A DNA stretch of 26,407 bases from a virus (lineage: Duplodnaviria; Caudoviricetes): positions 1-26,407 of IMG/VR virus record IMGVR_UViG_3300042997_000157; one strand, 5' to 3'. Under the pieces are notes generated by a model that had not been told where the DNA came from, ran no database searches, and worked only from the letters and a program-made list of their open reading frames with translations. The position numbers were made by a program, and so were the translations under genes. Shown here piece by piece: positions 1 through 26,407 of the stretch. The stretch's first letter is position 1; the number at the start of each line of letters is the position of its first letter.

Positions 1-89
1 TCAGTAGGATCATTAAATCCTATTGATAGACCTTCAATACTTTTTGTAATGTCCTTGCGGAACTTACTAATGTCAAAAGGTTTTCCCAT
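1..89 (-). CDS. uvsX: UvsX/RecA-like recombinase, N-terminal fragment (runs off the window edge)
   Basis: Manual translation from ATG at 89: MGKPFDISKFRKDITKSIEGLSIGFNDPT. This resembles the N-terminus of RecA-like proteins of large T4-like phages and lies downstream of gp32. No ATPase motif falls inside the window. Confidence 0.65.
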   Translation of the reverse strand, partial: MGKPFDISKFRKDITKSIEGLSIGFNDPT

Positions 90-90
90 T

Positions 91-285
91 TTAATTATCC
101 ACTTCCATACTGAGTGCTTCTTTGATTACTTCAAAGAGTTCTGCTTCGGTAGCACACATAACTTTGCAGTTCTTCCAATCATTTTCTTTGTCTCTTCCAC
201 CGACTTCAATCATAAAGCCGTTATCATAACGATTGATAGTAAATGATTCATTTACTTTTGACAGTTTATTTAATTTTTTTGCCAT
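91..285 (-). CDS. Small hypothetical phage protein (64 aa)
   Basis: Start moved to ATG 285 (MAKKLNK), which has an AAGGAG Shine-Dalgarno just upstream. Tightly packed in the gp32-uvsX run. Confidence 0.75.
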   Translation of the reverse strand: MAKKLNKLSKVNESFTINRYDNGFMIEVGGRDKENDWKNCKVMCATEAELFEVIKEALSMEVDN

Positions 286-298
286 ATTATTCTCCTTG

Positions 299-529
299 TT
301 ATTTGTGTATACCATTAGTATACACACTAAATGGTTGCTTGTCTAGCATGTCTGGACATTTTTCTGCCATTGAATCGATTTCCCAATCTTGAGGGAAATG
401 TCTTAGTGCGCCTCTAGCTCTATCTCTAATGATGCTAGGCACTCTGGGTGTACGACCTGGGTCGCATAGTTCCTCCAACAATTTTTTACCTTGCTTAATG
501 GCTCGGTAGCGTTCGTCTGGTAGTGTCAT
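299..529 (-). CDS. Hypothetical phage protein (MTLPDERYRA-type)
   Basis: 76-aa ORF with an AGGAG RBS, co-oriented with its neighbours. Confidence 0.75.
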   Translation of the reverse strand: MTLPDERYRAIKQGKKLLEELCDPGRTPRVPSIIRDRARGALRHFPQDWEIDSMAEKCPDMLDKQPFSVYTNGIHK

Positions 530-546
530 AGTGTTCTCCTAAGGAA

Positions 547-560
547 GGGGCCGAAGCCCC
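547..560 (-). terminator. cUUCGg hairpin after gp32 (terminator or mRNA-stabilising stem)
   Basis: Minus strand reads GGGGC-TTCG-GCCCC then TTCCTT (weak U tract), 8 nt after the gp32 stop. Confidence 0.65.
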
Positions 561-568
561 ATCGCCTA

Positions 569-1567
569 TTAAGATTTATTTTGTCTAGCACGAATCATTG
601 CTAGAATGTCTTGTGCTTTGTCACTTGACGTACCTGATGTTGGTACTTGAATAGGTGCAGTAGTTACGGCTGGTTCATCTTCCCATGGTGCTGAGGATTC
701 AGCAACAGGTGCTACTGCGGGGGTGCTGGTTCCAGCAGACACAGTTGGTTTTTCCGCTGTCGCTCCAGCTGGTGCTTCTAGTCCCCAAGGACGATAGTAT
801 GCGCCCCAACGTTCGTTGTCGAACGGTTGACCATCAACTGATGCTTCAAACATTTCCTTGATGATACGTACTTCAGCTTCTGTTGGCTTCTTGGGCAAAA
901 AGTCTTTTAGATTGAACAAGCCATGTGCTTCAATAGCGGCTTGTTCTGCTTCAGTTAATGCGCTTTCTTTACGTGCCCAGTTACTAGTAGAATAATCTGC
1001 ATAACCACCTTTACTTGTTTTCTTAATATTGAAATCAAGACCACGCATAAAGTCTGTTGGCAATTCTTCAATCTCAGGATCCATCAATCCAGATTTAACG
1101 ATTGGGATAATTTGTGGGCTGATGATGAATCTACGAATAGGGTTCGCAGGAGTCTTGTCATCGCCTAGTGGGTTTTGACGAACAAAACCTTGGAATAGAT
1201 AACTACGTTTCTTCCAATACTTGTTTGCCATTTCTTTCAATGTTTCGTCTTTGTACCAAGGACGAACTTCTGCCAAGATAGGGCAAGCATCGCCATACAT
1301 TTCCATACACGGAACTTGTACAACTGTTTGTTTAACGTTAGGATCACCCTTGACACCATTGAATGGCAACTTGATGATTTGTTTTTCAACCCAGAAGAAA
1401 TCATTCTTTGAGTCGCCGTCCGGCAAGAAACGAATTGTAGCAGTAGTGCCTTCATCCATGTTCCAGTGGGGGTAGACTGAGTTGTCTGATTGGGTGTTAG
1501 AACCCTTGTTGCTTGACTTGTTTTCTTGTGCCGCGATACGAGCACGAATTTCTGCTAATGATGCCAT
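569..1567 (-). CDS. gp32: T4 gp32-like single-stranded DNA-binding protein
   Basis: IRFLP motif, C-x7-CPI segment, YWKKRSY, G-x-DF-x-I-KK-x4-G-x-ADYS-x-S motifs, low-complexity C-terminal linker, and position upstream of a recombinase. Confidence 0.9.
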   Translation of the reverse strand: MASLAEIRARIAAQENKSSNKGSNTQSDNSVYPHWNMDEGTTATIRFLPDGDSKNDFFWVEKQIIKLPFNGVKGDPNVKQTVVQVPCMEMYGDACPILAEVRPWYKDETLKEMANKYWKKRSYLFQGFVRQNPLGDDKTPANPIRRFIISPQIIPIVKSGLMDPEIEELPTDFMRGLDFNIKKTSKGGYADYSTSNWARKESALTEAEQAAIEAHGLFNLKDFLPKKPTEAEVRIIKEMFEASVDGQPFDNERWGAYYRPWGLEAPAGATAEKPTVSAGTSTPAVAPVAESSAPWEDEPAVTTAPIQVPTSGTSSDKAQDILAMIRARQNKS

Positions 1568-1646
1568 GATATTTTTCCTTATAAAATTGAGATGGTCTCG
1601 TTTTTGATATTCGCTACTTCACCGTGAAGTAACTAACACAAATGTA

Positions 1647-1675
1647 AGTATAGCAAATGCTTACAAGTATGTCAA
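1647..1675 (-). promoter_or_regulatory. Sigma70-type (early) promoter for gp32
   Basis: TTGACA-17 bp-TATACT with an extended -10 (TGcTATACT). Confidence 0.85.
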
Positions 1676-1678
1676 TAG

Positions 1679-1685
1679 TATTTAT
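1679..1685 (-). promoter_or_regulatory. T4-like late promoter element (ATAAATA) upstream of gp32
   Basis: 7/8 match to the T4 late consensus TATAAATA, immediately upstream of the early promoter. Confidence 0.5.
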
Positions 1686-1697
1686 GCCAGATGTGGG

Positions 1698-1722
1698 AAA
1701 CCTCACCTTTTAAGTGAGGTTT
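1698..1722 (-). terminator. Intrinsic terminator hairpin
   Basis: AAACCTCAC-7 nt loop-GTGAGGTTT just after the stop of the 1731 gene. Confidence 0.65.
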
Positions 1723-1730
1723 TTGAAAAC

Positions 1731-3365
1731 TTATTTACCCAATAAGCGTCTTATAGTATCCAAGTCTTCTTGACCTTCGCCAACTAGATCACCGATTGTT
1801 GCTGGCTTGTGTGCTTTAGGACCTTTGTTGCGCCATTGGCCAGCTTCACCTGTTGTGTAGTCACCTGCAAACTCGCTCTCAGCTACACCTTGTTCTTTTT
1901 CTTTTTGGCGCTTCTCTAACTCTTTAGCGTATTGCTTGATTTTTTCACGGAAAGGCTTATCCCAATTTTGGTCGTTATCACCTTTAGGTGAAGATTTAAC
2001 AGCGTCATACTGGCCTGTGTCAACATCTTCTTCGTCTACACGCTTTTCAACATCACTGTACGCCATGCTTGGCTTGCCGTTTTCTGGGTTACGAACACCA
2101 GCTTTCTGTTTCAAGTCTTTAAGCAAATCTTCTTTGTCACCACCGGTAACGATTCTATCAAGTGCTTTAACACCCTTCTTAATTGCATCAGCAAAACCTT
2201 CTTCTAAGTCAAAGGCTTTTAAGTTACCTTCTTCAGTTTCATCGTTGTGTGATAATGTTTCTGCTCCGGCTGCTTCTGATAAATCATCTTCTGGAGCTTC
2301 ATTACCATCTTCTGCTGTTTCACCTTCTTTAGACTCAGGAGGTTCCTCACTTGCTTCGCCACCATCGCCACCTTCTAACAATTTGTCAGCCCATTCAGCT
2401 AATGCATCAACTTCTTTCATCTCACCTAAGTTCTTTTGTAGCTTAGATAATATTGGCATCACACTTTCAATACGAGGGTCAAGTGTTTCTTGAACAAACA
2501 ACTCATTTAAATTAGTTTCTTCAACTTCATCTTCCATCAATGAAGGAGTCCAACTTTCAAAATATTTATTGTAACCTCTACCACCAGCCATACGACTTAG
2601 TGTTTCACGTAATTTAGTATAGTGATTTGCACCCTCTAGTACTAGACGCTGTGCTGATTCGTTGAATTGACCATTTCTTGTAGCACGAACAAATCCTGCC
2701 ATTTTGTTATAGTCTTCAACTAATGATGTAATATGATTGGCTCTGTCATCATATGGTGTGCCACCTTCAGCTATATGTCTAGCATATACTCTAGCGATAC
2801 CAGGCTTAATTGTAGGTAATAAGAAACGTTCTCCGTCTGTGTTTTCTACAAATATACGTGCAACATTACGATATCTTTGCTCACCTTCAACTATGTTTCT
2901 AGTGTGTTCGATAACAATTTTAACTTGAGGTACAGCATCACTGTAACTCTTGTTTTTACCTATTGGGTAATATCCTTCGTCTAATTTTTTCATATGATCC
3001 CTTTTCGCCATATCATGTTTTAAATGGTCGGTGTTTTTAACTTGAAAGCTAAGTTGACGGTTTTTTGCAAAACGCTTTAAGTGATTTAATAGTCTGTACC
3101 AAGAAACATCATCAGTATCTGATACTTCTTTTTCACTGTCAGCTATCTTATCATTAAAGTAAATGACTAATTTATGTAGTCCGTCAATAGATATAGTGAC
3201 TACTCCATAATCTACATCGTCTTTAACAAAATTGAATTGAAAGACTTCAGCTTCTTCCGGTACTGGAATTTCTTTGCCCGAAGTATCTAGCATTGTAGGT
3301 CTGTACCCACGGGTGCTTAATAGGTCGAACAATTCGCGGTTTATTGATTCATTGCTTTTTGGCAT
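1731..3365 (-). CDS. Acidic late/virion-associated protein, possibly a head core or internal protein
   Basis: Start moved to ATG 3365 (MPKSNES), 4 nt after a GATAAATA late element, which removes the overlap with terL. E/D-rich C-terminal half with many (L/V)-x-E motifs. Function is inferred. Confidence 0.6.
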   Translation of the reverse strand: MPKSNESINRELFDLLSTRGYRPTMLDTSGKEIPVPEEAEVFQFNFVKDDVDYGVVTISIDGLHKLVIYFNDKIADSEKEVSDTDDVSWYRLLNHLKRFAKNRQLSFQVKNTDHLKHDMAKRDHMKKLDEGYYPIGKNKSYSDAVPQVKIVIEHTRNIVEGEQRYRNVARIFVENTDGERFLLPTIKPGIARVYARHIAEGGTPYDDRANHITSLVEDYNKMAGFVRATRNGQFNESAQRLVLEGANHYTKLRETLSRMAGGRGYNKYFESWTPSLMEDEVEETNLNELFVQETLDPRIESVMPILSKLQKNLGEMKEVDALAEWADKLLEGGDGGEASEEPPESKEGETAEDGNEAPEDDLSEAAGAETLSHNDETEEGNLKAFDLEEGFADAIKKGVKALDRIVTGGDKEDLLKDLKQKAGVRNPENGKPSMAYSDVEKRVDEEDVDTGQYDAVKSSPKGDNDQNWDKPFREKIKQYAKELEKRQKEKEQGVAESEFAGDYTTGEAGQWRNKGPKAHKPATIGDLVGEGQEDLDTIRRLLGK

Positions 3366-3369
3366 AATG

Positions 3370-3377
3370 TATTTATC
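3370..3377 (-). promoter_or_regulatory. T4-like late promoter (GATAAATA)
   Basis: Sits in the 19-nt gap between the terL stop and the next ATG. Confidence 0.55.
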
Positions 3378-3384
3378 TTTTCCC

Positions 3385-4932
3385 TTAGGATATAACAGCA
3401 AAGAATGGTAAGGGGGCTATATATTCATCGTGATCCCTGATCTGTTCTTCCAAATTATAGTGATAATCACTCAGTGTTTGTAGCATTCTAATCACTAATA
3501 ACGAACTCATGACCAAATCGTCCGTATCTCCTATTTTAGCCGCATAACTACCACCATTAGCAACAAAAGCTTTTAGTTCACTAATCAAAGACCTACTATG
3601 TATCTTCATTTTTTTACTCTCTAGTAACGTTTTGAACTTAGCACATGCAGTTAATTTGACCTTCTGAGTAGTATTGAAGCCTTTTCGCTTTTTGCCGGCC
3701 TCACTTAAAAATAGTCCCGGGATATTACTTTCCCCGTATTCATTGAGTGATATAAGTGAAGCCTCTCCTATACTGTTGTTTTCTACAGAATAGTATATAT
3801 TATTAGGTTCACCAGTACATTCTGCTATATATTTGTTAATTTCAGCTAACAGCTTAATCTGATTAGGAATATCGGTCTTGTTGTGCTTCCATTCACCTAC
3901 TTGTGTTGTAGTGTTTGCTTCAAAGATTTGAATTGCAGCCGGGTCACCACCTGTACCTAAACTTGGATCTAATCCCACACAATATAGATTGCCCTTTGTA
4001 GGCTTCTGATACCAGCGTACTTGTCCCATTCGAGATACAGGTTCAATACCTTGAAGCATTAATAAAGTATTTGGATTGATAAGTGTTTCGTCAGCAATAA
4101 TGAACTCACAACCAATCTCTCGGTTGAAACGATCCTCACCGAGCTGTGCTTTCATTTCATCAGCCCACTTTTGATCTCTACCGGGCTGTTCACTCCAATG
4201 TGCTCTATATGCTCTAAAGCCATTAACACCTAGTTCGGTTGTGTTACCAAAATCATCTTCAGTCTTGTTAGCACCTTTCCAGATGAAGGCAAATTGATCC
4301 TCGTCACTGTTTGGTGTACTTGTTATAATCGCTTTACCACCAGTAGATAGGGTTGGTGTGATGGCTGTCCAGAATTCTTTAGCGATACTTGGTCTAACGA
4401 ATGCAAACTCATCTAGGTATAATAATGTAATAGACATACCACGACCTGTATTTTCAGTAGTTGTTGCACTAACAATACGAGATCCATTTTCAAAGTCTAG
4501 TGAGCCTTTGTTGTATGTTGTTACACCTGCTTTAATGTAGTCAGGACAGTTTTCATATGCATAACGTATACGTTGCATAATCTCCTGAGCACCTGTATAT
4601 TTGTGTGCCGCAACTAAGATAGTAGAGTCAGGAACAAACATAGCATACCAAAGTAAATATCCCGCGGCTGATGTAGACTTACCAGACTGTCGAGGCATCA
4701 AACTAATAGAGTAACGATAGTTGTGATATGTTTCAATCAATCGTTTTTGATAGGGCCAAGGATGATATACCATACTACCTTTAGTAGGGTGTTGTATCAT
4801 AAAGAAGTTATCCATAAAGTATAGATAACCTGTATCTGGGTCACAGCATTTAATAAAATCCTGTAGTTCTTTATCAGTTTTAAAAACTGTTTTAGTATAC
4901 GGATTTTTTACTAGTGAAGGTGCATTACTCAT
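3385..4932 (-). CDS. terL: Terminase large subunit, T4 gp17-like
   Basis: Q motif (WPYQ), Walker A PRQSGKST, Walker B LLYLDEFAF, coupling motif ITSTPN, nuclease acidic motifs GLDPS and DDLVMS. Confidence 0.95.
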   Translation of the reverse strand: MSNAPSLVKNPYTKTVFKTDKELQDFIKCCDPDTGYLYFMDNFFMIQHPTKGSMVYHPWPYQKRLIETYHNYRYSISLMPRQSGKSTSAAGYLLWYAMFVPDSTILVAAHKYTGAQEIMQRIRYAYENCPDYIKAGVTTYNKGSLDFENGSRIVSATTTENTGRGMSITLLYLDEFAFVRPSIAKEFWTAITPTLSTGGKAIITSTPNSDEDQFAFIWKGANKTEDDFGNTTELGVNGFRAYRAHWSEQPGRDQKWADEMKAQLGEDRFNREIGCEFIIADETLINPNTLLMLQGIEPVSRMGQVRWYQKPTKGNLYCVGLDPSLGTGGDPAAIQIFEANTTTQVGEWKHNKTDIPNQIKLLAEINKYIAECTGEPNNIYYSVENNSIGEASLISLNEYGESNIPGLFLSEAGKKRKGFNTTQKVKLTACAKFKTLLESKKMKIHSRSLISELKAFVANGGSYAAKIGDTDDLVMSSLLVIRMLQTLSDYHYNLEEQIRDHDEYIAPLPFFAVIS

Positions 4933-4938
4933 AGTGAG

Positions 4939-4946
4939 TATTTATA
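4939..4946 (-). promoter_or_regulatory. T4-type late promoter TATAAATA (exact match)
   Basis: TATAAATA-ctcact-ATG of terL. Confidence 0.8.
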
Positions 4947-4951
4947 TCCAC

Positions 4952-4977
4952 AAAAAAAACGGCAAGCCGTTTTTTTT
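4952..4977. terminator. Bidirectional intrinsic terminator
   Basis: A8-CGGC-AA-GCCG-T8 between the methyltransferase and terL. Confidence 0.8.
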
Positions 4978-5668
4978 ATTTGATATCTAACGGTCTTTGC
5001 TTAGTAGCAACGATGCAATAGTATCTTTCTTTAACTTTTTTGACTTCGCCAGTTTCATCAGGTACACCTAACTCAAACTCTAAGTTTTCAAATTTGTCTA
5101 TGTTGAATCCACAACGAACTAGTAATGCGGCAAGTTGTTGTTCTCCTAAGATACTATAATGATTCAAGTTCCATTCGTGTTTTCTATCACAGTCTGGAGC
5201 AGGAACTTCAATATAAATCTTACCAAATTGTTTCAATATACGATTATATTCCATCAAGCTAAAGATAGGATATGGGCTATGTTCTAGTGCATGACGTAAG
5301 AAAATGAAGTCAACGCTTTCATCATAATATCCATCTTTTTGTGGGATGAACGTCAAATCATAAGGTTTGATGGTGTGACCTTTGCTCTCGCAAATCTTGA
5401 TGTCACCGGGACTTAATGTAACTCCGGTTACATCTGTATATTCTCTAGTTTTCATTTCGTCTAAAAAGTAACCTGGGCCGCAGCCTAAGTCTAAAATTTT
5501 AGCAGTTTTAGGAATATTTAATGGGTCGATGTATTGTTTTACAACCTGTGCAGTTAGGTCTTTGTGAAACTGACTATCTCCCTCATCATAAATGTGTGCA
5601 GTGTATAGCCACTCATTGTAAAATTTGAGTTTGATTAAGTCTAGTGTTGTGTTTATATCTATAAGCAT
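4976..5668 (-). CDS. Class I SAM-dependent methyltransferase
   Basis: Motif I ILDLGCGPG, D-x-I-FLRHALEH and RILKQFGKIYIEVP segments typical of Methyltransf_11/23-like proteins. Substrate unknown. Confidence 0.85.
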   Translation of the reverse strand: MLIDINTTLDLIKLKFYNEWLYTAHIYDEGDSQFHKDLTAQVVKQYIDPLNIPKTAKILDLGCGPGYFLDEMKTREYTDVTGVTLSPGDIKICESKGHTIKPYDLTFIPQKDGYYDESVDFIFLRHALEHSPYPIFSLMEYNRILKQFGKIYIEVPAPDCDRKHEWNLNHYSILGEQQLAALLVRCGFNIDKFENLEFELGVPDETGEVKKVKERYYCIVATKQRPLDIK

Positions 5669-5719
5669 TGAGAATCCTGTAAATTATACATTTACTTATT
5701 CTCATATCAACAGCTTAAA

Positions 5720-6094
5720 TTATTTTTTGTAGCCTTTAAACGGCTTTACAACACTTTGAGTATTAGTAGTCGATACTTCTTCACTATCCATATCACCTTT
5801 ATTTAAATCTATATACTCTAATCCGGCAGCTTTATATGCTAATTTAAGCATAGCTTGTTCTTCTTTGGTATAGGGATGTGTTGTATTATGTTTGCCTACC
5901 CAACTTTCTGCGGGCATATCGATTGGATTTATTCCATCACTACTTGCTACGGCCATCATTAGACGATTTAAATCATATTGTCTATCATAGCTGTCTATTT
6001 TCTTTGAAAAAATATTTAACCCACGGGTAGATTGTTGTTGATGGTCAGATATTTTGCCAACTTTAGATTCGAATACAAATTCATTTGCTCTCAT
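5720..6094 (-). CDS. Putative internal head protein, paralog A
   Basis: N-terminal MRANEFVFE resembles the T4 internal-protein capsid-targeting peptide. Shares ESW(V)G and TN-x-QS-x-x-KPFKGYKK with its neighbour. Confidence 0.55.
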   Translation of the reverse strand: MRANEFVFESKVGKISDHQQQSTRGLNIFSKKIDSYDRQYDLNRLMMAVASSDGINPIDMPAESWVGKHNTTHPYTKEEQAMLKLAYKAAGLEYIDLNKGDMDSEEVSTTNTQSVVKPFKGYKK

Positions 6095-6486
6095 TTTTTG
6101 TATCCTTTAAAAGGCTTGAGAGTTGATTGTATATTGGTGTTAGGTAATTCACTACTTTCAAGTGTTCCGGTCAATATCTTAGACGATTTTCCGACTTTCT
6201 TGAGTGCTTTATCGATAGTATTATCCAATTCTTCATCAAATTCCGAAGATACTATTTGGTGTTCTCCCCAAGCACTTTCTGCTTCAAACTCATTTTTAAA
6301 TTTATTCTGTACACCATCATCTTGACCACCTTCTCCACGCACTGCGGCAATGGCTAATCCAAATCTATACAACTCATAAAAGTCTGAGTTCTTTAGTTCA
6401 GGCATTATATAGGTCTTGGGTAGCGAATAAGACACCATAGTCAATCCGTTCGTCTTTTGTTCACTAATAAATTCTTTTGCTCTCAT
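6091..6486 (-). CDS. Putative internal head protein, paralog B
   Basis: N-terminal MRAKEFISE, C-terminal TNIQSTLKPFKGYKK, ATGA overlap with paralog A. Confidence 0.55.
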   Translation of the reverse strand: MRAKEFISEQKTNGLTMVSYSLPKTYIMPELKNSDFYELYRFGLAIAAVRGEGGQDDGVQNKFKNEFEAESAWGEHQIVSSEFDEELDNTIDKALKKVGKSSKILTGTLESSELPNTNIQSTLKPFKGYKK

Positions 6487-6487
6487 T

Positions 6488-7021
6488 TTATTCAGTTGTT
6501 ACAATCAATAAGTTTTCAGTACCCATTAAATCTCCGGCGGGATACCCATCTAATGATATATCTATACCGGGGTCACTTTCTCCGACCCATGTAACCTGAT
6601 ATGAAATGAAATGTTGCAGTGTAGCAGTTGATAATGGGCTAGCGGTAACATTTACATTACCACCGGTTACCACTACATCATAGCTAGTAACTGCATTACC
6701 ATTGAATGATGTTCCGTAACCTACCCACTTAGCACCCAATCCATTGTTGTTTTTTGCTACTTTAATTAAAATATTTTGACTGTCTTGTGTTGCCGGATTA
6801 CTTGAATTAATTTGAAATTGAGCTTGCGTGAAAGTGTTTGCAGATGTTGTGAAAATAATTTGATTAGCAGTGTTACCAACTGTATATGTCTCTAGTGTAT
6901 CATAATAGGTTCCAAATAAAGTAGAAAAATTATTGTTAATTTTCTGGAAGGCGGTGCGTAACGGATCACCTTCACCGTCATTAGGTAACGCTCCTATATT
7001 GATAATTTCTTGGGTTGACAT
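6488..7021 (-). CDS. Virion structural protein with a T4 gp9/gp10-like N-terminal motif
   Basis: INIG-x3-NDGEGDPLR-x-AF-x-KIN-x-NF motif, beta-rich T/S/N body, late promoter upstream. Confidence 0.75.
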   Translation of the reverse strand: MSTQEIINIGALPNDGEGDPLRTAFQKINNNFSTLFGTYYDTLETYTVGNTANQIIFTTSANTFTQAQFQINSSNPATQDSQNILIKVAKNNNGLGAKWVGYGTSFNGNAVTSYDVVVTGGNVNVTASPLSTATLQHFISYQVTWVGESDPGIDISLDGYPAGDLMGTENLLIVTTE

Positions 7022-7044
7022 GTTAAAAATCCTAGACTATGATG

Positions 7045-7052
7045 TATTTATC
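7045..7052 (-). promoter_or_regulatory. T4-like late promoter (GATAAATA)
   Basis: 23 nt upstream of ATG 7021, followed by an AGGA RBS. Confidence 0.6.
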
Positions 7053-7104
7053 TCTCTAGTCAAGACTTGGATCTAACAATAAATAATGGCTTAATAATAT
7101 GCTA

Positions 7105-7371
7105 CTATTTACTAATCGCATCATATATTTTCTTTTGTTCGTTATACCAATCTTGCCATCCGTCTACTTTAGTTGAGCACTCATAATATAGAGAATAGTT
7201 ATGAACAACTACCTTTAACATATCAGTAATTGCTACTTTATCACCTTCAATTTTTTTTAGACTTTCACATTTTTTCATAAGTTCAGGGGTAGCATTAGGA
7301 AACTTTTGTGTTACCGGAACTGTAGTAGAGCAACCTGCAATAAAAAATAATGAAATTAATAGATATTTCAT
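7105..7371 (-). CDS. Outer-membrane spanin (Rz1-like lipoprotein)
   Basis: Signal MKYLLISLFFIAG-C (lipobox), Pro-containing linker, two periplasmic Cys, ATGA overlap with an upstream TM/coiled-coil gene. Confidence 0.75.
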   Translation of the reverse strand: MKYLLISLFFIAGCSTTVPVTQKFPNATPELMKKCESLKKIEGDKVAITDMLKVVVHNYSLYYECSTKVDGWQDWYNEQKKIYDAISK

Positions 7372-7871
7372 TTCTTTGCCTCCGCAGCCTTATTCAACTC
7401 AGTAGCTTGATTGTGTAAATCTATGAATTCTTTAGGTACAGGGCAGTTTTCAATATACTTGATTACTTCTTCTCTCCTAATTCTTTCAGGACCTTCTACT
7501 TCTTTAATTATTTCTTTTGTATTCCATTTATCAACATACTTGATAATGTCACGACCTTTTTCACGGATTACTTTAGTCTTTTCAACAACTTTTTCTTGTA
7601 TTTCTACATTCTTGTTTGCAGATTGTGCTTCAGCTTTTGCTACTTTAGCTTCCATCTCTTTAACTCTAAGTTCCCATTCTTTATAGTCGGCTAAGCCGCC
7701 CTCAAGATAGACACCAAAGACAAGTACAAGAATGCTACAAACTTGTATAGCAAATTGATAGGTTTTGACAAAAGGAATGAATCCTAGGACGAATCCTGCG
7801 ATTGTGCCCAAAATACCTAATCCAAAGATTATATGTATTGCGGCTTCGGGTAGTATTGATAGTATCCACAT
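7368..7871 (-). CDS. Inner-membrane spanin (Rz-like)
   Basis: Start moved to ATG 7871 (MWILSILP). N-terminal hydrophobic segments, charged coiled-coil, C-terminal C-x-VP-x-x-FI-x-LHN, directly upstream of the lipoprotein. Confidence 0.7.
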   Translation of the reverse strand: MWILSILPEAAIHIIFGLGILGTIAGFVLGFIPFVKTYQFAIQVCSILVLVFGVYLEGGLADYKEWELRVKEMEAKVAKAEAQSANKNVEIQEKVVEKTKVIREKGRDIIKYVDKWNTKEIIKEVEGPERIRREEVIKYIENCPVPKEFIDLHNQATELNKAAEAKK

Positions 7872-7879
7872 AGTATTTG

Positions 7880-7886
7880 TATTTAT
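7880..7886 (-). promoter_or_regulatory. T4-like late promoter (ATAAATA) for the spanins
   Basis: 8 nt upstream of ATG 7871. Confidence 0.55.
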
Positions 7887-7906
7887 GCCGAGGTGGCACG
7901 TTTCCA

Positions 7907-8875
7907 TCACTTTTTATATTTGTGGGCGTACAAATTAGCTGAACAGTGGCATGATTCATACGGACAGACTACATAGTCATTGATAAACTCAACATTATCT
8001 ACATCTAAATCTGCTACAATTGGTGATAATTTACAGCCATTGGTTTGACCGCGTCTACATAAATTAACATCTACTGTCAATGCATCATTGTTTATATTAC
8101 AATGCCATCCTAAAAAATGATTTTGATCTTTTTTAATCAAATCCTGTGATCCGGTAAAATCTATAGTGCTTCCGTCATCATATGATATTCTAATTCTATT
8201 CTCATGCTGATTTATTAGTGGAATATCAGAATCTACTTTGTTTGATTTTTTTCCGTAGGATATTGTTGACACATATTCTATTTGTTCAGGTGTTAGCTTA
8301 GAAAATAGATTGTACGTTGTAATATTCATGTACTTTATTTCAATTTTGCTAGCGGTGTTTTCTTTTAAAAAATTTACTGAATTTACTACTCTATCCATTG
8401 TTTCATGGGTATGTGTTATGAAACAATTTGTTTTTGTACTTGTATTGTGAAATGTGTTTAACACATTTGCAATATGTTCATAATCATCTGTTTTTTCTGT
8501 ATGGTATGATATGTATAACGCATCTATTGCATTTGCTTGTTTACATTCTTCCCACCAACGCAGTGTTCTACTTCCATTTGAAATCAATCCTATATAGGCT
8601 CCTTTGGATTTCAAGTACGTTACTAATTCAATAAAATTTGGGTATAAGGTTGGTTCGCCACCTGTTATAAAAAACCAAACGTTTGGTCCTGAAGCCTTTA
8701 ACAATTTATCAGCGTATAATTTGTATGTACTTAATGGTTTCCACTTACGATCACCTATTTTATTTTCATTTCCGCAATAGCTACAATCATAATTACATAC
8801 ATTGTGCAATGACCATTCTATAACTTTATGAGTTGTTTTTACTATTTTTTCTGAAATGATAGGTATTTTTGTCAT
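7907..8875 (-). CDS. Radical SAM protein with a Cys-rich C-terminal domain
   Basis: CNYDCSYC (CxxxCxxC), TGGEP, ISNGS, C-terminal WHC...C...C...CPYESCHC. Start at 8875 gives an ATGA overlap with the upstream gene. Confidence 0.9.
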   Translation of the reverse strand: MTKIPIISEKIVKTTHKVIEWSLHNVCNYDCSYCGNENKIGDRKWKPLSTYKLYADKLLKASGPNVWFFITGGEPTLYPNFIELVTYLKSKGAYIGLISNGSRTLRWWEECKQANAIDALYISYHTEKTDDYEHIANVLNTFHNTSTKTNCFITHTHETMDRVVNSVNFLKENTASKIEIKYMNITTYNLFSKLTPEQIEYVSTISYGKKSNKVDSDIPLINQHENRIRISYDDGSTIDFTGSQDLIKKDQNHFLGWHCNINNDALTVDVNLCRRGQTNGCKLSPIVADLDVDNVEFINDYVVCPYESCHCSANLYAHKYKK

Positions 8876-9978
8876 TTCTTTTTCCCACACACTTCAACAC
8901 AGAATAAAAGTTTACCGTCACTTGCTGATTTTTTATTCCAGCTGTCAATAAAAAAGCTTGTAAAATACTTGCTTTGTAATATGTCTATCATTGAATGTTT
9001 TTTTATATTAAATTTATCTAGACCCACTTCATTAATCAAATGTTTAAATTGATGGCGAGAAAATGAATTTACTCTTTCCACTAATGCACCACCTAAATAA
9101 CAACATGGTAACAAATGTCCTGAGGCAGTAACAAAAATAGCTTGGTCTTCGGGGTATTGAAGTGACTCACAATTGATAGGTGTAACAATAGACCAATTAT
9201 TAACTTCATCGGACAATTTTGGAATATTTGCTATAGGTTTTATTGATATCTTTTTGCCAGATGGTACGTTGACTTTTTCAGATGAATAGTCAACTGGATA
9301 TATATTATATTCATGTTGTCCAGTCTTATCAAATACTTCTATGAACGGGTTACTTTCATAGAAGCCTAAGGGTTTTTTAACTGAGAAACCAAATCCTAAT
9401 TTTTTAGCAAGTAGTTTTGCTTCTTCAACTTGATGTTTATTGTGGTCAAAAATTAACCATTCCCATATAGCATATCCGCCGGCTTCACTGTACGCTGTCA
9501 TGTTAGATATGACTTTATCCCACATCACGCCTCTACGATATATGTGGTTAGTGTCTTCTAAACCGTCTACACTAAATACCACACCTGCTTTACTCAATGG
9601 ATAATCCGGTATCTCTTTATTTGTATTGTAGAAAAACGTGCCTAAGTCATGCCAAAAATCTGTGCTACGCATACCTGCATTAGTTCTTACGTGCTGTATC
9701 AAATCGTGATTAGACATTGTTTGAAAATATTGTAATATTTCAGGCAATTCTTTAACAAAACCCGCATCACCTAAATTACCACAATAGTTTATTCGTCTTA
9801 AATTATGTAATATTTCTACCGGGAACATTTGTTTTATATCAGTCAAAGAAAGGGTATCGTTGTTTAATCCCTCTATGACTTCTCCGCCGCTATAATTTCT
9901 ACTACAAACCGGGCAACTAGCATTACATTTGGTAGTTAATTCAATTTGTAATTTAGTAATTTTTTCTATATTATACAT
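8872..9978 (-). CDS. Radical SAM protein with a SPASM/twitch-like C-terminus
   Basis: CNASCPVC, CGNLGD, RTNAG, FSVDGLEDTNHIYRR, C...G-x-x-LPCC...C-x-x-x-C. Confidence 0.9.
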   Translation of the reverse strand: MYNIEKITKLQIELTTKCNASCPVCSRNYSGGEVIEGLNNDTLSLTDIKQMFPVEILHNLRRINYCGNLGDAGFVKELPEILQYFQTMSNHDLIQHVRTNAGMRSTDFWHDLGTFFYNTNKEIPDYPLSKAGVVFSVDGLEDTNHIYRRGVMWDKVISNMTAYSEAGGYAIWEWLIFDHNKHQVEEAKLLAKKLGFGFSVKKPLGFYESNPFIEVFDKTGQHEYNIYPVDYSSEKVNVPSGKKISIKPIANIPKLSDEVNNWSIVTPINCESLQYPEDQAIFVTASGHLLPCCYLGGALVERVNSFSRHQFKHLINEVGLDKFNIKKHSMIDILQSKYFTSFFIDSWNKKSASDGKLLFCVEVCGKKK

Positions 9979-10005
9979 GTTGTTTTCTATCTCAGTCGGA
10001 TACCT

Positions 10006-11082
10006 TCATGTAATTGCTTCCCCGCATGTCTCTGCACAAAATAGTAATCTACCATCTTTGATTGATTTATTTTCCCACCCCTTGATGAAAAAATTAGTAA
10101 ATTCACTATCTTGTAATATGTCTATCATATTTCTTTTTCTCAAATCTATTTTATCTAGTCCCAACTCATTTATTTTTTCATAAAATTGTTGGTTAGCATA
10201 TGTTAACGTGTTATTGATTAAGGGACCACTTAAGTAACAACAAGGAATTAAATGACCCGAACTAGTTACAAATATTTGTTGACTATTATTATTCTTAAGT
10301 GACATACATTTTACATTGCGTTTTTTTGAGAGTGATTCGTGTTCATCTGTCAAAGTATGATGTTTGATTGGTATATATTTGTTAGGTATTATATTTTTAG
10401 TACCTTCATAATTAGCAGGAAATATATTATAATCAAAAGTCAAGTCTTTATTGTAAACTTCTACGTATGACTTTTTATCTTTAAACCCCATTGGCTCTTT
10501 CACCATAAATATGAAGCCTAAATCTTTTGCTATTTTGCGGGCTTCGGCAACTTGATGCTGATTATGCTCAAACAATAAATATTCCCATCTACCATATGCT
10601 TTAGTTTTTGCATATGCTTCCATGTTAGTATATACCTTTTCCCATTTTACATTTCTACGATAGATATGATTCGTATCTTCTAATCCATCTACACTCCAAA
10701 TTACACCATTATTAAATTTGGGTTGTTTTTCTGCAAAAAATAATCCAAGTTCTTTCCAAAAGTCTGTATCACGCATTCCACCATTGGTTCTTATCTGCTG
10801 GTATAAATACCTATCAAAATTGTCTCTAAAATATCTTAAGATAGGTATTAAATCAGTGGCGTAACCCGGATCACCAAAGTTTCCACAGTGATTAACAAAA
10901 TTTAAATTTTTTAAAATTTCTTTGGGAAATATTTTTATGATATCATCTAAGAATAATTCATTGTGTACATATTCATCGATTACAGGGCCGCCTTGAATAT
11001 TTCGATTACACAATGGGCAACTTGAATTACATCTAGTAGTTAGTTCAATTTGAAGTTTTTTGATAGATGATATATTATACAT
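10006..11082 (-). CDS. Radical SAM protein with a SPASM/twitch-like C-terminus (paralog of 8872..9978)
   Basis: CNSSCPLC, CGNFGD, RTNGG, WSVDGLEDTNHIYRR, IPCC, FCAETCG. Confidence 0.9.
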   Translation of the reverse strand: MYNISSIKKLQIELTTRCNSSCPLCNRNIQGGPVIDEYVHNELFLDDIIKIFPKEILKNLNFVNHCGNFGDPGYATDLIPILRYFRDNFDRYLYQQIRTNGGMRDTDFWKELGLFFAEKQPKFNNGVIWSVDGLEDTNHIYRRNVKWEKVYTNMEAYAKTKAYGRWEYLLFEHNQHQVAEARKIAKDLGFIFMVKEPMGFKDKKSYVEVYNKDLTFDYNIFPANYEGTKNIIPNKYIPIKHHTLTDEHESLSKKRNVKCMSLKNNNSQQIFVTSSGHLIPCCYLSGPLINNTLTYANQQFYEKINELGLDKIDLRKRNMIDILQDSEFTNFFIKGWENKSIKDGRLLFCAETCGEAIT

Positions 11083-11085
11083 CGT

Positions 11086-12159
11086 CTATTTATAGAAATC
11101 TATAACCTTATCTGCAATATATTCTATTTCATTATCTAACAACTCTGGATATATTGGTAAGCTTATTACACCTCTAGAAAGCATTACGCTTGTACCCATC
11201 AGATCAGGTCTACTGATATTTCTATCCTGTGCTGTAGGCAAATCACCTAACACATACTCGTAATGTATCTTACTATCAATACCATCAGTTAACAAATGAG
11301 TATGTAGTGAATTTCTATCAGGTAGATACATTACAAATTTTTGATGTGCATGGGGTATATTAGTATCAGATAAACAACTCAATGGTAGTTCTCTAAAAGC
11401 ATCACACCAATATTTTGATATCTCACTTCTACGCTTTTGCCAATCATTAATATACTTTGTTCTAACAAGAATCTGAGCACAATCTTGTTCACTCATCTTA
11501 CTGTTAGTTCCTACATCATGGAATGCAGGCTTGTTATTGTCTCTGTAGGTAGCGGCAAACAGGTATAGATGTTCATCGTTTGTGACAATCGCACCACCGT
11601 TTCCTGAGCTTGGTAAGTTCTTTGTAGGGTCAAAACTGATTGCCATACCACTACCCACTTGACCCTCAGCAACTAACCAATGCTGGGCACCATCTACAAT
11701 AATACCGTGACTGTTTTCTATTCTTGCTTGTTCCCATGGTTTCAATCCAGCAAAACCAACTAAACAATTATATACGCCTGAGGTCTGCCCGGTGAAGCTT
11801 AGAATACCATATTTGTCTGTATCACCCAACTCAATGTCCCAACCAGCAGTTAAGAATGCATTAAGTGTAGCAGGGTATGTTAGGTTGGGTAGTAGAACTT
11901 TAGGATTACCTTGCATTGATTGATTATGTTTAATCTTCTTGTATCGTGCGATAATCTCAAGTGCTTGTGTACCACTATGTACAGTTATAGCATATTTTGT
12001 TTTGGTGCGGTGTCTAAGCCATTCTTCAAATGACCGAGTATAATGCCCACCAACTAACTGTCCGTCTTTAAGAGCACGGTGAGTTGCATCAAGCAACTCT
12101 TCACCGATGTTCTTATACTGTCTTGCTAGACCAAAATGGGGAATTACTAAGCCACTCAT
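11086..12159 (-). CDS. DegT/DnrJ/EryC1/StrS-family PLP-dependent nucleotide-sugar aminotransferase
   Basis: SGTQAL, DGAQH, SFDPTKNL (PLP lysine), GNGGA, GTNSKMSE, ISLPIYPEL. Likely start is MSGLVIP at 12159. Confidence 0.9.
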   Translation of the reverse strand: MSGLVIPHFGLARQYKNIGEELLDATHRALKDGQLVGGHYTRSFEEWLRHRTKTKYAITVHSGTQALEIIARYKKIKHNQSMQGNPKVLLPNLTYPATLNAFLTAGWDIELGDTDKYGILSFTGQTSGVYNCLVGFAGLKPWEQARIENSHGIIVDGAQHWLVAEGQVGSGMAISFDPTKNLPSSGNGGAIVTNDEHLYLFAATYRDNNKPAFHDVGTNSKMSEQDCAQILVRTKYINDWQKRRSEISKYWCDAFRELPLSCLSDTNIPHAHQKFVMYLPDRNSLHTHLLTDGIDSKIHYEYVLGDLPTAQDRNISRPDLMGTSVMLSRGVISLPIYPELLDNEIEYIADKVIDFYK

Positions 12160-13081
12160 AATATCTTTCAAAGCCTTCTTCTACATCTACTTTAGGGTCA
12201 TATCCAAAGTCTCTACGAGCGGCATCAATGTTCAATGCACCACGACTTGGGAAGTCTGCGTCTTTGTCTTTAACTACCAATGTACCGCCACCAGCTAACT
12301 TTAATGCTAGTTGTGCGGCTTCTAACAATGTACGACTATGACTTTTAGTAATATTATATGTTTTATTCTCTGTGTTATCACTTAATGCGGCAGCAACAAT
12401 ACCATCTGCGGCGTCATCAACATAAGTAAAGTCTAATGTTTCATTAGCACCATTAACATTCAATGTGCCTCCACGCATTGCTGTTAACATAAACTTGGCA
12501 ATCACACGATCCTCAACATCTAACGGGCCATAGACAGCACTTGGACGAATGATAGTATGGCTGAAACAATTACGACGGCTATAGTCTTTAACAAGATGTT
12601 CACCTGACAGTTTCATAATGCCGTACTGTCCCTGTGGCTTACAGTTATAATCTTCTGTTACATCATCAGTAAAGTCCCCGTATACCATTGAACTACTGAT
12701 ATAAACAAACTTCTTTATTTTATGTTTCTTGCTAACTTCACACAAATTCAATAGACCTTCCATCATTGTTTTTGCTCCCATAGTTGGATTAGCATTAACA
12801 ACTTTTTGTCTTGGAAAACTAGCCATATGAATTACAATATCAAATTTGTATCTACCAAAGAGCCAGTCAATACTTTCACTAGAAATATCAATAGCATGGA
12901 TACTACCGGGTTGAATTTTCTTCAACCGTTCTGTCATTAGATAGTCAATCTCATCTTGTGGGATGATACCGTAGTTAGTTCGTATATCGGTAATAGCAAC
13001 ACGGTGCCCCATACGTTGTAATCTATCTACTACGTTATGTCCAATAAGTCCTAATCCGCCTGTAACTAATATATTACTCAT
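12113..13081 (-). CDS. NAD-dependent nucleotide-sugar epimerase/dehydratase (extended SDR)
   Basis: TGGLGLIG Rossmann motif, SSSMVYG, catalytic YGIMK (YxxxK), RPSAVYGP, DFTYVDD. Confidence 0.92.
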   Translation of the reverse strand: MSNILVTGGLGLIGHNVVDRLQRMGHRVAITDIRTNYGIIPQDEIDYLMTERLKKIQPGSIHAIDISSESIDWLFGRYKFDIVIHMASFPRQKVVNANPTMGAKTMMEGLLNLCEVSKKHKIKKFVYISSSMVYGDFTDDVTEDYNCKPQGQYGIMKLSGEHLVKDYSRRNCFSHTIIRPSAVYGPLDVEDRVIAKFMLTAMRGGTLNVNGANETLDFTYVDDAADGIVAAALSDNTENKTYNITKSHSRTLLEAAQLALKLAGGGTLVVKDKDADFPSRGALNIDAARRDFGYDPKVDVEEGFERYYEWLSNSPFWSSKTV

Positions 13082-13406
13082 ATTTTAATTTCCAAAATGT
13101 TAATTGTTTATGTGTTAGATATGCTCTAATCTGATAGATGTGACTATAATTATATATGTCATGGTTACGATGCCAACTGGGTGTAGGATTAGAGTTTTCC
13201 ATTATCCATTTACCTGCTTCTGTCTCTTGCCACTCATATATAGGTTGAGCCACCATTAAATCAGGATCTTCAACATCACCCATTCTAATAGTATGAACTA
13301 TATGAGTAATGGAGACAATCTCTTCACCGATATCGGACATACGTATCTGATACTTGGGTCTAGTAAATTCGTCTTTAGACTGCCATTGTTGCTTTGATAG
13401 GGCCAT
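13074..13406 (-). CDS. Hypothetical phage protein
   Basis: 110-aa ORF overlapping both thyA and the epimerase. The start could be the later Met at 13340. Confidence 0.7.
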   Translation of the reverse strand: MALSKQQWQSKDEFTRPKYQIRMSDIGEEIVSITHIVHTIRMGDVEDPDLMVAQPIYEWQETEAGKWIMENSNPTPSWHRNHDIYNYSHIYQIRAYLTHKQLTFWKLKYE

Positions 13407-14274
13407 GACTTTGATAGTTCTCCAAATGTATATCTGCCATTGTCATCTCAAAAATGTTTGTCTTTGAAGCATTCAACATTAATGTAGGCAATGGATACGG
13501 TTCACGTGTTAGTTGTTCTTTAACTTGTTCAATGTGGTCTTTGTATATGTGTGTGTCGCCGGTACTGATAACAAGTTCACCTACCTTCAAACCGGTGTGA
13601 TGTGCCAATAGATGTGTAAGTAGTGCATAACTAGCAATGTTAAAAGGTAGACCCAAGAACACATCAACACTACGCTGATACATATGGCAAGAAAGTTCTT
13701 TATTTTTGTTGACATAGAATTGACTCATAACGTGACAAGGGGGCAAGGCCATTTCGTCTAACTCACTCACGTTCCAGGCACTTAGAATATGCCTGCGCCC
13801 ATTAGGATCTTCAGTTAATCCTTTAATGAGATTTGCCAATTGGTCAACTTCTGTTTGGTCAACAGCGAGGCGTGTGCCACCTTTGTGTGCCGCGCCCATG
13901 TCTTTCTCTGTGCGATACTTGTTCCAGTGTCTCCATTGTACACCATAGACTCGACCAAGATCACCTTCGAATTTCGCTTTAGGCTTCCAGTACGGAGCCT
14001 CTGCATTCGGGGTCCAGATAGTAACCTTTCCTTCACTTGTACCGTGGGTAAGTTCTGCCAGTCTACGTTCATCACTAGAGCCTTCAATAAACCATAGAAG
14101 CTCACCGACGCAAGCTTTCCAAGCAAGTTTCTTAGTAGTGACTGCGGGAAAGCCCCTACGCAAATCAAAGCGAATATGACGTCCAAAAACACTATGAGTG
14201 CCAACACCGGTTCTATCATCTTTAATCTCTCCGTTATCTAAAATATCTTGTAGTAGTTCTTTGTATTGTTTCAT
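13375..14274 (-). CDS. thyA: Thymidylate synthase
   Basis: DRTGVGT, ELLWFI, YGVQWR, ALPPCH (catalytic Cys), YQRSVDVFLGLPFNIASY, HIY. Confidence 0.97.
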   Translation of the reverse strand: MKQYKELLQDILDNGEIKDDRTGVGTHSVFGRHIRFDLRRGFPAVTTKKLAWKACVGELLWFIEGSSDERRLAELTHGTSEGKVTIWTPNAEAPYWKPKAKFEGDLGRVYGVQWRHWNKYRTEKDMGAAHKGGTRLAVDQTEVDQLANLIKGLTEDPNGRRHILSAWNVSELDEMALPPCHVMSQFYVNKNKELSCHMYQRSVDVFLGLPFNIASYALLTHLLAHHTGLKVGELVISTGDTHIYKDHIEQVKEQLTREPYPLPTLMLNASKTNIFEMTMADIHLENYQSHGPIKATMAV

Positions 14275-14280
14275 AGTTAT

Positions 14281-14289
14281 ATTGTATCA
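14281..14289 (-). promoter_or_regulatory. Extended -10 promoter for thyA (probably leaderless)
   Basis: TGaTACAAT-ataact-ATG, no Shine-Dalgarno, directly after a terminator. Confidence 0.6.
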
Positions 14290-14299
14290 TATTAATGAG

Positions 14300-14325
14300 A
14301 AAAGCCCCGAACAATCAGGGCTTTT
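14300..14325. terminator. Intrinsic terminator
   Basis: AAAAGCCC-10 nt-GGGCTTTT. Confidence 0.75.
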
Positions 14326-14332
14326 GACTATG

Positions 14333-14629
14333 TTAGAGTTTACCTAATAATCTATCAGTTTCTGGTTGCACTGTATCAGCGATACTTTGAACGTTTAGAA
14401 TAAATTCTACACTGACGATTAAGTCTTCTAGTTCATGTAGTTTTCTGCTAACTGCATCTTCTACTTGATCTGGGTCCAATCCTTGTGACAAGAATTTTTC
14501 AATATTAATTGTCTGTTGTTTTTTACCCTCCAGTTTAATAATTAATTTTTTAATAAACTGTACGGGTATTTTATTTTTTTCAACATCTTCAAGTATATGT
14601 TCCCACTTATCGATGAATTCAGGTGACAT
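14333..14629 (-). CDS. Hypothetical phage protein
   Basis: 98-aa ORF, TAATG overlap with the upstream gene. Confidence 0.75.
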   Translation of the reverse strand: MSPEFIDKWEHILEDVEKNKIPVQFIKKLIIKLEGKKQQTINIEKFLSQGLDPDQVEDAVSRKLHELEDLIVSVEFILNVQSIADTVQPETDRLLGKL

Positions 14630-15294
14630 TATGTGTTAACTTTTGCTTTTGTTTTTCTTGCCTTAGGCGCTGTTGTTGCGACTGGTGCAACTCCTGGATC
14701 CATAGCGGTAGCTTCTTCGATTAATCGTTGTGCTTCTGCTAGTAAGCCTTTTGCTTCACGTTCCATACGTTGTGCTTGCTCAAGTCTTTGCTTTGCTAAA
14801 GTAGTATCACCCAAGATACCGTCTGGTGCATTAGGAATTGATGTTGCCGTCTGATCTCCACGTAGTCTACGTGCTACATCACCGGGGGATTGCAATCCTG
14901 TACTTGCATCAAGTTCTGCTAGTCTGCGTACTGCACTCTCACCTTGTTTCATTTCGTCAAGGATAGAGTTTAACTCATTCAACTTGATTCTAGTATTAGG
15001 TGCGGGTGTCATAACAACTAGTTCAGTGTTAACTTTCTTTAACAAACCTTCCATGTGAAGATATGTAAGAATTGGTCTACCGTCTTTAGTGTAAGTACGA
15101 TTTAATGCGTCAGCTAAATTTTCGCTGTTCTGTCCAATATCACTTTCAATGCATTGCATCATTGGATCGTGAATGTGTTGATTTAGCGTTTCTGTATATG
15201 TAACTAAGCACATATGGGCTTCGCCGGGTACTTCTCTGAATACGACAGCTACTTTTCTGTCTCCATGTTTACCGACGTGTCTTAAAAAAGCCAT
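14629..15294 (-). CDS. Hypothetical phage protein with coiled-coil and basic C-terminal tail
   Basis: AAGGAG RBS, TTAAATA element upstream, tail APKARKTKAKV. Confidence 0.8.
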   Translation of the reverse strand: MAFLRHVGKHGDRKVAVVFREVPGEAHMCLVTYTETLNQHIHDPMMQCIESDIGQNSENLADALNRTYTKDGRPILTYLHMEGLLKKVNTELVVMTPAPNTRIKLNELNSILDEMKQGESAVRRLAELDASTGLQSPGDVARRLRGDQTATSIPNAPDGILGDTTLAKQRLEQAQRMEREAKGLLAEAQRLIEEATAMDPGVAPVATTAPKARKTKAKVNT

Positions 15295-15374
15295 ATTGTG
15301 TTCTCCTTTTATGTAGTTTATTTAATAGTAAAATTGCTAGTGGAATTTTTTATTCTGCTAGCGATTTACCCGTT

Positions 15375-16817
15375 TCATTGATTGCCACTCAATAGGGTTG
15401 TTAGTTTAAAGTATTTTCCAGTTTTATTGGATAAAGTTTTTCTACTATCAGTGAATGCTTCTTTGACTAAGAAGAAATCCACAATACCATCACCGTTGAG
15501 ATCCTTAGTAGGAATTACTTGTGTATACTCACCGTACTCAGTATTATGTTTTAAATGCATCTTTGGTGTCAGATCAGCTTCATGTAGTTTGCCATCTGAT
15601 CCATAGTAAAAGTATCCTTTACCCAAATCTTTTACATCGGTTACAAATTTCTTAATGAACATAAATCCATTAACTCCTTCACCGTACTTACCCCATGTTA
15701 ACCAGCGATATAGTTGATCGGTTTTGCTTGTACTATTCGAGTTAAAACTAGATAGAGTATATGGCCAACCTTTGAAATTTAAATCGTCATTTGAACATTT
15801 AAAGTTGCTATTTTTGTCTTGTAAGAAAACACTTACATAATGACTATGCTTTAATATTGAATCATCAGATGCTTCAGTAACGCCAATGAAGTCTTCAAGA
15901 CCATCATTGTTCACATCTACTACTTCAATATGAGCATAACCTTGCATGATATCAAAATTAGAATTACCGCATTTCATTGCATTCACATTTTGTTGACTTA
16001 GTACAACACCTTGATTGTTCATCGTATTGATAGTAATGTCATTTGGAGTGAGGTGTCGTGTGCCTATTTTTCTATGATATGGCATCGCAATCGCACCGTA
16101 ATTACCATCTGCTAATTTAATTAATCCACTAGTGGCCGCAGTAAAATTAGTTTTAATAATTTTGTGACCCGTACTTGAACTCAAATACAAATATGCGTTA
16201 CTCATAGTTCCCACTGTGAAATCTAAAATTCCATCACCGTTTATATCTCTAGGAGAAAAAGATGAGTGCCAATATTTTGTACCAACTGATTCGTTCAGCA
16301 CTTTAAGATCAAAACTATTTGATTGATTTTTATATAAACCCCAAACATTGCCGCGCGGCCATAAATCAAAGGGTACATCATCTGGTTCTCTACCTAAATC
16401 TAAAAAGATTAAATCTTCACCTGTTGAGTTATTTGAAAACTTACCAACGTGCATAGTGTTGATAAATCCTACAGGAATCTTAGGGAAAGAATCACTAGTT
16501 TCTAACTTTTTTAAAGTGTTTCCGTCAACTTCAATATGAATGTATGATGGGTCAGTTAGACTATATATTGCGCTACGTAATGGCCCCATTGGTGGAATAA
16601 GTATTTCTTTTTTACCATTATTGTTTTTATCAATAACAGTATGAGTAGGAAACCACGGGATGATATCATCATGTTCAACTACTATGAAATTATCAGACTC
16701 ATACCATCCAAATTCTTTTTTAGCAACGAACGGAGTAGGTTCAACAACTTGTGCGCCTCCTCCACCGCATGCGGATAATGTAAGAGCAACAACTAAGGGT
16801 AATAGAACAAATTTCAT
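15375..16817 (-). CDS. Lipoprotein with FG-GAP/VCBS-like repeats
   Basis: MKFVLLPLVVALTLSA-C-GGGG lipobox. D-x-(N/D)-x-DG-x-x-D-type repeats DKNNNGKKEI, DINGDGILDF, DVNNDGLEDF, DLNGDGIVDF. Start 16817 gives an ATGA overlap. Confidence 0.8.
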   Translation of the reverse strand: MKFVLLPLVVALTLSACGGGGAQVVEPTPFVAKKEFGWYESDNFIVVEHDDIIPWFPTHTVIDKNNNGKKEILIPPMGPLRSAIYSLTDPSYIHIEVDGNTLKKLETSDSFPKIPVGFINTMHVGKFSNNSTGEDLIFLDLGREPDDVPFDLWPRGNVWGLYKNQSNSFDLKVLNESVGTKYWHSSFSPRDINGDGILDFTVGTMSNAYLYLSSSTGHKIIKTNFTAATSGLIKLADGNYGAIAMPYHRKIGTRHLTPNDITINTMNNQGVVLSQQNVNAMKCGNSNFDIMQGYAHIEVVDVNNDGLEDFIGVTEASDDSILKHSHYVSVFLQDKNSNFKCSNDDLNFKGWPYTLSSFNSNSTSKTDQLYRWLTWGKYGEGVNGFMFIKKFVTDVKDLGKGYFYYGSDGKLHEADLTPKMHLKHNTEYGEYTQVIPTKDLNGDGIVDFFLVKEAFTDSRKTLSNKTGKYFKLTTLLSGNQ

Positions 16818-17062
16818 GACCATTTCAATTCAAAGACAGTAGCTTCTTTAGGATCTTCAAAACTGATATGCCCTATTGAATCTAAGTTACTAAAAAAATC
16901 AGCAGTATTCATTATTATAGAAAATCTGCCACGTAAATGATCTAGCACCCATTGCTTCGATTCTTCTGTTAAAGGTGTTGATACCATCACAAAATGCACT
17001 GGTGGATAATTAACTTGCCTATCAGCGAACCATACTATAGGATCAATATGATAATCAATCAT
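16814..17062 (-). CDS. Hypothetical phage protein
   Basis: 82 aa, ATGA-coupled on both sides, C-terminal FEDPKEATVFELKW. Confidence 0.75.
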   Translation of the reverse strand: MIDYHIDPIVWFADRQVNYPPVHFVMVSTPLTEESKQWVLDHLRGRFSIIMNTADFFSNLDSIGHISFEDPKEATVFELKWS

Positions 17063-17469
17063 TTAGTTAGTGCATCCAACATCTTATACTTTTCATATGC
17101 TTCAACTACCATAGGCGTGCTATTACGATTCTTCGGAGATACATCCACCCAAAGATCATTGTTTAGGTCAGGGTGGATAAACTGACTACCTAAAGTCGCA
17201 AAGTTCCTAGGTTGGTGAATCTTGCCACTAGTGTATAAACGTGTTGCTAGTGCTTCTACTTCTTCCCAGGATTTTACTGAAAGGTCATACTCCTGTGGAT
17301 TACGTGAGGTATAATTACCTTCATCGTAGTATTGTTTTACTATAAATATAAATTCTTCTAAATCAGCAGTCATAGTGCGAGTAATAATCAATAAAACGTC
17401 ATCCTCGGACACTTCGCCTAACAAGATACTACGCAAACATCTACCTAAACTTGTACCAATATGCATCAT
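17059..17469 (-). CDS. Hypothetical phage protein
   Basis: 136 aa, ATGA-coupled on both sides. Confidence 0.75.
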   Translation of the reverse strand: MMHIGTSLGRCLRSILLGEVSEDDVLLIITRTMTADLEEFIFIVKQYYDEGNYTSRNPQEYDLSVKSWEEVEALATRLYTSGKIHQPRNFATLGSQFIHPDLNNDLWVDVSPKNRNSTPMVVEAYEKYKMLDALTK

Positions 17470-17840
17470 ACAATCATCTTTCTTTCTTGCTTAATGTAGT
17501 CACTATAAACTTTCTTGCCATTCTCTCTAATCCATTCAACAACCGGTTGAGGGTCATCATTAAACACATCAGTAAGTTCTTTATATCCCATTGTGCTAGT
17601 GAATTCATAAATCTCATAGCATCGTTGACTATTCACCCTTGCTCGTAATATCATATGTTGCAATGGAATTTGCGGAGGTTTTTCAGGAAGTTTTTCTTCT
17701 TTAAGGATAGAAATAATCTTTTTCTTATCCCACTCATTGTTTCTATTCATGTGTAGGTCAACATCATACAAACATTCAAGACCTAGCATATCCCACATTG
17801 CCAGATAGTGTTTAGTTTTGTTCTTTCTTGAGGATGACAT
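17466..17840 (-). CDS. Hypothetical phage protein
   Basis: 124 aa within a tightly coupled gene run. Confidence 0.75.
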   Translation of the reverse strand: MSSSRKNKTKHYLAMWDMLGLECLYDVDLHMNRNNEWDKKKIISILKEEKLPEKPPQIPLQHMILRARVNSQRCYEIYEFTSTMGYKELTDVFNDDPQPVVEWIRENGKKVYSDYIKQERKMIV

Positions 17841-18054
17841 ATAACATCTCTGCTTTACTGATAGCGTTTGCTAATGAAGGTTCTGTTTCTGCTAGTTTAA
17901 GAATCTCTTTCCACTCATACCATTTTGCCATGTAATGTTGTGAAGTATCTTCTTTAACTAGTGTTCGGTCAGACGATCCACTCTTGCGTGAGTAGACCGT
18001 CTTACCGCCATCTGGTGATTCGTAAATAATTATTTCTTCATGTGACTTAATCAT
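17812..18054 (-). CDS. Hypothetical phage protein (IYESPDGGKTVY motif)
   Basis: Likely start MIKSH at 18054, overlapping the stop region of the upstream small ORF. Confidence 0.7.
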   Translation of the reverse strand: MIKSHEEIIIYESPDGGKTVYSRKSGSSDRTLVKEDTSQHYMAKWYEWKEILKLAETEPSLANAISKAEMLYVILKKEQN

Positions 18055-18157
18055 CCACATCTCTCATCATTGAAAAAAACTTAACAAGAACAATGACAAC
18101 GAGCCAAAATAATCCTAATACAATTAATGAAATTATAATATGATCTAGCCAACTCAT
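18047..18157 (-). CDS. 36-aa single-pass membrane microprotein (not in the ORF track)
   Basis: Manual translation MSWLDHIIISLIVLGLFWLVVIVLVKFFSMMRDVDD*. Fills the gap between the VWA gene stop and the next gene. Confidence 0.65.
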   Translation of the reverse strand: MSWLDHIIISLIVLGLFWLVVIVLVKFFSMMRDVDD

Positions 18158-18160
18158 ATA

Positions 18161-19435
18161 TCACTTTTCATCATAAAGAGCATAAGTACCGAATGGGGGA
18201 TTCGGATTAGGGTGACCGTGAATAACCCAAGTTGTATCGCAATAGTCTGGGTCACCCCAACTACCACAGGGGTATCCATCAGTGAAACAAATCAATCGCT
18301 TAGGTACATTACCTTCTTTCTTCAAATATTCAAAGATAGCATCAAAGTCAGTACCACCGCCACCCATTGGGTTATATTCTTCAATAGAGTCCATATTGTC
18401 AGAATGAAAGTCTTGTGGGTTGTACACCTCAGTATCAAAACAGAATACATGGACCTTATAACCATCGAAAGCATCCATCATGCCACCAATCTCACCTAAG
18501 AATTGTTGTGCTTGTTTGTCACTGATAGAACCACTCATGTCGATAGCAACAACAACGTCAATCTCTTCTCCCGGTGTCATGCCGGGCATGATTGCGTCCA
18601 TGTGCCAGCCTCTGCGTGAGGGACGCATCCAACTATAATCAGTACGAATTGCACTTGTCAAGTTAGTTTGAATCAGTTCACGCCAGGGCATAACTGGGTT
18701 AGTAGCTTGACGAATCAATCGTTCAACACCTAAGGGGAGTTGACCTGCTTCAGCACTACTTGCCGCATTGATAATTGCTTGCTTAACTTCTTGGCGAATA
18801 CGTTCTTTTTCTTCATCAGAAAGTTTGGGACGACCTTTACCATTACCTTCAGTATCACCGTCACCCTCTCCGTCACCTTCACCATCCATGTGGTCGTCAA
18901 GCAATTGGTCAATCAAATCATCAACACTGATCTTTTGAACATTCTTCATCAAGTCATCATAGATTTCTTCACTTGCTTTACCATCATACTTTTGTTCGTA
19001 CAAGCAAGGTACTGTAGTAATGAATTGACCAACTTTGTGTCGCTTTAAGTCAGCATTAACCGCATAGTCATTTGCAATGTTAAAGATTTGAGAATCACGT
19101 GTACCACGACGGCCCATGTGATCGTAGACAACGTGCAATACTTCGTGCGCTACCAAAAACTCAACTTCTTTAGGCTTCAACATCATAATGAAGCGGCTGT
19201 TGTAGTAGAACTTCTGACCATCAGTTGCCGCAGTACTACACCATTCATCGGCATTAGTCAATGTCAACCGTGTCGCAAGATTACCAAAGAATGAATGACG
19301 CAACAACAAACCAATACGTGCAGTGACCAGTCGTTCCCGTGCATCATGATCGATTTTTTTATCAGTAGGTCCTACAAGATTCTCAAATTTTTTGCTACGA
19401 TTACGCTTTTTTGTCGGGTTAATTACTTCACTCAT
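18161..19435 (-). CDS. DUF2201-type protein: N-terminal putative metallopeptidase plus C-terminal VWA domain
   Basis: TAATDG, HEVLH (HExxH), NIANDYAVN, acidic Gly linker, MIDAS DMSGS, GGGTDF, FTDGY. Confidence 0.88.
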   Translation of the reverse strand: MSEVINPTKKRNRSKKFENLVGPTDKKIDHDARERLVTARIGLLLRHSFFGNLATRLTLTNADEWCSTAATDGQKFYYNSRFIMMLKPKEVEFLVAHEVLHVVYDHMGRRGTRDSQIFNIANDYAVNADLKRHKVGQFITTVPCLYEQKYDGKASEEIYDDLMKNVQKISVDDLIDQLLDDHMDGEGDGEGDGDTEGNGKGRPKLSDEEKERIRQEVKQAIINAASSAEAGQLPLGVERLIRQATNPVMPWRELIQTNLTSAIRTDYSWMRPSRRGWHMDAIMPGMTPGEEIDVVVAIDMSGSISDKQAQQFLGEIGGMMDAFDGYKVHVFCFDTEVYNPQDFHSDNMDSIEEYNPMGGGGTDFDAIFEYLKKEGNVPKRLICFTDGYPCGSWGDPDYCDTTWVIHGHPNPNPPFGTYALYDEK

Positions 19436-19460
19436 ATATGTTCCTTTAGTAGATATATCT

Positions 19461-19489
19461 ATTATACATCAAACTTGATTTAATGTCAA
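19461..19489 (-). promoter_or_regulatory. Consensus sigma70 early promoter
   Basis: TTGACA-ttaaatcaagtttgatg (17 bp)-TATAAT. Confidence 0.9.
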
Positions 19490-19507
19490 AAGGGGCGAAC
19501 CCCTTTT
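19488..19507. terminator. Intrinsic terminator (UUCG loop on the minus strand)
   Basis: AAAAGGGG-TTCG-CCCCTTTT. Its U tract overlaps the next -35 element. Confidence 0.8.
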
Positions 19508-19509
19508 GA

Positions 19510-20613
19510 TTAATTGCCTGCTTCAACAATGTACTTGCCGTATTTCTTGTGAAACTCATCAAAGTTTTTCAACTGACTTGGCTCAATCGGCAACTTGTAA
19601 GTCTTAAGAGCAATCTTTGCACCCATCACAACCAACTCAGTTTCAAAGTTTGCCATGATGTAATTGAAAAAGTTGTCAGCCATTTCGTGGAACTTCTTAC
19701 TGTCAACTTTCTTTGTTTCCAAAGAATCACGCAATTCATAGCACATTGAAATTGTCAATGAGTACATTGCCGAGATTTCCTTGACTGCAAGGTCCTTAAC
19801 TTTACCTGACAAGATATCAGAGGGTTCGGGCATACGACCTGCAACTTTACGGTGTGCGGCAAACTTAACTGCAAGACCTTCACCGACTGCACCTGCAACC
19901 AAATTGAACAATGTATCGGTATCAACACCTTCTTCATCATTCAACAAGTCGCTTACGAAACACCAGCTACGAGGTGTAGCAAATGCACGTGATGCAGATT
20001 TACTATCAAAGTCGTACAAGTCTTGTTTAGCAAACGACAAGTAACCCACAACGTCTTTGTGAATGCCTTTGTTCACAGCCCAGTTCTGCCATGATGTAAA
20101 GTCGGGACGCATTTCCAAGTGCAAGAAACGATTAGCGAGGGGCATCGGCATGCGATATGTAACACCTTTGTCAGAGTCACGATTACCTGCCGCAACAATC
20201 ACAACATTGTCAGGCAATACATACTTACCAACTCTACGATTTAGAATCAACTGATAGCCTGCTGCCTGTACTGCAGGTGACGCACTGTTCATTTCATCAA
20301 GAAACAAAACAACGATAGGGTATTGTGATGCAAGTTCTTCATCAGGCAAGTCTACAGGTGATGCCCAATCCATCTTGTTGATATCTTTGTTGAAGAAAGG
20401 GATGCCTCGAATATCAGTAGGCTCCATCTGTGCCATACGCAGGTCAATCATGTGACCCCCGAGTTCCTCAGTTACCTCAGCAACCACTTCAGATTTACCG
20501 ATGCCGGGAGGACCCCACAAGAACAAGGGTCGTTTTGCTTTAAATGCGGCCAACATTGCTTTACGTGCTTGGACCGATGTGATTGTCAGATTGTCAGATA
20601 CTTGCGATGCCAT
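19510..20613 (-). CDS. MoxR-like AAA+ ATPase
   Basis: Walker A GPPGIGKS, D-x-RGIP, Walker B LFLDEMN, sensor AAGN, Arg finger LANRF, TPRSW. Adjacent to a VWA gene. Confidence 0.9.
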   Translation of the reverse strand: MASQVSDNLTITSVQARKAMLAAFKAKRPLFLWGPPGIGKSEVVAEVTEELGGHMIDLRMAQMEPTDIRGIPFFNKDINKMDWASPVDLPDEELASQYPIVVLFLDEMNSASPAVQAAGYQLILNRRVGKYVLPDNVVIVAAGNRDSDKGVTYRMPMPLANRFLHLEMRPDFTSWQNWAVNKGIHKDVVGYLSFAKQDLYDFDSKSASRAFATPRSWCFVSDLLNDEEGVDTDTLFNLVAGAVGEGLAVKFAAHRKVAGRMPEPSDILSGKVKDLAVKEISAMYSLTISMCYELRDSLETKKVDSKKFHEMADNFFNYIMANFETELVVMGAKIALKTYKLPIEPSQLKNFDEFHKKYGKYIVEAGN

Positions 20614-20647
20614 TAAATACTCCTAGTAAAAAATTTTAAGATGATGA

Positions 20648-20676
20648 ATTGTACACTATTATTGATTTATTGTCAA
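20648..20676 (-). promoter_or_regulatory. Sigma70 early promoter
   Basis: TTGACA-ataaatcaataatagtg (17 bp)-TACAAT. Confidence 0.85.
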
Positions 20677-20733
20677 ATCAACTAACCCAATGTGTGCTTA
20701 TATACGCCTTGAGTTAAGTGTTACAATATGTGT

Positions 20734-20762
20734 ATTGTACTGTAGTTTGGATTTATTGTCAA
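20734..20762 (-). promoter_or_regulatory. Sigma70 early promoter (tandem, upstream copy)
   Basis: TTGACA-ataaatccaaactacag (17 bp)-TACAAT. Confidence 0.85.
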
Positions 20763-20780
20763 ATTTGTGTTGTTGTATTA

Positions 20781-21035
20781 TCACAACACTTGGGCTACTG
20801 AAAAGTTGTTAACTTTGCACATTTGTGCAATGTTTGCGTCTATACTTGCTTGCTCTGTAAAGAGAGGCATTTCTCTAAAATAAAGAGTTTTACCTAGCAT
20901 TACTTTACCTTTTTCGTTTGTTTTAGTGAAATCACTTGCACTAATTAGTAACGAAATTTCTTCATTACTATAGGGCCGTTTCTTAACTGAAACTTTGAAG
21001 TATAAAGTACTCACTGCGTTTGCACTGAATTTCAT
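20781..21035 (-). CDS. Small early hypothetical protein
   Basis: 84 aa, own consensus promoter, AAAGG RBS. Confidence 0.7.
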   Translation of the reverse strand: MKFSANAVSTLYFKVSVKKRPYSNEEISLLISASDFTKTNEKGKVMLGKTLYFREMPLFTEQASIDANIAQMCKVNNFSVAQVL

Positions 21036-21062
21036 GGATGCCTTTCAACTGAATAAGACTCT

Positions 21063-21091
21063 ATTATATACCCAAAGTGATTTATTGTCAA
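21063..21091 (-). promoter_or_regulatory. Consensus sigma70 early promoter
   Basis: TTGACA-ataaatcactttgggta (17 bp)-TATAAT. Confidence 0.9.
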
Positions 21092-21092
21092 A

Positions 21093-21347
21093 TTACTTCA
21101 TTAAGTTAGCCATAAGTAGTAATTTTTCAAAGTGATTTATTGCTTTATTAATTTCAAAAACTCTATCATCAAGCATTTCAAACTTGCCGGTTCTACGCAA
21201 ATTGACTTCTAGTTTACTCAACTCACTGACCATTTTGTCAATGTTTTTGTGCATACGATGAAGATCGGGATTGTAGCCAATGCCATTCATTTGACTACTT
21301 AAGTCAATACTAACTTGATTCCAATCGATTGCACGTTGTATTTTCAT
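21093..21347 (-). CDS. Small helical hypothetical protein
   Basis: 84 aa, ATG 6 nt after a -10 hexamer. Confidence 0.75.
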   Translation of the reverse strand: MKIQRAIDWNQVSIDLSSQMNGIGYNPDLHRMHKNIDKMVSELSKLEVNLRRTGKFEMLDDRVFEINKAINHFEKLLLMANLMK

Positions 21348-21353
21348 TTTGCT

Positions 21354-21382
21354 AATGTAACATAGTATGGTATTTATGTCAA
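21354..21382 (-). promoter_or_regulatory. Sigma70 promoter with an embedded TAAATA late-like element
   Basis: TTGACA-taaataccatactatgt (17 bp)-TACATT-agcaaa-ATG. Confidence 0.75.
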
Positions 21383-21385
21383 CAA

Positions 21386-21407
21386 AAAAGGCTCCGAAGA
21401 GCCTTTT
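21386..21407 (-). terminator. Intrinsic terminator after the porin
   Basis: AAAAGGCTC-TTCG-GAGCCTTTT(TT). Confidence 0.9.
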
Positions 21408-21424
21408 ATCTTATCTCATTGAGA

Positions 21425-22309
21425 TTAGAAGCGGTGGGTTACACCAACTCCAACTTGTTTAATATCACTTGCTGTGCCTACTGCGTCAACATTACGATAT
21501 GTTGCACCAACAATAGTACGCTTGCTAAAATTATAATCAGCACCTAATGCATAAGCTTTAACATTCGTATTTGTTTTACCATAACTAGCTTTTGTAGTTA
21601 CTGCACCAAATGCTTGGCTTGCACCAATCAAATCACCTGTAGTTGCTACTGCACCTTCATTATTGCTATGTGTGTAAAATACTTGTGTGCCACCTAACTT
21701 TGCGCTAGCACCATACACAGTACTCTTTTCAGCACCTTGTGTATATTGGGCAACTACAGCATTAACACCTAGTAGTTTTGCGCTTGCGCTATAACTAGTT
21801 GCTTCTGTGCCTGCACCTGTTTGTGTACGGTCATAAGTTGCTGTAACACCTTTGATTGGTGTCAATGCAAAGAATGTACCATTGCTCAAACGTAGACCAC
21901 GCAAGTTATGAACATCACCTGCAACAGAACCATACAATGTACCAAATGCATCATTGTTAGTAATTGCTAAGAAGTGACTATGTAGATTGCGACCTAGGTC
22001 AACACTGCCTAAACTGTTTGCTAAGCCAATTGTAGATTGACGGTTGCCCAATTTAGTATCAGCACCACCTGTTGGATCATTAGCTGCCAAGCTAGTGTCT
22101 AATACTACACGTGCCTTCAAACCACCACCAATGTTTTCTGTAGCAGAAAATGTGATGTTGCTTGTTGGATCAGTAGCAAGACTTGTTGCGCTTACAGCAC
22201 CAACTTTAGTATTGTCAACAAATGTGCTGATTTTACCAGAGACTGATACTTGTGCAGTTGCAACTAAAGTTGTTGCGGCTAATAATGTCGCTAATGCGAT
22301 TTTCTTCAT
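21425..22309 (-). CDS. Gram-negative general porin, betaproteobacterial type
   Basis: Sec signal MKKIALATLLAATTLVATA-Q, first strand VSVSG, E-x-IGGGLKA, NRQSTIGL-x3-LG-x-V-x-LGR, ADYNFSKRT, C-terminal GVTHRF with terminal Phe. Confidence 0.92.
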   Translation of the reverse strand: MKKIALATLLAATTLVATAQVSVSGKISTFVDNTKVGAVSATSLATDPTSNITFSATENIGGGLKARVVLDTSLAANDPTGGADTKLGNRQSTIGLANSLGSVDLGRNLHSHFLAITNNDAFGTLYGSVAGDVHNLRGLRLSNGTFFALTPIKGVTATYDRTQTGAGTEATSYSASAKLLGVNAVVAQYTQGAEKSTVYGASAKLGGTQVFYTHSNNEGAVATTGDLIGASQAFGAVTTKASYGKTNTNVKAYALGADYNFSKRTIVGATYRNVDAVGTASDIKQVGVGVTHRF

Positions 22310-22326
22310 ATAATTTTCCTTTAAAT

Positions 22327-22360
22327 AAAAGCCTGATTTCTCAGGCTAGACTAATATTTA
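22327..22360 (-). promoter_or_regulatory. TAAATA late-like element followed by a GAAA-loop leader hairpin upstream of the porin
   Basis: TAAATA (22355-22360), then AGCCTGA-GAAA-TCAGGCT-TTT, then an AAAGGA RBS. Confidence 0.55.
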
Positions 22361-22419
22361 GATTGATTTTTACTACCCATATAATTTAGTTGTTTACGCA
22401 ATAACATATGCTTCATGGC

Positions 22420-22443
22420 AAAAAAGGCACCGAAGTGCCTTTT
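22420..22443 (-). terminator. Intrinsic terminator after the DUF4214-like gene
   Basis: AAAAGGCAC-TTCG-GTGCCTTTTTT. Confidence 0.9.
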
Positions 22444-22457
22444 AATAGTAGTATAGA

Positions 22458-23360
22458 TTACGCTACGAACGGAGTGTATTCAATACCAGTTGTTGCTAAT
22501 CCAACTAAACCAATAGTTGTTTCAAATGCGGCTAACTCACTTGCGGCTACTAGAACATCAGCCTGACTTAGATTACTATTAGTCATCCAAGTTGTGTATT
22601 CTGTAACTTGCGCCAATGTAGCATCAGTACCAAATACGTTTTTGTAAACGTGCTTGATAAATGTTTCATTGCTAACACCACCGGCGTCAGTTTTGTAAGT
22701 ATCAGTAGCAAGCAAGGCTGTTGCTAATTCTTTGTTAGTCCAGCCTGCATCAGCAAGATGTATACCAATACCTTTGTATGCATTAGTTACATCTGTTGTA
22801 CCAAGTGCGGCTGCTAGTAATGCATATACATCACCTGCACGACCTGCGGCATCAAATGCAATACCTTTGTTGTCAAATACAACACGCTCGTGGTCTGCTA
22901 ATGTAAATGTAACATTAGTTGCGACTGTGCTTGCGGCTGTAATTTTGTCTACTGTCTTAGTAATTGTGAAGTCTGTGCTTGCGCCATTTAGTGTGTATGT
23001 GTCAATGCCGGTAGTACCGGTTACATCAACAGCAACATCAACAGTGCCATCACCAACACGACCTGTACCTACAGCACCAAACGTAGCAATTTTACCTAGT
23101 GTACCAACTGTTGCAACAGTTAGTATTAAGTTGTTTGTAACGTTCACACCGCCAAGTGCAGAACCGAGAATAGTGATTGTATCACCGGCAACATAGCCAG
23201 AACCAGCACTTGCGGCTAGACTGTCTAAACTTGCTGTGTAAACACCGTTAGTTTTTACTACGTCAAAAACTGCATCAATTCCTGCACCACCTGTCAAACC
23301 TGTAACGTTTTGATATGTAGCATTAATTGGCTTGTCTTTAATTGTAATTGTTGTTGTCAT
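22458..23360 (-). CDS. T/G/A-rich surface protein with a C-terminal DUF4214 (S-layer-associated)-like domain
   Basis: GIDTY, ERVVFD-x3-IAFD-x2-G-x-AG-x-VY-x-L-x2-AA, SNETFIKHVYKNVFG, C-terminal LVGLATTGIEY. No Sec signal. Confidence 0.7.
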   Translation of the reverse strand: MTTTITIKDKPINATYQNVTGLTGGAGIDAVFDVVKTNGVYTASLDSLAASAGSGYVAGDTITILGSALGGVNVTNNLILTVATVGTLGKIATFGAVGTGRVGDGTVDVAVDVTGTTGIDTYTLNGASTDFTITKTVDKITAASTVATNVTFTLADHERVVFDNKGIAFDAAGRAGDVYALLAAALGTTDVTNAYKGIGIHLADAGWTNKELATALLATDTYKTDAGGVSNETFIKHVYKNVFGTDATLAQVTEYTTWMTNSNLSQADVLVAASELAAFETTIGLVGLATTGIEYTPFVA

Positions 23361-23391
23361 AAATTTCCTTTATATATAAAATAACTCAATA

Positions 23392-23421
23392 AGTATATAG
23401 TGTTTCTACTAGTGCTGTCAA
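23392..23421 (-). promoter_or_regulatory. Sigma70 promoter
   Basis: TTGACA-18 bp-TATACT, about 30 nt upstream of ATG 23360, with an AAAGGA RBS. Confidence 0.75.
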
Positions 23422-23440
23422 GGTTAAACCTGGCTAAAGG

Positions 23441-23456
23441 TGTGATCCGGATCACA
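23441..23456. promoter_or_regulatory. Candidate CRP-family binding site
   Basis: Perfect 16-bp palindrome TGTGA-TCCGGA-TCACA, matching the TGTGA-N6-TCACA consensus. Confidence 0.6.
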
Positions 23457-23475
23457 TCCTTGGATGGAAATACGG

Positions 23476-24192
23476 TTAATTCCAGTATTTTGATGAATCC
23501 AAACTGTCCCAGTACTGTTTATTGTTGCGGTTGATGAAATTTTTGATTAGATATGCGGCCATTCCAAAGTATCCCATCTTTTTGAACCTACGGGAATCTT
23601 GACCGAAATAGTGATTGACGATTTTAAACTTTTTAGGACTGTACATTCTGGATAGAAAGTAGTCCTCTGATGTGACAGTTTTTTCAGGGAAGCCACCTAG
23701 TTCTTCAAACTTTTCCCTTCGAGTTAGCATAAATGCCCCGATTGCAAAAGGTGAGAAGTATTTTAATACGTGATTTATAACATTGAAAATAGTGAATCCT
23801 ATTATTGCTCGTAAATCGTTGTCATAAGATTTAATGTTCAATCCAATAAGATCCAAGTCATCAGATTCTATTATATCAACTGAATCACTGATTGCAGTGT
23901 CCTTAAAGAAACGCACATCAGCGTCAATGAACAATACGTATGGTGTTGTAACTAACCGTGCTCCGTTATTCTTAGCAATAGATACAGGGCCGCCATCAAT
24001 GATTTCAACATTCAATGAACCAATGTTATCTTTTATGACCTGTCTAGTATTATCAGTAGAACAGTCAGCAATGATGATTCTAGTATTACCTATGTTTTGT
24101 GAGTGTAGTGAATCTAATAAATGATGTATGTAATTTTCTTCATTTTTACAAGGGACTACGATAGTTATTTTATCACTTATTGTTTTTTGCAT
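23476..24192 (-). CDS. Family 2 glycosyltransferase (GT-A fold)
   Basis: IVVPCKNEE, DCSTDNT, AKNNGA, FIDAD (DxD), GGF...EDY, SRRF. Confidence 0.9.
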   Translation of the reverse strand: MQKTISDKITIVVPCKNEENYIHHLLDSLHSQNIGNTRIIIADCSTDNTRQVIKDNIGSLNVEIIDGGPVSIAKNNGARLVTTPYVLFIDADVRFFKDTAISDSVDIIESDDLDLIGLNIKSYDNDLRAIIGFTIFNVINHVLKYFSPFAIGAFMLTRREKFEELGGFPEKTVTSEDYFLSRMYSPKKFKIVNHYFGQDSRRFKKMGYFGMAAYLIKNFINRNNKQYWDSLDSSKYWN

Positions 24193-24347
24193 TCTGCTAC
24201 CACCTTAAAATTGTCAAACTTCAGCTTGTATTTAATTGTACTTAATGCCAATTGGCAAGTCTGTTGATCTTGGAACATCAGTTCCACTCGTCCCGGCACG
24301 TCTTTTGAGTCGTTTATATGAACTGCTAATATTATCAGTATCCACAT
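24177..24347 (-). CDS. 56-aa protein with hydrophobic N-terminus and two Cys (not in the ORF track), overlapping the 3' end of the plcP-type gene
   Basis: AAGGAG-aaggacg-ATG. Manual translation MWILIILAVHINDSKDVPGRVELMFQDQQTCQLALSTIKYKLKFDNFKVVAECKKQ*. Stop overlaps the GT2 start region. Confidence 0.7.
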   Translation of the reverse strand: MWILIILAVHINDSKDVPGRVELMFQDQQTCQLALSTIKYKLKFDNFKVVAECKKQ

Positions 24348-25098
24348 CGTCCTTCTCCTTAGTCCAAGTAACTATTTCCCAACGACCATCGTAGTGTTCT
24401 ACTAGTGCCGTACAGCTTTCAACCCAGTCACCGTCATTCATATAGACTACACCATCAATAGTTTTTATTTCTGCGTGATGTATATGGCCGCAGATTACAC
24501 CATCGAATCCACGCTTCTTACAGTAACCAGCTAGGTTCTTTTCAAACTGGAACATAAAGTCTATGGCTTTTTTTACTTTGTATTTAAGGTATTTACTAAG
24601 ACTAAAGTACCCAAAACCAAAACGATGACGTATCCAATTGAATTTGCTATTAAGCGATAAAATGAAATCATATGCTTTGTCTCCTAAAAAACTTATCCAC
24701 GGGGCTAATCTTGTTATACCATCAAACAAGTCACCGTGTGTAACCAAATAATGTTTACCGTCAGCACCTATGTGTTCTATTTGATTGTGTATCTCTACTA
24801 GACCAAAACTAAAACCATAAGGTATCATTGGTCTTAAGAATTCATCGTGGTTACCTGCTATATAAACAACTCTAGTACCACGCTTTGCGTGTCCTAACAC
24901 TCTACGAACAACATTGGTATGACTTTGTTTCCATCGCCACTTGTTTTGCTGTATACGCCAAGCATCAATAATATCACCTACTAGATATAGTGTATCACAA
25001 CTGTTGTGCTTTAAGAAATTATTGAGTTTATCAGCCTGGCTATCTTTGGTACCAAGATGAACATCGCTGACAAAGATTGAACGATATGTTTTATTCAT
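24232..25098 (-). CDS. plcP: PlcP-type metallophosphoesterase (intracellular phospholipase C; family often annotated LpxH2/UDP-2,3-diacylglucosamine hydrolase)
   Basis: SDVHLG, GDIIDAW, W-x-W-x-QSH-x-x-VV, GNHDEFLR, HGD-x-FD, SLSKYLK-x-KVK-x-A, CGHIH, YMNDGDWVESCTALVEH-x-DG. No signal peptide. Directly downstream of pstS. Confidence 0.8.
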   Translation of the reverse strand: MNKTYRSIFVSDVHLGTKDSQADKLNNFLKHNSCDTLYLVGDIIDAWRIQQNKWRWKQSHTNVVRRVLGHAKRGTRVVYIAGNHDEFLRPMIPYGFSFGLVEIHNQIEHIGADGKHYLVTHGDLFDGITRLAPWISFLGDKAYDFILSLNSKFNWIRHRFGFGYFSLSKYLKYKVKKAIDFMFQFEKNLAGYCKKRGFDGVICGHIHHAEIKTIDGVVYMNDGDWVESCTALVEHYDGRWEIVTWTKEKDDVDTDNISSSYKRLKRRAGTSGTDVPRSTDLPIGIKYN

Positions 25099-25157
25099 AA
25101 TGGTAAATTAAAAGTGCTGGTTACGAGTTCCAGCGCCACTCTATCGTTGTGGTCGAT

Positions 25158-26165
25158 TTATTTAATCTGTGTCCAAACACGTTCACGGATCTGTTTTGTT
25201 AGACTGTCCGGTAATGACACATAGTCTAAGTCTGCGGCGTCTTTCTTGCCATTCTTAAATGCCCAGTCAAAGAACTTTAATACTTCATCACTATTGGCTT
25301 TGCTCTTTGGCTCTTTGTACATAATGATGAAACTGGCAGAACTGACAGGCCATGCATTGGGGTTCTTTTGATCCACAATGCTGAGTCCCATACCAGGAAT
25401 ACTGAACCAATCAGCACCATCTGCCGCGGCAGCAAATGTTAAATCATCTGGACTAACAAACTTACCTGACTTGTTTTGTAATTGTAGGAATGTCATGTTG
25501 TTCTTTTTAACATAAGCATACTCTACATATCCAATTGAACCTTTAATACGATTCACGTTTGCCGCAACACCTTCGTTACCCTTGCCACCTACTGAACTAG
25601 CAGCCGGCCATTTGATTGTAGCACCACGACCTGCACGTTGTAGCCACTCTGGACTTACAGTAGCAAGATAGTCTGTCCAGTTAAATGTTGTACCACTACC
25701 ATCAGCACGATGTACAACGGTGATTTCTGCGTCAGGTAGTTTCTTACCTGGATTCAATGCTACCAACTTAGGATCATTCCATCTAGCAATAGTACCCATG
25801 AATACTTCTGCCATAACTGGCCCTGTGATGCGTAGTTCACCTGGTTTGAAACCATCTAAGTTAATAACAGGAACTGTTCCGCCAATGATAGCAGGGAATT
25901 GAACTTGACCCTGTTTGTCTAGGTTGTCGCCTGATACCGGGGCATCTGTTGCACCAAAATCAACTGTCTTTGCGTTGATTTGACGAATGCCACCTGATGA
26001 GCCGATTGACTGATAGTTCATACCAGTACCAGTGGCCTTTTTATATCCTTCTGCCCATTTGGCATAGATTGGGAATGGGAATGTAGCGCCTGCCCCTGTT
26101 ATGTCTGCGCCAACTGCGACTGTTGATATTAACAATGCACCTAATAATGCTGTTAGTTTTTTCAT
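25158..26165 (-). CDS. pstS: Phosphate ABC transporter periplasmic binding protein
   Basis: Start moved to ATG 26165 (AAGGAG RBS). Sec signal, TGAGATFP, YQSIGSSGG, DFGATD, HRADGSGTT, GKGNEGV, IGYVEYAY. Confidence 0.97.
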   Translation of the reverse strand: MKKLTALLGALLISTVAVGADITGAGATFPFPIYAKWAEGYKKATGTGMNYQSIGSSGGIRQINAKTVDFGATDAPVSGDNLDKQGQVQFPAIIGGTVPVINLDGFKPGELRITGPVMAEVFMGTIARWNDPKLVALNPGKKLPDAEITVVHRADGSGTTFNWTDYLATVSPEWLQRAGRGATIKWPAASSVGGKGNEGVAANVNRIKGSIGYVEYAYVKKNNMTFLQLQNKSGKFVSPDDLTFAAAADGADWFSIPGMGLSIVDQKNPNAWPVSSASFIIMYKEPKSKANSDEVLKFFDWAFKNGKKDAADLDYVSLPDSLTKQIRERVWTQIK

Positions 26166-26216
26166 GTAATAGTCTCCTTGTGTGTTAGTATTACACAAGT
26201 ATTTACTTTAGGAATT

Positions 26217-26234
26217 GTGACAGTACGATGACAA
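26217..26234 (-). promoter_or_regulatory. Pho box (PhoB site) upstream of pstS
   Basis: TTGTCAT-CGTA-CTGTCAC: two 7-bp direct repeats spaced by 4 bp, matching CTGTCAT-N4-CTGTCA(C/T). Confidence 0.85.
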
Positions 26235-26246
26235 TTGCGTGAAATC

Positions 26247-26273
26247 AAAAAGGAAGGGGCACCTAAGTGCCCC
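26247..26273 (-). terminator. Intrinsic terminator of the tmRNA gene
   Basis: GGGGCAC-TTAG-GTGCCCC-TTCCTTTTT. Confidence 0.8.
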
Positions 26274-26407
26274 ATCTGATTTTCTGTTACGAGGTATGTC
26301 TTACCCTAAGCTGCCTTTATCAGGCTGCTAATGCGAACTGTGAGTCGTTTGCGGTTACTTTGTTTTGCTTCTTCGACCGAGTAGAGCGTCTTTCTGTACT
26401 ATGGGTA
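26274..26407 (-). ncRNA. ssrA: tmRNA, mRNA-like (tag-coding) portion, 5' part outside the window; probably permuted two-piece type
   Basis: AAAGTAACC-GCA resume context, frame 26352-26323 encodes ANDSQFALAA then TGA TAA, stop codons lie in a hairpin loop (GCCT-GATAA-AGGC), no start codon or RBS. Confidence 0.88.

Follow-up and report, generated by a model that had tools for sequence, protein, structure and literature searches.

The window analysed here, a stretch of 26,407 nt, is a fragment of a jumbo phage belonging to the PA5oct/Paride/Phosso terminase group, the host of which is probably betaproteobacterial. The phage origin proposed from the letters alone was supported and, as that sequence-only reading had described, four co-directional ORFs lie behind a near-consensus Pho box, all of them on the minus strand: pstS (25158..26165), encoding a periplasmic phosphate-binding protein of 335 aa; plcP (24232..25098), encoding a PlcP-type metallophosphoesterase of 288 aa with a GNHD motif; a 56-aa ORF (24177..24347) for a conserved phage protein with two invariant cysteines; and a family 2 glycosyltransferase (GT2) of a PlcP-linked subfamily (23476..24192). 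Upstream of pstS and on the same strand, Pho-type direct repeats with an 11-bp period (26217..26245) consist of two strong heptads (26234-26217) and a third, weaker heptad 11 bp upstream (26245-26239), and are followed after 11 nt by a TAAATA element (26200..26205). A porin and a DUF4214 protein are encoded directly downstream of the cassette, while dagK and btaAB are absent from the window. Within the window, ARAGORN and Rfam at the gathering threshold returned no matches, and a sigma-70 scan gave 18 matches against 17.1 expected by chance.

The pstS gene starts at an ATG with AAGGAG upstream, and its product carries a signal-peptide-like stretch at the N-terminus, exceeds the equivalog cut-offs of the NCBIfam PstS profiles (NF008171, 397.8 bits against 339; TIGR00975, 371 against 205) and contains the T, GSxGG, D and RxxxSGT phosphate-binding motifs listed for PstS (PMC10987575). 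Its closest matches in a plasmid collection are PstS proteins of the Burkholderiales (about 55%).

Judged by its sequence, the metallophosphoesterase is a PlcP orthologue. It is 53.5% identical to the PlcP of Pseudomonas aeruginosa and 44.2% identical to that of Sinorhizobium meliloti, against a range of 46-51% among characterised PlcPs (PMC8528852, PMC9239053). The two references are same-species copies, picked by gene order and by a cross-check on their identity to each other, which was computed at 46.6% and agrees with the published 46% (PMC8528852), thus supporting the assignment. The di-metal motifs DxH, GD, GNH, HGD and GHxH are all present and identical to those of both references, and residues D12, H14, D42, N83, H84, H121, H205 and H207 are invariant among 46 homologues (46 of 50 aligned rows were kept; one of the four dropped had a stop). 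In quick IQ-TREE trees, the deep PlcP forks of which are weakly supported, the enzyme nests among the PlcPs and the LpxH branch measures 6-10 changes per column, so that the phylogeny against characterised PlcP and LpxH, together with the identities and the GNHD motif, upheld the proposed assignment to PlcP rather than LpxH. The gene is under strong purifying selection, a glycolipid-synthesis gene and a Pho box lie nearby, and the protein is predicted with high confidence to have phospholipase C activity of the PlcP type.

The last 116 nt of plcP are overlapped by the 56-aa ORF. The tail of the PlcP model has pLDDT <50. Purifying selection is absent there when the plcP frame is read but acts on the 56-aa frame (dN/dS about 0.1-0.2). 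The folded core of PlcP spans about aa 1-250, and the overlap accounts for the tail as a by-product; a functional length of 288 aa was ruled out, residues 250-288 being disordered and unselected. The 56-aa ORF is present at 68 of 80 plcP loci, and all 43 loci found by means of it carry plcP and a transferase. The protein from the window has no Pfam match, 50 members of its family gave chance-level matches only, and it falls in an Atlas cluster of 314 hypothetical proteins; although conserved among phages, it belongs to no known family. Another short ORF (cluster c12), which runs over agt in the opposite phase, was regarded as a shadow frame.

Comparison of 80 loci indicated that the conserved unit is a Pho box, plcP, often the 56-aa ORF, and a glycosyltransferase. 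The synteny suggested from the window thus recurs among viruses as far as these elements are concerned, and a fixed four-gene operon was ruled out: pstS, which had been taken for a member of the cassette, is a loose passenger found near plcP in just 10 of the 80 loci, either upstream or downstream. Between pstS and plcP the window has a conserved two-hairpin element with a possible pseudoknot (25157-25116, minus strand) and a short T-run behind it, and for this reason a single uniform four-gene transcript is not to be assumed. Alignment of 17 copies showed 92% of cells paired and two-sided changes in seven of 12 pairs, a value reached by none of 500 shuffles, and an independent pattern scan placed a cassette gene within 2 kb of the motif at 52 of the 80 loci analysed, out of 118 found. 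Searches of Rfam gave chance-level matches only, and the motif is an unclassified RNA element that is new here.

The repeat at 26234-26217 differs at two positions from the published consensus CTGTCAT-N4-CTGTCAT and is the only site in the window, on either strand, within two mismatches of it. It is also the sole 14/14 match in the window to a relaxed 14-position pattern that was loosened after the data had been seen, and with that pattern scores of at least 13/14 occur upstream of 35 of 61 plcP starts and seven of eight pstS starts, compared with two of 641 control ORFs. In phage loci the repeat precedes plcP or pstS and seldom other genes; where plcP leads its own unit, 61 of 90 copies have their own box and the pattern is missing at 29. 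The distance from box to TAAAT is 11 nt in 38 of 66 boxed loci and 21-22 nt in 26. The earlier identification of a Pho box is accordingly sustained as a Pho-type site, with the consensus (two mismatches) and the 11-bp period found in promoter position as in Pho regulons, and the cassette is very probably under Pho-regulon control. The TAAATA is a candidate -10 or phage late-promoter element, which we take to resemble the late promoters of T4.

The GT2 carries PF00535, conserved DAD (90-92) and ED (176-177) motifs and, in a model with pLDDT 85, an amphipathic helix at 127-143, and its gene is under strong purifying selection. Among 80 close relatives, 76 have plcP directly upstream. In metagenomes a PlcP gene lies near members of the family, in either order, at 36 of 42 loci, 31 of them at 29-46% identity, as opposed to two of 38 for generic GT2s; the PlcPs beside such distant relatives are divergent and come from separate branches. 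Distances of GT2 and PlcP co-vary (rho 0.67, n=27).

The transferase slot is occupied by GT2 at 57 of 80 loci and by an Agt-like GT4 at 21, while a query from outside the clade recovered Agt at 39 and GT2 at 30 of 79 loci, with no transferase nearby at eight; no locus among the 159 has both. On a tree labelled by transferase, from which 42 of the 159 loci were left out (no transferase, short or duplicate), at least four changes are forced and 27 were counted on the quick tree, and a one-clade arrangement is rejected (p-AU 4.5e-5). The GT4 of a sister phage has the GT4/GT-B sequence of an Agt and shares 39% identity with Agt1 of P. aeruginosa, which makes MGDG (PMC8528852); the window enzyme belongs to GT2 and has no BLAST match to Agt1. 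The proposal of a GT2 in place of the usual GT4 Agt stands as regards the role, the GT2 being likely a functional, non-orthologous stand-in for Agt, and needs amending in that the phage clade uses Agt about as often (39 against 30 of 79). Based on the exchange with Agt in this slot and the linkage to plcP, we infer that the GT2 probably glycosylates diacylglycerol.

Taken together, these features moderately favour a scheme in which the phage would use PstS, PlcP and GT2 under phosphate starvation to import phosphate and to turn host phospholipids into phosphorus-free glycolipids. Phosphorylated PhoB of the host would bind the repeat and activate a promoter ending in TAAATA, and the phage PstS would feed the PstCAB transporter of the host. 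PlcP would cleave phospholipids to diacylglycerol and phosphorylated head groups, the latter being recycled by host enzymes, and the GT2 would add a UDP-sugar to diacylglycerol such that the bilayer stays intact and the phosphorus spared would support the synthesis of phage nucleic acids. The RNA motif between the two genes pstS and plcP may keep pstS mRNA more abundant than plcP mRNA, and the role of the 56-aa protein would be accessory and dispensable. Phosphorus supply is the likely main benefit.

With the same chemistry, the main benefit could instead be an altered host envelope (superinfection exclusion, evasion of membrane-acting defences, lysis timing or better survival of the virocell under starvation), with phosphate stress as the cue. 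The phosphorus yield of the membrane is modest, a fully stripped membrane amounting to about 5-37 virion-equivalents on assumed lipid numbers; the lipid swap in bacteria changes membrane proteins and antibiotic sensitivity, according to PMC9804370 and PMC8528852; and the porin and DUF4214 genes adjoin the cassette. The Pho-type box shared by plcP and pstS in the same phages argues against this view, as does the independent linkage of the two genes in the separate, marine Pelagibacter phage Mosig, where pstS is divergent from a gene for a 49% PlcP homologue, and an envelope function as the main benefit is considered unlikely.

Another reading retains PlcP as a true phospholipase C and gives the GT2 a different acceptor, such as polyprenyl phosphate, a released head group, LPS, a surface protein or another lipid. 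No characterised enzyme close to the GT2 was found in PDB or NCBIfam; the PDB sequence search returned generic GT2 matches only, the best covering just the nucleotide-binding half. The phage enzyme appears to have the GT-A fold and amphipathic helices in common with processive diacylglycerol glycosyltransferases of GT2/GT21 (Pgt type) and with TIGR04283-like GT2s, at weak profile scores only (PF13506, 24.6 bits; TIGR04283, the best NCBIfam match, 59.7 bits against a cut-off of 182). The clearly bacterial relatives found, at about 30% identity, adjoin DedA/VTT-LssY_C genes rather than plcP, or in one case a PAP2 gene, and carotenoid glycosyltransferase names occur among the Atlas neighbours. 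The mutual exclusion and repeated exchange of GT2 and Agt in one slot, and the linkage of GT2 to PlcPs of separate branches, speak for diacylglycerol and leave a different acceptor rather improbable.

It is very unlikely that a phage-encoded regulator binds the repeat and that TAAATA is an ordinary late promoter, making the cassette a timed late function and not a response to host PhoB: TAAATA also occurs within 70 nt upstream of other, box-less genes in the window and many phage boxes read TGTAA instead of TGTCA, yet the window box is close to the published consensus, host plcP operons show the same type of repeat, and host PhoBR control over phage genes has been described in a cyanophage (PMC10976474). 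An LpxH-type lipid A biosynthesis hydrolase, the UDP-2,3-diacylglucosamine diphosphatase of the database labels, is so improbable as to be ruled out, the references from P. aeruginosa and S. meliloti wearing the same label and, like the window enzyme (NF003743, 44.4 bits against 134; TIGR01854, 32.1 against 190.35), scoring far below the LpxH cut-offs. The calcineurin-like fold with helical insertion is common to both, and LpxH structures are the top Foldseek matches of the model (TM about 0.5); two PDB searches gave no PlcP-named structure, which makes LpxH the nearest solved fold by default. LpxH differs in identity (16-22%; 22% over 120 aa for Escherichia coli LpxH), in its gene context and in its motifs, with GNRD and GAW in E. 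coli where the phage has GNHD and GDW, Arg thus replacing His.

The cassette is estimated to occur in about 1,100-2,600 stored viral stretches, and in two cultured phages the plcP-like genes lack an annotated transferase as immediate neighbour. Probable hosts often own the lipid-swap pathway already: of 201 genomes sampled from the order to which a Polynucleobacter MAG belongs, 92 had it, and agt adjoins plcP in 24 of 29 cases. The GT2 was found in one of 301 genomes of the likely host order and one of 251 Bacteroidota genomes, both on contigs with the phage-type plcP-GT2 pair, and relatives at about 30% identity in five of 401 Pseudomonadota genomes had no plcP in the flank examined; these counts lend no support to the idea that the phage acquired the pair recently from that host order.

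The closest known systems are those of PhoB-regulated PlcP-Agt remodelling in bacteria, which share with the phage a PlcP with intact di-metal motifs, an adjacent glycosyltransferase and an upstream Pho box: P. aeruginosa (PA3219-PA3218/PA0842, with the Agt1 noted above), S. meliloti, Phaeobacter MED193, SAR11 HTCC7211, Burkholderia cenocepacia (BCAL2364-2366) and Methylosinus trichosporium OB3b. The present system differs in being phage-encoded, in having a GT2 of an uncharacterised subfamily instead of the GT4 Agt, in the inserted 56-aa gene, in the linkage to pstS in some phages and in a box spaced to TAAATA. Bacterial plcP also occurs beside non-Agt transferases, in types 3 and 5 (PMC4796936) and in type Ia methanotrophs (PMC9239053). 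Cyanophages have a pstS, along with other Pho-box genes, that lies behind a Pho-type box, is controlled by host PhoB and is tied to phosphate-limited replication (PMC10976474); unlike them, this is a jumbo phage with a probable betaproteobacterial host and a predicted regulon that takes in lipid enzymes. No description of a phage plcP was found in the literature searched, and a survey published in 2024 on the genes by which phages acquire phosphorus (PMC10987575) does not contain 'plc', 'phospholip' or 'lipid' in its main text.

If the proposed function is true, the cassette would open up the host membrane as a new source of phosphorus and change the lipid composition of the infected cell; to our knowledge, the phage phosphorus genes known so far import, release or sense phosphate. 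It is common in viral stretches yet hidden under the LpxH label, its GT2 subfamily is a candidate new family of glycolipid synthases, and viruses may contribute to the plcP counts and glycolipid ratios by which phosphorus stress in bacteria is gauged. More tentatively, freshwater jumbo phages might run a phosphate-starvation regulon of their own, with host PhoB acting on late-type promoters, a new structured RNA tuning transcripts, and the GT2 subfamily, largely confined to viruses, forming a new class of diacylglycerol glycosyltransferases that makes, perhaps, an undescribed glycolipid. Were this so, phospholipid of the infected cell's membrane would be given up in exchange for phage DNA, and part of the glycolipid pool in phosphorus-poor lakes would be a product of viral infection.

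The four co-directional ORFs described in the sequence-only reading were all recovered, and all lie on the minus strand; they are pstS (26165-25158), a metallophosphoesterase gene, plcP, encoding 288 aa (25098-24232), a 56-aa ORF (24347-24177) and a GT2 glycosyltransferase (23476-24192). Searching with one query, an estimated 1,100 or so viral stretches match plcP, a figure that rises to about 2,600 when a wider alignment is used. In the best 80 loci plcP was followed by this GT2 (57) or a GT4 (21), with one locus cut and one having neither directly behind, and 68 carried the 56-aa ORF. The part of the proposed four-gene cassette that is conserved is plcP, the 56-aa ORF and a transferase; pstS is only loosely attached, lying ≤6 kb from plcP in 10 of the 80 best loci (6 upstream, 4 downstream). 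Viewed in reverse, plcP was directly upstream in 76 of 80 GT2 loci (3 cut, 1 elsewhere). The phage GT4 shares 39% identity with P. aeruginosa Agt1, and a query from outside the clade returned 79 new loci with an Agt (39), a GT2 (30), no transferase (8) or a cut end (2). None of the 159 loci held both a GT2 and an Agt-like GT4. The transferase slot is exchanged: a tree built from 117 phage PlcPs implies 27 switches of label, of which strong branches force at least 4, and the placing of all GT2-linked copies in one clade is rejected (p-AU 4.5e-5).

Purifying selection is strong on both plcP and the GT2 gene. It also marks the 56-aa ORF as a real gene: four pairs gave dN/dS of about 0.1-0.2, while the plcP tail that overlaps this ORF is not selected. 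All 43 loci found with the 56-aa ORF hold plcP and a transferase. Because its protein matched no known family and is missing from 12 of the 80 best plcP loci, it is likely accessory. Within 6 kb of phage plcP, a fatty-acid desaturase (PF00487) occurs in 16/80 loci and a BPL_N-like 215-aa protein in 29/80 (viral loci including L020, L025, L027-L030, L054 and L055). Cassettes with phage-type plcP were also present within GTDB MAGs named Haliscomenobacter, Polynucleobacter, Fischerella and others (L084-L088), probably as mis-binned phage contigs.

In bacteria, according to the available portions of the literature, PlcP yields diacylglycerol, Agt forms MGDG/GADG, and Pho boxes are present in the operons (PMC4796936, PMC8528852, PMC9239053, PMC13691135). 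The phage cassette is rather probably a PhoB-controlled PlcP/GT2 lipid swap supplying phosphorus, in which PhoB would activate the cassette during infection, the GT2 would glycosylate diacylglycerol and phosphorus would flow to phage DNA. If a cell is assumed to contain 0.4-2.2 x 10^7 lipids and the phage genome to span 300-440 kb, the phosphorus in the entire membrane would match that in the DNA of about 5-37 virions. Such a yield is not large, but it would help a jumbo phage whose burst is small. The alternative that envelope change is the main benefit appears unlikely.

Full-length relatives of the GT2 at 35-47% identity were found among 50%-identity representatives, and an alignment of 20 relatives, run against 2 of 64 parts of a metagenome collection, returned 80 loci. 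A PlcP-type gene lay in the 2.5-kb flank, in either order, in 36 of the 42 loci with ≥100 bits to the window GT2, 31 of these being 29-46% identical, versus 2 of 38 loci with weaker, generic GT2s. The association of this GT2 subfamily with PlcP thereby extends to distant relatives, and GNHD is kept in all 29 extracted PlcPs (that of the window and 28 partners of GT2s). Distances among the PlcPs track those among the GT2s (rho 0.67 over 27 pairs, 0/2,000 permutations), which is no proof of co-evolution since kin share history; a single clade of GT2-linked PlcPs is rejected (p-AU 3e-51; 0.013 after adding Agt-linked phage copies). Two results counted against the PlcP-GT2 reading, namely that no characterised enzyme close to the window GT2 was found and that clearly bacterial relatives (~30%) adjoin VTT-LssY_C membrane genes. 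Diacylglycerol is the putative acceptor, and use of another one is improbable; the predicted GT-A-type fold (pLDDT 85) includes a hydrophobic amphipathic helix (127-143) that fits a membrane-surface enzyme. Low-GC metagenome contigs, viral-looking by their neighbours (L487-L531), combine a GT2 of the subfamily with a divergent PlcP; 21 of these PlcPs cluster with a Bacteroidota PlcP (support 90), and the GT2 often precedes plcP.

The near-consensus Pho box seen earlier holds up: the repeat at 26234-26217 is the window's sole site within 2 mismatches of the consensus in the available part of PMC8528852. With a scoring pattern relaxed after data inspection, a box scoring ≥13/14 lay upstream of 35/61 distinct plcP and 7/8 pstS starts, versus 2/641 other ORFs in the same loci. 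At a cut of 12, a box preceded 61/90 unit-leading, 1/25 operon-internal and 4/10 pstS-following plcP genes. In 64/66 cases TAAAT lay 11 nt, or that plus one helical turn, past the end of the box, and host plcP operons carry the same repeat type. As TAAATA also precedes window genes with no box, PhoB may be acting here on a late promoter of the phage. Control other than by PhoB is very unlikely. In the window no box stands directly before plcP, whose expression would need read-through from pstS over a two-hairpin element. In the cultured Pelagibacter phage Mosig (L082:4903-6738), pstS is divergent from a PlcP homologue, and TTAAC repeats occur in the 150-bp gap between the two genes, with a spacing of 11 bp between two of the repeats.

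The two-hairpin RNA motif (25116-25157, minus strand) shows covariation and a possible loop-loop pseudoknot, and had no Rfam match. It also occurs in loci L005, L013, L018, L080, L218-L228 and L369-L448. An independent motif scan placed a cassette gene ≤2 kb away in 52 of the 80 loci analysed, with the motif just after pstS (23), just after a transferase (13) or just ahead of plcP (10, 2 of them also after pstS); 28 had no cassette gene. In several of the latter, ORFs resembling small heat-shock proteins by eye follow, downstream of regA-like genes. Possible roles of the element are keeping the upstream transcript stable, limiting read-through and ligand sensing.

The PlcP call was borne out against annotated references (a P. 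aeruginosa copy that precedes a GT4 gene, one from S. meliloti, and E. coli lpxH). The two PlcP references are 46.6% identical, in agreement with the 46% reported for PA3219 and S. meliloti PlcP in the available part of PMC8528852, and the phage protein shares 53.5% identity with the P. aeruginosa reference and 44.2% with the S. meliloti one. Its metal-ligand motifs do not vary across 46 homologues, and quick trees, whose deeper forks are weak, place it among PlcPs (phage clade support 98-99) with LpxH far out. The nearest solved folds to the predicted structure are LpxH (TM about 0.5, 16-21% identity), no PlcP-named structure being among the matches. An LpxH identity is very improbable: the phage protein is 22.5% identical over 120 aa to E. 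coli LpxH and scores 44 bits against an LpxH profile cut-off of 134, below which both PlcP references also fall.

The window is a virus record with an estimated completeness of 6%. It carries terminase and gp32-like genes, the terminase sharing ~50% identity with its counterparts in Sinorhizobium phage Phosso and the PA5oct/Paride jumbo phages, and relatives are carried on contigs up to 525 kb. A betaproteobacterial host is suggested by the best PstS hits, by a porin and by a tmRNA of beta type. Only the 3' part of this tmRNA is present (26251-26407, minus; RF01850, E 4e-8; tag ANDSQFALAA), cut by the window end and followed by a terminator immediately ahead of the Pho box; complete permuted tmRNAs lie close to the cassette in loci L013, L016 and L022. 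The Gram-negative porin (PF13609; 21425-22309) and a 300-aa DUF4214 protein (22458-23360), both minus, adjoin the cassette downstream, and porins recur near it in L014, L022, L026 and L050. Three radical-SAM-like genes, a DegT aminotransferase and an NAD-dependent epimerase (7907-13081, minus), adjoined by thymidylate synthase, may form a pathway for a sugar or a modification, from which the GT2 donor could also come. A MoxR-like AAA ATPase is paired with a vWA/metallopeptidase (DUF2201) at 18161-20613 (minus).

Phage genes under host PhoB control are known from cyanophages, per the available part of PMC10976474. No report of phage-encoded plcP was found in the openly available full-text literature, most matches being judged from listings, and the available portions of a survey of phage phosphorus genes (PMC10987575) and of a paper on Mosig (PMC9004378) mention neither phage plcP nor the Mosig pstS and PlcP homologue, respectively; in two cultured phages PlcP homologues are annotated as LpxH-like. 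A pathway known from bacteria is thus met here in a virus, which is new, together with a transferase subfamily that is also new and an RNA motif outside the classified families. Likely hosts often have this pathway themselves (92 of 201 genomes, with agt adjoining plcP in 24 of 29), so that the phage copy would either reinforce what the host already does or take its place.
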